Below, piece after piece: positions 1-52,112 of a stretch of 52,112 nucleotides of DNA. Every line of letters begins with the position of its first letter. The stretch's first letter is position 1. Source of the stretch: Acidobacteriota bacterium (lineage in GTDB: Bacteria > Acidobacteriota > Aminicenantia > Aminicenantales > UBA4085). The position numbers were made by a program, and so were the translations under genes. The stretch covers positions 1-52,112 of the forward strand of contig JAQULS010000002.1 of assembly GCA_028749235.1 (NCBI GenBank). Reading direction: 5' to 3'. Below the pieces are notes generated by a model. It was not told the DNA's origin, ran no database searches, and saw nothing but the letters and a program-made list of their open reading frames with translations.

Positions 1-87
1 GACCCGGCCCTGCAAGCGATGGACGAGGATTTTGAATGCTTCGACATCCTTAGACGCAGTCCGTCGCAGCAACTCCTCATCGGTCAT
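1..87 (-). CDS. ECF-type sigma-70 family factor, first 29 codons only (runs off window)
   Basis: Reverse-strand ATG at 87..85 opens MTDEELLRRTASKDVEAFKILVHRLQGRV, which resembles ECF sigma N-termini. The frame is open to the window edge. No clear SD. Confidence 0.4.
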   Translation of the reverse strand, partial: MTDEELLRRTASKDVEAFKILVHRLQGRV

Positions 88-181
88 CGAATCCAAATCT
101 TGGATTTCGGCGCTCCTCTGGTTCGGGTTTACAGACCACCCCCCTGCTCATTAGACACCGAAGCCGCCAATAAACTTGCGC

Positions 182-466
182 CTAATGCAAATCCGGGGCT
201 GCTTCTTCGCGCAACCGGCGGATGATTTCCGTGATCGCCTCGAGATCGGGGAAAGAGATGGCCTTCTCGGGGCAGAGATTCTCGCAGTTGTTGCAGCCGA
301 CGACGCATTCGAAGGGGTTCTGGACAATAACGGCGGACGAGCCGCTGTCCCTGGCGTATACGCCATGGGGACAGAAGTCCAGGCATTTGCCGCAGCCATT
401 GCACAGCTCCGCGGCCACGACAGGAAACCAGGGGATTTTTTCCCGCGGCACGGCTTTAGGCGTCAT
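182..466 (-). CDS. 4Fe-4S dicluster ferredoxin-domain protein
   Basis: Two Cys clusters, CNGCGKCLDFCP and VVGCNNCENLCP. ATGA overlap with the arsC stop (463-466). Confidence 0.8.
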   Translation of the reverse strand: MTPKAVPREKIPWFPVVAAELCNGCGKCLDFCPHGVYARDSGSSAVIVQNPFECVVGCNNCENLCPEKAISFPDLEAITEIIRRLREEAAPDLH

Positions 467-921
467 GACCGGCCTCCTTGACCCTGCTTCGATTCCCGGG
501 CTACTGCGTTTAAAAGGAACCCCTCTACAGTCTTCCGGATATCATCCCGGATGTGGCGAAAAACAGTAAGGATTTCATCCGGCGTCCCCGTCGCCAGGGC
601 CGGGTCGGGGAATCCGATGTGTTCCCGCCGGACGCCGCCGAAAAAGAGCGGGCACGTTTCGTTGGCTCCGTCGCAAAGAGTAATGACGAAGTCGAACGTT
701 TGGCCCGCGAACTCATCCATCGATTTGCTCCGGGCTTGGGCATGATCGATACCGAGCTCGGCCAGGACCTCAAGCGCCTCCTGTCGCGGCGCCGCGGGGG
801 CCGTTCCGGCGGAAAACGCCGCAAAGCGGTCGCCCAAATCGTGATTGACCAGGGCCTCGGCTATCTGCGACCGGGCGCTGTTGGCCGTACATAGAAAGAG
901 GACCTTTTTTCGTTTCATCAT
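463..921 (-). CDS. arsC: Arsenate reductase, LMW-PTP / thioredoxin-coupled type
   Basis: CX5R P-loop LFLCTANSARS plus downstream LCDGANETCP cysteines. Start chosen at MMKRKK (921), preceded by GAGGA. Confidence 0.85.
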   Translation of the reverse strand: MMKRKKVLFLCTANSARSQIAEALVNHDLGDRFAAFSAGTAPAAPRQEALEVLAELGIDHAQARSKSMDEFAGQTFDFVITLCDGANETCPLFFGGVRREHIGFPDPALATGTPDEILTVFRHIRDDIRKTVEGFLLNAVARESKQGQGGRS

Positions 922-962
922 TATTCCTCGTCTATTTGAGTCTGATGGAAAGGAGGGCTCCT

Positions 963-1547
963 TCAAACCCCCTTCGGCCTATCGGCCCCGCCGGGGCCAC
1001 CTGCCGCCATTATTTCCGAAGGAGTCCATCCCGGAACAAGGCGATCCACGAGGACGCCGACCAGGATGAACACCGGAAGCGAAATCAGGACCCGGGCCAA
1101 CGAAAAGGGCCAACCCAGAAACCCCACTTCAAACGCTAACATGGGAATCTTTAGAGTCGAAAAAGCCCCCAGGTAGATGAAGACGTTGCGGGCCGAACAG
1201 CCCTTGCGGGCCAGCCCAATGGCGACGGGAAAAGCGCCATAGAGCGGCCCGGCCTGCACTGTCCCCAGGATGATCAGCCAAGGGACGGCCTTCCAACCCG
1301 CCTCGCGGCCCAGATAGCGCTCGATGGAGGCGCGGGGCACCCAAACCTCGAAGAGGCCGACCAGGATGAACATGGCCGGGAGGATGCCGGCCATTTCGGC
1401 AAGAAATCCCAGACTGGAACGTCCGACCCGATCGCCGAACGAGAACGCCGGCCATAGCCGCGAAGCGCCCCAGAGGGCTACGACCGCGCCGGCGAGGATC
1501 CAAGGCCAAGCCTTCTTCAGGCCGACGAGGGCCTTTCGCACGGTCAT
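963..1547 (-). CDS. Membrane permease subunit (half-size, UPF0718/DUF318-like)
   Basis: Polytopic hydrophobic protein starting at MTVRKAL. ATGA overlap with the upstream half-permease. The N-terminal 133 codons of the tracked 327-aa ORF are Arg/Gly-rich and were rejected. Confidence 0.65.
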   Translation of the reverse strand: MTVRKALVGLKKAWPWILAGAVVALWGASRLWPAFSFGDRVGRSSLGFLAEMAGILPAMFILVGLFEVWVPRASIERYLGREAGWKAVPWLIILGTVQAGPLYGAFPVAIGLARKGCSARNVFIYLGAFSTLKIPMLAFEVGFLGWPFSLARVLISLPVFILVGVLVDRLVPGWTPSEIMAAGGPGGADRPKGV

Positions 1548-2014
1548 TTCAGCACCGCCGCCATCCCCAAGGCCACGGCCGCTGCCGCTAGCCAAGACAG
1601 GAGGTTGCGCCAGAGAGCGGCTTTGCGGCCGAAGAATCGGATCTCCATGGGCAACGTGACAACGCCCACCATCAGCAGGCTCGTGACAAATACCGCCAGA
1701 ACGGCCGTGGAGACGCCGTGGGCCCGCAGGATTCCGGCCAAGGGGAAGGCCACGAACCCGGGGATCAGGGCGACCGCTCCAACCGCCCATCCGGCAAGGA
1801 AAGGAAGCGGCCCTCTTCCTCCGAATAGGGATTCGAGAGCCCCCGGATTCAAGGCCGACAGGATCAACCCTACGGCGGCGATCATGGTCACGAGCGTCGG
1901 GACGAGCTTGATCAGCATCCGAACGCCGAAGCGGATGCCCGCCCAAGTCCGGCGGCGATCCGCCGCTAGCGAGAGCAGGAGCGCCCCCGCGGCAAAGATA
2001 AGCAATCCCTTCAT
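1544..2014 (-). CDS. Membrane permease subunit (half-size, partner of 963-1547)
   Basis: Hydrophobic protein of about 156 aa starting at MKGLLIF. ATGA overlap with the cupin stop at 2011-2014. Confidence 0.65.
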   Translation of the reverse strand: MKGLLIFAAGALLLSLAADRRRTWAGIRFGVRMLIKLVPTLVTMIAAVGLILSALNPGALESLFGGRGPLPFLAGWAVGAVALIPGFVAFPLAGILRAHGVSTAVLAVFVTSLLMVGVVTLPMEIRFFGRKAALWRNLLSWLAAAAVALGMAAVLK

Positions 2015-2343
2015 TCCACCGGCTCTCCTTCGGCCTTGTCCCGGCACAGAACGGCCAGAACGCGGGCCGGAGATTCTGCTGTCATACTCCGTGTAGCTCC
2101 GCGGCCCGGAATGTAAACGGCGCCGGGAGCGTCAACGATGGAAGTCGAGTCGTCTGTCGTAAAAGTCACCCGGCCGGACATCACGATGAAGACCACGTCC
2201 TCCTGCATTCGGCAAGGGGGAATAGAACCGCCTGCGGCAAGGTCGATCCGACGAATTTTGACTCGCCCTTCATCCAGGAGGACGTCAACGACCGGTTTGC
2301 CCTGCCCCGGCCGGAAGGAGGAATCCAATTGCAACGTTTTCAT
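2011..2343 (-). CDS. Cupin-domain protein
   Basis: 110 aa with a small beta-barrel-like pattern (DVVFIVMSGRVTF...GAVYIPG). Translationally coupled within the ars-side operon. Confidence 0.65.
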   Translation of the reverse strand: MKTLQLDSSFRPGQGKPVVDVLLDEGRVKIRRIDLAAGGSIPPCRMQEDVVFIVMSGRVTFTTDDSTSIVDAPGAVYIPGRGATRSMTAESPARVLAVLCRDKAEGEPVE

Positions 2344-2402
2344 AGGTTTTCTTCTTTCGACCCCACGGCCTTTTTAATCCGAGCAGGAACGCCGCCGGAG
2401 GG

Positions 2403-3662
2403 CTAGCGGCGGCGTTTGAAAATCAAACGGAAAGTCCCCGGCATATCCGCCAGGGTGCCGTTCATGAGGTAGAAATAGGTCGTGATCCAATTGGCCAGGA
2501 TCATGGCGATCCCAAACAGGAACATGCCGACGCTGAGAAGAGCCCAGCCCGAGAAGACGTTGCCGACGACGCATCCGGTCGCCAATCCCGCCCCCACGCC
2601 TACCAGGAATCCTCCCCCCGCCGCCGTCACAACCTGGCTGGGAGGCTTCGGAGACAGCCGGATGCGGCCCGACAAGGACGCCGCGGCTAGTGCGCCAGAG
2701 AAAAGCCCGCCCGTGACAAGCACCAACCACCAGGTGATCTTCTTGGCTCCGGCCGCGACCTTGGACGGAGTCGGGGAAGCCGGTTGCGAGGCGGCGACGG
2801 GCGGACCAAAGACATGAACGAACTGGTTATCCGTGACGAGCTCCTGGATGTTGAGAACGCCATGGGTGATGCCGATTGGATAGTTGCGCCCCGAGGCGGC
2901 CGAAGAGATCAGGGAGAGGGCGACCATGACACCGATCGCCAACCCAGCCTGCCAAGGCTTCCACGGTCTCGTCAGCAAGGAGCTTTTCGTCCCCGAGCCG
3001 GAGCCGCCGGACGGACTCGATGCGGTCCGGCGACGGAAGAGGATGGCGAGGAGCACGGTTCCAGCGGAGAGAATCGCGGCCCAGGCCCAGAACGGCATTC
3101 CGGTCAATGACGGCAGGGTCACGGGACCGCCGCTTGATGAAACCGATTTGACGGATTTGAGTGCCCCGCTGATCTTCGTCAGAGGGCCGTGCTCGACAAA
3201 GGCGATCCCCGCGGGGATCGTGAGGAGAGCGACGATCGAATTCAGATTGCCTCCAGCCGCCTTGTAGAGGCAGCCGCTGATGCACCCGCCGGCAAGCACT
3301 GTTCCGGTGCCAAAGATCAAGCCGCCCAGGATATAGCTAGCCCAAAGTAAAGGCTTGGGCGCAAGGGTCACCCATCCCACCGCCTGGGCGGCGGCGAAGA
3401 GCGACATGGCTGTAACGATCGCCGTCCAAAGACCGAAGGATTTCCGCCCGTCGCGCATGAGCAGGACCTCGCTGAAGGCTGAGGCCCCGCAGAGATCGCC
3501 CTTGGCCAAGAAGAATCCGAATAATTGTCCGACGGGAACGGCCGTCCAAATCCACTGCCGAGTCATCACCGCGGCCAGAAGAAAGCCCAGCGCGGCCAGA
3601 ACGTTCAGCCAGAACAGGAACCATCGCGGACGGCGGTCGAAGTCTTTCTCGGATGCAATCAT
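2403..3662 (-). CDS. YeeE/YedE family sulfur-compound transporter-like membrane protein
   Basis: Two conserved Cys-loop motifs, GGCISGCLYKAAGG and ATGCVVGNVFSG, in a polytopic protein. Confidence 0.8.
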   Translation of the reverse strand: MIASEKDFDRRPRWFLFWLNVLAALGFLLAAVMTRQWIWTAVPVGQLFGFFLAKGDLCGASAFSEVLLMRDGRKSFGLWTAIVTAMSLFAAAQAVGWVTLAPKPLLWASYILGGLIFGTGTVLAGGCISGCLYKAAGGNLNSIVALLTIPAGIAFVEHGPLTKISGALKSVKSVSSSGGPVTLPSLTGMPFWAWAAILSAGTVLLAILFRRRTASSPSGGSGSGTKSSLLTRPWKPWQAGLAIGVMVALSLISSAASGRNYPIGITHGVLNIQELVTDNQFVHVFGPPVAASQPASPTPSKVAAGAKKITWWLVLVTGGLFSGALAAASLSGRIRLSPKPPSQVVTAAGGGFLVGVGAGLATGCVVGNVFSGWALLSVGMFLFGIAMILANWITTYFYLMNGTLADMPGTFRLIFKRRR

Positions 3663-3671
3663 TGGGGCCCT

Positions 3672-4697
3672 CTAAAAAATAAGGTTGAACATGAATCCGA
3701 CAATCATGATACCTGTCGCGACAATCCCGAAGAAGGTCAGAAGAAGAGGGATTTTAAGCACCTTGCGAAGGATGACGGCCTCTGGGAAGGACAAGCCGAT
3801 GACGGCCATCATGAAGGCCAAGGCAGTGCCGAGCGAAGCGCCCTTCTCGAGCAGGGCTTGGACGATGGGGATGATGCCCGCGGCGTTGGAATAGAGGGGC
3901 ACGCCGATCAGGACCGACAACGGCACCGACCACCAGGCCGACTTGCCCATGATCGAGGCCATGAAGTTCTCCGGAACATAGCCGTGGACAACGGCGCCGA
4001 CCGCGATCCCGCCGACGACGTAGGGCCATACTTTGCCGACGATTTCCCGGACCGCGGTCTTCCCCGCCGCGACCCGGTCAGCGAAGGCGGTCCGGCCTTC
4101 TTCCAAGGAGGACGCGCCGCCTTTCATCTCGTAGACCCACGGCTCGACCCATCTCTCCAGCCGCAAGCGGCCGATGACCCAGCCGGCCAGGATCGCGATC
4201 GTTAGGCCGGTGGCCATATAAAGCAAAGCCGTTTTCCAGCCGAACAAACCAAAGAGAAGGACGACGGCGACCTCGTTGATCATGGGCGCCGCGATCAGGA
4301 AGGAGAACGTGATCCCCAGGGGTATGCCGGCTTCGACGAAGCCCAGAAACAGCGGCACGGCCGAGCAGGAGCAGAAGGGGGTGACGATGCCCAGGGCGGA
4401 GGCCATGACGTGGCCCAGGAAAAGAGAGCGGCCCTCGAGCAGCTTCCGCGTCCGCTCCGGAGCAAAATAGGTCCGGATGATCCCGATCACGAAGACGATC
4501 AGGACGAGGAGCAGGAGGACCTTGGGGGTATCGAAGAGGAAAAACCGGACCGATTCAGCCAGATGCCCTCCAGGCCGTAAGCCGAGCAGATTGAACGTAA
4601 GGGCCTTGGAAATCCATGCCAAGTTTGCATACAAGGCGACCCAGACACCGACTAAAACAATGGGAAGAACTATGCGAATTGGAGATCTTTTATGCAT
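3672..4697 (-). CDS. UPF0718/ArsP-like permease
   Basis: Polytopic protein with the TPFCSCSAVPLF motif typical of this permease family. Divergent from arsR. Confidence 0.8.
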   Translation of the reverse strand: MHKRSPIRIVLPIVLVGVWVALYANLAWISKALTFNLLGLRPGGHLAESVRFFLFDTPKVLLLLVLIVFVIGIIRTYFAPERTRKLLEGRSLFLGHVMASALGIVTPFCSCSAVPLFLGFVEAGIPLGITFSFLIAAPMINEVAVVLLFGLFGWKTALLYMATGLTIAILAGWVIGRLRLERWVEPWVYEMKGGASSLEEGRTAFADRVAAGKTAVREIVGKVWPYVVGGIAVGAVVHGYVPENFMASIMGKSAWWSVPLSVLIGVPLYSNAAGIIPIVQALLEKGASLGTALAFMMAVIGLSFPEAVILRKVLKIPLLLTFFGIVATGIMIVGFMFNLIF

Positions 4698-4711
4698 TGT
4701 TGCGGAGCCTC

Positions 4712-4740
4712 TTGAATATATGAAAATATTATCATATACT
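4712..4740 (+). promoter_or_regulatory. Sigma-70 promoter of arsR overlapped by a 7-8-7 inverted repeat (putative ArsR operator)
   Basis: TTGAAT (4712-4717), 17-nt spacer, TATACT (4735-4740). Inverted repeat TATATGA (4717-4723) / TCATATA (4732-4738). AT-rich divergent intergenic region. Confidence 0.6.
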
Positions 4741-4764
4741 AATTTTCTTCATGAGGTCAAGACG

Positions 4765-5154
4765 ATGATCGAGATGCTGAAAGTTTTCAAAGCCCTCTCT
4801 GACCGGACCCGTCTGCGAATCGTCCGGCTCCTGATGAAACAGGAGTTGTGCGTCTGCGAGATGATGTTCATCTTGAACTTGGCCCAATCCCGTCTCTCCC
4901 ATCAGCTCCGGATCCTGCGGGACGCCGGGCTGGTCGAAGACACGAGGGACGGCCAATGGATCATCTATCGGATCTCCCCCGGGACTCGGGCCATAATCGC
5001 CGAGCTTTTGGCGGTCTTCGCGCGGGATAAGGCAAATCGTCCGGACGAGGAAGCCGCGGACCGGAAAAAACTGAAGGCTTGCCTGGAGAAGGGCCTACGC
5101 AAGAAAAAGCCCCTGTCGCTGATGTCGGGACGGGAAGCGTCGGGCTCAATCTAA
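4765..5154 (+). CDS. arsR: ArsR/SmtB family metalloregulator
   Basis: ELCVCEM metalloid-binding motif, and the wHTH segment LSDRTRLRIVRLL...SHQLRILRDAGLV. Confidence 0.88.
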   Translation: MIEMLKVFKALSDRTRLRIVRLLMKQELCVCEMMFILNLAQSRLSHQLRILRDAGLVEDTRDGQWIIYRISPGTRAIIAELLAVFARDKANRPDEEAADRKKLKACLEKGLRKKKPLSLMSGREASGSI

Positions 5155-5169
5155 AAACAGGAGGATGAC

Positions 5170-5415
5170 TTGGATATTAAAGTTTTAGGCATGGGCTGCG
5201 CCCGCTGCCATGATCTCGAAAAGCGGGTTCACCAGGCTTTGGCCGAGGCCGGAGTGGCGGCCGAGGTCGAGAAAGTCGAAGACATCCAGAAGATCATGAC
5301 CTACCGGGTCATGGCCACCCCCGGCCTGGTCATCGACGGCGTCGTTAAGTCCGCGGGACGAATTCCTTCGGTCGAAGAAATCAAAAATTGGATTCAGGAG
5401 AAGAAAACCCAATGA
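5170..5415 (+). CDS. Thioredoxin-fold redox-active disulfide protein (small, cytoplasmic)
   Basis: 81 aa with the GMGCARCH CxxC motif. TTG start with AGGAGGA upstream. Confidence 0.8.
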   Translation: MDIKVLGMGCARCHDLEKRVHQALAEAGVAAEVEKVEDIQKIMTYRVMATPGLVIDGVVKSAGRIPSVEEIKNWIQEKKTQ

Positions 5416-5903
5416 ACGCCAAGAACATCATTTCCCTGCTCGGCATGGCCGCGGTATTGGTCTTCCTTTCGGCCGCATCCACGAACGCGTCCATGGCCTT
5501 CTCCCCTGAACCGGTCACACCTGAAGCGGCCGATTCCGGGCCGATATCTTCGGACCCGGCCCAAATCCAATCGGCAGCCGAGGGAACCGTCCTGGTCACC
5601 GACAACCTGAACATCGATTTTTCCAAGCACCTGGTCACTTTCATCGAGTTGGGCGCGGACAAGTGCATCCCCTGTAAAGCCATGCAGCCGATCATGAAGG
5701 AGATCGCCGCGGAGTATAAGGGCCAAGTCCAGGTCGTTTTTTACGACGTCTGGAAGAACCCGGAACCGGGCCGCAAGTACGGCATCCAGCTCATCCCGAC
5801 CCAGGTCTTCATCAACAAGGGCGGGAAGGAAGTCTACCGGCACACCGGGCTGTTTCCCAAGCCGGAGCTGGTCGCATTTCTGAAAAAGCAAGGCGTCCGC
5901 TAA
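5412..5903 (+). CDS. Secreted thioredoxin-family protein
   Basis: Signal peptide MNAKNIISLLGMAAVLVFLSAASTNA and the CIPC active site. ATGA overlap with the previous stop. Confidence 0.8.
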   Translation: MNAKNIISLLGMAAVLVFLSAASTNASMAFSPEPVTPEAADSGPISSDPAQIQSAAEGTVLVTDNLNIDFSKHLVTFIELGADKCIPCKAMQPIMKEIAAEYKGQVQVVFYDVWKNPEPGRKYGIQLIPTQVFINKGGKEVYRHTGLFPKPELVAFLKKQGVR

Positions 5904-5918
5904 GGGATCGGCGGCATC

Positions 5919-6608
5919 ATGAACGGCCTTTTCGGCGACGTCGCCCTGCTTCTCCAGAACAATCCCTGGCTGGCGGTCGTCGCGGTTTTCTTCGGCGGCG
6001 TCACCACGGCGCTCAATCCCTGCGTTCTGGCGATGATCCCGCTCTTGATGAGCGTCGTGGCAGGCAATCGGGAAACGACGACCGTGAAGCGCTCGCTGGT
6101 TTTCTCCCTGTTTTTTGTCCTGGGCTTGGCCGTGACTTTCACCGTTCTGGGCCTCATCTCCGCCCTCCTCGGCCGCATGTTCGGAGACATCGGCGCCTTC
6201 TGGAAATACATCGTCGTTGCGGTTTGCCTGGTCATGGGGCTTCACTTGTTGGGCCTGTTTCCGTGGAAGCTCGGCTTTTCAACAGGCATCCGGGTTCACA
6301 AGCGTGGCTTCCTGGGCGCTTTCCTGCTGGGGCTTCTTTTCGGCGTCGTTTCGACCCCCTGCGCCGTTCCCATACTGGCCGTGCTGCTGGCCTTCGTGGC
6401 CGAGAAAGGGAATGTCGTCTACGGCGGATTCTTGCTATTCGTCTACGCCCTGGGCCATTCGGCCCTCATCCTCGTCGCCGGGACGTCCGTCGGCGCAGCC
6501 AAGGCCCTCTTGGAGTCCAAGGGGCTGAGGAAAGCCCACGGTGTCATCCAGAAAATCGCCGGCATACTGATCATCGGCATCGGGCTGTATTTCCTGTTCG
6601 GGAAATAA
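5919..6608 (+). CDS. ccdA: Cytochrome c biogenesis / thiol-disulfide electron transporter CcdA (DsbD core)
   Basis: Conserved PC motifs LNPCVLAMIPLL and STPCAVPILA in a 6-TM protein. Confidence 0.85.
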   Translation: MNGLFGDVALLLQNNPWLAVVAVFFGGVTTALNPCVLAMIPLLMSVVAGNRETTTVKRSLVFSLFFVLGLAVTFTVLGLISALLGRMFGDIGAFWKYIVVAVCLVMGLHLLGLFPWKLGFSTGIRVHKRGFLGAFLLGLLFGVVSTPCAVPILAVLLAFVAEKGNVVYGGFLLFVYALGHSALILVAGTSVGAAKALLESKGLRKAHGVIQKIAGILIIGIGLYFLFGK

Positions 6609-6714
6609 ACCCGCTCGATACCCCGGGCTAAAGCCCGGGGTATGAACAGGGTTAATACTGAGCGGCGCTCATGACCCCGATTTGAAAATCGGAGTTTCAG
6701 CGCCGCGAACGTAT
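6609..6714 (+). repeat. Copy A of a ~106-nt two-hairpin intergenic element
   Basis: Near-identical to 49132-49237. Hairpin 1 at 6618-6643 (ATACCCCGGGC/GCCCGGGGTAT). Hairpin 2 has outer stem GCGGCGCT (6662-6669) / AGCGCCGC (6699-6706) and inner stem CCGAT/ATCGG. Starts immediately after the ccdA stop. Confidence 0.85.
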
Positions 6715-6753
6715 GACGCCGATGCGAGCAAACGAATCGAAAGGAGACGCGTT

Positions 6754-7809
6754 ATGACTCCCGGGAACACTCGTCTCAAGCTGCTGGATCGTTACCTGAC
6801 CCTGTGGATCTTCGCGGCCATGGCCGTCGGCGTCGGCCTGGGCTACTTCGTCCCCGCCATAGTCGGGTTCATCAACAAGTTCCAATCGGGGACGACCAAC
6901 ATCCCCATTGCCGTCGGCCTGATCCTGATGATGTACCCGCCCCTGGCCAAGGTGAAATACGAGGAACTGGGCGACGTCTTCCGCAACGGCAAGGTCCTGG
7001 CGCTGTCTCTTGTCCAGAACTGGATCATCGGTCCGATCCTGATGTTCGGGCTGGCCGTCGTCTTCCTCCATGGCTATCCCCACTACATGTACGGGCTGAT
7101 CATGATCGGCCTGGCCCGCTGCATCGCCATGGTCATCGTCTGGAACGAGCTGGCCCACGGCGACACGGAATACGCGGCCGGACTGGTGGCCTTCAATTCC
7201 ATCTTTCAAGTTTTGTTCTTTTCGGTTTACGCCTACGTCTTCATCACCGTCCTGCCCGGCTGGTTCGGGCTTAAAGGGACGGCCGTCGCCATCACCATCG
7301 GCCAAATCGCCAAGAGCGTTTTTATCTACCTGGGCATCCCCTTCCTGGCCGGGATCATCACCCGGTTCACGATGCTCAAGCTCAAGGGCAAGGCCTGGTA
7401 CGAGACCAAGTTCATCCCCCGCATCAGCCCCATTACGCTCATCGCCCTGCTCTTCACCATCATCGTCATGTTCTCGCTCAAGGGCGAGTACATCGTTAAG
7501 ATCCCGCTCGACGTCTTGCGGATCGCCGTTCCTCTCGTCCTCTACTTCGTGATCATGTTCCTGGTCTCGTTCTTCATGAGCCGCAAAATCGGCGCCAACT
7601 ACGCCAAGACCGCGACCCTCTCCTTCACCGCCGCCAGCAATAATTTCGAACTGGCTATCGCCGTGGCCGTGGCCGTCTTCGGCATCAATTCGGGCGAGGC
7701 TTTCGCCGCCGTCATCGGCCCGCTCATCGAGGTGCCGGTCATGATCGGCCTGGTCAACGTGGCCCTCCGCCTGCGCAGGCGCTGGTTCGCCTCCGAGGCC
7801 GGGGCGTAA
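6754..7809 (+). CDS. acr3: Arsenite efflux transporter, ACR3 family
   Basis: [21 protein letters not shown] and [11 protein letters not shown] regions typical of Acr3. Start chosen at MTPGNTR, preceded by AAGGAG. Confidence 0.9.
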
Positions 7810-7829
7810 GACCCTCCGAAGGAGATCCC

Positions 7830-9137
7830 ATGGCTGAAGGCGGACGAAATAGGGACGAGGCCGCGATCCGCTCGGCCGCGGCCGGGGCCGACCGGCCTAC
7901 TCCCCGCCGCTTCTTGAGGGCTGGCGGGGGCCGGATCGTCCTGCCGGCCGACCTGGCTAAAAAGATCGGCGCATCTGCCAGCGCCCGCTTGGAAATCCGG
8001 GAGCGCGATGGACGGCTCGAGATCCGCCCCAACATCCACAGCCTTTCCCGCCTCTATATCGAACCGACGTCCCGCTGCAACCTGGCCTGCCGGACCTGCA
8101 TCCGGAACACGTGGCGAGAGCCGATGGGCGACATGTCCTGGCTCTTGTTCCAGCGGCTCGCCTCCCAGCTCGGTGCGTTTCCCCATCTGGAATCGGTCAT
8201 GTTCGCCGGATTCGGCGAGCCGACCGCTCACCCGGACATCCTGCGCATGATCCGGGCCGTCAAACGCCTCGGCCTGCGAACTGAGATCACGACTAACGGG
8301 ACGCTCCTCGATGCGGCCATGATCGACGGCCTGCGGCGGGCCGGATTGGATGTCCTGTGGGCCTCCTTCGATTCCGCCGGCGAGGCCGGCTTCGAGGACA
8401 TCCGGCGCGGGGCCAAGTTCCGGCCGGTTGTCGCCGCGCTGCAATCGCTCCAAGCCGGGAACGCCAAGAGTCGCCACGCCATCAAGATCGGGTTGTCCTT
8501 TGTCGTCATGCGCCGCAACGTGACCGATCTAGGGGCACTGGACGACCTGGCCCGGCAGATCGGCGCCGACAAGGTCCTGGTCAGCAACATCCTGCCGTAC
8601 TCGGCCGAGATGGAAAAGGAGATGCTCTGCTCCCTGACCCTGTCCACGGGAACGTTCGCCGCCGCGCCGGCCAAGACGGAAGTCCGCTTGCCCCGTATGG
8701 ACGTCACCCCCGCGACCCGGGAAACGATCCTCCGCCTCCTGCGCGGGTACGAAAATCTCAATCTGATGGGCAATCCCATCTTCGCCGAGACGAACCACTG
8801 CCGCTTCATCGAGGGCAGGACGACCTTCGTCCGCTGGGACGGAGCCGTATCCCCGTGTATGGGGCTCCCGCACGGGTATAAGACTTTTCTTTATGGGTAC
8901 GAGCGGAACATCAAGCCTCACGAATTTGGCAATATCGGCCGCAAGTCGCTGGGCGCAATCTGGCGCTCTCCGGCTTATCAGAGCTTCCGGGAGAAGGTCC
9001 GCGACTTCGACTTCGCGCCTTGCCACATCTGCGGCGGATGCAACCTGTTGGAATCAAACGAGGAAGACTGCCAGGGCAACGGATTCCCCGCCTGCGGCGG
9101 ATGCCTCTGGGCTCAGGGCGTCATCCAGTGCCCGTAG
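7830..9137 (+). CDS. Radical SAM / SPASM-domain enzyme with N-terminal AbrB/SpoVT-like domain
   Basis: CX3CX2C (CNLACRTC, 8076-8099). C-terminal Cys-rich SPASM-like tail CHICGGCNLL...CQGNGFPACGGCLWAQGVIQCP. N-terminal RIVLPADLAKKIGASASARLEIRERDGRLEIRP resembles a swapped-hairpin AbrB fold. AAGGAG RBS. Confidence 0.8.
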   Translation: MAEGGRNRDEAAIRSAAAGADRPTPRRFLRAGGGRIVLPADLAKKIGASASARLEIRERDGRLEIRPNIHSLSRLYIEPTSRCNLACRTCIRNTWREPMGDMSWLLFQRLASQLGAFPHLESVMFAGFGEPTAHPDILRMIRAVKRLGLRTEITTNGTLLDAAMIDGLRRAGLDVLWASFDSAGEAGFEDIRRGAKFRPVVAALQSLQAGNAKSRHAIKIGLSFVVMRRNVTDLGALDDLARQIGADKVLVSNILPYSAEMEKEMLCSLTLSTGTFAAAPAKTEVRLPRMDVTPATRETILRLLRGYENLNLMGNPIFAETNHCRFIEGRTTFVRWDGAVSPCMGLPHGYKTFLYGYERNIKPHEFGNIGRKSLGAIWRSPAYQSFREKVRDFDFAPCHICGGCNLLESNEEDCQGNGFPACGGCLWAQGVIQCP

Positions 9138-9251
9138 ATGAACGCGCTGAATTCCCATTTTGGAATGCCCCTTCCGGCCCGGTTTTCGATATGCTCATAA
9201 GAGCGCATTGGAACCCATCAACCTTGGGATGAGAATTGGAGGAACAAAATC

Positions 9252-9425
9252 ATGAAGAAAAATGAAGAGAAGAAGGGCCTGTTTGCACGCTTGATCGGAC
9301 GCTCAAAAACAAAGTCAAGCCCTTGTTGCGGCGGCGCGGTCAACGAAGCGACGCCTGAAGAAAACAAAGACGGCAAGGAAGAAGGGAAAGCCCCTAAAGA
9401 CAAAAAGCCTTGCTGCTGCGGATGA
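9252..9425 (+). CDS. Unannotated 57-aa Lys/Glu-rich peptide with CC and CCC clusters
   Basis: ATG preceded by GGAGGA (9238-9243, 8-nt spacing). Translation is MKKNEEKKGLFARLIGRSKTKSSPCCGGAVNEATPEENKDGKEEGKAPKDKKPCCCG. Below the 60-aa cutoff of the ORF track. Confidence 0.5.
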   Translation: MKKNEEKKGLFARLIGRSKTKSSPCCGGAVNEATPEENKDGKEEGKAPKDKKPCCCG

Positions 9426-9515
9426 TAGGGGGTCAGAGCGCTTTTTTCCATTCACTGAGAAAACTCCTGTTGCGAAGCGTCTCTCAAGTGACGCCGCAAA
9501 GCGAGGAGGTTTCCC

Positions 9516-9791
9516 ATGGTCGATCCGCGCCTGCCCTTCCCCACCCGCAAGGTTGCCGTCCCGGACGGTTCGGTGGAGGTCTACATCATCCCCGACGACC
9601 AGAGAGAGGCCGTGTTCAAGAAGCTCTACCCGTTCCGACCGATTCCGCCCTTGAACAGGACCGTGGAGGATATCCACGCCGAAAAGAAATTCAAGATCAA
9701 GGATTTCATAGTCGTTCGCGAAGGCAGCATGAATATGCTGGTCAGCCCTTACTATTTCGAGAGCGGCGGATCGGTCATCGACTGGTTATAG
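9516..9791 (+). CDS. Hypothetical protein (91 aa)
   Basis: Strong GAGGAGG RBS and non-artefactual composition. No motif that I recognise. Confidence 0.55.
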   Translation: MVDPRLPFPTRKVAVPDGSVEVYIIPDDQREAVFKKLYPFRPIPPLNRTVEDIHAEKKFKIKDFIVVREGSMNMLVSPYYFESGGSVIDWL

Positions 9792-9808
9792 TTACGGCGT
9801 CAAAGCCA

Positions 9809-9837
9809 TTGACATATTAACATATCGCGAATATGCT
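9809..9837 (+). promoter_or_regulatory. Sigma-70-like promoter of vapBC
   Basis: TTGACA (9809-9814), 17-nt spacer, TATGCT (9832-9837). The vapB ATG at 9845 lies 7 nt after the -10 box. Confidence 0.45.
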
Positions 9838-9844
9838 TATATGC

Positions 9845-10072
9845 ATGAGAACCACCCTGAACATCGATGACTCCGTCATGAGACGCTTGAAACAGGAAGC
9901 GGCCCGCCGGGGGACAACGATGTCGGAATTGATGGAATCCGCCCTCCGGCTTCTGCTGCGAGAAGAAAGACGGCATGTCGAATTGCCTCCAATCCCCACT
10001 TTCCACCTCGGCGGCGAACTCGTGGATATCGCCGACCGCGACGCTCTCTATGACGCCATGGAAGGCCTCTGA
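9845..10072 (+). CDS. vapB: Type II antitoxin VapB (RHH-like)
   Basis: MRTTLNIDDSVMRRLKQEAARRGTTMSELMESALRLLL is typical of this antitoxin family. Overlaps the vapC start. Confidence 0.75.
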   Translation: MRTTLNIDDSVMRRLKQEAARRGTTMSELMESALRLLLREERRHVELPPIPTFHLGGELVDIADRDALYDAMEGL

Positions 10073-10506
10073 TGTTCGTCGTCGATACGAACATCCTCGT
10101 TTATGCGGTCAACGAAAATTCCCCGTTTCAGAAAGCCTGCGGGGAGCGAATCGCGGAGTGGCAAGGACAGGATTCGGCCTGGTATCTGACCTGGGGAATC
10201 GTCTACGAATTTCTTCGGGTCGTGACCCATCCGAGAATTTTTCAGAATCCGCTTTCGGCAGGCCCGGCTTGGAGTTTTATCGAATCTCTCCTGGCCTCCC
10301 CCTCGCTCGACATGCTCGTCCCAACGAATAGGCACGCCACGATCTTGGCCCAGGTTCTGGCCCAAGCGCCGCTCTTGAAGGGAAATATTATTCACGACGC
10401 CCATACGGCGACCCTAATGCGGGAGCACGGAATCCGCCGCATCTACACCCGCGACACGGACTTCCACCGCTTCGCCTTCCTCGAACCCGTCGATCCGACG
10501 GCCTGA
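10072..10506 (+). CDS. vapC: PIN-domain toxin VapC
   Basis: MFVVDTNILVYA N-terminus plus conserved acidic residues (DAHTATL...YTRDTDF). Confidence 0.85.
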   Translation: MFVVDTNILVYAVNENSPFQKACGERIAEWQGQDSAWYLTWGIVYEFLRVVTHPRIFQNPLSAGPAWSFIESLLASPSLDMLVPTNRHATILAQVLAQAPLLKGNIIHDAHTATLMREHGIRRIYTRDTDFHRFAFLEPVDPTA

Positions 10507-10551
10507 GCCGGCCCCGGCGGGACGGATGGGACTTCTGCACACGTCCTTGCG

Positions 10552-10573
10552 GGCCCGCTTTCGCGGGCCTTTT
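10552..10573 (+). terminator. Rho-independent terminator after vapC
   Basis: GGCCCGC-TTTC-GCGGGCC hairpin followed by TTTT. Confidence 0.6.
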
Positions 10574-10577
10574 AATA

Positions 10578-10838
10578 GTGAGCGCTTTGGCTCACGGCAG
10601 AGGCTTCTTGCCGATGATCGCGGCCTCGTTCGGGCTCTTTTCGGCCGCGGCCGGAGTCATGGCCTTTGTCATCTTCTATAGCGAGTCCAGCCGCCATTTT
10701 ACCGATCGCGGGAAAGCCCGCCGCGCCGCCCTCCGAGGCGGGGCAGCCGCCTTTATCTTCTTCATGGCCCTGATGATTATCGTGACCATCTTGATCGGTA
10801 CCGAACCGATCCGGAGGGCGGTTTTCGGGCCGAATTGA
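10578..10838 (+). CDS. Small two-TM membrane protein (hypothetical)
   Basis: Two hydrophobic helices. The GTG start directly follows a terminator and no promoter is seen, so the start (alternative ATG at 10614) and reality of the gene are uncertain. Confidence 0.35.
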   Translation: MSALAHGRGFLPMIAASFGLFSAAAGVMAFVIFYSESSRHFTDRGKARRAALRGGAAAFIFFMALMIIVTILIGTEPIRRAVFGPN

Positions 10839-10863
10839 CAAATCCCCCATTTTCCACTAAATT
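10835..10863 (+). promoter_or_regulatory. Sigma-70-like promoter upstream of the DUF948-like gene
   Basis: TTGACA (10835-10840), 17-nt spacer, TAAATT (10858-10863). ATG at 10873 with no SD in between. Confidence 0.4.
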
Positions 10864-10872
10864 TAATATACT

Positions 10873-11244
10873 ATGCCCCTCACTTTGAACCAGATCTTGT
10901 TCATTATTCTGACGATCGCCGCCGTGGTGGCCGTCGTCTTCCTCGTCCAACTGTTCATCCAGCTTCGCAAGACCGCCGCCGAGGCGGAAAAGACCATGGT
11001 CGAGGTCCGGGCCTTGGCCAAGAACATGGGCGACTTGGAAATCACGGTCCGCAACCGGGTCGATGAGATGGGCGACACGATCAAGATCGCCCGCAAAGCC
11101 GCCCTGGGCCTGTCCGAGGCCTCCCTGCGGCTGACTTCGAAATGGCTGCCGTTTCCGGGAAAATATCTGCCGATGATCCTACCGGTGGTCCATTTTCTCA
11201 TGAAATCAAGAAAGGCAAATAAGGAGAAAGCTCATGTCGAATGA
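10873..11244 (+). CDS. DUF948-like membrane-anchored coiled-coil stress protein
   Basis: N-terminal TM helix (ILFIILTIAAVVAVVFLVQLF) followed by a helical region. Pairs with the YtxH-like gene. Confidence 0.65.
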   Translation: MPLTLNQILFIILTIAAVVAVVFLVQLFIQLRKTAAEAEKTMVEVRALAKNMGDLEITVRNRVDEMGDTIKIARKAALGLSEASLRLTSKWLPFPGKYLPMILPVVHFLMKSRKANKEKAHVE

Positions 11245-11560
11245 AAAAGGGTCGGCTTTCGAAGCCATGGTTTCCTTCATCATCGGCGCCGCCGCCGGCT
11301 TCGTCTGCGGCGTCCTGTTCGCCCCCGCCAGCGGCAAGGAAACACGCCAAAAACTCCAGGACGAGATCGAAAAGACCGGCGACAAGGCCAAGGACAACTA
11401 CGAGAAGATCTCCAAGGAAGCCGAGAAGGGCATCAAGGTCGTCCGGGAAAAGACCCAGGAAAGCCTGGAAGCCATTCGCGAGTTCATCGACAAGAAGAAG
11501 GACGAGTTCCTCAAGCGCGGGCCCGAGGCCATGACCGACGACGAATCGGCCAAAGTCTGA
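11234..11560 (+). CDS. YtxH-domain general stress-like protein
   Basis: FIIGAAAGFVCGVLFAPASGKETRQKL motif, then a charged helical tail. Confidence 0.75.
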   Translation: MSNEKGSAFEAMVSFIIGAAAGFVCGVLFAPASGKETRQKLQDEIEKTGDKAKDNYEKISKEAEKGIKVVREKTQESLEAIREFIDKKKDEFLKRGPEAMTDDESAKV

Positions 11561-11613
11561 ACCGGCCCCGTCCGGCCGTCCTTTTCCATATCCTCCATGA
11601 AAGGTGATGCGTT

Positions 11614-12909
11614 ATGAGCGACACGACTATTCTGGACGTAAAAGCCCGCGAGATCCTCGATTCCCGCGGCAATCCGACCGTGGCCGCCAAGGTCGTCCTC
11701 AAGGACGGCACCGTGGGCAAGGCCCTGGTTCCCTCCGGAGCCTCCACCGGCGCGCACGAAGCCCTCGAGCTTCGCGACGAAGATCCGGCCCGCTATCTGG
11801 GCAAGGGCGTGCGCAAGGCCGTGGCCCACGTCAACGACGTCATCGCGCCGAAGCTCCGCGGCCTGGACGCCCGGAAGCAAAAGGAGATCGATGCCCTCCT
11901 GTTGTCCCTTGACGGGACGCCGCTCAAGACGAACCTGGGCGCCAACGCCATCCTGTCCGTCTCGATGGCCGTCGCCGATGCCGTCGCCAAGGCCGACCGG
12001 CTTCCCCTATACGCCTCGCTGCGCGAGCGGCCGAGCTACGTCCTGCCGGTCCCGATGATCAACATCCTCAACGGCGGCGCCCACGCCGACAACAGCGTCG
12101 ACATTCAGGAGTTCATGATCGTCCCGGCCGGTCTGCCGACCTTCGCCGAGGCCATCCGGGCCGCGGCCGAGGTCTTCCACAACCTCAAGAAGATCCTCAA
12201 GAAAAAGGGCTACGGCACGGCCGTCGGCGACGAGGGCGGCTTCGCGCCCAACCTGAAGTCGAACGAGGAAGCGATCGAATGCATCGTCGAGAGCATCCGG
12301 AAGGCCGGATACGAGCCCGGCAAGCACGTTTTTCTGGCCCTCGACTCGGCCGCCTCGTCGTTCTTCAAAAACGGGCAATACGTCTTCCATAAATCCGACC
12401 AATCGGTCCGAACGTCGGCCCAGATGATCGACTTCTACGCCGGACTGATCGCGAATCACCCGATCATCTCCATCGAGGACGGCCTGGCCGAGGACGACTG
12501 GGACGGCTGGAAGGCCATGACCGAAGCCCTGGGCCGGAAGATCCAGATCGTCGGCGACGACATCTTTGTCACCAACATGAGCCGCTTCCGGGACGGCGTC
12601 GCCCGCGGCATCGCCAACTCCATCTTGATCAAGCTGAACCAGATCGGCAGCCTGACCGAGACCATCGAGGCCGTCGATTACGCCCACGCCCACGACTACT
12701 CGGCGGTCATCTCCCACCGCTCGGGCGAGACCGAAGACACCTTCATCGCCGACCTGGTCGTCGCCTTGAGCACCGGCCAGATCAAGACCGGCTCGGTCTG
12801 CCGCAGCGAGCGGGTGGCCAAGTACAACCGGCTGATGGAGATCGAGGACGAGCTGGGCCCCAAGGCGTCGTACGCCGGGCTCAAGGCTTTCGCCAAGTTC
12901 CTGCGCTGA
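11614..12909 (+). CDS. eno: Enolase (phosphopyruvate hydratase)
   Basis: Full-length match to enolase hallmarks: [34 protein letters not shown]. Confidence 0.97.
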
Positions 12910-12933
12910 TCGCGCCGTTAAAAGAGACGTCCA

Positions 12934-12980
12934 AGCCCCGCCTTCGTTCCCCCGCCGGGACCGAGGACGGGGCTTTTTTT
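12934..12980 (+). terminator. Terminator hairpin between convergent eno and ogt
   Basis: AGCCCCGCCTTCG ... CGAGGACGGGGCT long stem followed by TTTTTTT. Overlaps the ogt stop. Confidence 0.6.
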
Positions 12981-13458
12981 ATGCGAACAGCGGGCCGCCG
13001 CCTTTCTCATGGCGGAGCAGCCATTCCTTGCGCTCGAGGCCGCCGCCGTACCCCGTCAGGCGGCCGTCCGAGCCTATCACCCGGTGGCAAGGGATGATGA
13101 TGGAGATGGGATTGGCCCCGTTGGCGGCCCCGACCGCGCGCACCGCCTCCGGCCGGCCTACGGCGGCCGCGATGTCCTTGTACGACGCGGTTTGGCCGTA
13201 GGGAATCCGGCCCAAGGCCTTCCAGACGTCCTTCTGAAAAGGCGTTCCGGCCGGCCGCAGAGCCAGCTTGAACATCGTCCGGCGGCCCAGAAAATACTCG
13301 TCGATTTGGCGGATCGCGTCGCGCAGAACGCCGGGGAGAGGATCCGACGGCCGGCCGACATGGCCCGCGAAGACGAGCCCGGTCAGGGCTTCGTCCTCCG
13401 CCGCGATTCGAATCAAGCCGATGGGAGAGTGATAAAAAGCGGCTTTCACGGCGTCCAT
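12979..13458 (-). CDS. ogt: Methylated-DNA--protein-cysteine methyltransferase
   Basis: Active-site IIPCHRVIG motif and DNA-binding region YGQTASYKDIA. Confidence 0.9.
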   Translation of the reverse strand: MDAVKAAFYHSPIGLIRIAAEDEALTGLVFAGHVGRPSDPLPGVLRDAIRQIDEYFLGRRTMFKLALRPAGTPFQKDVWKALGRIPYGQTASYKDIAAAVGRPEAVRAVGAANGANPISIIIPCHRVIGSDGRLTGYGGGLERKEWLLRHEKGGGPLFA

Positions 13459-13575
13459 AAAGATGTCCTCCGGTCCGCGCTTGGGAGCCCTTGGCTCAGG
13501 ACTGAAGCATACACCGGCGGCAGCTTATTCGCCATCCCATTGATCCCTTGCCGGGCCCGCGGCGGGAGCGGAAAT

Positions 13576-13604
13576 TTGACAAAAACGATCTCAGGCCCTA
13601 ATAT
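13576..13604 (+). promoter_or_regulatory. Near-consensus sigma-70 promoter of the M20 gene
   Basis: TTGACA (13576-13581), 17-nt spacer, TAATAT (13599-13604). GTG start at 13613, 8 nt after the -10 box. Confidence 0.5.
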
Positions 13605-13612
13605 GGATCACT

Positions 13613-14899
13613 GTGTCGAACTTCGGGAAACGACTGATATGCCTGCTTTTATCAGCCGGCTTCCTGTCCCTGCCCGGGCTTCCGGCGCAGAAGCCGACAT
13701 CCGCCGACATCGACCGGGAAATCGAGGCAATCCGGGCCGACCTGATCAATATCAGGCGGTTTATCCATATGAATCCCAGGCTCCCGGGCGACGAGGATGA
13801 AATCGTCAAGCTGGTCAGCGGCCGCCTCCAATCGCTCGGCCTGGAAGTCCTCAACAGCCAGGGCCGCCCCGGCATCGTCGGACTCCTGCGCGGCAACCTG
13901 CCGGGATCCTGGATCGCCATGCGGGCCGGCTTGAGGGCCGATCCCATCCAGGAAACGGTCGACGTCCCGTTCAAGTCCCTCAATCCCGGGATCATGCACG
14001 CCTCCGGGTGCGACATCGAAATGACCATCGCCCTGGGCACGGCCATCATCCTGTCCGCCTTCAGGGACCAGATCGGCGGCGGCGTGAAGTTCATCTTCCA
14101 ACCGGGCGCGCACGACGGGGCCAGCGGGGCCGAGCTGATGATCGCGGACGGAGCGCTCGATGATCCCCCCGTGGCGGCCGTCTTCGGCTTGGGCTTGTCC
14201 ACCGATGTCCTGGGGCACGCCTACCTGGCGCCCGGCCCTTTTTTAGCCGCTTCCGACTCGTTCCATGTCCAGGTCCGGGGGCGGACATCCGCCGATTCCT
14301 CGGCCAGGGGGGGAGACGCCGTAGCCCTGGCCGCCCACATCATCACGGCCCTGCAAACCCTTGTCGACCGCCAGACCGGGGCCTCCGATCCGGCCCAGAT
14401 CTCAATCGGGCGCATCGAGGGGGGAAACCGGCCCGACACCGTCGCCGACCAGGTCTCCTTCGACGGCGTTCTGCGGACCTTGAGCGAGGCCAATCGCACC
14501 CGCTTGCCCCAGGCCATGGAGACGCTCGCCCGGGGCATGGCCCAGTCGCTGGGCGGCGACGCCGTCTTCACCTTCGAGCCGGGGATTCCAATCGTCTACA
14601 ACCATCCGGATCTGCTGGCCTTGATGCGCCCGGCGTTCGACGATGCGCTCGGCGAGAAAAAGCTCGTCGAGATCAAGCCGCAGATGTCTTCCGACGATTT
14701 CGGCCGGTACGCCCAGCGGGTCCCGTCCCTCTATTTTTGGCTCGGCTCCCGCAATCCCCGCCTGGGCCCGGCGGCTTCTCTCCGTTCGCCGGCCTTCAAT
14801 CCCGATGAGAGGACGATCACCGTCGGCATCAAGCTGATGGTCCACCTGCTCCTGGACTGCCTGGACAAGCAGGGGCGGACGGCTTACTCGACCCGCTAG
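13613..14899 (+). CDS. M20-family amidohydrolase (aminoacylase/hippurate-hydrolase-like), secreted
   Basis: Signal-like N-terminus. M20D-like layout (IHMNPRLPGDE..., HASGCD, dimerisation insert). Confidence 0.8.
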   Translation: MSNFGKRLICLLLSAGFLSLPGLPAQKPTSADIDREIEAIRADLINIRRFIHMNPRLPGDEDEIVKLVSGRLQSLGLEVLNSQGRPGIVGLLRGNLPGSWIAMRAGLRADPIQETVDVPFKSLNPGIMHASGCDIEMTIALGTAIILSAFRDQIGGGVKFIFQPGAHDGASGAELMIADGALDDPPVAAVFGLGLSTDVLGHAYLAPGPFLAASDSFHVQVRGRTSADSSARGGDAVALAAHIITALQTLVDRQTGASDPAQISIGRIEGGNRPDTVADQVSFDGVLRTLSEANRTRLPQAMETLARGMAQSLGGDAVFTFEPGIPIVYNHPDLLALMRPAFDDALGEKKLVEIKPQMSSDDFGRYAQRVPSLYFWLGSRNPRLGPAASLRSPAFNPDERTITVGIKLMVHLLLDCLDKQGRTAYSTR

Positions 14900-14916
14900 C
14901 TTCTCGAAGCTCCGTT

Positions 14917-17295
14917 TTGTTTCATCCCCTCCTGCCGCTGGCCCTGGCCTTCATCGCCGGCATCCTGATCGGGAGCGCGATGAAAAGCCCCGCGGCCGCG
15001 TTCCTGGCGTTTGCGGCCGCCTGCCTCGGCCTGGGATGGCGGGCTTATCGGCGCGGCCGCCACGGACGGGCCGCGGCGGCCGCCCTGGCCGCCTGCGCCG
15101 CGCTGGGGGCGGCCCTCTGCATGGACGCGGAAACCCGCTTCGCCTCCCATCCCCTGCGTTCGCTCCCGGCCGGCGCCTCCGTGGAGCTTAACGGCGTCCT
15201 GGCCCGGACGCCGTCATTCGGCCTGGATACCGATCGGATCTTCCTGCGCGTCGAGAAAGCGGAGCTGGCCGGCCGGGTGGTCCGCGTTACCGGCCTGGCC
15301 CGCGTCACGGTGCCCCGGACGCCCTTCTCGAGCCGCCTCCGGTCCTATCGCACCGGCGACCGACTGCTCCTCGCGGCGACGGTTCTGCCGCCGCGCGAAT
15401 TCGCCAACTTCGGCCGCCCCTTCTCGGAGCGCTATCTGCGGACCCAGGGGCTTCACCTTTTGGCCTCGGTCAAGAGCCCCCTTCTCATCGAACGGACGGA
15501 GGCCGCGCCCCGGTGCTCTCCGGCGCGCCTGATCTCCGGGCTGCGACGATCCTTCCTGGATGTCGTGGGGGTGGGTTTCGCGGATCCGAAAGCGCCCGGG
15601 GGAGTCCGGCCGGAGGGGGCGGTCCTGGAGGCGCTTCTCCTGGGCGAGCGCGGCCGCATGGACGAGACGATGACCCGCTCTTTGCAAGCCACCGGCCTGT
15701 TCCACCTGATCGCCATTTCCGGGGCCCATATCGGCATCATCGCCGCCTTTCTTTTCGCCGTTCTGCGGGCCGCCCGGGTCCGCGACCGGACGGCCTCCCT
15801 TATCCTGATCGGCGTTCTCGTCTTCTACGGCTTCCTGGTCGAAGGCCGGGCCTCGGTCGTGCGCGCCGTCGTCATGGCCGTCCTGTATCTCGCCGGACGC
15901 CTTCTCTGGAAGGACGTCGGCCTGCTCAACACCCTGGCGGCCAGCGCCCTCCTCCTCCTGGCCGTGGATCCTGTTCAACTCTTCGACCAGGGCTTCACCC
16001 TGACCTTCGCCGCGACCCTGGCCATCCTCCTTTTCTACCAGCCGATACGGAAGCGGATGCCCCGGCTCCCGCTGAAGCTCGGCGAGTCGGCGGCCTTGTC
16101 GCTATCCGCCCAAATCGGGGTTCTGCCGCTCACCGTCGCCGCCTTCCATCGCGTGGCCTTGTCCGCGATTCCCCTCAACTTCATCGCCGTCCCTCTCGTC
16201 AGCGTCATCATGGCGGCGGGCTATGTGTATCTTCCGCTCGGCCTTCTGGGCTCCGGCCCGGCCCGGCTGGGCGGGGCTGCGCTCCGGCCGCTGGTCTCAC
16301 TTTTCATCCGGTCGCTCGGGCTCCTGGACGGCATTCCGATCCTCTCGTATCGCGTGCCGACGCTCCCCGGCTGGACGGCCTGGGTCTATGCGGCTTCCTA
16401 CCTGGCCCTGCTCTGGCCCGCGCGGACCCGCCCGCGACGCCTGGCGGCTGCCGCGGCCGCCGCGCTGTCCACCCTGTTCATCATCCTTGTTCCGTTCCCC
16501 GCCAGGGCGCGCGGCTTTCGGGTCACGATTTTCGACGTCGGGCAAGGAGACTCGATCCTGGTCGAGCTTCCGGGATCGCCGCCGCTTCTCATCGACGGCG
16601 GCGGATCGGCCTACGGGAGCTTCGACATCGGCGAAAACGTCGTCTCGCCGGCCCTTTGGGATCGCCACATCCGTCGGCTCGGAGCGGTCGTTTTAACCCA
16701 TGCCCATCCCGATCACCGGCGCGGTCTCCTGGCCGTGGCCCGGAACTTCCGGGTCCGCGAATTCTGGGAGGCACCCGGCGGCCCGCGCGATGAGGAGGCG
16801 GATTCACTCGACAAGGCGCTCCGCGGTACCGCACGCTGGACCTTGACGGCCGGAGCGATCCGGCGAATCGGCGCCGCGACGATCGAAGTCCTCTCGCCCG
16901 AGGGAGAGGCTTCTCCTCGCGGCGGCGACGAAAACGACCGTTCTCTCGTTCTGCGCCTGACCTACGGACGGACGGTCTTTCTCTTTCCGGGAGACATCGG
17001 CTCCGGCGTGGAAGCGCGCCTTGTCCGCTCCGGCCGGATGCTCCGGGCGGACGTCCTCAAGGCGCCTCATCACGGCAGCCGAACGTCAAATTCGCGGGAC
17101 TTCCTGGCGGCCGCGGCCCCGCGGCTTATCGTCATCACCGCCGGCCGGGGCAATCCGTTCCGGTTGCCCCACCCCGAAGCGCTGGCCCGACTGGAGGAGA
17201 CGGGGGCAAGAATCCTGCGAACCGATTCCCGGGGAGCCGTGGAGATCCGCTCGGACGGCAAGAACATCAGCATCCGGGCAGCGAGGGATCCTTGA
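14917..17295 (+). CDS. comEC: DNA internalization competence protein ComEC/Rec2 with C-terminal MBL domain
   Basis: Competence-domain LIAISGAHIGII in a polytopic core. C-terminal metallo-beta-lactamase HAHPDHRRG and APHHGS. TTG start is uncertain. Confidence 0.85.
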   Translation: MFHPLLPLALAFIAGILIGSAMKSPAAAFLAFAAACLGLGWRAYRRGRHGRAAAAALAACAALGAALCMDAETRFASHPLRSLPAGASVELNGVLARTPSFGLDTDRIFLRVEKAELAGRVVRVTGLARVTVPRTPFSSRLRSYRTGDRLLLAATVLPPREFANFGRPFSERYLRTQGLHLLASVKSPLLIERTEAAPRCSPARLISGLRRSFLDVVGVGFADPKAPGGVRPEGAVLEALLLGERGRMDETMTRSLQATGLFHLIAISGAHIGIIAAFLFAVLRAARVRDRTASLILIGVLVFYGFLVEGRASVVRAVVMAVLYLAGRLLWKDVGLLNTLAASALLLLAVDPVQLFDQGFTLTFAATLAILLFYQPIRKRMPRLPLKLGESAALSLSAQIGVLPLTVAAFHRVALSAIPLNFIAVPLVSVIMAAGYVYLPLGLLGSGPARLGGAALRPLVSLFIRSLGLLDGIPILSYRVPTLPGWTAWVYAASYLALLWPARTRPRRLAAAAAAALSTLFIILVPFPARARGFRVTIFDVGQGDSILVELPGSPPLLIDGGGSAYGSFDIGENVVSPALWDRHIRRLGAVVLTHAHPDHRRGLLAVARNFRVREFWEAPGGPRDEEADSLDKALRGTARWTLTAGAIRRIGAATIEVLSPEGEASPRGGDENDRSLVLRLTYGRTVFLFPGDIGSGVEARLVRSGRMLRADVLKAPHHGSRTSNSRDFLAAAAPRLIVITAGRGNPFRLPHPEALARLEETGARILRTDSRGAVEIRSDGKNISIRAARDP

Positions 17296-17396
17296 TCCCG
17301 AGCACCCTCGCGAAGACTTTCGAAACGACTGTCTTTTCGAGGGCGGCGAGGGATCCGGCCGTTGACAAGCCGCCGGGACGGGGATATCCTCGAATC

Positions 17397-17999
17397 ATGG
17401 TTCCGACGCGCAAGGCCGCGGCTTGGCTGACGGTCGTCTGGCTGGCCGCCGGGTCCCTGTTCGGCCAAAATCTGGTCGAAACCGCCCGCAGGGAAAAGGC
17501 GCGGCGCGAAGCCTCCAAGAAACAGACGGCCACGGCCGTCACCAACGCCGATCTCACCCGGGCCAAGAAGAAGCCGGCCATGACCACGCTGCCGGCCGCA
17601 AAGGCCGCCGCCGGCGAGGAGGAGTTTTCCTCCCCCGACCAGGCGCCCCCTTCGGCCGTCGCCGCGCCCAGCGCCGTTCCCGCGCCCCAAAGCGCGACCG
17701 ATGCCGCCTCGGAATCGGCTCCCAACTTCGATCAAAAGAAGGCCGAGCTCACGACCGCCCAGGAACGGGCCCAAGAGCGGGCCGAGCTCCTGGACCTGAA
17801 AATGAGGGCCCTCAACCAACAGATGATGACCTTCGACAGCATGGCCACCAAGGACCAGATCCAAAGGGCCATCGCCGAGACGTACCAAAAGCTGCTGGAT
17901 GCCCGGGCCGAGGCGGTCAAGGCGAAGGAAGCGCTGGAAAAGTTCCTCAATCAATCGGCTTCGGCCGGGACGTCGCCCCTCTGGATCAAGACGCCCTGA
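17397..17999 (+). CDS. Secreted coiled-coil protein (hypothetical)
   Basis: Signal peptide MVPTRKAAAWLTVVWLAAGSLFG, an Ala/Pro-rich linker and a C-terminal heptad-like region. Confidence 0.55.
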   Translation: MVPTRKAAAWLTVVWLAAGSLFGQNLVETARREKARREASKKQTATAVTNADLTRAKKKPAMTTLPAAKAAAGEEEFSSPDQAPPSAVAAPSAVPAPQSATDAASESAPNFDQKKAELTTAQERAQERAELLDLKMRALNQQMMTFDSMATKDQIQRAIAETYQKLLDARAEAVKAKEALEKFLNQSASAGTSPLWIKTP

Positions 18000-18041
18000 A
18001 AAGAAAAGACCCTCTCCCGATTTCGGGAAAAAGATTAAAAA

Positions 18042-18908
18042 TCAGCGGTAGTAGATCAGCCCGACCATGATCCCGAGTTCGCGTTCGTCCTTGGACTCGG
18101 GTATGAGCTTGGCCGGAACAAACGGCTTATCGACGCTGATCGTCAGGATAAACTCGTCCTTGTCCCCCACCATCTCCTTCTTAACGGCGTAGGTCTTCTC
18201 GAAGTTCGCCTCTTCCGGGACGAACTCGTCGAACGGCAGGCCGTTGATCTTGAAGGAGATCTTCTGATCCCGGATGAAGTCCTTGATGGTCCCGCCGCGG
18301 ATGACCAGGGTGGCGTCCCGCTTGGGATTGTCCACGACGCAGGTGGCTTCCTTGGCCGTCCAGCGCCACTGCTTCAGCGGGGAGTTCTGGTCGATCTCCA
18401 GGTCGTACCAGCCGCTCTCGTAGATGACCTCCGGGGTTCCGAGCGGCGGCGGCACGACCTTGAGCTTCTTGGACAGGATTTCGCGCTGCGCGTTCCCGCT
18501 CCGGTCGAAGGCATTGTAGAATCCGACGGAAAGGCGGAGCGTTTCTTCGCCCTTGAAGGTGGGGTCGAACTCGTCGATGAACTTGGGGATCAGGATCCGG
18601 CGCTTGAAGACGTATTCCTTACCCGCCTCCCATTTCGAGGTGGGCACATCGGGGGTAAAATCATCCTGGACGATGAGGTTGGCCTTGTGCCAGAAATGGA
18701 CGAAGATGCTGTAATCCCGATCCAGCGGCTTGAAGTCGGCGGACGTTTTCCAGGTGTAGATCACATCGGTGATCAAGTTGTCGGAAAGCTTCGCTTCGCC
18801 GAAACCGACGGCAAGATCCACACCCATGACCGAGGTCTTCTTGTGGCAGGCGAAAGCGGCCGCGGCGACGAGACCGATTACAACGACAAGGCGCAAGCGA
18901 AGTTTCAT
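18042..18908 (-). CDS. Lipoprotein-like hypothetical with C-terminal GWY..E/..RW..RELG domain
   Basis: Signal/lipobox-like LVAAAAFAC. The C-terminal ESGWYDLE...WRWT...RELGIMV domain is also present twice in the 21695 rSAM protein. Confidence 0.65.
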   Translation of the reverse strand: MKLRLRLVVVIGLVAAAAFACHKKTSVMGVDLAVGFGEAKLSDNLITDVIYTWKTSADFKPLDRDYSIFVHFWHKANLIVQDDFTPDVPTSKWEAGKEYVFKRRILIPKFIDEFDPTFKGEETLRLSVGFYNAFDRSGNAQREILSKKLKVVPPPLGTPEVIYESGWYDLEIDQNSPLKQWRWTAKEATCVVDNPKRDATLVIRGGTIKDFIRDQKISFKINGLPFDEFVPEEANFEKTYAVKKEMVGDKDEFILTISVDKPFVPAKLIPESKDERELGIMVGLIYYR

Positions 18909-19029
18909 GGACGTACCTCCTAGGCTGGGCCAGGCGGAATTATAGGTGAACCGGGGAAGGGAGTAAAGCCGGCCGGGGCGGGCGGATTTCGCTTAATAAA
19001 CGGCCTTTTCTGTTATATCATGAGGTTCC

Positions 19030-20025
19030 ATGAAACCGCTCCTGCTCCTTTATTCCCTGGGCTCCCGCCTCGTCTGCCGCGTCCGGCGGGCGCGCCGCGG
19101 GCGGGGCCGGCGGGCGGAGCGGGCGCCGATCCCCGTCATCAGCGTCGGCAACATCACCCTCGGAGGATCCGAAAAGACGCCCTTGGCCATCGATCTCCTG
19201 GGTTTCCTTCTCGGGGCGGGCTTCCGCCCGGCCCTTGTCAGCCGCGGCTACAAAGGCGGTTGGGAGAAAACGGGCGGGACCGTATCCGACGGCCGTTCCC
19301 TGCGAGCGGACGCGGAGAAGGCCGGCGACGAGCCCGTTATGGCCGCTTTAAACGTTCCGCGGGCCGGCGTGTACGTGGGACGGGACCGCCTGGCCTCCTG
19401 CCGCCAAGCCGCCGCGGACGGCTTCGACGTCGCCGTCCTCGATGACGGATTCCAGCACTTCCGGCTGGCTCGCGACTTGGACATCGTCTTGATCCGCCCG
19501 GATTCGGGCCGGATTCTGCGGGAGGGATTTTCCGCCCTCCGCGAGGCCGACATCGTTCTCCACGCCGGAGAAGCGCCGAAGATCCGGGCCGAGGCGGGCC
19601 GGCCGGCGCCGCTGCTTTTCCCCTATCGGACGTCGTCCCGGGGGATTGTGCCTGTCGGCGGCGGAGCAACGGCGAAGCCGCCCGAGACGCCGCCGGGGCC
19701 TGTTTTGGCCTTCTGCGGGATCGCGGGCCCGGAGAGATTCTTCGCCATGCTCGAGTCCCTGGGGATCCGGCCGGCCGCCCGGCTGGTCTTTCCCGATCAT
19801 CATGCCTATCCCGCCAAGACCTTGGACCGGATCGCGACGGCGGCCCGCGGAGCGGCCTGCCGAAGCCTGATCACGACGGAGAAGGACGCGGTCAAGCTGC
19901 GGGGGCGGATCGAGAAGGAAACCGGCCTGCCGGCCCGCTGCCTCAAAATCGGCCTGGATCTTCCGGAAGGATTCTATGCCGCCGTCCGTTCCCGGCTCGG
20001 CCGGGCGGGGAGCTCGGCCCGATGA
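19030..20025 (+). CDS. lpxK: Tetraacyldisaccharide 4'-kinase
   Basis: PVISVGNITLGGSEKTP P-loop-like motif typical of LpxK. Length about 330 aa. Confidence 0.85.
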   Translation: MKPLLLLYSLGSRLVCRVRRARRGRGRRAERAPIPVISVGNITLGGSEKTPLAIDLLGFLLGAGFRPALVSRGYKGGWEKTGGTVSDGRSLRADAEKAGDEPVMAALNVPRAGVYVGRDRLASCRQAAADGFDVAVLDDGFQHFRLARDLDIVLIRPDSGRILREGFSALREADIVLHAGEAPKIRAEAGRPAPLLFPYRTSSRGIVPVGGGATAKPPETPPGPVLAFCGIAGPERFFAMLESLGIRPAARLVFPDHHAYPAKTLDRIATAARGAACRSLITTEKDAVKLRGRIEKETGLPARCLKIGLDLPEGFYAAVRSRLGRAGSSAR

Positions 20026-20924
20026 ATCGAATCGGCGATATCGCCGGGTTCGTTTTTTACAAGCTTTTCGCCTATTCCCTCCGGCTCACGCCCAGGCCGC
20101 TCGCCCTGGCCTTGGGCCGCGCCTTGGGGCGGTTGGTGTATCGGCTCGACGGCAGGCACCGCCGGATCGCCCTCGGCAACCTGGCCATCGCTTTCGGGCG
20201 CGAGAAGAGCCATACCGAGCGGGCGGCGATCGCCCGGGCTTCGTTCGCCGGAGTCGGGGCGACGGCCATCGACACGATCAAGTTCACCGGCTACTCCGTG
20301 GCGCGGATCCGCAGCCTGGTCGATTTCGAGGGCGAGGACAACCTGGTCCGGGCCCTGGCCGAAGGCAAGGGGGTCCTGCTTTTTTCGGCCCATTACGGCA
20401 ATTGGGAGGCCGCTCCCTCCGTCCTCTCCGAGTACGGGCCGGTCTACGCCGTGGCCCGCGCCCTCGACAATCCCCTGATCGAGCGCGATCTTCTCCGTCT
20501 CCGCCATCGGCAGGGGTCGGAAGTCATCTACAAGGCCGGCGCCAGCCGGCACGTCCTGGAGGCTCTGGCCGGGGGCGGGATCGTGGGCATCGTCGTGGAC
20601 CAGAACGTGCTCCGCAAGCGGGCCGTCTTCATCGACTTTTTCGGCAAGCTCGCGGCCACGGCGGCCGGGCCGGCCGTTCTCCATTTCAAATCGGGGGCTC
20701 CGCTGCTGCCCATCTTCTGCCACCCGCGCGGCGGGCGCTATCTCGTACGCATCCTGCCGCCGCTCGACGTTCCGCGGTCGGGCGAGCGCGACGCGGACCT
20801 GTTGAAAACGGTCCGGATCTACACTAAGATGATCGAGCAGGAAATCCGCCGCGAGCCCGAGCCGTGGCTCTGGGTGCACAAGCGCTGGAATACCCGGCCG
20901 GAAAACGAAACGAAGGACGCATGA
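20022..20924 (+). CDS. lpxL: Lipid A biosynthesis (Kdo2-lipid IVA) acyltransferase family protein
   Basis: LpxL/HtrB-like layout (SAHYGNWE, VDQN). 4-nt overlap with lpxK. Confidence 0.7.
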   Translation: MNRIGDIAGFVFYKLFAYSLRLTPRPLALALGRALGRLVYRLDGRHRRIALGNLAIAFGREKSHTERAAIARASFAGVGATAIDTIKFTGYSVARIRSLVDFEGEDNLVRALAEGKGVLLFSAHYGNWEAAPSVLSEYGPVYAVARALDNPLIERDLLRLRHRQGSEVIYKAGASRHVLEALAGGGIVGIVVDQNVLRKRAVFIDFFGKLAATAAGPAVLHFKSGAPLLPIFCHPRGGRYLVRILPPLDVPRSGERDADLLKTVRIYTKMIEQEIRREPEPWLWVHKRWNTRPENETKDA

Positions 20925-21670
20925 GAAGCAACGACCGCGCACTCGACGAAACCCGCCCCATCCGCTTCGAGCTCGACTACCTAGACGTCGCCGACGGTTC
21001 GGCCCTCGTCGAGTGCGGCCGGACCAGGGTCCTGGCCACGGCCACGATCGAGGAGAAAGTCCCGCCGTTCCTCAAGGGAACGGGCTCTGGCTGGGTGACG
21101 GCCGAGTACGCCATGCTGCCGCGGGCCACGGAAAAGCGCACGGTGCGCGAGCGGGTCCAGGGCTGTCCTTCCGGCCGCAGCCAGGAAATCCAGCGCCTGA
21201 TCGGGCGGGCCCTGCGGGCCGTGACCGACCTGCGGGCCTTGGGCGAGCGCCAGATCATCCTGGACTGCGACGTCCTCCAGGCGGACGGCGGCACCCGGGT
21301 GGCCTCGATCAACGCGGCCTGCATCGCCCTGGCCCTGGCCCTCAAGAAGATGATGGACGAGAAGGATCTCGACCAGATGCCTCTGCGCCACCTGGTCGGA
21401 GCGATCAGCGTGGGCATGGTCAAGGAAACGCTCCTGCTCGACCTCGATTACCAGGAAGACTCCTCGGCCGAAGTCGACATGAACGTCGTACAGACCGACC
21501 GCGGCCAGCTCCTGGAAGTCCAGGCCACGGCGGAGCGCAGCCCCTTCTCCCGACATCAGCTGGGAGAGCTTCTGAAGCTGGCCGACAAGGGCATCCACGA
21601 GATCATCGAGATCCAGAAGGATGCCCTCAAGCGCAAGAGTCTGCTGTTCATGGCTTACGGCGAGCGCTAA
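20921..21670 (+). CDS. rph: Ribonuclease PH
   Basis: RSNDRALDETRPIRFELDY...GSALVECGRTRVLATA and GGTRVASI regions. Start at MRSN overlaps the lpxL stop. Confidence 0.93.
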   Translation: MRSNDRALDETRPIRFELDYLDVADGSALVECGRTRVLATATIEEKVPPFLKGTGSGWVTAEYAMLPRATEKRTVRERVQGCPSGRSQEIQRLIGRALRAVTDLRALGERQIILDCDVLQADGGTRVASINAACIALALALKKMMDEKDLDQMPLRHLVGAISVGMVKETLLLDLDYQEDSSAEVDMNVVQTDRGQLLEVQATAERSPFSRHQLGELLKLADKGIHEIIEIQKDALKRKSLLFMAYGER

Positions 21671-21694
21671 GTCGCCCCGGGGGGGCGAGATTCA

Positions 21695-23353
21695 TTGACT
21701 CACCCCATCAGTCGAACGGAGGAGAGCACGCGGACGGCGCCGTCCGTCCGATTCGGGCCCGGCTGGTTCGACTGGGAAAACCAGGATATCGTCCCATTCC
21801 GCTGGATGGGCCGCGAAGCGGACCTTCGCGTCTCCGGCCTCGGCCCTTCCGGCACCTATTGTCTCGCCATCCTCGTCCGGCACCTGTTCGTCGATCAGCC
21901 TTCCCCGCGGCTGGAGGCGTTCGTCGACGGCAGGTCCCTCGGGCCGGCCGTCGTCCCCGGCCGCTTCACGACGCTTCTGTTCCCGTTCACGTCGGTCGGC
22001 GAGGCTTCGTTTTCGCTCCGCTTGGACCGGGCCTACGACGACCCGGCCGGCGGACGCTCCCTGGGCGTCATGGTCCGGTCCGTCGAGGTGATCTCGAGCG
22101 AGACGCAAGAGAGCCCGATCTACGGCGCCGGATGGTACGGCTGGGAAACGGAAGGCGCCGCCTCGTTCCATTGGCTGGCTCGCCGCGGCGAGATCCTGCT
22201 GCCCCGGAAGCAGGTCCGCTCGCATCGCTATCTGACCTTCCCTTTGTTTTTAGGTCTTCACGAAACCGATCAAACGCTGACCCTGTCGTTCGAAGGCCGG
22301 ACCGTCGCGGCCTGGCCGATCATCGAAGGTTGGGGATACTACAGCTTCGACCTGGCGCCCGTCCGGGATCGAGAACGGCCGGAATCCGGCCTCCCGCCCG
22401 TCCTCGAGCTGAGCCTGAACAAGCTCCTTCCCGTAGCATACCATGCCGGAGACGGGCGCGAACTGGGCGCCCGGTTCGGCCCCCTGGAATTCCACGACGA
22501 CGACTCGTGGCACGCGGAATCCGCGTTTTTCCGGGAGAACGCCCGGAAAAACTACGAGGAAATGAAGGCCGGGCAGACCGTGTTGAGCTCGTTTCCCATG
22601 CACCTGGGCATCGATCTTTTCGGCCGCTGCAACATCCACCCGCCCTGCGTTTACTGCACCTGGGACGAAATGAAGGACCTGGAGGCGGGTCTCATCGAAG
22701 CGGTCGTCGACGACTCCACGCTGAAGGGCTACGGCCCTTTTTTCTGGTCGGCCCGGACCCTGGTCAACTGCTCGTTCGGCGAGCCCCTGCTTCATCCCCG
22801 GCTGGGCGAAATCCTGGACCTCTTCGCCGAGCGGAAGAAGTCCGTCGAGCTGTCGTCCAACGGGCAGGCGTTCACCGAGCGGACGATCCGGGCGCTGGTC
22901 GGCCGGCAGGTCAATCTCTATGTCTCCTTGGACGCGGGCCGGCGGGAGACCTACGCCAAGATCCGCAATGATCGCTGGGACGGCATCGTCGCCTGGCTTG
23001 TCCGGCTCAACGAAGAGAGGCGGAAAGCCGGCCGTCTTCCCCGGATCTTCCTGGTTTTCATTCCCCTGCGGGTCAATGCCGCCGATCTGAAGGACTTATT
23101 CCGCCTGGCCGCGCGGATCGAAGCGGACAAGGTCGTCTTGCGCCCGTTGCAATTTCCGGCCAGGCCGAGGGCGCCGCTCGAACGCGGGGGATACCGCTTC
23201 GATTTCGCCCGCGAACCGTTGAGCCGGAAGGAGCTCGAAGCCCTGTTCCGGAAGGCCGAGCGGTATTCCCGGCGATACGGGATTGAAGTGGCCAGTCAAT
23301 TCGATTTCGGCAAACCGGCCCCCCCGGCGGCCGGCGAGGGAGCCGGCGCATGA
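21695..23353 (+). CDS. Radical SAM-like enzyme with two N-terminal GW..WE/..RW domains and no SPASM part
   Basis: CNIHPPCVYC (CX5CX2C, 22628-22657), GEPLL, SSNG and SLD radical-SAM core motifs. Tandem N-terminal repeats GWFDWE..FRW and GWYGWE..FHW. TTG start. Confidence 0.7.
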   Translation: MTHPISRTEESTRTAPSVRFGPGWFDWENQDIVPFRWMGREADLRVSGLGPSGTYCLAILVRHLFVDQPSPRLEAFVDGRSLGPAVVPGRFTTLLFPFTSVGEASFSLRLDRAYDDPAGGRSLGVMVRSVEVISSETQESPIYGAGWYGWETEGAASFHWLARRGEILLPRKQVRSHRYLTFPLFLGLHETDQTLTLSFEGRTVAAWPIIEGWGYYSFDLAPVRDRERPESGLPPVLELSLNKLLPVAYHAGDGRELGARFGPLEFHDDDSWHAESAFFRENARKNYEEMKAGQTVLSSFPMHLGIDLFGRCNIHPPCVYCTWDEMKDLEAGLIEAVVDDSTLKGYGPFFWSARTLVNCSFGEPLLHPRLGEILDLFAERKKSVELSSNGQAFTERTIRALVGRQVNLYVSLDAGRRETYAKIRNDRWDGIVAWLVRLNEERRKAGRLPRIFLVFIPLRVNAADLKDLFRLAARIEADKVVLRPLQFPARPRAPLERGGYRFDFAREPLSRKELEALFRKAERYSRRYGIEVASQFDFGKPAPPAAGEGAGA

Positions 23354-23697
23354 GCGTTCTCTGTCGCGAGCCTTGGGAGCACTTCTATATCCTGAGACGG
23401 GGCATTCTGCCCTGCTGCTACGGAGGCGCCGTCATCGCTCCCATGGCGGATTACGCCGCGGCCTGGAACTCGGCCGAGATGCAGGAGATAAGGCTGTATC
23501 TGAGCCGGGGGGAGCTGAGCCCGTACTGCCTGAACAGCCCGGGCTGCCCCATCGTTCAACGGGTCCAAGCGCGGCGGGCCGCCGGCCTCGCAAGCCCGGC
23601 CGGGATTCCGCCGGGACGCAAGGGCACTCTCGGAGCTCTCCGGCGGCTGTTCCTCGGCCATCCGGACGCCCGATCGCGGGCTGGAAAAAAGCGCTAA
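23350..23697 (+). CDS. Stand-alone SPASM/twitch-like Cys-rich domain protein
   Basis: CREPWEHFYILRRGILPCCYGG ... YCLNSPGCP pattern. ATGA overlap with the preceding rSAM ORF. Confidence 0.6.
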   Translation: MSVLCREPWEHFYILRRGILPCCYGGAVIAPMADYAAAWNSAEMQEIRLYLSRGELSPYCLNSPGCPIVQRVQARRAAGLASPAGIPPGRKGTLGALRRLFLGHPDARSRAGKKR

Positions 23698-23853
23698 GCC
23701 CGGCCGAACAACGAGGACGCTCTCTCCGCCGCTTCAGGGCCAAGCCGGCCGCGCAGCCGCTTGACTTGGCCCGCCGGGACGATAATAATTGGATTTTCCA
23801 TGAACTAGGTCCGCGGAGCCCCCGATGACCGACTGTCCGCCAAGGAGGCCGTG

Positions 23854-25257
23854 ATGTCCCTTCCCTCTATCCTGATCCTGGCCGGCGCCATCCTCGTCGT
23901 CCTGGCCCTGTTCGCGCTTCTGCTCGCCAAGCAGTACAAGAAAGTCGGGCCCAACGAAGCCCTGATCATCTCGGGCCGCAAGAAAACGGTGACGGCACCG
24001 GACGGGACCAAGGTCAAGGTCGGCTACCGCTACCGCCTGGGCGGCGGCACCTTCGTCAGGCCTTTCCTGGAAACCGTCGACACCCTGCCGATGGATGTCG
24101 TGCCGATATCGATCCGGACGCCCGAAGTCCTGACCCACGGCGGCGTCCCCATCCTGGCCGACGCCACGGCCCAGGTCAAGATCGAGTCGACCGAAAGCGC
24201 CGTCGGGATCGCCGCCGAGCAATTCCTGGGCATCGGCAAGGACGGCATCCGCGAGGTCGCCGTCAACGTCCTGGAAGGCCGGATGCGGGAAGTCATCGGG
24301 ACCATGACGGTCGAGGAGATCTACCGCGGCCGGGCCGAGTTCAACGCCAAAGTCATCGCTTCCGCCAAGGCCGATTTCGCCAAGATGGGGCTCGTCCTCC
24401 TGGCTTTCGCCCTCAAGGAGTTTTCCGACAGCCAGGGCTACATCAATTCCCTGAGCAAGCCGCTGATCACCGCGGCCAAGCGCGATGCGGCCATCTCCGA
24501 AGCGGAAGGCGAGAAGGAAGCCGTCATCAAGTCCTCCCAGGCCCGCAAGGAGGCCGAAGTGGCCCGCCTGCAGTCCGAGGCCCAGATCGCCAAGGCCCAG
24601 TGGGAGAACGAGACCAAGAAATCCGAATCGCTGACCCTGGTCAATCAGAAGAAGGCCCAGGCCGACTTCGCCTACGAGCTCGAGCGCCAGCGCTTGGGCC
24701 AGGAGATCAAGCGCGAGGAGGCCAAGGTCCGCCAGGTCGAGAAGGAGCAGGCCATCAAGATCGAAGAGCTGGAGATCCAGCGCCGCGAGAAGGAGCTGCA
24801 GGCCAACGTCATCAAGCCTTCGGACGCCCGCAAATACCAGATCCAATCCGAAGCCGAGGCCGAGGAGTTCCGCATCCAGGCCGAAGCCCGGGGCAAAGCC
24901 GAGGCCGTGAAGCTGGAAGGCCAGGCCGATGCTTCGCGGATCAGGGAGAAGGGGGCGGCCGAGGCCGAGGCCATGCTCAAGAAAGCCCAATCCATGGAGA
25001 AATACGGCGACGCCGCGGTCCTGGAAATGTACATGAAGGTCCTGCCCGACGTCGTCCGAGGCGTGTCCGAGCCGCTGTCCAAGGTGGACAAGATCGTCAT
25101 CGTCGGCGGCGACAAGTCCCTGGGCACGACCAAGGTGACCGGCCAGGTGGCCGAGATCCTGGCCCAGATGCCGGACGTGATCCAATCGCTGACCGGGGCG
25201 GACATCAAGAAATTCCTGAAGGACAAGCTGGCGACCGAAAACAAGCCGGCTAAATAA
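23854..25257 (+). CDS. Flotillin / SPFH (band 7) family protein
   Basis: N-terminal TM helix, an SPFH domain, then a long Ala/Glu/Lys-rich coiled coil (EAEGEKEAVIKSSQARKEAEVARLQSEAQIAKA). AAGGAGG RBS. Confidence 0.85.
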   Translation: MSLPSILILAGAILVVLALFALLLAKQYKKVGPNEALIISGRKKTVTAPDGTKVKVGYRYRLGGGTFVRPFLETVDTLPMDVVPISIRTPEVLTHGGVPILADATAQVKIESTESAVGIAAEQFLGIGKDGIREVAVNVLEGRMREVIGTMTVEEIYRGRAEFNAKVIASAKADFAKMGLVLLAFALKEFSDSQGYINSLSKPLITAAKRDAAISEAEGEKEAVIKSSQARKEAEVARLQSEAQIAKAQWENETKKSESLTLVNQKKAQADFAYELERQRLGQEIKREEAKVRQVEKEQAIKIEELEIQRREKELQANVIKPSDARKYQIQSEAEAEEFRIQAEARGKAEAVKLEGQADASRIREKGAAEAEAMLKKAQSMEKYGDAAVLEMYMKVLPDVVRGVSEPLSKVDKIVIVGGDKSLGTTKVTGQVAEILAQMPDVIQSLTGADIKKFLKDKLATENKPAK

Positions 25258-25284
25258 GCCCGCTCGGCAAGGAGCGGTGAGACC

Positions 25285-27609
25285 ATGGTTTCCGAACGAG
25301 TCAAGCAAATCGGCGCCTCCCCGACGCTGCGCATCGCGGCCAAGGCCAAGGCTCTGAAGGCCGAGGGAATAGACATCGTCGATTTGAGCATCGGCGAGCC
25401 CGACTTCCCGACGCCGGAGTCCATCAAGGCGGCCGGGATCAAGGCCATCCAGGACAACTTCACCAAGTACACCCAGAACGAGGGCACTCCGGCCCTGAAG
25501 AAGGCCATCCTGGCCCGCTTCAAGGAGGACTTCGGGGTGGACTACGCGTCCAACGAAGTCATCGTCTCCTCCGGAGCCAAGAGCTCGCTCTACCACTTGA
25601 TGCTGGCCCTGCTCGACCCCGGCGACGAGGTCATCATCCCCGTCCCTTACTGGGTCACGTATCCCCACCAGGTCAAGCTGGCCAAGGGCAAGCCCGTCCT
25701 GGTCGAGACCAAGGAAGAGGAGGGTTTCGTGCTGACGGCGGAAGCCCTCAAAGCCGCCATCACGCCCGCCACCCGGGCGGTCCTCCTCAATTCGCCGTCC
25801 AATCCGACGGGGGCGGCCTACACCAAGGCCCAGCTCCAGGCTTTGGCCGACGTCGTCCGCGGCGAGGACCTCTACGTCGTCGCCGACGAGATCTACGCCT
25901 CGCTCGTTTACGACGGCTTTCCCTTCACCAGCTTCGCCGCCCTGGGCGAGGATATCAAGAACAAAACGGTCATCATCAACGGCCCCTCCAAGTCCTACTC
26001 CATGACCGGCTGGCGCATCGGCTACGCCTTGGGGCCGGCCGACGTCATCGCCGGCATGGCCAAGATCCAGAGTCACACCACCTCCAACGCGGCCTCGATC
26101 TCCCAACGGGCCACCCAGGAGGCCGTTTCGGGCCCGCAGTTCGAAGTGGCCCGCATGGCCCAGGAGTTCGGCCGCCGGCGCAATTACGCCTTGATGAAGC
26201 TGCAGGCGATTCCGGGCCTGTCCTGCTTCAAGCCGCAGGGAGCCTTCTACCTCTTCCCCAACGTCAAGGCTTTCTACGACAAGGAGTTCAACGGGACGCC
26301 GATTCGGAATTCCAACGGCATGGCCTACTACCTCCTGCGCGAAACCGGAGTGGCCATCGTCCCCGGCGACGCTTTCGGCGCCGACGATTACATCCGGCTG
26401 TCCTACGCCACGTCGATGGAAAACCTGGAGAAAGGGCTGGACCGCATCGCCCGCGCCCTGGCCAAGCTTCAGCCGGCCCGCAAGGCCAAGCGCGTCGCCC
26501 TGGCCAACTATGCGGCCAGGGTCCGCAAGCCCGTCCCGGTTGACGCCGGGATGACGATCGCCGTCCGCGACGGCCTGGTCGCCGAAGCGGAATCGCGCCT
26601 GGGACTGGAGAATGCCTTCGAATGGAACGCGGTCATCAACGGCGTCGTCGTCCAGCTGCGGACCAACGTCGCCCATCTCAATGATTTCTGGATGGACAAT
26701 TGGTATCCGGCCCAGCTCGAGGCCGGCCTGGAGCCGCACGGCGTCATCTACGCCGTGGACGGCATCCCCGGTCGCGAGCCGCGGGCTCTCTACAACACCG
26801 AGACCAAGACCGGCGTCCTGGTCAACTGCGACGCCTACGGTCCCCTGCGCAGCCTGGCCCTGGGGCTGGCGGCCGACGTTGGCGAGCGGTCGTTCGGCAT
26901 CCACCCGGTGCGGGGGATGTCGGTTGACGCGGGCGGGGAAGGGCTGGCCCTGATCGGGCCGCCCGGGACGAAGAAGACGGACCTCTTCTTCGGACTGTTG
27001 CGCGATCCGCGCTACAAGTTCCACGCCGGCGACGTCTTCTTCGTCCGCTACGCGGGCAAGGCCGCCTTGGCCGACGCCGTGGAGCGCAAGGCTTTTTTGC
27101 CGACTTCGACCGTGGAGATCTTCGGCCGGATGGCGGCCCTGTTCGACGGCAGCAAGTGCGAGAACGTCGTCCTGCACAAGGACGACTGCAAAGACGCCGC
27201 ATGCCTGCGCGGCGAGGACTGCCGGCTGGATCGCGGCTCGCCCTTCTGCTACAAGGCGGCCAAGGACGCCCACGGGCTGGTCGATCCCAATTGGATCGCC
27301 GGCGCCCAGGGCGTCGCGCGCCGGACGACGCTGAAAAAGATTGTCCTTTTGCGCAACGACTCCGTCTCGCCGGCCGTGGTGGAGCTTTCGCCCGAGGAGG
27401 CCCTCCACATCCTGGCCGCGGGTGAGAGCCCGGGCATGAAGTCGGGCCTAACGGCCAAGCCGGTGCCCTTCTTCAACCCACATTTGCTCGCGGCGACCGA
27501 AGAGCGAAGGGAACTGCAGCGGGCGGCTTTCCAGAGGCTCCTTCAAAGCGCCCGCGTCTGGCTGTTTAATAGCGGCGCGGCGGGCGTCGATGCTATCAAA
27601 GAGCTATAG
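25285..27609 (+). CDS. Class I PLP aminotransferase (AspAT-like) fused to a ~375-aa C-terminal P-loop-containing domain
   Basis: The N-terminal ~400 aa carries NGPSKSYSMTGWRIGY (PLP lysine). The extension from ~26480 contains GPPGTKKTD (26956-26979). A single uninterrupted frame ends at TAG 27607-27609. Confidence 0.85.
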   Translation: MVSERVKQIGASPTLRIAAKAKALKAEGIDIVDLSIGEPDFPTPESIKAAGIKAIQDNFTKYTQNEGTPALKKAILARFKEDFGVDYASNEVIVSSGAKSSLYHLMLALLDPGDEVIIPVPYWVTYPHQVKLAKGKPVLVETKEEEGFVLTAEALKAAITPATRAVLLNSPSNPTGAAYTKAQLQALADVVRGEDLYVVADEIYASLVYDGFPFTSFAALGEDIKNKTVIINGPSKSYSMTGWRIGYALGPADVIAGMAKIQSHTTSNAASISQRATQEAVSGPQFEVARMAQEFGRRRNYALMKLQAIPGLSCFKPQGAFYLFPNVKAFYDKEFNGTPIRNSNGMAYYLLRETGVAIVPGDAFGADDYIRLSYATSMENLEKGLDRIARALAKLQPARKAKRVALANYAARVRKPVPVDAGMTIAVRDGLVAEAESRLGLENAFEWNAVINGVVVQLRTNVAHLNDFWMDNWYPAQLEAGLEPHGVIYAVDGIPGREPRALYNTETKTGVLVNCDAYGPLRSLALGLAADVGERSFGIHPVRGMSVDAGGEGLALIGPPGTKKTDLFFGLLRDPRYKFHAGDVFFVRYAGKAALADAVERKAFLPTSTVEIFGRMAALFDGSKCENVVLHKDDCKDAACLRGEDCRLDRGSPFCYKAAKDAHGLVDPNWIAGAQGVARRTTLKKIVLLRNDSVSPAVVELSPEEALHILAAGESPGMKSGLTAKPVPFFNPHLLAATEERRELQRAAFQRLLQSARVWLFNSGAAGVDAIKEL

Positions 27610-27789
27610 GTTAATCCCGCGCAGTCCTCGTTAAGACGTCGCTTCGAAGGTCTTCGCGAGGGCGGCGTGGCGGGCGTCGATGCCATCAAAGAACTATAGG
27701 TGAATCCCGCGCAGTCCTCGTTAAGACGTCGCTTCGAAGGTCTTCGCGAGGGCGGCGCGGCTGGTGTAGAAGACATCAAAGAGCGATAA
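27571..27789. repeat. 90-bp tandem repeat, about 2.4 units, overlapping the 3' end of the aminotransferase-fusion gene
   Basis: Unit 1 is 27571-27660 and unit 2 is 27661-27750 (5 mismatches in 90). A diverged partial unit 3 is 27751-27789. Each unit ends its coding-like part with an in-frame stop (TAG, TAG, TAA). Confidence 0.9.
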
Positions 27790-27793
27790 ACGA

Positions 27794-28321
27794 TCAGGAC
27801 CCGGATACGCCGCTCCGCGGTCCGCGGATGAATGCTCCGTTCAGCGAAATCAGGTCTTTCTCGAAGTCCGCCGCGGACGAGATCGTGTACAGCCCCGCCT
27901 CCGGCGTCGCTGCCGCGTAGGTGAAGCTTTCCCTGACGCCGCCGCGCGTGTACGACGTGATCAGAAAATCATCATTGCTCGACCCCGTGATCCCGTAGTT
28001 CCCATCCACGGCCGTGCCGCAGTACACTTTAAAGCTCGTTCCCCATTGGTCGTTCAGCGGCAGGACCTTAAGGTACATCGGCGAGAGGGCGCTCTTCAGC
28101 GCGTCGCTGATATCGCCGCTGTTGGCCGGAGGAATGGTTTTATCCGAAATATAATTGACCAGTGTCGTCGCGATGGTGGAGATGTCTTTCTGCGTTCCGC
28201 GTATTCTCGCTTTCTGTATGCCGTTCATGGCATTCGGCACGAGCAGGGCGGCCAGGATACCGATGATCGCGACAACGACCAACAGCTCGATCAGAGTGAA
28301 GCCGTTTTCCCGATTGAGCAT
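27794..28321 (-). CDS. pilA: Type IVa pilin (prepilin with N-terminal cleavage/methylation motif)
   Basis: MLNRENG/FTLIELLVVVAIIGILAALLVPN. AAGGAG RBS. A sigma-54 promoter lies about 50 nt upstream. Confidence 0.85.
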   Translation of the reverse strand: MLNRENGFTLIELLVVVAIIGILAALLVPNAMNGIQKARIRGTQKDISTIATTLVNYISDKTIPPANSGDISDALKSALSPMYLKVLPLNDQWGTSFKVYCGTAVDGNYGITGSSNDDFLITSYTRGGVRESFTYAAATPEAGLYTISSAADFEKDLISLNGAFIRGPRSGVSGS

Positions 28322-28373
28322 GGCGCACTCCTTTTCGCGGCAGCCCGCAAACGTATCCACCGGATGATCCGAC

Positions 28374-28388
28374 GCAAGCCGCGTGCCA
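28374..28388 (-). promoter_or_regulatory. Sigma-54 (-24/-12) promoter of pilA
   Basis: The reverse strand reads TGGCACGCGGCTTGC, matching TGGCAC-N5-TTGC with correct GG/GC spacing. A sigma-54 activator (pilR) is in the cluster. Confidence 0.75.
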
Positions 28389-28431
28389 AACACGGACGGT
28401 TATATCATATTGATAGTCTTAGGAATAATAA

Positions 28432-28496
28432 ACCCGTTCACTGAGCGGCGCTTATAACCCCGATTTGAAAATCGGGGTTTGGCGCCGCGAATGTAT
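28432..28496 (+). repeat. Copy B (short form) of the two-hairpin element, lacking hairpin 1
   Basis: ACCCGTTCACTGAGCGGCGCTTATAACCCCGATTTGAAAATCGGGGTTTGGCGCCGCGAATGTAT aligns to both ends of copies A and C, with the ~41-nt hairpin-1 segment missing. Confidence 0.75.
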
Positions 28497-28573
28497 CCAT
28501 CTCTCGGAACCCATAAATGCCAATTATCGTCACTAGCGATAAAATTGAGGCCGATTTTTGTCATTGAAGAGGG

Positions 28574-28606
28574 AAAAAGCGGGCCGGTTCTTGAGAACCG
28601 GCCCGC
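28574..28606 (-). terminator. Rho-independent terminator downstream of the pilin fragment
   Basis: Perfect 12-bp stem GCGGGCCGGTTC/GAACCGGCCCGC with a 4-nt loop, followed on the reverse strand by TTTTTCCC. Confidence 0.7.
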
Positions 28607-28636
28607 GGCAGGTCTTGCGTTCAGGTCAGCCGATCA

Positions 28637-28816
28637 TCAGGTCCCGGAAACGCCGGCCCGGGGGCAACGAATGAACGACCCGTTCAGGGAAATCAGGTCC
28701 TTCGTGAAGTCCGCCGTGGTTGAGATCGTGTAGAGTCCCGATTCCGGCGTAGCCGCCGTGTAGGTGAAGCTCTCCAGCGTGCCGCCCCGGCCGTAGGAGG
28801 AAATCAGGAAATCGTC
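28637..28816 (-). pseudogene. Truncated pilin 3' cassette (C-terminal 59 codons, paralogous to pilA)
   Basis: DDFLISSYGRGGTLESFTYTAATPESGLYTISTTADFTKDLISLNGSFIRCPRAGVSGT matches the pilA C-terminus at about 46/59 identities by manual alignment. It lacks the prepilin N-terminus, and upstream DNA is AT-rich and unrelated. Confidence 0.65.
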
Positions 28817-28933
28817 CGTGAGTAGCCTTTGCATATTATATATAATCAATAAGATATAAACTGGAATAAATAATAAGGGCGTCCTTTTGGACATTATTTG
28901 GCACTAAATGCCAATTTTTGTCAAAAAGCGTGG

Positions 28934-30204
<1,271 letters not shown>

Positions 30205-31611
30205 TCAGTTCGAGCTTTCGCGCCGGTCGGACGATTCGCTTTTCTTGAAGGACTGGATGCCGTACTTGTCGAGGAGATAGCGCAGGGAGCGGTAGCCGAT
30301 GCCCAGCAGGTCCGCGGCCTTCTTGAGATTGCCTCCGGAAGCCATCCCGGCCTCCTGAATATATCTTTTCGAGATTTGGTCGAGATGCTCCTCCAGGTTG
30401 AATCCCGGCCGCAGGGTGACGGCCACCGCCGGCTTGCGGTGGGCGCCCAGCACATCCGCCGGCAGGCTGGCCAGGGTCACCGTCTCCCGTTCTTCGACGG
30501 CCACGATGCGCTCAATCAGGTTTTCGAGCTCCCGGACGTTGCCCGGCCAGGGGTAGGTCTCGAGGAAGCCGATCACATCCGGCGCCAGGCGCTTCATCTT
30601 CCGGCCGGTCTTTTGGCAGTGCTTCGGCAGGAAATGGGCCACCAGCAGGGGGATGTCCTCGGGCCGCTTGCGCAGCGGCGGCATTTCGAAGGAAATGACG
30701 TTGAGGCGATAGAACAGCTCCTCGCGGAACTTGCCCTCCTCGATGCGCTTCTTGAGATCCTGGTTGGTGGCGGCGATGATGCGGACGTCGACCGGAATCT
30801 CCTCCGTTCCGCCCACCCGCCGCACTTTCCGCTCCTGCAGGACCCGGAACAGCTTGACCTGGGTCCAGGGCGACATCTCGCCGACTTCGTCCAGGAAGAT
30901 CGTCCCCCGATCCGCCGTCTCGAACATGCCCTTCTTGTCGGAGACGGCCCCGGTGAAGCTGCCCTTGACGTGGCCGAACAGCTCACTTTCCAAGAGGCTC
31001 TCCGGCAGGGCCGCGCAGTTGATGGAGACGAACGGATGGTCCTTGCGCCGGCTGTTGGCGTGGATGGCCCGGGCCGCCATCTCCTTGCCCGTTCCGCTCT
31101 CCCCGGTGATGAGCACCGTCGAATCCGTCGTAGCCACCCGCTCGATCAGGTGGAAGACCTCCTGCATGGCCTTGCTCTTGCCGATCATGTTTTCGAACTG
31201 GGCCCGTTCCTGAAAAGTCCGCTTGAGCAGGATATTTTCCTCGCGCAGGCGCTTCTGCTCGAGCCCGTGGGCGACCAGGATCTTGAGCTCCTCGATGTCG
31301 AAGGGCTTGGTGACGTAGTCCAGGGCGCCTTCTTTGAGCGCCTCCACGGCCTGTTTGACGCTGCCGAAGGCGGTGATGACGATGATGGGGACGGTCGGTT
31401 TCTGGGTCCGGACGGTCTTGAGGAAGGCCATGCCGTCCAGTTGGGGCATCTTGACGTCGGTGATGACGAGGTCGATATCGCCGCCGGATAAGGCTTCGTA
31501 GGCCTTGGACGTCCCGGGATTCGTCACGACGCGATACCCTTCCTTGCGCATGACGACGCCCAGGAGGTCCAAAATGCTCTTTTCGTCGTCGATGATGAGC
31601 AGGGTATCCAT
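30205..31611 (-). CDS. pilR: Sigma-54-dependent response regulator (NtrC family, PilR-like)
   Basis: Receiver domain (LIIDDEKSI...DLVITDVKMP), AAA+ domain (GESGTGKE, ESELFGH, GSFTGAV) and a C-terminal Fis-type HTH. Start chosen at MDTLLIIDD. Confidence 0.85.
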   Translation of the reverse strand: MDTLLIIDDEKSILDLLGVVMRKEGYRVVTNPGTSKAYEALSGGDIDLVITDVKMPQLDGMAFLKTVRTQKPTVPIIVITAFGSVKQAVEALKEGALDYVTKPFDIEELKILVAHGLEQKRLREENILLKRTFQERAQFENMIGKSKAMQEVFHLIERVATTDSTVLITGESGTGKEMAARAIHANSRRKDHPFVSINCAALPESLLESELFGHVKGSFTGAVSDKKGMFETADRGTIFLDEVGEMSPWTQVKLFRVLQERKVRRVGGTEEIPVDVRIIAATNQDLKKRIEEGKFREELFYRLNVISFEMPPLRKRPEDIPLLVAHFLPKHCQKTGRKMKRLAPDVIGFLETYPWPGNVRELENLIERIVAVEERETVTLASLPADVLGAHRKPAVAVTLRPGFNLEEHLDQISKRYIQEAGMASGGNLKKAADLLGIGYRSLRYLLDKYGIQSFKKSESSDRRESSN

Positions 31612-31615
31612 GGCG

Positions 31616-32893
31616 TCACGCTTCCTTCGACCGGCCCGGAGCGGGGCGTTCGGGGAAGGCCAGGGTAAATTCCGTCCCCCGGCCGGGCTCCGATCGGACA
31701 TCGATGGAACCCTCGAAGTCGTCGACGATCCGGTGGACCACGGTCATGCCCAGGCCCCGGCCGCCGTCGAACGTCGAAAAAAACGGCTCGAAGATCCGGG
31801 CCAGCTCGTCCGGCCCCATCCCCCGGCCCGTGTCGGCCAGTCGTATGATCCGCCCTCCGGCCGGGCTCCGCTCGAAGTCGATCCGCAGCCGCCCGCCGTC
31901 CGGCATGGCCAGGACGGCGTTGCGGGCCAGGTTCCAGACCACCTGTTTGAACTGGGATTGGCTGCCGTAGAGGTCGAGCTCCGAGGCCTCGAAGTTCCCC
32001 TCCACGGCCACCCGGTCCGGAAGCTCCCCGCCGGCCCGCAGCAGGGTCAGGGTTTCGCGCACCGCGGTGGCCAGGGAAAAGCGCTTGAAGTCCCGCCCGC
32101 CGGGAGAGGCCAAGTTGAGATATTGTTCGATCGTCTGGGACACGCGCTTGGATTCCCGGACGATGATGTCCATGAGCTGGGCTTTTTCGCCGGAAGGGCT
32201 CGTCTCGCCCTGCAGGACCTGGACCGCGCCCGAGATGGCCGCCAGGGGATTGCGGATTTCGTGGGCGATCATGGCCGACATCTTCCCGGCTTCGGCCAGG
32301 CGCTCCCGGATGGCCAGTTCATGCTCGGCCCTCGCCAAGGCGGTCTGGGCCCGGCGGATCCCCCGCCCATAGTTCGCCGACAGGACGGCGATGGTAAAAA
32401 AGAGGGCCCAGGCCATGAAAATGGTGAAGAAGACCAGCCCGGCCGACGTCTCCCGGGCCTGGTCGGCCCGGTAATACGGGATCAGCCCGTAGAACATGCC
32501 GTCGGTCATGAAACCGAGCAAAATGGCCGAGAGCGACGCCGCCAGGTACGACGCCCGTCCAGGCAGGACCGTGCCGGCCGCCAGAATGGGGAAGGCGTAC
32601 AAGACGTAGAAATGCGCCCGCAGCCCGCCGGTGATATAGACCAGGGCGGTGATGAGCAGGATGTCGAACAGCACCTGGGCGGCGGCCTGGACTCCGTAGC
32701 GGCGGTTCCCGGCGTAAAGGATCAGGAAGACCAGGCAGGCCGCGTAAGCGGTCAGGATGAGGACGTAGAACGGTTCCAGGGGCAGAAAGACCGCGGTCGA
32801 AAGCTGGATGATCACGGCGGCCGCCAACAGGGATGTGACGATGATCAGGCGGAATACGATCAGGTTGAGGATGTTGCTTTTGACCGTCGTCAT
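31616..32893 (-). CDS. pilS: Sensor histidine kinase with polytopic N-terminus (PilS-like)
   Basis: Six hydrophobic helices, then the H-box HEIRNPLAAISG and an ATPase domain (DTGRGM). Start at MTTVKSN overlaps the pilC stop (ATGA). Confidence 0.8.
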   Translation of the reverse strand: MTTVKSNILNLIVFRLIIVTSLLAAAVIIQLSTAVFLPLEPFYVLILTAYAACLVFLILYAGNRRYGVQAAAQVLFDILLITALVYITGGLRAHFYVLYAFPILAAGTVLPGRASYLAASLSAILLGFMTDGMFYGLIPYYRADQARETSAGLVFFTIFMAWALFFTIAVLSANYGRGIRRAQTALARAEHELAIRERLAEAGKMSAMIAHEIRNPLAAISGAVQVLQGETSPSGEKAQLMDIIVRESKRVSQTIEQYLNLASPGGRDFKRFSLATAVRETLTLLRAGGELPDRVAVEGNFEASELDLYGSQSQFKQVVWNLARNAVLAMPDGGRLRIDFERSPAGGRIIRLADTGRGMGPDELARIFEPFFSTFDGGRGLGMTVVHRIVDDFEGSIDVRSEPGRGTEFTLAFPERPAPGRSKEA

Positions 32894-34092
32894 TGGATCT
32901 GGGCCATCAGGCTGAACATCGGCAGGTACATGGCGAGGATCAGCCCGCCGACGATCCCGCCGACGAAGATCATCATGATCGGCTCGAGCAGGGACATCAG
33001 CGACGCCACCGAGGCCGAGACCTCGTCGTCGTAGAAGTCGGCCAGCCGGCCCAGCATCTGGTCCAGGGTGCCGGTCTCTTCGCCCACCTTGACCATCTGG
33101 AGCATCATGAAGGGAAAGCGGCCGGTCGACTGGAAGGACTCGGTCAGGCTGCGGCCCTCGGCTACCAGCCGCCGGGTATCCATGACGGCCTTCTCCAGGA
33201 CGACGTTGCCGGAGGTGGTGGAGGTGACCTTCAGGCACTCCAGCATGGAGACGCCGCCGGTCAGGAGGGTGCTCAGCGTACGGGTGACGCGCGAGATGCC
33301 GACCTTGGACATGATCTTGCCCAGGATCGGCACGCGCAGGATGAGCCGATCGACGCTCCATTTCCCCGCCGTGGTCCGGTGGTAGGCGCGGAAGAGAAAG
33401 ACCGCGGCCACGCCGCCCAGAGCCATGAACACGATGTATTTCTGCAGGAACGAGGAGAGCGCGAGAACCCCCCGGGTGATCCCGGGCAGCGTCGCGCCCA
33501 GCTCGGCGAAAATGTTGGAGAAGATGGGGATGACTTTCCACAGCAGGAAGACCGCCACGATCAAGGCGAACGAGATGATGGCCACGGGGTAAATCATGGC
33601 CTGCTTGACCTGGCCGCGAAGTTTGACCATCTTCTCAATATAGTCGGCCAGCCGCTTGAGCATGATGTCGAGCGAGCCGCTCTGTTCACCCGAAGCCACC
33701 AGGTTGCAGAACAAATCGTCGAAGACCTTGGGAAATTTCCGCTTGGCCTGGTTCAGGCTGGCCCCGGCCTCGACGTCCTCGCCGACGGAGGTGATGACCT
33801 TCTTGAAATACTTGTTGCGGGTCTGTTCGGCCAGGATGTGAAGGCTTTGGATGAGGGGCAACTCGGCGTCGATCAGGACGGCCAGCTGGCGGGCGTAGAT
33901 GGCCAGCTCCTTGGGCTTGACCCTCTCGCCCAGGTGGAAGAGCTTTAGGCCCTCCCGCTTGACGGCGATCGAGCCGATCTGAATCTGCTCTTTCTGCAGG
34001 ATCCGGGTCAGCTCGTCGGCCGACCCAGCCAACCGTTCTCCTCCGACGGCGTCGCCGTAGCGGTTCTTCCCTTTCCAAAGATACGTGGGCAT
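32890..34092 (-). CDS. pilC: Type IV pilus assembly platform protein (GspF/PilC family)
   Basis: Two T2SSF repeats. Typical ~400-aa length and TM pattern. Confidence 0.9.
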   Translation of the reverse strand: MPTYLWKGKNRYGDAVGGERLAGSADELTRILQKEQIQIGSIAVKREGLKLFHLGERVKPKELAIYARQLAVLIDAELPLIQSLHILAEQTRNKYFKKVITSVGEDVEAGASLNQAKRKFPKVFDDLFCNLVASGEQSGSLDIMLKRLADYIEKMVKLRGQVKQAMIYPVAIISFALIVAVFLLWKVIPIFSNIFAELGATLPGITRGVLALSSFLQKYIVFMALGGVAAVFLFRAYHRTTAGKWSVDRLILRVPILGKIMSKVGISRVTRTLSTLLTGGVSMLECLKVTSTTSGNVVLEKAVMDTRRLVAEGRSLTESFQSTGRFPFMMLQMVKVGEETGTLDQMLGRLADFYDDEVSASVASLMSLLEPIMMIFVGGIVGGLILAMYLPMFSLMAQIQ

Positions 34093-34115
34093 GGAGGGCG
34101 TCCTTTCCGCCGCTT

Positions 34116-35225
34116 CTATCGCTTGCCGCCGGGGGCGCCGAATCCGCCGGTCCGGGCTTCCCGGCGCTGCAGGATATCGGTCAATTCTTCGGGGAACGAG
34201 GTCACGGCCATGGCCATCTCCCGGCTGATGGACCTCGAAAAATAGAGGTCGGACAGCGACTGGTTGAAGGTCTGCATGCCCGACTTTTCCTGGGCCAATT
34301 GCATCTGGCTGTAGATCATGTGGACCTTGTTCTCGCGGATCAGGTTCCGGATGGCCGGGTTGGGGATGAGGATCTCCATGGCCAGAACCCGCCCCTTGCC
34401 GTCAATCCGCGGCAGGAGGGCCTGGGTCAGGACGGCCTCCAGGGACATCGACAGCATGATCCGGACCTGGGTCTGATATTGGGCCGGGAAAATATCGATG
34501 ATCCGCGAGATCGTTTCGGAGGCCGAGTTGGTGTGCAGGGTGGAGAAGGTCAGATGGCCGGTTTCGGCCACCCGCAGGGTGGCCTCCACGGTCTCGGAAT
34601 CGCGCATCTCGCCGACCAGGACCACGTCGGGGTCCTCGCGCAGGACGGAGCGCAGGGCGTTGCCGTAGGACAGGGTGTCGGCGAACAGCTCCCGCTGGTT
34701 GATGAGCGCCGTCTTGGGCGTGAAGTAGTACTCGATGGGGTCCTCGATGGTCACGATGTGGACGGCCCGCTCGGTATTGATGTGGTCGATCATGCAGGCC
34801 AGCGTCGTGGACTTGCCGCAGCCGGTCGGCCCGGTGACGAGGATCAGCCCCCGCGGCAGGTTGCAGAGCTGGGCCACCCGGGGCGGGATGCCCAGCTTCT
34901 GGAAGCTCCACATGGACGGCAGGAAGCGGCGGATGGCCGCCCCCACCGCGCCCTTCTGCATGAAGACGTTGGCCCGGAAGCGGCCCATGTCCTTGATGCC
35001 GAAGGAAAAGTCGAGCTCCAGCTTTTCCTCGAACTGTTTCTTCTGCTTGTCCGTCAGCAGGCTGTAGATGAGGGCCTTGGTCTCGGCCGGGGTCAGCGGC
35101 GGATAGTCGAGGGACTTCAAAACGCCGTGGACGCGCAGCCGCGGCGGAACATAGGTCGTGATGTGAAGGTCGGAAGCATCCATCTCGACCGTTTTCTGCA
35201 GGAGGTCTTGAATGGCCGGCGACAT
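34116..35225 (-). CDS. pilT: Twitching motility retraction ATPase PilT
   Basis: GPTGCGKSTT Walker A, Asp/His boxes and the AIRNLIRE PilT signature. Confidence 0.92.
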   Translation of the reverse strand: MSPAIQDLLQKTVEMDASDLHITTYVPPRLRVHGVLKSLDYPPLTPAETKALIYSLLTDKQKKQFEEKLELDFSFGIKDMGRFRANVFMQKGAVGAAIRRFLPSMWSFQKLGIPPRVAQLCNLPRGLILVTGPTGCGKSTTLACMIDHINTERAVHIVTIEDPIEYYFTPKTALINQRELFADTLSYGNALRSVLREDPDVVLVGEMRDSETVEATLRVAETGHLTFSTLHTNSASETISRIIDIFPAQYQTQVRIMLSMSLEAVLTQALLPRIDGKGRVLAMEILIPNPAIRNLIRENKVHMIYSQMQLAQEKSGMQTFNQSLSDLYFSRSISREMAMAVTSFPEELTDILQRREARTGGFGAPGGKR

Positions 35226-35234
35226 GGGTGACTC

Positions 35235-36962
35235 TTAATCCTTGATGGTCTCGCGGAGCACCTCTTCGATGGAGGTGACCCCGTTTTTGACCTTGATCAG
35301 CCCGCTGCGGCGCATCGTAATCATGCCCTGCTCTATGGCCCGCCGCTTGATATCCTTGGATTGGCCCCGCTGCAGGATCAATTCCTTGATCGGCGGCGTG
35401 ACCTCCATGACCTCGAACAGGGCGGTCCGTCCCTTGTAGCCGGTGGTGTTGCAGGCCTCGCAGCCGCGGCCCTGCATGACTTGGACGGAATCGACCTCGT
35501 CCGGGGCGAACCCGAGATCGATCAAGACCCGGGCCGGGAGCTTCTGCGGCACGCCGCAGCGCTTGCAGATCTTGCGCACCAGCCTCTGGGCCACGATCAG
35601 GACGACCGAGTCGGCGATCAGGAACGGCTCGACGTTCATGTTCAGCAGGCGGTGGACGGTGGATGCGGCGTCGTTGGTGTGAACGGTGGAGAAGACCAGG
35701 TGGCCGGTCAGGGCCGCCTTGATGGCGGTGTCCACGGTCTCGCTGTCGCGCATCTCGCCGACCAGCATGATGTCCGGATCCTGGCGGAGGAAGGCCCGCA
35801 GGGCGGCCGCGAAGGTCAGGTCGATCTCGTCCCGGATGTTGACCTGGTTGATGCCCGGCATGTAGAACTCGACCGGGTCCTCGGCCGTCATGATGTTCTT
35901 CTCCATGGCGTTGAGCGTGGAGATGGCCGAGTACAAGGTATTGGTCTTGCCGCTTCCCGTCGGACCGGTGACCAGGACGATGCCCCAGGGGCGGCTGATG
36001 GCCTTGCGAAAAACTTCGAGCGATTCGGGCTCGAAGCCCAGCTTGGTCAGGTCGATCTGGAGGTTCTCCCGGTCGAGCAGCCGGGCCACGATCTTCTCGC
36101 CGAAGATCGTCGGCAGGGACGAGATCCGCATGTCCACGTCCTTCCTGCCCTTCTCCAGCTTGACCCGCATCTTGAGCCGCCCGTCCTGGGGCAGGCGCTT
36201 TTCGGCGATGTTCATGTTGGAAATGATCTTGACCCGCGACAGAACCGGGTTCTTGAACTTCATCGGCAGGTTCATCGTCTCGTAGAGGATGCCGTCGATG
36301 CGGTAGCGGATCCGGAAGGACTTCTCGTAGGGCTCGAAATGGACGTCGGAAGCGCCTTTCTTGATGGCCTCGACGAATATGGAGTTGACCAGGGTGATGA
36401 TCGGGGCCTCGTCGGCGGGCGGGCCGGATTCGTCCGCGGCGTCGATTTCCTCTTCCTTGACATCTTCGATGATGCTGATCTTGGAGTCGTCGGCCAAGGC
36501 GATGTCCTCGATCGAGGTCTTGGGCCGGACGGCATGGGAGACGCCGTAGTACTTGTTGATGGCGTTGCTGATCCCCGACTCCGAGGCGATGACCGGCTGG
36601 ATGCTCAACCCGGTCCTGAAGCGGACGTCCTCGATCACGTCGAGGTCCGTGGGATCGACCATGGCCAGGGTCAGGAACGACCGGATGCGGTGGATCGGCA
36701 TGATCATGTATTTTTTGGCCGCGTCCACCGAGACCAGGCTGATGACGTCGGGATAGACCTCGAACTGGTCGAGATCGATATAAGGATAGCCGAGCTGACG
36801 GCTCAAGCCCTGGGCCATCTCCTCGGCCGAGGTCAGGCCTTGGGCGATGATGGCGCTGGCCAGGGAAACTTCGTGCCTGCGTTGAAATTCCTGGGCCGAT
36901 CGAAGCTGATCGGCGGTAAGGATCTTCTCCCGGATGAGGATTTCTCCCAGAGTGGAACCCAT
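35235..36962 (-). CDS. pilB: Type IV pilus assembly ATPase PilB (GspE family)
   Basis: N-terminal GSPII domain, GPTGSGKTNT Walker A and a tetracysteine CKRC...CEAC motif. Confidence 0.92.
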   Translation of the reverse strand: MGSTLGEILIREKILTADQLRSAQEFQRRHEVSLASAIIAQGLTSAEEMAQGLSRQLGYPYIDLDQFEVYPDVISLVSVDAAKKYMIMPIHRIRSFLTLAMVDPTDLDVIEDVRFRTGLSIQPVIASESGISNAINKYYGVSHAVRPKTSIEDIALADDSKISIIEDVKEEEIDAADESGPPADEAPIITLVNSIFVEAIKKGASDVHFEPYEKSFRIRYRIDGILYETMNLPMKFKNPVLSRVKIISNMNIAEKRLPQDGRLKMRVKLEKGRKDVDMRISSLPTIFGEKIVARLLDRENLQIDLTKLGFEPESLEVFRKAISRPWGIVLVTGPTGSGKTNTLYSAISTLNAMEKNIMTAEDPVEFYMPGINQVNIRDEIDLTFAAALRAFLRQDPDIMLVGEMRDSETVDTAIKAALTGHLVFSTVHTNDAASTVHRLLNMNVEPFLIADSVVLIVAQRLVRKICKRCGVPQKLPARVLIDLGFAPDEVDSVQVMQGRGCEACNTTGYKGRTALFEVMEVTPPIKELILQRGQSKDIKRRAIEQGMITMRRSGLIKVKNGVTSIEEVLRETIKD

Positions 36963-37220
36963 ATATTTCTCTTCGGCTTTTAGCTCTTTACCATCAAACT
37001 AATCAAATTTGACACTTTTTGTCAACAAATTTTGTCACTTCTCCCCCCTTCTCCAACAAAGAAGACGTTTGGGATGGCAAATTTTCTCTCTATACTCGCC
37101 TGAGATTATGGTCCAGCCCGTCCGGCCGGTCAATCCCCGGGCCGGACGATCGCCCCGGTGATATTCTCCCACGCCGTCTCATCCCAAGGGGGGATGGGGA
37201 CGGGTCGCGGCAGAAGAGAG

Positions 37221-37294
37221 CGCGCCTGGAGAGACTCGAACTCCCGACCCGCTGCTTAGAAGGCAGCTGCTCTATCCACCTGAGCTACAGGCGC
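37221..37294 (-). tRNA. tRNA-Arg (anticodon TCT)
   Basis: Hand-folded cloverleaf: acceptor GCGCCTG/CAGGCGC, D stem GCTC/GAGC, anticodon stem GCTGC/GCAGC with loop CTTCTAA, T arm GGGAG-TTCGAGT-CTCTC. No encoded CCA. Confidence 0.9.
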
Positions 37295-37321
37295 GCATCG
37301 TCGATCGCGGCGGAAGGGACA

Positions 37322-37395
37322 TCGGGGAGGACGGATTTGAACCGTCGACCTCTTGCTCCCAAGGCAAGCGCGCTGCCAGGCTGCGCCACTCCCCG
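37322..37395 (-). tRNA. tRNA-Pro (anticodon TGG)
   Basis: Hand-folded: acceptor CGGGGAG/CTCCCCG, D stem GCGC/GCGC, anticodon stem CTTGC/GCAAG with loop CTTGGGA, T arm GACGG-TTCAAAT-CCGTC. Confidence 0.9.
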
Positions 37396-37448
37396 TCCAA
37401 AGGCCCGCTCATCGTAACAGCGGGCCGATTTCTTGTCAATTTAACGGG

Positions 37449-39176
37449 TTAACGGCGTCCCAATCCTCTCTCAAACGCCGCCCGGTCGAGCCGGACGACG
37501 ATCGGCCGGCCGTGCGGGCAGACCGCCGGATTGGAGGTCCGGAAGAGCTCCCGGACGAGAAATTCCATTTTCTCGCGGGGCAGTCGCTCGCCGGCCTTGA
37601 TCGCAGTCTTGCAGGCCATGGTGGCCAGGACGCGGGATTTCCGCTCCTCGGCTTTGCGCGTCCGGACGTCTTCCAGCAGGGCCAGGAACGCGACCAGCGC
37701 TTCCTGCGGTCCGAAGACGTCCGGGTACTCGCGCAAGGCATAGCTTCGGCCGCCCATCGGTTCGACCCGGAAGCCGGACTCCTCGAGCAGAGCCCGGCCC
37801 GCATCCAGGGCCACGGCTTGGGACGGCGAGGCTTCGAAGACCAAGGGAATAAGGGCCGTCTGGACCGGCCAGCTCCGGCCGCGATCGATCTCGGCGTAGC
37901 GGTCGTAGAGGATCCGCTCGTGGGCGTTGTGCTGGTCGACGACCAGAAGCCCGTCCGCGTCGGCGGCGATGATATAGGCGTCGGCATACTGGCCGAGAAC
38001 GCGCAATTCGGGCGGTCCATCCGTTTCTCCGGCCAGCCCGCCGGCGCCGCCCGCCGCAACCGGCCCGGTATCGGCGACGCGGAAGGGAAGATCCTCGCCG
38101 GGAAACGGCTCCCCCGGAATGTACGCAACCATCTCCGGCTCCCCGGCCGGAGCTTCCGGACGCGGGACCGCGACCGCCTTGACGCCTCCGGCCTGGCGCC
38201 GGGACTTGTCGACGGCCCGCAGGACGAGCTGGAAGATCGGAGTCGAGGCGCGGAAGCGGACTTCGGACTTGGCCGGATGGACGTTGACGTCGACCTCGCC
38301 CGGCGGCACGGTCAGGAAGAGGAACGCTTCCGGGGCGCGATCCTTCTCCAAGAAGCCTCGGTAGGCCTGGTTGAGAGCCGAGGAGAGGATCTTGTCGCGG
38401 ACGGGGCGCTTGTTGACGAAGAAGAGCTGGTGCGTCCGGTTGGACCGGCCCGCGGGCGGCCGCGAGGCCAGCCCGGAGAGCCGCATCCCGCTCTCGGTGA
38501 ATTCCACTTCCATCAGCCCGTCCAGGGCGGCCCGGCCGTAGAGCTGGAAGATCCGTTCGCGCAAGCCCTCCACGGGCGGGCAGCTCAAGACGCTCCGCGT
38601 CCCGTGCACGGCCGAAAGCCGCAGCTTGGGATAAGCCAGGGCGACACCGGTCAGGTACTTGACGATCTGGCCCAGCTCGGCCGTGTCGCCCTGCAGGAAC
38701 TTCCGCCGGGCCGGTAGGTTGAAAAACAGGTCGCGGACTTCGATGGCGGCGCCGCGCGGAAAGGCGATGGACGAAACGGAGGGCTTCCCTCCGCCCTCGA
38801 TGTCGACGCGGGTTCCGGCCTCGGCTCCGCCCTCCGATGTCTTCAGGGTCAGCCGCGACACGGCGGCGATCGAGGCCAGCGCCTCGCCCCGGAAGCCCAG
38901 GGTGGAGATGGCGGCCAGGTCGTCCTCGCGGGAAATCTTGCTGGTCGAGTGCCGCTCGAAGCAAAGCTCGGCGTCGCGCCGGCTCATGCCCTGGCCGTCG
39001 TCTCGGACCGCGAGCATCGATTTGCCGCCGTTGGCCAGCTCGACGGCGATCTCCGAGGCGCCCGCATCGAGGGAGTTTTCGACCAGCTCCTTGACCACGG
39101 ACACGGGCCGCTCGATGACCTCGCCGGCCGCGATCTTGCGGGCCACTTCGGGCGGGAGAAGCGCGATCCGGTTCAC
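37449..39176 (-). CDS. mutL: DNA mismatch repair protein MutL
   Basis: N-terminal GHKL ATPase IAAGEVIERPVSVVKELVENSLDAG. C-terminal endonuclease-type region. Confidence 0.92.
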   Translation of the reverse strand: MNRIALLPPEVARKIAAGEVIERPVSVVKELVENSLDAGASEIAVELANGGKSMLAVRDDGQGMSRRDAELCFERHSTSKISREDDLAAISTLGFRGEALASIAAVSRLTLKTSEGGAEAGTRVDIEGGGKPSVSSIAFPRGAAIEVRDLFFNLPARRKFLQGDTAELGQIVKYLTGVALAYPKLRLSAVHGTRSVLSCPPVEGLRERIFQLYGRAALDGLMEVEFTESGMRLSGLASRPPAGRSNRTHQLFFVNKRPVRDKILSSALNQAYRGFLEKDRAPEAFLFLTVPPGEVDVNVHPAKSEVRFRASTPIFQLVLRAVDKSRRQAGGVKAVAVPRPEAPAGEPEMVAYIPGEPFPGEDLPFRVADTGPVAAGGAGGLAGETDGPPELRVLGQYADAYIIAADADGLLVVDQHNAHERILYDRYAEIDRGRSWPVQTALIPLVFEASPSQAVALDAGRALLEESGFRVEPMGGRSYALREYPDVFGPQEALVAFLALLEDVRTRKAEERKSRVLATMACKTAIKAGERLPREKMEFLVRELFRTSNPAVCPHGRPIVVRLDRAAFERGLGRR

Positions 39177-40420
39177 GACAGCAGCTCTCCCCGCGCCCGT
39201 TCGCCGCCGGTCTCGGTGATCCGGACCCGGACGGCTTCGCCCCGGACGGGACGGCCGCCGAAGGCTTCGACGTCGATGGCGTTGCCGGTCAGGACATCGG
39301 CTCCGTCCGGCCGCGGCCGGATGGCGATGCCGTCGAGAACGCGGCCCTCAAATCGGGTCCGGAAGGCCCGGCTCTTTTCCCGCGACAGAGCCCGCAGCCG
39401 GACCGCCCGCTGTTTGCGAACGGACCCGTCCACCTGGGTCCGGGAGGCCGCCGCCGTTCCCGGCCGCGGCGAAAAAGCGAAGACGTGGATATAAGCCAGC
39501 GGCGAACGCTCGATCATGGCGAACGTCCGCCGGAAATCATCCGCCGTCTCGCCGGGGAACCCGGCCATGATGTCGGCGCCGAGCGCGGCTTCGGGCACGG
39601 CCGCGGCCAGGCGGGCCAGCAGGCCTTCGTTCTCCTCCGCGGCGGGGGCGCGCCCCATGGCCTTGAGCACGGCGTTCGAGCCGTGCTGAAGCGACAGGTG
39701 GAATTGCGGCCTGATCCGGGGGCCGGACGCCAGAATGTCCACAAGTTCGGGCGTGATCAGCCGCGGATCGAGTGAGCTCAACCGGATCCACGGCCCCTCG
39801 GAGGCGGCCCGGAGCACGCCCAGAAGCTCCGCTAGGCTCGTCCGCGGCTCGAGGTCCCGCCCGTAAGAGCTGAGATGGATGCCCGACAGCACGACTTCAC
39901 GGTAGCCGCGGGCGTAAAGGCCGGCGACGGAATCGGCGACCCGGTCGGCGGCCAGGCTCCGGCCGCGGCCGCGGACCGACGGGATGACGCAGAAGGCGCA
40001 GGCCCGGTCGCAGCCGTCCTGGATCTTGAGAAAAGCCCGCGCCCGCGGGCGCGAGGCCGGAGCCGCCGGCATCGCGGACGGCCAGCCGGCCAGGGCCGCT
40101 TCCGTCAAGCCGTCCTTGCCGGAATTGGGCACGACCCGCCAGACGCCGTCCAGGCGGGCGAGATCGTCGGCCGCCCGCTCGGCCAGGCAGCCGGTGACGA
40201 CGATGCGGGCGGAGGGATTTTCGCGGGCCGTCCGGCGGATGAACTTGAAGGCATCGCGGTCGGCCCGGGCGGTCAGGGTACAGGTGTTGACGACGACGAG
40301 ATCCTCACGGCCCGGCTCGGCCGGCGGCCGCAGCCCCCGGGCTTGAAAAGCCTCGGCCCAGGCGAACGCTTCGGCCCGATTGACCCGGCAGCCGAAGTTG
40401 CGGATGGAGAACGAGGTCAT
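39173..40420 (-). CDS. mtaB: MiaB-like radical SAM tRNA methylthiotransferase (MtaB-like)
   Basis: N-terminal UPF0004 cysteines (FGCRVN...), radical SAM GCDRACAFC and a C-terminal TRAM-like region. Confidence 0.75.
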   Translation of the reverse strand: MTSFSIRNFGCRVNRAEAFAWAEAFQARGLRPPAEPGREDLVVVNTCTLTARADRDAFKFIRRTARENPSARIVVTGCLAERAADDLARLDGVWRVVPNSGKDGLTEAALAGWPSAMPAAPASRPRARAFLKIQDGCDRACAFCVIPSVRGRGRSLAADRVADSVAGLYARGYREVVLSGIHLSSYGRDLEPRTSLAELLGVLRAASEGPWIRLSSLDPRLITPELVDILASGPRIRPQFHLSLQHGSNAVLKAMGRAPAAEENEGLLARLAAAVPEAALGADIMAGFPGETADDFRRTFAMIERSPLAYIHVFAFSPRPGTAAASRTQVDGSVRKQRAVRLRALSREKSRAFRTRFEGRVLDGIAIRPRPDGADVLTGNAIDVEAFGGRPVRGEAVRVRITETGGERARGELLS

Positions 40421-40908
40421 TGACCCTGCTTGACCTTCTCCGAATCCGCCTCGACCTGGGCCGCCAAGCGGCCCTTGAACTCGGCCAGTTTGCGCCGCAG
40501 GCCGGCGTTCTTGACGGCCAGGATCTGGACGGCCAGCAGGGCCGCGTTGGCCGCGCCGGTCTTGCCGGTGCCCATGGTGGCCACCGGGACGCCCCGGGGC
40601 ATCTGGACGGTCGAAAGGAGGGCGTCCAGGCCGCCCAGCCCGCCGCTCTCCACGGGAACGCCGATGACGGGCCGGGTCGTATGGGCCGCTACGACGCCGC
40701 CCAGGTGAGCGGCCTTGCCGGCCACGGCGATGAAAACCTCGGTCCCTTCGGCCTCGCCCCGACGGACGAGCTCGACCGTGCGGTCGGGCGAACGGTGGGC
40801 CGACGTCACCTCCAGGGCGAACGGCACGTCGAACGCCTTCAGCGTGTCGAGGGCGTCCTTGACGATCTCCTGATCGGATGGGCTGCCGATTAAAATCATC
40901 ACATCCAT
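40417..40908 (-). CDS. purE: 5-(carboxyamino)imidazole ribonucleotide mutase
   Basis: [16 protein letters not shown] and [12 protein letters not shown] motifs. GAGGAG RBS. Confidence 0.92.
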
Positions 40909-40921
40909 ATCGGGCTCCTCT

Positions 40922-42199
40922 TTAGACCGGCTCGGCCGCCGCGCCGATGTCGCTCCGGTAGTGCGCGCCATCGAACTCGATTTCCGACGCCGCCGCGTAG
41001 ATGCGGTCCATGGCGTCCTTGAGGGTCCGGCCCGCGGCGCAGACGCCCAGGACGCGGCCGCCGCTCGTCCGGTAGGCGCCGTTTTCGAACTGGGTTCCGG
41101 CGTGGAAGACGGCGATACCGGGCTTCGCGGCGGCGGTTTCCAGGCCGCGGATGAGGCGGCCTTTTTCGTACGGCCCGGGATAGCCGCCCGAAGCCAGGAT
41201 GACGCAGCCGGCCGCCTTCGCGTTCCAGCGGACCTCGTCGGCCAGGACGTTGCCGTCGATGGCCGCATTGAGGATGTCGACCAGGTCGCTCTCCAGGCGC
41301 AGCATCTGCGGCTGGGTCTCCGGATCGCCGAAGCGGCAGTTGTACTCCAGCACCTTGGGCCCCTCCGCCGTCAGCATCAGGCCGCAGTAGAGGGCGCCCT
41401 TGTAGGTCCGGCCCTCTTCCTTCATCCGGGTGACGGTGGGCAGGACGATCGTGCTCATGACTTGGGCGAAAAGGGCCCGATCCACGTGCGGCGAAGGCGA
41501 GATCGTGCCCATGCCGCCCGTGTTGGGGCCCTTGCCTCCGTCGTAAGCGGCCTTGTGGTCCATGGTCGTCACCAGCGGCAGGACCTGGGTCCCATCGGAG
41601 ATGACGATGAAGGACGTCTCGCGGCCGCGCAGGAACTCCTCGATCAGCAGGTGGTCGCCGGCGCTCCCGAACTGCCGCTCGACCAGGATCGCCCGCACGG
41701 CCGCCTCGGCTTCCGCCGGGGTCCCGGCGATGATGACGCCCTTGCCGGCGGCCAAGCCGTCGGCTTTCAGGACGACGGGCCAGCCGAGCTCGCCCGATTG
41801 GAGGACGGCCCGGGCCTTGTCGGCGGAATCGGCCGTCTTGAAGCGGCCGGTCGGGATCTTATGACGGGCCATGAACTGCTTGGCGAAGATCTTGGAGCTT
41901 TCCAGCTCGGCCGCTTTGCGGGTCGGGCCGAAGACGCGCAAGCCCTTGCTCTCGAAGGCGTCGACCAAGCCCAGCGAGAGCGGGACCTCCGGACCGACCA
42001 CGGTCAGGTCGATGCCGGACTGGAGCGCGAAATCGGCCAGCTTGGCCACGTCGTGGTCGGAGATCGGGATGTTTTCGGCCACCAGCCGCGTCCCGCCGTT
42101 TCCCGGCGCGCAGGAGATCCGGGTCGCTTTGGGGCTCTGGGCCAGCTTCCAGGCCAGGGCGTGTTCCCGGCCACCCGAGCCGACGACCAGTATCTTCAT
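40922..42199 (-). CDS. purD: Phosphoribosylamine--glycine ligase
   Basis: MKILVVGSGGREHALAWKL start and ATP-grasp body. Typical length. Confidence 0.93.
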   Translation of the reverse strand: MKILVVGSGGREHALAWKLAQSPKATRISCAPGNGGTRLVAENIPISDHDVAKLADFALQSGIDLTVVGPEVPLSLGLVDAFESKGLRVFGPTRKAAELESSKIFAKQFMARHKIPTGRFKTADSADKARAVLQSGELGWPVVLKADGLAAGKGVIIAGTPAEAEAAVRAILVERQFGSAGDHLLIEEFLRGRETSFIVISDGTQVLPLVTTMDHKAAYDGGKGPNTGGMGTISPSPHVDRALFAQVMSTIVLPTVTRMKEEGRTYKGALYCGLMLTAEGPKVLEYNCRFGDPETQPQMLRLESDLVDILNAAIDGNVLADEVRWNAKAAGCVILASGGYPGPYEKGRLIRGLETAAAKPGIAVFHAGTQFENGAYRTSGGRVLGVCAAGRTLKDAMDRIYAAASEIEFDGAHYRSDIGAAAEPV

Positions 42200-42200
42200 G

Positions 42201-43637
42201 TCAGACCAGCTTGGCAAGATTTTCGGCGAAGCGGGCGGCGAAGTCCGGCTCCGGGACGGCCGAGGCGACGATCCGGGCGGCCAGCGGCACGGCCTGCTCG
42301 AGCGGCACGCAGTAGCGCATCTCCAGGAAGCCCTTGCGGAAGGCGGCCACTTCGTCCTTGACGGCGCGGTTGCGGATGATGCAGTCGGCCATGTACCCGG
42401 CCAGCCGGTCGAAATCCGGTTCGGTCATGCCGAAGCGGGTCATCTCCTGGACGCCGATCCGGAGGCCGGAGGAGTCCAGGAAGGTCTCGTCGTCGGGCAG
42501 GGCCTGGTAGTTGACGATGATGTTGTTGTCCTCCAGCCGGCGGGCGATGGCCATGCCGGGGCCGAACGACTTGACCCGGGCCAGGACCTGGTGCGTCTCG
42601 GTGTAGCCCTTGGCCGGATCGCCCTCGATCGGGACGCCGTGGGCGGCCAGCGACTTGGCCAGGGACTTGGCGTTCCGCTGGACCGCGGCCTGGTACTCGC
42701 CCTTGAAGGCATTCATTTCATAGGTCGCCATGAGCAGGCCGAGCAGGGTGCCCAGGTGGTGGTTGGACGTCGAGCCGGGGAAGGCCCGCGACCGGATGTC
42801 GACCCACAGCGGGCGCAACGGACTGGCCTTGGCGATGTTGCCGGCCACGACCCCGCGCTGGGGGCCGAAGAAGGTCTTGTGGGTGCTGCCGGTGACGATA
42901 TCCGCCCCCTCGGCGAACGGCTCTTGGAAGGCGCCGTAAAGGCCGAGGACGTGGGCCATGTCGAACATCAGGATGGGACGATGCGGCCAGTCACGGACGA
43001 TGTCGGCCACGAAGCGGACCGGCTCGCGGGTGATGAACATGCTCTTGCCGAAGATGACGAGTTCGGGCTTGTGCGTCTCCAGGATGCCGGCCAGGGCCTC
43101 CAGGTCGGCCTCGTAGGGGTTGTCCTTGCGGACGGGGAAGTTGACCACGTTCTCCTTGCCGGTGGCCGGATCCTCCTCAATCCAGTTGTAGAGCGCGCCC
43201 ATCGGCTGGGCGCTCAAGTGGCCGCCCTTGCCCAGGTCGTTGTTCATGACCATCCGCATGCGGCGCGAGGCGGCGCCGGCGGCCTTGCCCCGGTTGAGGT
43301 ACTTGACGACGCCCTTGAAGACGACCTCGTTGGCCATTTGGCCGCTGATGGGACGCAGCTCCAGATCGGAGCAGCCGAAGTAGAGGGCCAGCTCGCGCTG
43401 GGCTTCAATCTCGATATCGCGGATGAAGTCGATACCCTGGTAGAAGTAGACTTCCTCGCCCTTCATCGCCCGGTGCTCGGCGTAGCGGCCGGAGGGATCC
43501 GAGATCTCGCACATTTTGACCAGCAGCGACGGCGAGGACTCGGACGGGATGAGGTTGAAGCACTTTTTTTGGCGCCAGGTATTGTTGCCCTCGACCTTGC
43601 GGCAGAGGGCTTCGGTCTTTTCGGAGAAAGATGCCAT
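42201..43637 (-). CDS. Divergent serine hydroxymethyltransferase-like PLP enzyme
   Basis: NLIPSESSPS and GSTHKTFFGPQRG (PLP-Lys) resemble the SHMT motifs ELIASEN and TTHKTLRGPRGG. The protein is longer (478 aa) and otherwise divergent. Confidence 0.7.
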   Translation of the reverse strand: MASFSEKTEALCRKVEGNNTWRQKKCFNLIPSESSPSLLVKMCEISDPSGRYAEHRAMKGEEVYFYQGIDFIRDIEIEAQRELALYFGCSDLELRPISGQMANEVVFKGVVKYLNRGKAAGAASRRMRMVMNNDLGKGGHLSAQPMGALYNWIEEDPATGKENVVNFPVRKDNPYEADLEALAGILETHKPELVIFGKSMFITREPVRFVADIVRDWPHRPILMFDMAHVLGLYGAFQEPFAEGADIVTGSTHKTFFGPQRGVVAGNIAKASPLRPLWVDIRSRAFPGSTSNHHLGTLLGLLMATYEMNAFKGEYQAAVQRNAKSLAKSLAAHGVPIEGDPAKGYTETHQVLARVKSFGPGMAIARRLEDNNIIVNYQALPDDETFLDSSGLRIGVQEMTRFGMTEPDFDRLAGYMADCIIRNRAVKDEVAAFRKGFLEMRYCVPLEQAVPLAARIVASAVPEPDFAARFAENLAKLV

Positions 43638-43657
43638 AAAAGCGGTCTCCTTGTGCC

Positions 43658-44128
43658 TTATATTTTCGCGGCGTTCCGGCCGCCGCAGCGGCGTTCTTCC
43701 ACGGCCCGGATCTTGTCCAGTCGGCGCTGATGGCGCCCGCCTTCAAACGGCGTGTCCAGCCAGATGCGGACGATGGCCAGGCCCTCGTCGAGGGTCAGGA
43801 CCCGCCCGCCCAGAGCCAGGCAGTTCGAGTCGTTGTGGCGGCGGCTCATTTCCGCCGTATACGCGTTCCAACAGACGGTGGCCCGGATACCGGGCAACTT
43901 GTTGGCCACGATGGACATGCCCATCCCCGTGCCGCAGACCAGGATGGCCCGGTCGTGGCCGCCGGCGACCACCGAAGCGGCCGCCGCCTCCCCCAGGTCG
44001 ACGTAGTCGACGGCCTCGCCGGCCTGGGAACCGAAGTCGGTAAAATCGATGCCGCGGCCGGCCAGGAACGGGCCGATGGCTGCCTTGAGGTCGAATCCGG
44101 CGTGATCGGATGCCAGGGCGATCTTCAT
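43658..44128 (-). CDS. rpiB: Ribose-5-phosphate isomerase B
   Basis: MKIALASDHAGFDLK and LVCGTGMGMSIVANK motifs. Confidence 0.9.
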   Translation of the reverse strand: MKIALASDHAGFDLKAAIGPFLAGRGIDFTDFGSQAGEAVDYVDLGEAAAASVVAGGHDRAILVCGTGMGMSIVANKLPGIRATVCWNAYTAEMSRRHNDSNCLALGGRVLTLDEGLAIVRIWLDTPFEGGRHQRRLDKIRAVEERRCGGRNAAKI

Positions 44129-44169
44129 CGCTCTCCCCTCGGCCGAGCCCTCATCGTCAACGGCCCGGC

Positions 44170-45732
44170 CTACTCGATGAACTTGGCCGCCTCGGGCACC
44201 AGCTCGAGGGCCCGCAGGATCTGGGGGTCGGTCCGCTCGAATGCTTTCCAGCCCTCCTCCTGCCCCCACAGCGCGGAAGCGATTTCCCGCTCCAGCTCCC
44301 TCTTCAGATCGGGCTCGGCTTCCTTGAACCGCTTGGCATCGACATCGAACGAGCCGGCCCGCAGAAAAGCCCGGAAATCCTCCAGCACCCGGTCGTCGGC
44401 CAGGAACGGCTTGGCCACCGGGGTTCGGCCCTTGGACCCGCCCGCGGGATCACCGGGGAAAAAGAGGGTTTTGCCGAGCGGCGTCAAGTGCGAAACCAGC
44501 TTGCGGGTATAGGCGAAGAAGGCGCCGCGCCCCCGGAGCTCGAAGGTGTAGGTCTTGAGAGTGAAGGGAACGGCCACATCGGGCGTGATGCCGCCCTGGC
44601 CCAGGACCTTGCGGCCCTTGGACGTCGTCTTGACCTCGCGCGGCTTGTCGGCGGCCACCTTGTCCAGGAGGTAATCGTCCAGCCGGCTGTAGTCGCGCTG
44701 GATGGAGCGGCCGCTCGGCGTGTAGTACTTGGCGATGGTGATGGCCACGGCCATGTCCGGGCCGAGCGGGAACATCTGCTGGACCAGGCCCTTGCCCCAG
44801 GAGTCCGCGCCCACGACCAGGCCGCGATCATTGTCCATGATCGCCCCGGCCACGATCTCCGAGGCGGAGGCGCTGCCCTGGTCGATAAGCACGAGGAGGG
44901 GGACCTTCTCGTAAGGGTCGCTGCGAAGGGCGGCGAAGTCGCGGTCGAAGGCGCGGTTCCGGCCTTTCATCGAGACGACCATTTCGTTCCTCGGGAGGAA
45001 GAGGTCGGAGATCTCGATGGCCTGGACGAGGGGACCGCCGGCGTTGCCGCGCAAGTCGAGGATCAGGCTCTTCATGCCCAGCTCGGTGAGCTGCGCCAGC
45101 TTGGCCCGAAGCTCCTCGGTCGTAGCCTCGGCGAAATAGCGGATCAGCACGTACCCGACGTCGCCGGGCAGCAGGAAGGCGTAAGGGACGCTGTAAAGGG
45201 GGATTTCGGCCCGCTCGATGGTCAGCTCGATCGGCTTGGCCAGTCCTTCGCGGATGAAGGTGATGTCGACCTTGGTCCCCTTCGGGCCGCGCAGCTTGTT
45301 GACGGCGTCCTGGGCCGAGATCGGCTGGGTGTCCTCGCCGTTGATGCGGGAGATGATGTCGGCCGGCTGAACGCCCAGCCGCCAGGCCGGCGTGCCTTCC
45401 ATCGGCGAGACGACGACCAGTTGGCCCGCCTGTTTCTGGATCTGCATCCCGACGCCGAAGTACTTGCCCCTCTGCTCCTCGGCCATGCGGGAGAAGCTGT
45501 CCGGCTCGAGGAGGTAGGAATGCGGGTCGAGCGTCTGGAGCATGCCCTTGACCGCTTCCTGGGCCAGGTCATTCTCGTTCACCGGCTTATAGTAGGCGCG
45601 CTGGACGAGATTCATCATGTCTTCGATTTTGTTAAGCCCGTTCTGCCAAATCTCGTCATCGACGCCGAACGGACGGACAAGGAGGGCGAAGGAAAAGAGG
45701 ACGCCGACCAGGATCCAAGCGGTCTTGCGCAT
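44170..45732 (-). CDS. S41 family C-terminal processing peptidase with PDZ domain
   Basis: Signal/TM N-terminus, PDZ segment (GVGMQI...GTPAWRLGVQPADII) and catalytic region GSASASEI. Confidence 0.88.
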   Translation of the reverse strand: MRKTAWILVGVLFSFALLVRPFGVDDEIWQNGLNKIEDMMNLVQRAYYKPVNENDLAQEAVKGMLQTLDPHSYLLEPDSFSRMAEEQRGKYFGVGMQIQKQAGQLVVVSPMEGTPAWRLGVQPADIISRINGEDTQPISAQDAVNKLRGPKGTKVDITFIREGLAKPIELTIERAEIPLYSVPYAFLLPGDVGYVLIRYFAEATTEELRAKLAQLTELGMKSLILDLRGNAGGPLVQAIEISDLFLPRNEMVVSMKGRNRAFDRDFAALRSDPYEKVPLLVLIDQGSASASEIVAGAIMDNDRGLVVGADSWGKGLVQQMFPLGPDMAVAITIAKYYTPSGRSIQRDYSRLDDYLLDKVAADKPREVKTTSKGRKVLGQGGITPDVAVPFTLKTYTFELRGRGAFFAYTRKLVSHLTPLGKTLFFPGDPAGGSKGRTPVAKPFLADDRVLEDFRAFLRAGSFDVDAKRFKEAEPDLKRELEREIASALWGQEEGWKAFERTDPQILRALELVPEAAKFIE

Positions 45733-45931
45733 GTGCGTCAGGGGAGGATTATTCTAACAGAGGGGGGTACCCAAGTAAAGGAGGGCGAGGGATGCGGGGG
45801 TTCGCTCTGGTTACGGATCGACTCCTTCGCGATTGGATGCAAGGCAAACGGAGAAGGCTTCCTCGGTGAGGTGGGACTCCTCGTTCATCCCCCGTTAATG
45901 AAGAATCATGGCATAATAGGTGCGAATCGCC

Positions 45932-46603
45932 ATGCGCCTGCTGATCATCGAAGACAACCGCACCCTTCTCAAGAGCCTTAAAAAAGGGCTGCAAGAGGAG
46001 TCGTTCGCGGTCGATACGGCCGAGGACGGCGAGGAAGGGCTGTTTCTGGCCCAGGCCAACGACTACGACGTCATTCTCCTCGACCTGATGCTCCCCAAGA
46101 TCGACGGCCGGACGCTGCTGCAGAAGCTCCGGGTCCAAGGCCTGAAGACTCACATCCTCATCTTGACGGCGCGGGACGCGGCGGAAGACAAGATCGAGGG
46201 GCTGAATGCCGGGGCGGATGATTACCTGACCAAGCCCTTCCGGTTCGAGGAGCTGCTGGCCCGCATCCGCGCCCTGCTTCGGCGGAAGTACGGAACCAAG
46301 AACCCGTGCCTGACCATCGACGACCTGAAAATCGACACCGCGACGCATGCCGTCGTCCGGGCCGGGCTGCCCGTCGCCCTTCAGCCCAAGGAATATGCCC
46401 TCCTCGAATTCCTCGCTCACCGGGAGGGCGAAATCGTCTCCCGGACCGAGATCTGGGAGCACCTTTATGACTGGCAGGATGACACGACCAGCAATCTGAT
46501 CGATGTCTTCATCAGCCGGCTGCGCAAGAAAATCAACCGGCCCGGGCTCCGCCCCTTAATCCAGACCGTCAGGGGCGCCGGATATCTTCTGAAGGCGGAG
46601 TAG
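45932..46603 (+). CDS. OmpR-family response regulator
   Basis: Receiver domain (MRLLIIEDN, ILLDLMLPK) and a winged-helix output domain (IQTVRGAGYLL). Confidence 0.88.
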   Translation: MRLLIIEDNRTLLKSLKKGLQEESFAVDTAEDGEEGLFLAQANDYDVILLDLMLPKIDGRTLLQKLRVQGLKTHILILTARDAAEDKIEGLNAGADDYLTKPFRFEELLARIRALLRRKYGTKNPCLTIDDLKIDTATHAVVRAGLPVALQPKEYALLEFLAHREGEIVSRTEIWEHLYDWQDDTTSNLIDVFISRLRKKINRPGLRPLIQTVRGAGYLLKAE

Positions 46604-46604
46604 C

Positions 46605-48020
46605 GTGCATTCCCTACGGCTGAAGCTGATCGTCGGATCGCTCGCCGTGCTCACGGCGGTCATCCTCAGTTTCGATGCCTTCCTTTTAATCGCCAAACGG
46701 GGCGCCCTTCTGGATGTCCTTGACAGCCGGCTTTTCGCCGAATCCCAGTCTCTCGCCCTGCGCTTGGAAATCGCCGGAGGGAAGCCGTCCTTCGATCCGG
46801 CCGACGAAGCAGGCGCCGAATCCGCGGCCTCGCCGCAGGTTCGGATCGCGGCCGCAAACGGGCGGACCATCTATCAATCGCCGCAGGTCTCGGACTTGGC
46901 CTGGCCGGCGGTCCCCGAACGGGCGGAAGCTCCCGTTTGGAAAACGGTAAACGCCGGACGAAGCGGAGCCTGGCGCGCGGTGACCTGGGTGGATCGCTTA
47001 GAAATCGACGCGGGCGCGGGCGCGGGCGAACAGGCCGCGGCCCGGCCGGAGACGACGATCGCGGTCGTTGTTCAATGCGCCGAGTCCCTGGCCGAGACGA
47101 AGGAAGAGATGCGGGAGCTGGCTTCGCTGCTGGCCCTTTTGTCCCTGGCCGCCTTCCTGATCGCGGGAGGCGGAAGCTTTCTCCTAGCCGGAAGGGCCTT
47201 GCGACCGATCCGGCGCATCAACCGGGCCTTGGCTGGCGTTTCGGAAACTCGCCTCGACGGGCGGATCGCGGCCCGGGAATTCGACCGGGAGCTTCAGCCC
47301 CTCATCGAGCAACTGAACGCGGCCTTGGACCGGCTGCAAAAGGGATTCCAGCGGGAACGCCAGTTCACTTCCGACGCCTCGCATGAACTGCGCACGCCGG
47401 TCGCCTCGATTCTCAACTCGATTGAAGTCCTACTGCGGCGGCCCCGCACGGAACCGGAGCTCGTCGAAGCCCATCGCGACAATTGGCAGACGGCCCGGTC
47501 GATGCAGACGATCATCGAAGGCCTGCTTCTCCTGGCCCGGATGGACGCGGGCAAGGCCCCGATGGCCGAAGAGGAAATCCCCTTGGCCCCTTTCATCGAA
47601 GACGTTCTGGCCGCGGCCGCTCCCGAGGCCGAAGCCGGGTCCGTGCGCCTGGCGCAAGCCGTGGACCCGGGACTCCGGATCCTGGCCGATCCCGCCCAAC
47701 TACGACTCGCCCTGTCCAACCTGGTCGACAACGCCGTTCGGTACAACCGCCCGCGCGGAAGCGTCACGGTGACCGCCCGGACCACGGAAGGCGGGACGAC
47801 GATCGAAGTCCGGGATACGGGAATCGGCATTCTGCCCGCCGAACTGCCCCGGATCTTCGAGCGATTTTACCGGATCGATCCTTCGCGGACCGAAGCCACG
47901 GGGGGGAGCGGGCTAGGGTTGTCTATCGTCCAAAAAGTCGTTGAGACCCGCGGCGGCCGCGTGACCGCAGCCAGCGATTCTTCGGGGAGCGTTTTCACGA
48001 TCATCTGGCCGCGCCGTTGA
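46605..48020 (+). CDS. Sensor histidine kinase (periplasmic loop, HAMP, HisKA, HATPase)
   Basis: H-box SHELRTPVASI, N and G boxes (NAVRYN, DTGIGI, GGSGLGLSIV). GTG start 1 nt after the RR stop. Confidence 0.85.
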   Translation: MHSLRLKLIVGSLAVLTAVILSFDAFLLIAKRGALLDVLDSRLFAESQSLALRLEIAGGKPSFDPADEAGAESAASPQVRIAAANGRTIYQSPQVSDLAWPAVPERAEAPVWKTVNAGRSGAWRAVTWVDRLEIDAGAGAGEQAAARPETTIAVVVQCAESLAETKEEMRELASLLALLSLAAFLIAGGGSFLLAGRALRPIRRINRALAGVSETRLDGRIAAREFDRELQPLIEQLNAALDRLQKGFQRERQFTSDASHELRTPVASILNSIEVLLRRPRTEPELVEAHRDNWQTARSMQTIIEGLLLLARMDAGKAPMAEEEIPLAPFIEDVLAAAAPEAEAGSVRLAQAVDPGLRILADPAQLRLALSNLVDNAVRYNRPRGSVTVTARTTEGGTTIEVRDTGIGILPAELPRIFERFYRIDPSRTEATGGSGLGLSIVQKVVETRGGRVTAASDSSGSVFTIIWPRR

Positions 48021-48070
48021 GCGGGATCTTGTTCATGCGGTATTCGTCTTCGCCGCCATAGTATGGCGCC

Positions 48071-48581
48071 GTGATCTCCGGAAAGACCGCGGCCGCCCTG
48101 ATCGGCCTCCTCGCGCTCGCGCTCCCTCTATCGGCCCAGCATAGCCGGCCCGACGTCATCCAGGCCGTCCCGGCCAAGTCTCCCGTCCGGTTGGACGGAG
48201 TTTTGGATGAGCCGGACTGGGCCGCCGCCCCGCGGATCTCCAACTTCAGCCAGCGCGAGCTCAACGAAAACCAGCCGGCGACGGAACGGACCGAAGTCGC
48301 CGTCCTCTTCTCTAAGACGGAACTGCGGCTCGGCGTGATGGTCCTGCAAACGGAAAAGACGGACGCGGCCCGGTCGCTGAATTTTTCCATCGTACGCTAT
48401 AAACAGGACCTCGGGGAACAATCTTCGATCGGGCTCCTGGCCTTCGGGGCGGCCCAGGCCGGGAGCTTCGCTCTACTTCGTCCTCAACCAGTTCGGCGAC
48501 ACCCTCGACCCGCATCGGAATTTGCGTCTGAATAAGACCGCGGCCATGCTCAAGTTCGTCTGGTATTTCGGAACTCATTGA
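48071..48581 (+). pseudogene. Decayed remnant of a large secreted CBM9/DUF5916-like protein
   Basis: Signal peptide plus N-terminal VRLDGVLDEPDWAAAP...TEVAVLF (about 110 aa). A short mid-family-like piece follows. A frame-shifted C-terminal-like tail LYFVLNQFGDTLDP...MLKFVWYF ends at 48581. Intact family members are several hundred aa longer. Confidence 0.45.
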
Positions 48582-48660
48582 GTCGGGCGTCCGTTCATCA
48601 TCCGTTCAGGCGGGCCGGAGTAGCGTGGCAACGATGAACATTTCAAACAGGAGAATACCG

Positions 48661-49131
48661 ATGAAGAAGAAAATGTGGATGGTCGCGGCGGTCCTGGGAC
48701 TGGCCCTGATCCTGACCGGAGTCGCCGCGGCGCAGGAAAAGCCCAAGGCGGCGACGGTTAACCTCAAGGTCCTCCCGCCCGTCGTCCTAAAAGCCTTCCA
48801 AGCGGCCTATCCCAACGCCGTGATCAAGGGCGCTTCCAAGGAAACGGAGAAGGGGGCAACCCAGTACGAAGTGGAGAGTATGGACGGCGCCCTCAATCGC
48901 GATCTTCTCTACGCGGCCGACGGCAAGATTCTCGAGATCGAGGAATCGACCGCCCCGGAGAACCTCCCGGCGCCCGTCAAGCAGATCCTGGCCAAAGACT
49001 ACGCCGGGGCCAAGATCCTCAGGGCTGAGATCCTGACTAAGGCCGGCGTCAAGTCTTTCGAGCTGGCCATCGAGCTCAAAGGCAAAAAAATGGAAGTGAC
49101 GATCGACCCCCAGGGCAAGATCGTCAAATGA
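48661..49131 (+). CDS. Secreted PepSY-like / beta-lactamase-inhibitor-like repeat protein
   Basis: Signal peptide MKKKMWMVAAVLGLALILTGVAAA. Two repeats of the LP.V.KAF...YP.A.I pattern. AGGAG RBS. Confidence 0.65.
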   Translation: MKKKMWMVAAVLGLALILTGVAAAQEKPKAATVNLKVLPPVVLKAFQAAYPNAVIKGASKETEKGATQYEVESMDGALNRDLLYAADGKILEIEESTAPENLPAPVKQILAKDYAGAKILRAEILTKAGVKSFELAIELKGKKMEVTIDPQGKIVK

Positions 49132-49237
49132 ACCCGCTCGATACCCCGGGCTTTAGCCCGGGGTATTAACAGGGTTAATACTGAGCGACGCTTTTTACCC
49201 CGATTTAAAAATCGGAGTCTGAGCACCGCGAACGTAT
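49132..49237 (+). repeat. Copy C of the ~106-nt two-hairpin intergenic element
   Basis: Aligns end-to-end with 6609-6714. Starts immediately after a stop codon. The hairpin-1 loop is the reverse complement of that in copy A (CTTTAG vs CTAAAG). Confidence 0.85.
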
Positions 49238-49345
49238 CGCACGGTTCCGAGGGGTCGGCCCGGACACCCGGGTCGATCCCTCGGCTTGACCGCAGGGGGG
49301 CAAAGCCTTATCATTCCCAGGCTGTCCTGGAGCGCAGAAAACACC

Positions 49346-49600
49346 ATGTTCGGCAACATCGGCATGTCCGAGATGATGATCATCATGGTCATCGCCCTGC
49401 TTGTGTTCGGCCCCAAGAAGCTGCCCGAAATCGGCCGCTCGATCGGCAAGGCCATGCGCGAGTTCAAGAAATCGACCGAGGAGATCAAGGACCGCTTCGA
49501 GGAGCAGATCCGGGCCGATGACCTGCGGGACATCCAGGACGGCATCAAAAAGGACCTTAAGGACATCACCACGGATGAGGAAGGCAAGAAAATCACCTGA
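49346..49600 (+). CDS. tatA: Twin-arginine translocase subunit TatA/E
   Basis: MFGNIGMSEMMIIMVIALLVFGPKKLPEIGRSIGKAMREFK, the canonical TatA N-terminus. Confidence 0.87.
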   Translation: MFGNIGMSEMMIIMVIALLVFGPKKLPEIGRSIGKAMREFKKSTEEIKDRFEEQIRADDLRDIQDGIKKDLKDITTDEEGKKIT

Positions 49601-49604
49601 CGAG

Positions 49605-50351
49605 ATGACCTTCCTCGAGCATCTGGAGGATCTCCGCAAGCGGCTCTTCCTGTGCTTCATCTCGATCTTCGTGGCCGTGCTGCCGGCCTACGTCTTCAGC
49701 AAGGACATCTACGCCTTCCTGGCCCGGCCGCTGACCCAGTTCCTGCCCGAGGGCCAGCCCATGGCGTTCCTCAAGCTGACCGAGCCCTTCATGCTCTACA
49801 TCAAGGTCTCCTTCATCACGGCGCTCTTCGCCGTCTCGCCGTTCCTTTTCTATCAGATCTGGAAATTCATCGCCCCGGGCCTCTACCAGAAAGAGAAAAA
49901 GTACGTCATGCCGTTCGTGCTCTTCACCACGATCTTCTTCATAGGCGGAGCGGCCTTTTCCTACTACGTCGCCTATCCCTTCGCCTGCCGCTTCTTCCTG
50001 GACCTGGGGAGCGATTTTAAAGCCGTCATCACGGTCGACCAGTTCTTCAACCTGACCGTCAAGATGCTGATCGGCGTCGGCCTGGTCTTCGAGATGCCCA
50101 CCCTCATCTTCTTCCTGGCCCGCATGGGCATCGTGACCTCGAAATGGATGGTCAAGAACATCAAGTACGCGGTGCTGGCGATCTTCGTCATCGCCGCCGT
50201 CATCACTCCCTCGCCCGACATGGTCAACCAGCTGATCCTGGCCGTCCCCATGCTCGTTCTCTACGGCATCAGCATCCTGGTCGCGCTCCTCTTCGGCCGG
50301 GAACGGAAGGACCGCAAAGCCCGCAAGGAAGAGGCCTCTCCGGCCGGCTGA
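49605..50351 (+). CDS. tatC: Twin-arginine translocase subunit TatC
   Basis: MTFLEHLEDLRKRL start and a six-TM TatC pattern. Confidence 0.9.
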   Translation: MTFLEHLEDLRKRLFLCFISIFVAVLPAYVFSKDIYAFLARPLTQFLPEGQPMAFLKLTEPFMLYIKVSFITALFAVSPFLFYQIWKFIAPGLYQKEKKYVMPFVLFTTIFFIGGAAFSYYVAYPFACRFFLDLGSDFKAVITVDQFFNLTVKMLIGVGLVFEMPTLIFFLARMGIVTSKWMVKNIKYAVLAIFVIAAVITPSPDMVNQLILAVPMLVLYGISILVALLFGRERKDRKARKEEASPAG

Positions 50352-50360
50352 GGCGCCCGC

Positions 50361-50900
50361 ATGGCCCCCCCATACCGCCTGATCGGCCTGACCGGGACGA
50401 ACGGCTCCGGCAAGGGCGAAGCCGCCGACTGGCTGCGCGGGCGCGGCTACTCTTATCTCTCGCTCTCCGACGTCATCCGGGACGAGCTTCGCCGCGACGG
50501 CATCCCCGAGACGCGCGACGCCCTGATCGCGCGGGGCAACGCCTTGCGGCAGGCCTTCGGGCCCGACGTCCTGGCTCGGCGGGTGTTGGCCCGGGTGGAA
50601 GGCCCGACGGTCGTCGACAGCATCCGCAATCCGGAGGAAGTGGCGGCCCTGCGGCGCGAAGAGGGGTTCGTCCTGATCGCCTTCGACGCTCCCGCCGCCC
50701 TCCGTTTCGAGCGAGTCGTCCGGCGCGGCCGGGATGAATCGGCGGCCGACCTCGAGGCCTTCCTCCGCAAGGAAGCCGAAGAACGCGGCTCGGACCCGGC
50801 CGCGCAGCAGATCGACGCCTGCATCGCCCTGGCCGACATCCGGATCACGAACGGCGGCACGCTCGAGGACCTGCATCGCAGCCTGGAGGAAGCCCTATGA
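50361..50900 (+). CDS. P-loop nucleotide kinase (CoaE/dNMP-kinase-like)
   Basis: Walker A LTGTNGSGKGE. About 180 aa. ATGA-coupled to the dCMP deaminase gene. Confidence 0.65.
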   Translation: MAPPYRLIGLTGTNGSGKGEAADWLRGRGYSYLSLSDVIRDELRRDGIPETRDALIARGNALRQAFGPDVLARRVLARVEGPTVVDSIRNPEEVAALRREEGFVLIAFDAPAALRFERVVRRGRDESAADLEAFLRKEAEERGSDPAAQQIDACIALADIRITNGGTLEDLHRSLEEAL

Positions 50901-51409
50901 CCCAGTCACGGATCAGCAAGGACGAGTATTACCTGGGCATCGCCCGGTAGGTCGGCCGGAGGAGCACCTGCTTCCGCCGGACCATCGGGGCGCTCATCGT
51001 CCGCGACGACCAGATCATCTCCACCGGCTATGTCGGCGCCCCGCGTAAGACCCGGGACAGCATCTCCCACGGCTTCTGCCTGCGGGACAAGCTGGCCATC
51101 CCGCACGGCCAGCGCTACGAGCTGTGCCGCTCGGTCCACGCCGAGCAGAACGCCATCATCAACGCCGCCCGGGCCGGGGTCAGTCTCCTCGGCGGCGACA
51201 TGTACATCTTCGGCAGCGAGCCCGGCGACGGCGGGAAACCCGTCAACGCCTTCCCCTGCTACATCTGCAAGAAAATGATCATCAACGCCGGCCTCGACCG
51301 GGTCATCTGCTCCACGGCCGACGGAGAATTTCTCGTGTTCCGGATCGAGGATTGGGCCACGGCCTGGCGCGAAGGAGACATCCTCGATGACACCCACCAA
51401 TACGGATAA
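50897..51409 (+). pseudogene. comEB: dCMP deaminase (ComEB-type) interrupted by one in-frame TAG at codon 18
   Basis: The frame from ATG 50897 reads MTQSRISKDEYYLGIAR-TAG-VGRRSTCFRR...HAEQNAI...PCYICKKM...*. Catalytic HAE and PCxxC motifs are intact. TAG at 50948-50950 is the only disruption. Confidence 0.75.
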
Positions 51410-52112
51410 GCGGCCGGCCGGGAGAGGATTTCGGGCCCGGCGGATCGCGCGGGGCTGCCTGTTCGCGGCCGCGCTGGCGGTGATCGCGGCGTCCGGGCCG
51501 GCCCAGGATCTCCCCGTCCCCCCTTCCGCGCCCGCCGACGGCCCTCTGCTCCCGTTTCTCGGGCTGTCCGCCTCGCCGGAATCGATCGATTACGTCGTCA
51601 ACAAGACGCAGTTCCAGCTCCACACCCTGTCGACCGAACAGCGCCATCCCAAGACCTGGACTTTGAGCGAAAAGATCCGCTCCGACACCGAGGGCGGCCT
51701 GCGGATGCTCCTGTCCGTGGACGCGGACGTTACGGCCCGCCTCGAGGCGCTGGCCGCCCGGCCGCAGGATCTGGAGCAGATGACGGCCGAGATCGGCCGC
51801 GCCCTGGCGGAACGGCGCCGGATCTTCGTCTACGGCTGCGGGGCGACGGGCCGCCTGGCCAAACAGATGGAGAGCGGATTCTGGCGCCCCTTCTGGCGCC
51901 GGCTCAAGGCGGACCCCGGGATCTGGGCCAGGATCGAGAGCCGCCTCGACCCGGCCGTCGAGGAATCCCTGATCGGCGAGATGACCGGAGCCGACCGGGC
52001 CCTGATCAGCTCGCTCGAGGGCTTCGAGGAAATCCCCCTCATCGGCCGCCTCCAGCTCAAGGACCGCGGCATCCTGCCCGGCGACGGCGTCCTGGCCGTC
52101 ACCGAGGGCGGC
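51387..52112 (+). CDS. SIS-domain protein (MurQ/GckR-like), partial, runs off window
   Basis: Open frame from ATG 51387 to the window end: signal-like N-terminus, LSTEQRHPKT and IFVYGCGATGRLA motifs. Absent from the ORF track because it has no stop in the window. Confidence 0.5.
   Translation, partial: MTPTNTDKRPAGRGFRARRIARGCLFAAALAVIAASGPAQDLPVPPSAPADGPLLPFLGLSASPESIDYVVNKTQFQLHTLSTEQRHPKTWTLSEKIRSDTEGGLRMLLSVDADVTARLEALAARPQDLEQMTAEIGRALAERRRIFVYGCGATGRLAKQMESGFWRPFWRRLKADPGIWARIESRLDPAVEESLIGEMTGADRALISSLEGFEEIPLIGRLQLKDRGILPGDGVLAVTEGG

Follow-up and report, generated by a model that had tools for sequence, protein, structure and literature searches.

A reading frame of 57 codons with two clusters of vicinal cysteines lies directly behind a radical SAM-SPASM gene in the arsenic resistance operon of an Acidobacteriota bacterium. 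The question this locus raises is whether the frame is a gene at all and, if so, whether its product is a substrate of the adjacent enzyme or has some other part in arsenic resistance. We examined it within the 52,112-nucleotide stretch of DNA that contains it (the window) and in related loci from genomes and metagenomes.

A short gene in an ars operon

The gene occupies positions 9252–9425 of the plus strand, from an ATG at 9252 to a stop codon at 9423–9425, and is preceded by the Shine-Dalgarno sequence GGAGGA (9238–9243, plus strand) with an 8-nt spacer to the ATG; the frame and its ribosome binding site are as originally predicted. It encodes a peptide of 57 residues, MKKNEEKKGLFARLIGRSKTKSSPCCGGAVNEATPEENKDGKEEGKAPKDKKPCCCG, whose five cysteines in all (C25, C26, C54, C55 and C56) fall within PCCGG and PCCCG, the two proline-preceded vicinal clusters that had been described. 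Purine tracts resembling a Shine-Dalgarno sequence also lie upstream of the orthologs in three related loci (L005, L061 and L062).

The upstream genes, identified with Pfam and NCBIfam, form the same-strand run of arsR, trx, ccdA and acr3 that had been proposed. This begins on the plus strand with arsR (about 4765–5154), followed by a Thioredoxin_3 or 'MTH895/ArsE family' protein (5170–5415), a secreted thioredoxin with an N-terminal hydrophobic segment (5388–5903), a DsbD_TM/CcdA protein (5919–6608), the Acr3 arsenite efflux transporter (6682–7809; TIGR00832, 460 bits against a cut-off of 283) and the AbrB/MazE-radical SAM-SPASM protein (rSAM, 7830–9137). The best model for the rSAM is TIGR04317, a 'tungsten cofactor oxidoreductase radical SAM maturase', at 287 bits, which is below the cut-off of 380, and its closest homologs are named Candidatus Aminicenantes or Acidobacteriota. 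A spacer of 114 nt separates the rSAM stop codon from the peptide ATG, and downstream of the peptide gene are a 91-aa ORF that belongs to no family (9516–9791) and then vapB/vapC (9833–10506). Diverging from arsR on the minus strand are an ArsP_1 permease of 341 aa (3672–4697; Pfam ArsP_1, E = 3e-72), a Sulf_transp protein, a cupin, a split ArsP_1-like permease and an LMWP-type ArsC (463–966). We refer to the 341-aa permease as type A; it is about 30% identical to the type-B permeases described below.

A word-indexed search returned two homologs of the peptide, P0002 with 66% identity and P0003 with 51% identity. P0003 comes from an AT-rich genome (locus L001) in which the DNA is completely recoded and the frame is conserved relative to the GC-rich genomes. 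Because the homologs, at 51–66% identity, span genomes of very different G+C content, we judge the window gene to be real; it is a conserved gene, far beyond a chance ORF.

The CC-peptide family and its permease

The window peptide is a divergent, orphaned and somewhat degenerate member of a broad, unnamed family of 'CC peptides' associated with type-B ArsP permeases. A three-sequence profile searched against 1.84 billion proteins matched 61 cluster representatives at E≤1e-3, 16 of them at E≤1e-10, with nearly all matches 50–60 aa long, and a 43-sequence family profile gathers at least 197 clusters at 90% identity. The window peptide matches the family profile with 75 bits (E = 2.4e-22), and its 57 residues agree with the expected length of about 50–60 aa. 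Named carriers include Sporomusa silvacetica DSM 10669, Desulfitobacterium sp. AusDCA, Desulfosporosinus and Phosphitispora fastidiosa. The source names in the 197 clusters are 'hypothetical protein' or 'uncharacterized', with one evident mis-call as 'seryl-tRNA synthetase'. Neither Pfam nor NCBIfam has a match to the window peptide or the family, searching PDB sequences with the family profile returned nothing beyond an insignificant segment of BamC (E = 0.42), and literature searches on ArsP with small or Cys-rich proteins, on radical SAM proteins in ars operons, on the DGC/OsmC/GcvH module and on the motif strings found no description of the family. The statement in the original prediction that no ars-operon component of this kind had been described thus stands, and the homology search that it proposed recovers a conserved family in which the cysteine clusters are kept.

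The family consensus is M..EKKGLFxRLxG.KK.KKSSCC[GC].FEIEEIPEE....K..SCC[GK]. Among 163 members, 95% have the motif K-x-G-hydrophobic-hydrophobic at the N-terminus, 86% have EE[IVLM]P, 79% have at least two CC clusters, and 67% have CC within the last five residues; in some members there are two or three CC-FEIEEIPEE modules in tandem. The N-terminal motif of the window peptide forms part of a predicted basic amphipathic helix at codons 5–17 (9264–9302, plus strand; EEKKGLFARLIGR), in which the pattern EKKG-hydrophobic-hydrophobic-x-R-L is present as EEKKGLFARLIG. Both cysteine clusters are where the family has them, one after a Lys-rich linker and one at the C-terminus. In the first, PCCGG at codons 24–28 (9321–9335, plus strand), a 64-sequence alignment shows C26 invariant and C25 kept in at least 90% of the sequences, and in the second, PCCCG at codons 53–57 (9408–9422, plus strand), C55 and C56 are kept in at least 90% of members. 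The acidic motif that follows the first cluster is degraded from FEIEEIPEE to AVNEATPEE (codons 29–37; 9336–9362, plus strand), with only P35, E36 and E37 left. An AlphaFold model made from the 64-sequence alignment has a mean pLDDT of 57 with residues 8–15 as the sole helix, in keeping with the earlier description of the chain as probably disordered, and the hydrophobic moment is highest at residues 8–21. We think it somewhat probable that the gene product is a small cytoplasmic protein, mostly disordered.

To determine the genomic context of the family we scanned one genome per species for a degenerate DNA pattern encoding CC-x4-[ILV]EE[ILV]P[DE]E. About half of the 49 matches were chance hits in unrelated genes, and removing these with the family HMM left 25 genomes; the scan selects for the FEIEEIPEE-type motif, and degenerate orphan copies like that of the window escape it. 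The carriers include Clostridia, Syntrophomonadaceae, Sporomusa, Desulfotomaculaceae, Anaerolinea, Ignavibacteria, Planctomycetota, Nitrospiraceae, Spirochaetaceae and Aminicenantes. In all 25 of these species genomes a type-B ArsP_1 permease of about 297 aa is encoded upstream on the same strand, at a distance of 90 nt or less in 22, with some of the genes overlapping. Cultured strains that have the pair intact include S. silvacetica DSM 10669 (SPSIL_046720), Sinanaerobacter chloroacetimidivorans BAD-6 and Desulfitobacterium sp. AusDCA. The family is genetically coupled to the type-B permease, and as part of the explanation that we favour by a modest degree, the spacing would often be tight enough for translational coupling. 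ArsP_1 permeases are about 60–67% identical within a type and about 31% identical between types A and B, and in the type-B alignment both cysteines of a TPFCxCS motif (C66 and C68) are invariant. In NCBIfam the named models closest to the type-B permease, those of a Cu/Zn efflux family and of SaoE, match it far below their cut-offs, and the true substrate of the permease could be another thiophilic metal or metalloid.

The arsenic context seen in the window extends to the family, with Acr3 encoded in 14 and ArsR in 13 of the 8-kb blocks around the 25 genome loci. At L001, for example, the P0003 gene follows the gene of a 297-aa ArsP_1 permease after 45 nt. The surrounding ars island also encodes CGGC, ArsR, Thioredoxin_3, GcvH, two DGC proteins, OsmC, Acr3 and ArsC, and radical SAM genes are absent from the 10 kb to either side of P0003.

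We also performed the reciprocal analysis, using 80 metagenome loci fetched by alignment to the type-B permease alone, of which 77 have enough downstream DNA; these loci are not de-replicated. An HMM-positive peptide is encoded directly downstream of the permease in 45 of the 77. Among the 32 loci scored as lacking it, in eight a Thioredoxin_3 domain carries the module (METKKENKKGFWASLFSPKPCSCSCG..IIEE...CCCG) at its N-terminus, three others (L106, L107 and L141) have divergent copies of the peptide, one encodes an ArsM-like methyltransferase with an N-terminal CC, and one encodes a CC-headed domain of 82 aa, which P0167 likewise carries joined to the module. Counting the free and the Thioredoxin_3-fused forms together, about 56 of the 77 type-B loci have the module (73%, not de-replicated). 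In a Sedimentibacter MAG (L054) the module is fused instead to DUF2703, a 'DF family (seleno)protein' whose fold is thioredoxin-like. The peptide is undetected in about a quarter of the type-B loci, and the permease can therefore work without it.

Gene order behind the radical SAM gene

Both the peptide of L062 and those of all 25 genome loci are encoded directly behind a type-B permease, but the window peptide is not, and comparison with the type-A and type-B permeases together with tblastn finds no type-B permease anywhere in the 52-kb window. To relate the window locus to the rest of the family we recovered its relatives using the rSAM protein and the nearest peptides. In three of these the peptide is absent. 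At L057 (rSAM 83% identical) the order is arsP(A) / arsR-trx3-trx-ccdA-acr3-rSAM, followed after 72 nt by orf97-125aa-YtxH-enolase; at L055 (84% identical) acr3 is followed by arsM-rSAM-gcvH-DGC-DGC-OsmC; and at L059 (81% identical) arsR-acr3-rSAM is followed by 214 nt without the peptide ORF. Two others, L005 and L061, have the order of the window, rSAM-peptide-orf91-vapBC. The sixth, L062, reads rSAM-gcvH-DGC-DGC-OsmC-arsP(B)-peptide-orf97-125aa-YtxH-enolase and is collinear with the window DNA on both sides. Five genes separate its rSAM gene from its peptide gene (P0125), and the last of these encodes a permease of 295 aa that is of type B and about 70% identical to other type-B permeases.

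The arrangement at L062 makes the order in the window look like the product of a deletion. On this comparison we infer that the adjacency of rSAM and peptide arose by loss of the five intervening genes, and that the 114-nt junction (9138–9251, plus strand), where relatives have gcvH-DGC-DGC-OsmC-arsP(B), is the site of the deletion. The simplest history would be that a module ending in arsP(B)-peptide stood behind the rSAM gene and that the window clade kept only the peptide gene. An HMM search of this spacer in three frames gave no hit to a 3' remnant of arsP(B). A likeness between SGPVFDMLI, encoded in the spacer, and the permease C-terminus AGLIFNVLV was noted by eye only and is unsupported by the HMM search.

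More distant rSAM homologs (60–66% identical) are found at L066 and L067 in ars operons without the peptide, which makes the rSAM and the peptide separate, independent components of ars islands. In the Aminicenantes-like lineage of the window the rSAM itself is a conserved part of the ars operon rather than a dedicated partner of the peptide.

The three copies without the permease (window, L005 and L061), which we refer to as orphans, have in common the loss of the hydrophobic positions of the acidic motif, which reads AVNEATPEE in the window and AVDCDSPDE and TANEPAPEE in the other two; the L062 copy, for which the permease is still present, retains FVIEKAPEP. The N-terminal helix and both cysteine clusters are intact in all three orphans, and the L061 copy has gained a third CC. 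Nei-Gojobori dN/dS values are 0.18–0.26 when the window gene is compared with the three orthologs nearest to it and 0.18–0.65 across all six ortholog pairs, every pair being below 1, and for comparison those of the flanking rSAM gene are 0.13–0.23. The value of 0.65 comes from one orphan-orphan pair, and dS between orphan copies is 0.6–1.2. The range of 0.18–0.65 shows that the window gene is still under selection. The window copy has neither the usual permease nor the acidic motif, and it may do something different today from the rest of the family.

A candidate thiol ligand for trivalent arsenic

The reading that best fits the peptide, and to which we lean slightly, is that it acts as a thiol ligand or chaperone for trivalent arsenic, although this is unproven. 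The original prediction had included an As(III) thiolate ligand or chaperone among its two readings; this reading is consistent with all of the context described above and is our preferred model, within which the chaperone step is purely conjectural. According to this model the basic amphipathic N-terminal helix would tether the peptide either to the cytoplasmic side of the membrane or to the permease. We propose the helix as the anchor because it is the only predicted helix, includes the region with the highest hydrophobic moment, and has a segment (EEKKGLFARLIG) resembling the C-terminus of Escherichia coli MinD (EEKKGFLKRLFGG), which is a membrane-targeting amphipathic helix (PMC8155659). 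Both are short, basic and amphipathic, but that of the peptide is N-terminal and in an unrelated protein, such that this is a short-motif resemblance and not homology, and membrane binding here is a prediction. The vicinal thiols (CC or CCC) would capture trivalent arsenicals, two thiols binding methylarsenite and three binding arsenite, and the peptide could then pass the arsenical to the invariant TPFCxCS thiol pair of the permease, a step like that of ArsD without homology to ArsD. The acidic FEIEEIPEE stretch may be a docking element for the permease; decay of this motif after permease loss fits such a role, and rests on a single evolutionary event. As for the orphaned peptide of the window, it would probably be a membrane-proximal arsenic-binding ligand for Acr3, the type-A ArsP or the thioredoxin-type proteins of the operon.

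An alternative explanation, the other of the two originally put forward, is that the peptide is a RiPP-like precursor whose cysteine clusters are cross-linked or otherwise modified by the rSAM-SPASM enzyme, and we regard this as extremely improbable. SPASM enzymes commonly act on Cys-rich peptides, the window, L005 and L061 have the two genes side by side in the same orientation, and the tandem CC modules of some family members, two or three in number, are reminiscent of multiple cores. The adjacency is nonetheless limited to one clade and is explained by the loss of five intervening genes; the constant neighbour of the family is the type-B ArsP_1 permease, and L062 keeps the rSAM and the peptide apart. 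Nor do the two co-occur as a precursor and its maturase should: an rSAM homolog is present in the same island at only three of the 25 genome loci (L015, L053 and L054) and one of the 80 metagenome loci (L104), or about 4%, the fetched DNA of more than 95% of family loci being without one, and the peptide is missing from five rSAM loci, of which L055, L057 and L059 are syntenic and L066 and L067 more distant. The nearest models of the enzyme (TIGR04317 and TIGR04311) are maturases of proteins or cofactors, and Pfam and NCBIfam detect no PqqD-type recognition domain in it but an AbrB/MazE domain instead. SCIFF peptides, ranthipeptides and sactipeptides resemble the window in that a small Cys-containing peptide is encoded beside a SPASM radical SAM protein, whereas the CC-peptide family has no such co-occurrence, no match to known precursor families in NCBIfam or Pfam, no PqqD domain and, elsewhere, fusions of its module to thioredoxin-fold proteins, unlike a RiPP precursor. 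We therefore rejected membership of the RiPP precursors on both the co-occurrence and the precursor-family and PqqD comparisons. It might also be supposed that the window gene is a functionless and decaying relic of an arsP(B)-peptide pair lost by deletion, given that the window has no type-B permease, that the acidic motif is degenerate in all three orphans and that one orphan-orphan pair has a dN/dS of 0.65. This too seems very improbable in view of the frame, Shine-Dalgarno sequence, helix and cysteine clusters that remain intact in three diverged orphans, the values of 0.18–0.26 in comparisons with the window gene, and the third CC gained at L061.

Two further alternatives concern what the thiols do. 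They could form a redox relay in which the vicinal cysteines would alternate between the dithiol and the disulfide state in exchange with Thioredoxin_3/ArsE-like, DUF2703 or Trx/CcdA proteins, and which might keep the CxC of the permease reduced or reduce pentavalent organoarsenicals before export. The natural fusions to Thioredoxin_3 (eight metagenome loci) and DUF2703 (L054) tie the module to thiol chemistry and allow a redox-relay role equally well, and genes for Thioredoxin_3, Trx and CcdA recur in the same islands, the window included. On the other hand, most members are free-standing beside the permease with no adjacent thioredoxin gene, selenocysteine (TGA) variants of the CC motif are found in none of the fetched loci, and disulfides between vicinal cysteines are strained and seldom serve as catalytic couples; we consider a redox relay in place of a metal chaperone rather unlikely. 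Such a relay is compatible with arsenic binding. A passive cytoplasmic sink for arsenic or another thiophilic metal, similar to metallothionein or phytochelatin and with no hand-over to a transporter, would accord with cysteine clusters in a charged, disordered chain, with co-regulation of the peptide with ars genes and with persistence of the window copy without its permease. It is distinctly unlikely, as a very tight and often overlapping coupling to one permease subfamily would be unexpected for a sink, the conserved N-terminal helix and acidic motif suggest specific docking, the cysteine content is merely about 7–9%, and there is no match to a Pfam metallothionein. The window peptide has five cysteines in 57 residues (9%) and the family mean is 7.3%, as compared with about 20–30% in metallothioneins, and with no family match either we rejected membership of the metallothioneins and phytochelatins.

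Returning to the proposed arsenical thiol ligand, the parallel is with ArsD, which is a folded thioredoxin-fold dimer. ArsD binds As(III) via Cys12, Cys13 and Cys18, has extra C-terminal vicinal pairs (PMC4562236), and is encoded nearly always adjacent to arsA (PMC6205960). Like ArsD, the CC peptide would be a small cytoplasmic ars protein, and its CC/CCC clusters and adjacency to a permease follow the same logic. It differs in having no sequence or fold relation to ArsD, with no Pfam or PDB match and a disordered chain of about 57 aa with one short helix, and in its partner, which is the ArsA ATPase for ArsD and would be an ArsP_1-family secondary permease for the CC peptide. Membership of the ArsD family was rejected on the Pfam and PDB searches and the disordered AlphaFold model.

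Permeases of the ArsP type, the principal exporters known for methylarsenite and other trivalent organoarsenicals, are treated as single-gene systems, and we know of no accessory peptide described for ArsP. The usual neighbour of the CC-peptide family resembles the ArsP of the Campylobacter jejuni type in being an ArsP_1 permease with a conserved TPFCxCS pair, but the type-B permease is only about 30% identical to the type A of the window and falls far below all named NCBIfam permease cut-offs. The existence of two distinct arsP clusters, probably of different function, has been noted before (PMC6205960), and if the proposed role is correct the peptide would explain the difference between ArsP subfamilies.

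It is the family itself that is new; its putative kind, that of thiol proteins or chaperones accessory to ars operons, is already known. There is an annotation gap here, in that neither Pfam nor NCBIfam contains the family and gene callers often miss its members, and the locus also illustrates that gene adjacency can mislead, the pairing of rSAM and peptide being in all likelihood an artefact of deletion. More tentatively, and with less than even confidence, we suggest that the CC peptides may represent a new, non-homologous class of arsenic metallochaperone, disordered, anchored by a helix and using vicinal thiols, that constitutes with type-B ArsP a two-component efflux system widespread in anaerobes, including Clostridia of the human gut. 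This would be a second, structurally unrelated arsenic chaperone after ArsD and a new ars gene, of which the thioredoxin-fused forms would be a variant with built-in redox coupling. The module is present in Bacillota, Aminicenantes, Anaerolineae, Ignavibacteria, Planctomycetota, Nitrospirota and Spirochaetota, and also in human-gut metagenomes, and its recognition would, if the model is correct, add a previously unrecognised component to arsenic detoxification in many anaerobic phyla.

Fusions and replacements of the peptide module

The module represented by the 57-aa peptide is in some cases naturally fused to other domains, with the module on the N-terminal side. Fusions to Thioredoxin_3 (131-141 aa) are present at fetched loci L108 (4920-5315) and L134 (3740-4165), and six more like them are found at human-gut or other metagenome loci; a 212-aa protein at L054 (989-1627) joins the module to DUF2703, and family member P0167 joins it to an unannotated domain of ~70 aa. 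This last partner also has a stand-alone form with a CC head, located 3' of a type-B ArsP_1 permease (L080 3341-3589). At one metagenome locus (L110), the slot immediately 3' of the type-B permease, where the peptide is otherwise found, is filled by an ArsM-like methyltransferase (2272-3123) that carries a CC...CC arrangement at its N-terminus (GCCSDSPACCG).

Ends of the ars locus

A 91-aa ORF (window 9516-9791), belonging to no Pfam or NCBIfam family, is under very strong conservation, with dN/dS of 0.05-0.10, and in all relatives examined (L005, L057, L061, L062 and L063) it still marks the end of the locus. Between this ORF and the DUF948-like, YtxH and enolase genes is an inserted toxin-antitoxin pair, vapB (RHH) and vapC (PIN) (window 9833-10506). 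The insertion is seen only in the clade with an orphan peptide, i.e. one lacking an upstream type-B permease (the window, L005 and L061); L057 and L062 lack it.

Divergent from arsR, a second ars-type operon occupies window positions 463-4697 on the minus strand. It includes a permease of the other ArsP_1 subfamily, type A, together with genes for a Sulf_transp protein resembling YeeE/YedE (2403-3662), a small cupin (2011-2343) and an ArsC of the LMWP type (463-966). An ArsP_1-like permease, divided between two genes (1544-2047 and 963-1574), lies between the cupin and arsC genes, and the same gene order is repeated in L055.

A radical SAM-SPASM enzyme and a four-gene module in ars loci

A conserved AbrB/MazE-radical SAM-SPASM enzyme is encoded in ars operons of Aminicenantes/Acidobacteriota, mostly directly 3' of acr3. 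The window copy lies at 7830-9137, and others are present in L015, L053, L054, L055, L057, L059, L062, L066 and L067. About 1960 homologs have E<1e-30, and the enzyme scores under the cut-off of both closest models, TIGR04317 and TIGR04311. Frequently located immediately 3' of the radical SAM gene is a module of four genes, encoding a GcvH-like protein, two DGC proteins and OsmC, that recurs in the ars islands of unrelated genomes (L001 4736-6765; L055 9390-11428; L062 1667-3701; L066 8443-10227) and is not present in the window. We found no description in the literature of either this module in ars islands or a SPASM-type radical SAM enzyme within ars operons. The target of the ars-operon enzyme could be an adjacent protein or an arsenical.

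Follow-up and report, generated by a model that had tools for sequence, protein, structure and literature searches.

The window analysed here, a stretch of 52,112 nucleotides from an Acidobacteriota bacterium, contains a pair of convergent genes separated by a tandem array, and the coordinates of these features are collected in Table 1. In the product of the first gene, residues 30-388 form a class I/II aminotransferase according to both Pfam and NCBIfam, the remaining domain of about 380 aa received no family assignment from either, and a lookup with the exact 774-aa protein gave no match. The C-terminus reads ...LFNSGAAGVDAIKEL-TAG and falls in a conserved motif, LFNSGxAGxxxIKE(I/L), that is common to about 100 homologues. 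The convergent GspG/PilA-like protein has the N-terminal methylation motif. Our search for RNA-seq runs containing the array locus found none.

Table 1. Coordinates of the array segments, the flanking genes and the related hairpin behind ComEC
Feature	Position	Strand	Description	Basis
Aminotransferase-fusion CDS	25285..27609	+	774 aa	ORF list, translation, Pfam, NCBIfam
A1	27572..27609	+	functional gene tail: last 12 codons and TAG; first copy of the 38-nt A segment	
B1	27610..27661	+	52-nt spacer with palindromic hairpin	
A2	27662..27699	+	non-functional gene-tail copy, 35/38 identical to A1, ends in TAG	
B2	27700..27751	+	second hairpin-spacer copy, 51/52 identical to B1	
A3	27752..27789	+	older, more diverged gene-tail copy, 30/38 identical to A1, ends in TAA	
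Prepilin-type (GspG/PilA-like) gene, convergent	27794..28393	-	stop codon at 27794-27796	
Third hairpin-family member	17293..17356	-	inverted, directly behind the ComEC stop codon (17293-17295)	pattern search, fold, alignment

TRF reports a single array at 27572-27782 (period 90, 2.3 copies, 91% matches), and a separate repeat search returned the same register. The layout is A1-B1-A2-B2-A3, in which the gene tail with its TAG is followed by a 52-nt hairpin spacer, a second tail, a second spacer and a third tail that closes with TAA, the stop of the pilin-like gene lying 4 nt away. The translation through the whole array, ...NSGAAGVDAIKEL*VNPAQSSLRRRFEGLREGGVAGVDAIKEL*VNPAQSSLRRRFEGLREGGAAGVEDIKER*, has, as the first-pass annotation had described, no stops other than TAG at 27607-27609, TAG at 27697-27699 and TAA at 27787-27789. 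The GTN that had been noted after both array TAGs, and after an in-frame TAG at 50948, is also there; the two array contexts are copies of one another and count as a single observation. An antisense ORF of 78 aa (27543-27779) was dismissed as merely the repeat read backwards, and integron attC and CRISPR-like readings were dropped: B1 and B2 share their sequence, a GTTRRRY core is missing, and the neighbours are housekeeping genes.

The 90-bp tandem repeat is real, its junctions being spanned by independent short-read contigs from three studies. Logan contigs of the landfill runs X2 and X4 cover A1-B1-A2 and B1-A2-B2, and a contig of the groundwater run X8 covers A2-B2 and the start of A3, with 4 differences in that register vs 9 in that of A1-B1-A2. 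The junction-crossing contigs include the copy-specific variants at 27612/27702, 27668, 27684 and 27693. All three runs agree with one architecture, in contigs that are too short for counting copies.

A low-copy hairpin family behind stop codons

B1 folds into a stem-loop at about 27616-27672 (MFE -33.5 kcal/mol, z=-3.7) and B2 into one at about 27707-27760 (MFE -35.0 kcal/mol, z=-4.0), so that the hairpin starts 6-7 nt after each array TAG. The 3' outer arm of the B1 hairpin falls within the first 9-11 nt of A2, where a C to T change at 27668 retains the pair as G-U. No U-tract or terminator-like site was found on either strand in 27300-28500; canonical terminators occur elsewhere in the window.

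A third, inverted copy lies at the ComEC gene (MFE -36.7 kcal/mol, z=-4.2), flanked by a 16-nt direct repeat (17276-17291 and 17341-17356, 15/16 identical). The exact stem pattern has 3 matches in the window vs 0 expected. A covariance model gives the ComEC copy 72.7 bits (E=2.6e-14), a match by construction, as the model was built from the same three copies; it returned no further member in the window or in 20 related loci. Co-occurring relatives have a B-like hairpin in the gap between the orthologues of the genes at 17292-17999 and 18042-18908, which are a different convergent pair. Two scans of JGI metagenome contigs, one with strict stems and one with a pattern shared with the related locus L004, each gave 0 matches, and neither a scan of viral contigs nor BLAST against plasmids gave any. 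Rfam returned nothing on the repeat beyond microRNA noise below its threshold, and over the whole window its only matches were the two tRNAs. B is a member of a small, low-copy, dispersed family of REP-like palindromic hairpins in this Aminicenantes lineage. If these hairpins have a role, it would probably be that of a 3'-end stem-loop on the mRNA, acting as a stabiliser or as a terminator of a kind that dispenses with the U-tract.

Relatives, substitutions and the use of TAG

When orthologous loci were compared for repeat number, the closest relative (L017/L001, 94% aa, a long-read style assembly) was without the repeat: its ...LKEL-TAA leads directly to the pilin stop, and both B and any additional A are missing. 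In L004 (88% aa) there is a single B-like spacer and no second tail, and in L002 (80% aa) a canonical terminator occupies the gap instead. The L004 spacer is homologous to B1 (27/32 nt, with 0/2000 shuffles as good). It has no significant similarity to A3 (390/2000 shuffles), so that this comparison gave no sign of a former second tail in L004. Between the IKE(I/L) motif and the C-terminus, orthologue proteins have 0-12 aa, and a VNPAQSSLRRRF-like extension is absent from all of them.

The array had been read as bearing a coding signature, on the grounds that substitutions between its units favour third codon positions. Between units 1 and 2 we found four substitutions (three in A, one in B) rather than the five claimed, three of them at position 3 as counted earlier; the comparison of A2 with A3 gave the same nine differing sites, six at position 3. 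The pairwise counts pooled in the figure of 9/14 are not independent. There are 11 distinct variable sites, of which position 3 accounts for 8, position 2 for 3 and position 1 for none (p=0.009).

We polarised the changes with the outgroups L004, L017 and L003. A3 keeps the ancestral GAA and TAA, while the derived GAT and TAG are common to A1 and A2; both changes, GAA to GAT and TAA to TAG, arose in the functional copy A1. In the copies beyond the stop, 5/8 changes are at position 3 (p=0.088), and for the changes derived in A3 the figure is 3/5 (p=0.21). Four consecutive third positions changed in A3, the A3-specific changes all make rare codons (GCT, GGT, GTA, CGA), and radical replacements (A to D, L to R) are among the changes in this copy. 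Once branches are assigned, the third-position excess weakens, and part of it belongs to functional A1. The weak signature has its sources in selection on the real tail A1, in ancestral states kept in A3 and in small numbers, and a neutral model accounts for the residual excess over the 11 sites only as chance. Read in frame, B has a CAI of 0.32-0.33 vs a gene mean of 0.71, which places it in the 1st percentile of real genes, and it uses TTA, AGA, CGT and GGT, each making up 1-4% of its codon family. Present or recent translation of the downstream copies is not supported, in view of the orthologues that lack the extension, the loss of significance on branch resolution and the CAI of B; the use of TAG, described next, tells against it too.

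TAG is an ordinary terminator in this window, as had been supposed: it ends 15 of 53 rough gene calls, at least 7 of them with complete Pfam domains, and behind one TAG-terminated gene the next start codon follows 1 nt later. The in-frame TAG of the dCMP-deaminase gene (50948) sits inside a conserved domain. The one independent read-out of this codon comes from a co-occurring strain with 99% identity and gives GAG, and the TAG lies within a cluster of 4 differences in 42 nt; it is therefore a nonsense allele or a consensus error.

Origin of the array

Based on these results, we consider it highly probable that the array is non-coding DNA between convergent genes, produced by a lineage-specific, two-step duplication of the gene tail together with the REP-like hairpin and since subject to neutral decay. 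Among the four options that the first-pass annotation had offered, the evidence supports the last, relics of serial 3' duplications. The module, made up of the gene's last 38 nt (stop codon included) and the 52-nt palindromic spacer, would have been duplicated twice. An older event may have given A-B-A', in which A' would be the present, decayed A3, and a recent event, either unequal crossing-over or slippage during replication, within the 10 nt still common to A1 and A3 (GCGGCGCGGC) would have turned this into A1-B1-A2-B2-A3, with the hairpin as a likely promoter of slippage. Translation would end at the first TAG. The in-frame layout arises because the period of 90 nt preserves the frame, for which there is a 1-in-3 chance, and because the stop codon was copied with the unit.

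An alternative for the first step, which we regard as unlikely, treats the hairpin as a small mobile palindromic element which inserted at the gene's 3' end, so that A would be a 38-nt target-site duplication and insertion, not slippage, would have come before the second duplication; such a palindrome would land at stop codons and duplicate unusually long stretches of tail (16-38 nt). The L017 locus fits, since the tail there abuts the pilin stop at the very place that A3 takes up in the array, as do the direct repeat around the ComEC copy, whose upstream half lies in the ComEC tail, and the occurrence of the family at different intergenic sites in relatives. However, the target duplications made by known transposases are far shorter and less variable than 38 and 16 nt, the B-like sequence that L004 has at this locus comes with no duplicated tail, and at ComEC the closest relative (L019) does not offer a clean empty site, since part of the downstream repeat copy is already present in its spacer. 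The family also occupies only 2 loci in 52 kb and has no match in viral contigs or plasmids.

Less probable still is UAG readthrough, programmed or leaky, by which the hairpin would slow termination and a fraction of the protein would gain 30, more rarely 60, residues, as C-terminally extended isoforms repeating an AGV(D/E)xIKE(L/R) motif. In its most explicit form, to which we give very little credence, UAG, a 6-7-nt spacer and a hairpin would make up a bacterial readthrough signal, and the duplication would have created three nested isoforms (+0, +30 and +60 aa), each ending in the conserved AGVxxIKE. The uninterrupted frame, the strong hairpins at a fixed distance from each TAG (the geometry of known readthrough stimulators) and the nominal excess at third positions speak for it. 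Against this, the extension is missing in all relatives examined, one of them at 94% aa identity, the codon usage of B is non-coding, the branch-resolved excess is not significant, and the changes in A3 go to the rarest codons and include radical replacements. As TAG was copied with the unit, the frame and the stops are by-products of duplication, and passing two stops multiplies two small probabilities. G after UAG is, furthermore, not known as a leaky context among E. coli termination contexts. If true, readthrough here would be programmed and stimulated by RNA structure, which is rare in bacteria, and the evidence argues against it.

It is scarcely credible that this organism reads TAG as a sense codon, through a suppressor tRNA or by inserting pyrrolysine, with the TAA at 27787 as the true end of the gene and an intact dCMP deaminase. 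An in-frame TAG followed by GTN at two loci, one of them in a conserved domain, is what this reading has in its favour; yet genes that end in TAG encode Pfam domains with no C-terminal truncation, the deaminase TAG is not conserved in the co-occurring strain, the tRNAs in the 52-kb window are only tRNA-Arg(TCT) and tRNA-Pro(TGG), and none of the papers found connects Aminicenantes with Pyl decoding beyond incidental co-mention. The chance that the assembler collapsed or expanded the repeat is negligible: short-read graph contigs do break at repeat borders (27608 and 27728 in run X1) and the contig of a UBA4085 relative terminates within A, but three independent studies supply contigs that run across A1-B1-A2, B1-A2-B2 and A2-B2-A3 with the copy-specific variants included.

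Comparison with known systems

The gammaretroviral gag-pro readthrough signal consists of UAG, an 8-nt spacer and a pseudoknot (PMC13517186). The array resembles it in having a very stable predicted structure 6-7 nt behind a UAG, with an open frame beyond. Unlike that signal, it has a simple hairpin and not a pseudoknot, it is bacterial, and its extension has neither conservation nor a coding-like composition. With intrinsic (Rho-independent) terminators the array shares a GC-rich stem-loop placed between convergent genes, a position at which L002 has a textbook bidirectional terminator; it differs from them in that its hairpin has no U-tract on either strand.

The closeness to duplications by slipped-strand mispairing or unequal recombination lies in copies that are head-to-tail, in register and lineage-specific, in the identical 10-nt stretch at the unit borders and in an internal hairpin that could stall replication. 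What sets the array apart from such duplications is that its unit straddles the stop codon, so that the tail was copied with its stop, and that its copies fall into two age classes.

Gene 3' ends can also be displaced at integration sites; in E. coli, for example, the e14 element duplicates the tail of icd. There, as in our array, a functional tail is followed by a diverged copy with mostly synonymous differences, a pattern that reflects history and not current translation, and in this comparison the shared states do not separate A3 as a within-lineage copy from A3 as a foreign allele. Unlike those sites, the array has no integrase or integrated element, and its copies are only 52 nt apart. 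It can serve as a cautionary example: a tandem duplication that includes the stop codon automatically yields an in-frame, stop-punctuated "extension", in which a faint coding signature of the real gene tail can persist.

Finally, the hairpins differ from REP/BIME elements in their low number (only 3 copies in 52 kb and 2 in relatives, with no Rfam, plasmid or viral-contig match) and in alternating, within the array, with a copied coding tail and not with other REP motifs. They are nevertheless like REP/BIME in being imperfect palindromes of about 55 nt that are extragenic, lie just after stop codons, occur in both orientations and at several loci, and form a local tandem cluster. The modest positive result is thus an undescribed, low-copy family of palindromic hairpins in Aminicenantes, located behind stop codons and associated with local duplications.

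The array and its setting

Tandem Repeats Finder detects a single array of long period in the window (27572-27782; period 90, 2.3 copies, 91% matches), at the 3' end of the aminotransferase-fusion gene, and a second repeat search gave the same register, so the 90-bp tandem repeat of the first-pass annotation is present as described. Position-wise comparison divides the unit into two parts: A (38 nt), which comprises the stop and 12 final codons of the gene, and B (52 nt). The A copies are identical at 35/38 (A1/A2), 30/38 (A1/A3) and 29/38 (A2/A3) positions, and B1 and B2 at 51/52. Translated in the gene frame, the array reads ...AGVDAIKEL*VNPAQSSLRRRFEGLREGGVAGVDAIKEL*VNPAQSSLRRRFEGLREGGAAGVEDIKER*. 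Logan contigs of two landfill runs from separate studies (X2, X4) run through A1-B1-A2 and B1-A2-B2 with 0-1 differences, and a groundwater contig (X8) shows 4 differences from A2-B2-A3 against 9 in the other register; an assembly artefact is ruled out by these junction-spanning contigs and deserves practically no credence.

The source organism belongs to Candidatus Aminicenantes. The B-A-B-A extension takes up the 184 nt between two convergent stops, with A3 ending 4 nt from that of the pilin gene. The ~380-aa C-terminal domain of the fusion (26467-27606) has no family in Pfam or NCBIfam; within it lie a GPPGTKKT stretch resembling a P-loop and several conserved Cys. A homologue search found ~100 relatives of this domain, nearly always fused to an aminotransferase, in Aminicenantes, other Acidobacteriota, Zixibacteria and Latescibacteria. 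Paralogous prepilin-type genes adjoin in the window (the tabulated gene and ~28630-28900) and in the closest relative (L001, 7732-8259 and 9306-9830), downstream of genes for a sigma-54 response regulator, a PilS-like kinase and T2SS-F/E; together they are a type IV pilus / T2SS-like cluster.

Coordinates of the array and of associated features in the window
Feature	Position	Strand or orientation	Remarks
A1	27572-27609		
B1	27610-27661		
A2	27662-27699		
B2	27700-27751		
A3	27752-27789		
Class I/II aminotransferase + ~380-aa C-terminal domain fusion	25285-27609	plus	Pfam, NCBIfam
Prepilin-type protein gene	27794-28393	minus	convergent with the fusion; Pfam, NCBIfam
Third hairpin copy	17293-17356	inverted vs B	directly behind ComEC stop
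dCMP deaminase ORF	50897-51409		ATG 50897; interrupted at codon 18 by TAG 50948-50950, within conserved domain

Orthologous loci and the B hairpin

Every homologue that reaches the C-terminus carries LFNSGxAGxxx(I/L)K(E/D)(I/L) and ends 0-12 residues beyond this motif, and a VNPAQSSLRRRF-like extension occurs in none of them. In the closest relative (L017, the same locus as L001; 94% aa, 87% nt; contigs named in the style of long-read assemblies), ...CTT AAA GAG CTT TAA directly abuts the pilin stop, the two stops overlapping, and the locus DNA holds neither B nor a second tail. The spacer of L004 (88% aa) is 93 nt long and contains one B-like stretch (27/32 nt identical; 0/2000 shuffles did as well), while any second tail there falls short of significance. 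In L002 (80% aa) the gap holds a textbook bidirectional terminator. A UBA4085 contig (91% aa) stops within A, which is compatible with the repeat without proving it. Based on these loci and the homologue C-termini, the extension is a recent, lineage-specific insertion, and not a conserved coding feature.

The closest relative's assembly (contig_24201, MFD04716 MAG; source of L001, L017 and L019) contains many fragmented genes, including a Band_7 gene in pieces and an aminotransferase fusion frameshifted at ~residue 500. These breaks look like long-read indel errors, so proteins called from it (e.g. P0042) have spurious C-termini.

Both B copies form an extended, imperfect hairpin (-33.5 and -35.0 kcal/mol, z ~ -4, 0/200 shuffles as stable), which starts 6-7 nt past each TAG and has its 3' outer arm within the first 9-11 nt of the next A copy. 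B has no Rfam family match, and no U-tract adjoins the hairpin on either strand, in contrast with four canonical hairpin-plus-U-tract terminators of the window (12910-12978, 18000-18041, 10507-10576, 37396-37448), two of them bidirectional and between convergent genes. The hairpins may act in mRNA 3'-end stabilisation or termination.

The stem pattern CCTCG-NN-AAGAC...GTCTT-NN-CGAGG has 3 matches in the window, where 0 are expected. The third copy aligns with B over ~55 nt and scores 72.7 bits with a covariance model built from the same three copies, a match by construction. The first bases of this palindrome are the ComEC stop codon, and a direct repeat of 16 nt flanks it (15/16; GGGCAGCGAGGGATCC / GGGCGGCGAGGGATCC; palindrome and repeat together 17276-17356), the upstream copy falling within the ComEC tail. 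The closest relative's ComEC locus (L019) is not a clean empty site, so the direct repeat may or may not reflect an insertion mechanism. A B-like hairpin (43 nt, 6 differences) also occurs in contigs of runs X1 and X2; the sequences on either side are orthologues of the 3' ends of two window genes (17292-17999 and 18042-18908), which places the hairpin, in a relative, in another convergent-gene gap, occupied by a canonical terminator in this genome. The ComEC and X1/X2 copies show that B belongs to a low-copy, dispersed, REP-like palindrome family just 3' of stop codons.

For the ORF called at 17292-17999 the most probable start is ATG 17397, preceded by a promoter-like pair (TTGACA...TATCCT) that is kept in L019. 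A second dispersed repeat, unrelated to B and with no Rfam match (6603-6714 and 49126-49237; 112 nt, ~90% identical, two hairpins), starts at the stops of two unrelated genes, DsbD-like and PepSY-like, with an SBF-family transporter gene and TatC downstream.

Substitutions and the history of the array

The first-pass annotation had proposed, from an excess of third-position substitutions, that the copies beyond the first TAG are or recently were translated. Its 9/14 at position 3 does give p=0.017, but pairwise counts share sites, and the first two units differ at 4 sites rather than 5. Among distinct variable sites (n=11), third codon positions account for 8, second positions for 3 and first positions for 0 (binomial p=0.009). 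When substitutions are polarised with outgroups L004, L017 and L003, A3 keeps the ancestral GAA (Glu) and TAA stop, and A1 and A2 share derived GAT (Asp) and TAG; these two third-position differences arose in the functional tail, where coding constraint is expected, before the second duplication. The third-position difference at 27594 is unique to A1. Changes assignable to copies beyond the first stop fall at position 3 in 5/8 cases (p=0.088), and those derived in A3 alone in 3/5 (p=0.21). The A3-specific changes lead to GCT, GGT, GTA and CGA (6%, 4%, 1.6% and 4.7% of their codon families in the genome), and the replacements A->D and L->R are also among the A3 changes. B in frame contains TTA, AGA, CGT, GGT, CTT, GTT and AAT, with a CAI of 0.32-0.33 against a real-gene mean of 0.71 (1st percentile of in-frame windows). 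At a genome GC3 of ~0.9, this composition points to relaxed, AT-biased decay rather than a translated extension; together with relatives devoid of the extension, it leads us to set recent translation aside. Four third-position differences in a row in A3, a mild oddity, are attributable only to chance.

Relics of serial 3' duplications, an option also named in the first-pass annotation, are the most likely account of the lineage-specific extension. In an older step, a tail and hairpin spacer would have given A-B-A', either through hairpin-associated slippage or template switching, or through palindrome insertion with long target duplication. The functional tail would then have changed from GAA to GAT and TAA to TAG, and A' gained five neutral changes, before a recent unequal crossover or slippage in 10 nt common to A and A' produced A1-B1-A2-B2-A3. 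Four more substitutions would have followed, of which 27668 C->T retains a stem pair as G-U. The shared states, ATC and the final A of CTA/CGA, fit an A3 that is either a within-lineage duplicate or a tail from a diverged allele, ATC being undiagnostic since isoleucine is also the family-wide majority residue there. A mobile palindrome with long target duplication is an unlikely source of the first step, and concerns origin, not translation.

Decoding of TAG

Translation of the aminotransferase fusion ends at 27609. Hairpin-stimulated readthrough of TAG would have the right geometry, the structure lying 6-7 nt past the codon compared with the 8-nt spacer of gammaretroviral readthrough signals (PMC13517186). 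However, it fails on conservation, on the codon usage of B and on the branch-resolved substitution pattern, and we regard it as very improbable.

TAG serves as an ordinary stop codon in this genome. A rough gene call of the window gave TGA 27, TAG 15 and TAA 11, and 7 TAG-ended ORFs have Pfam domains complete to a few residues from the C-terminus, one with the next gene 1 nt downstream, in keeping with the earlier remark that TAG ends ordinary genes here. The in-frame TAG of the dCMP deaminase ORF, previously offered as a parallel case, is GAG in the only independent read-out, an X1 contig (759 nt, 99% identical), and is one of four differences clustered in 42 nt (50907, 50911, 50929, 50948); it is a nonsense allele, recombination patch or consensus error, and does not count as evidence for recoding. 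The tRNAs of the window are Arg-TCT and Pro-TGG only, and no paper linking Aminicenantes to pyrrolysine decoding turned up in a literature search; amber suppression, or the reading of TAG as pyrrolysine, can be given almost no weight. Tandem duplication relics and extragenic palindromes, the kinds of element of which we propose the array is made, are well known; this particular hairpin family has no description in the libraries searched.
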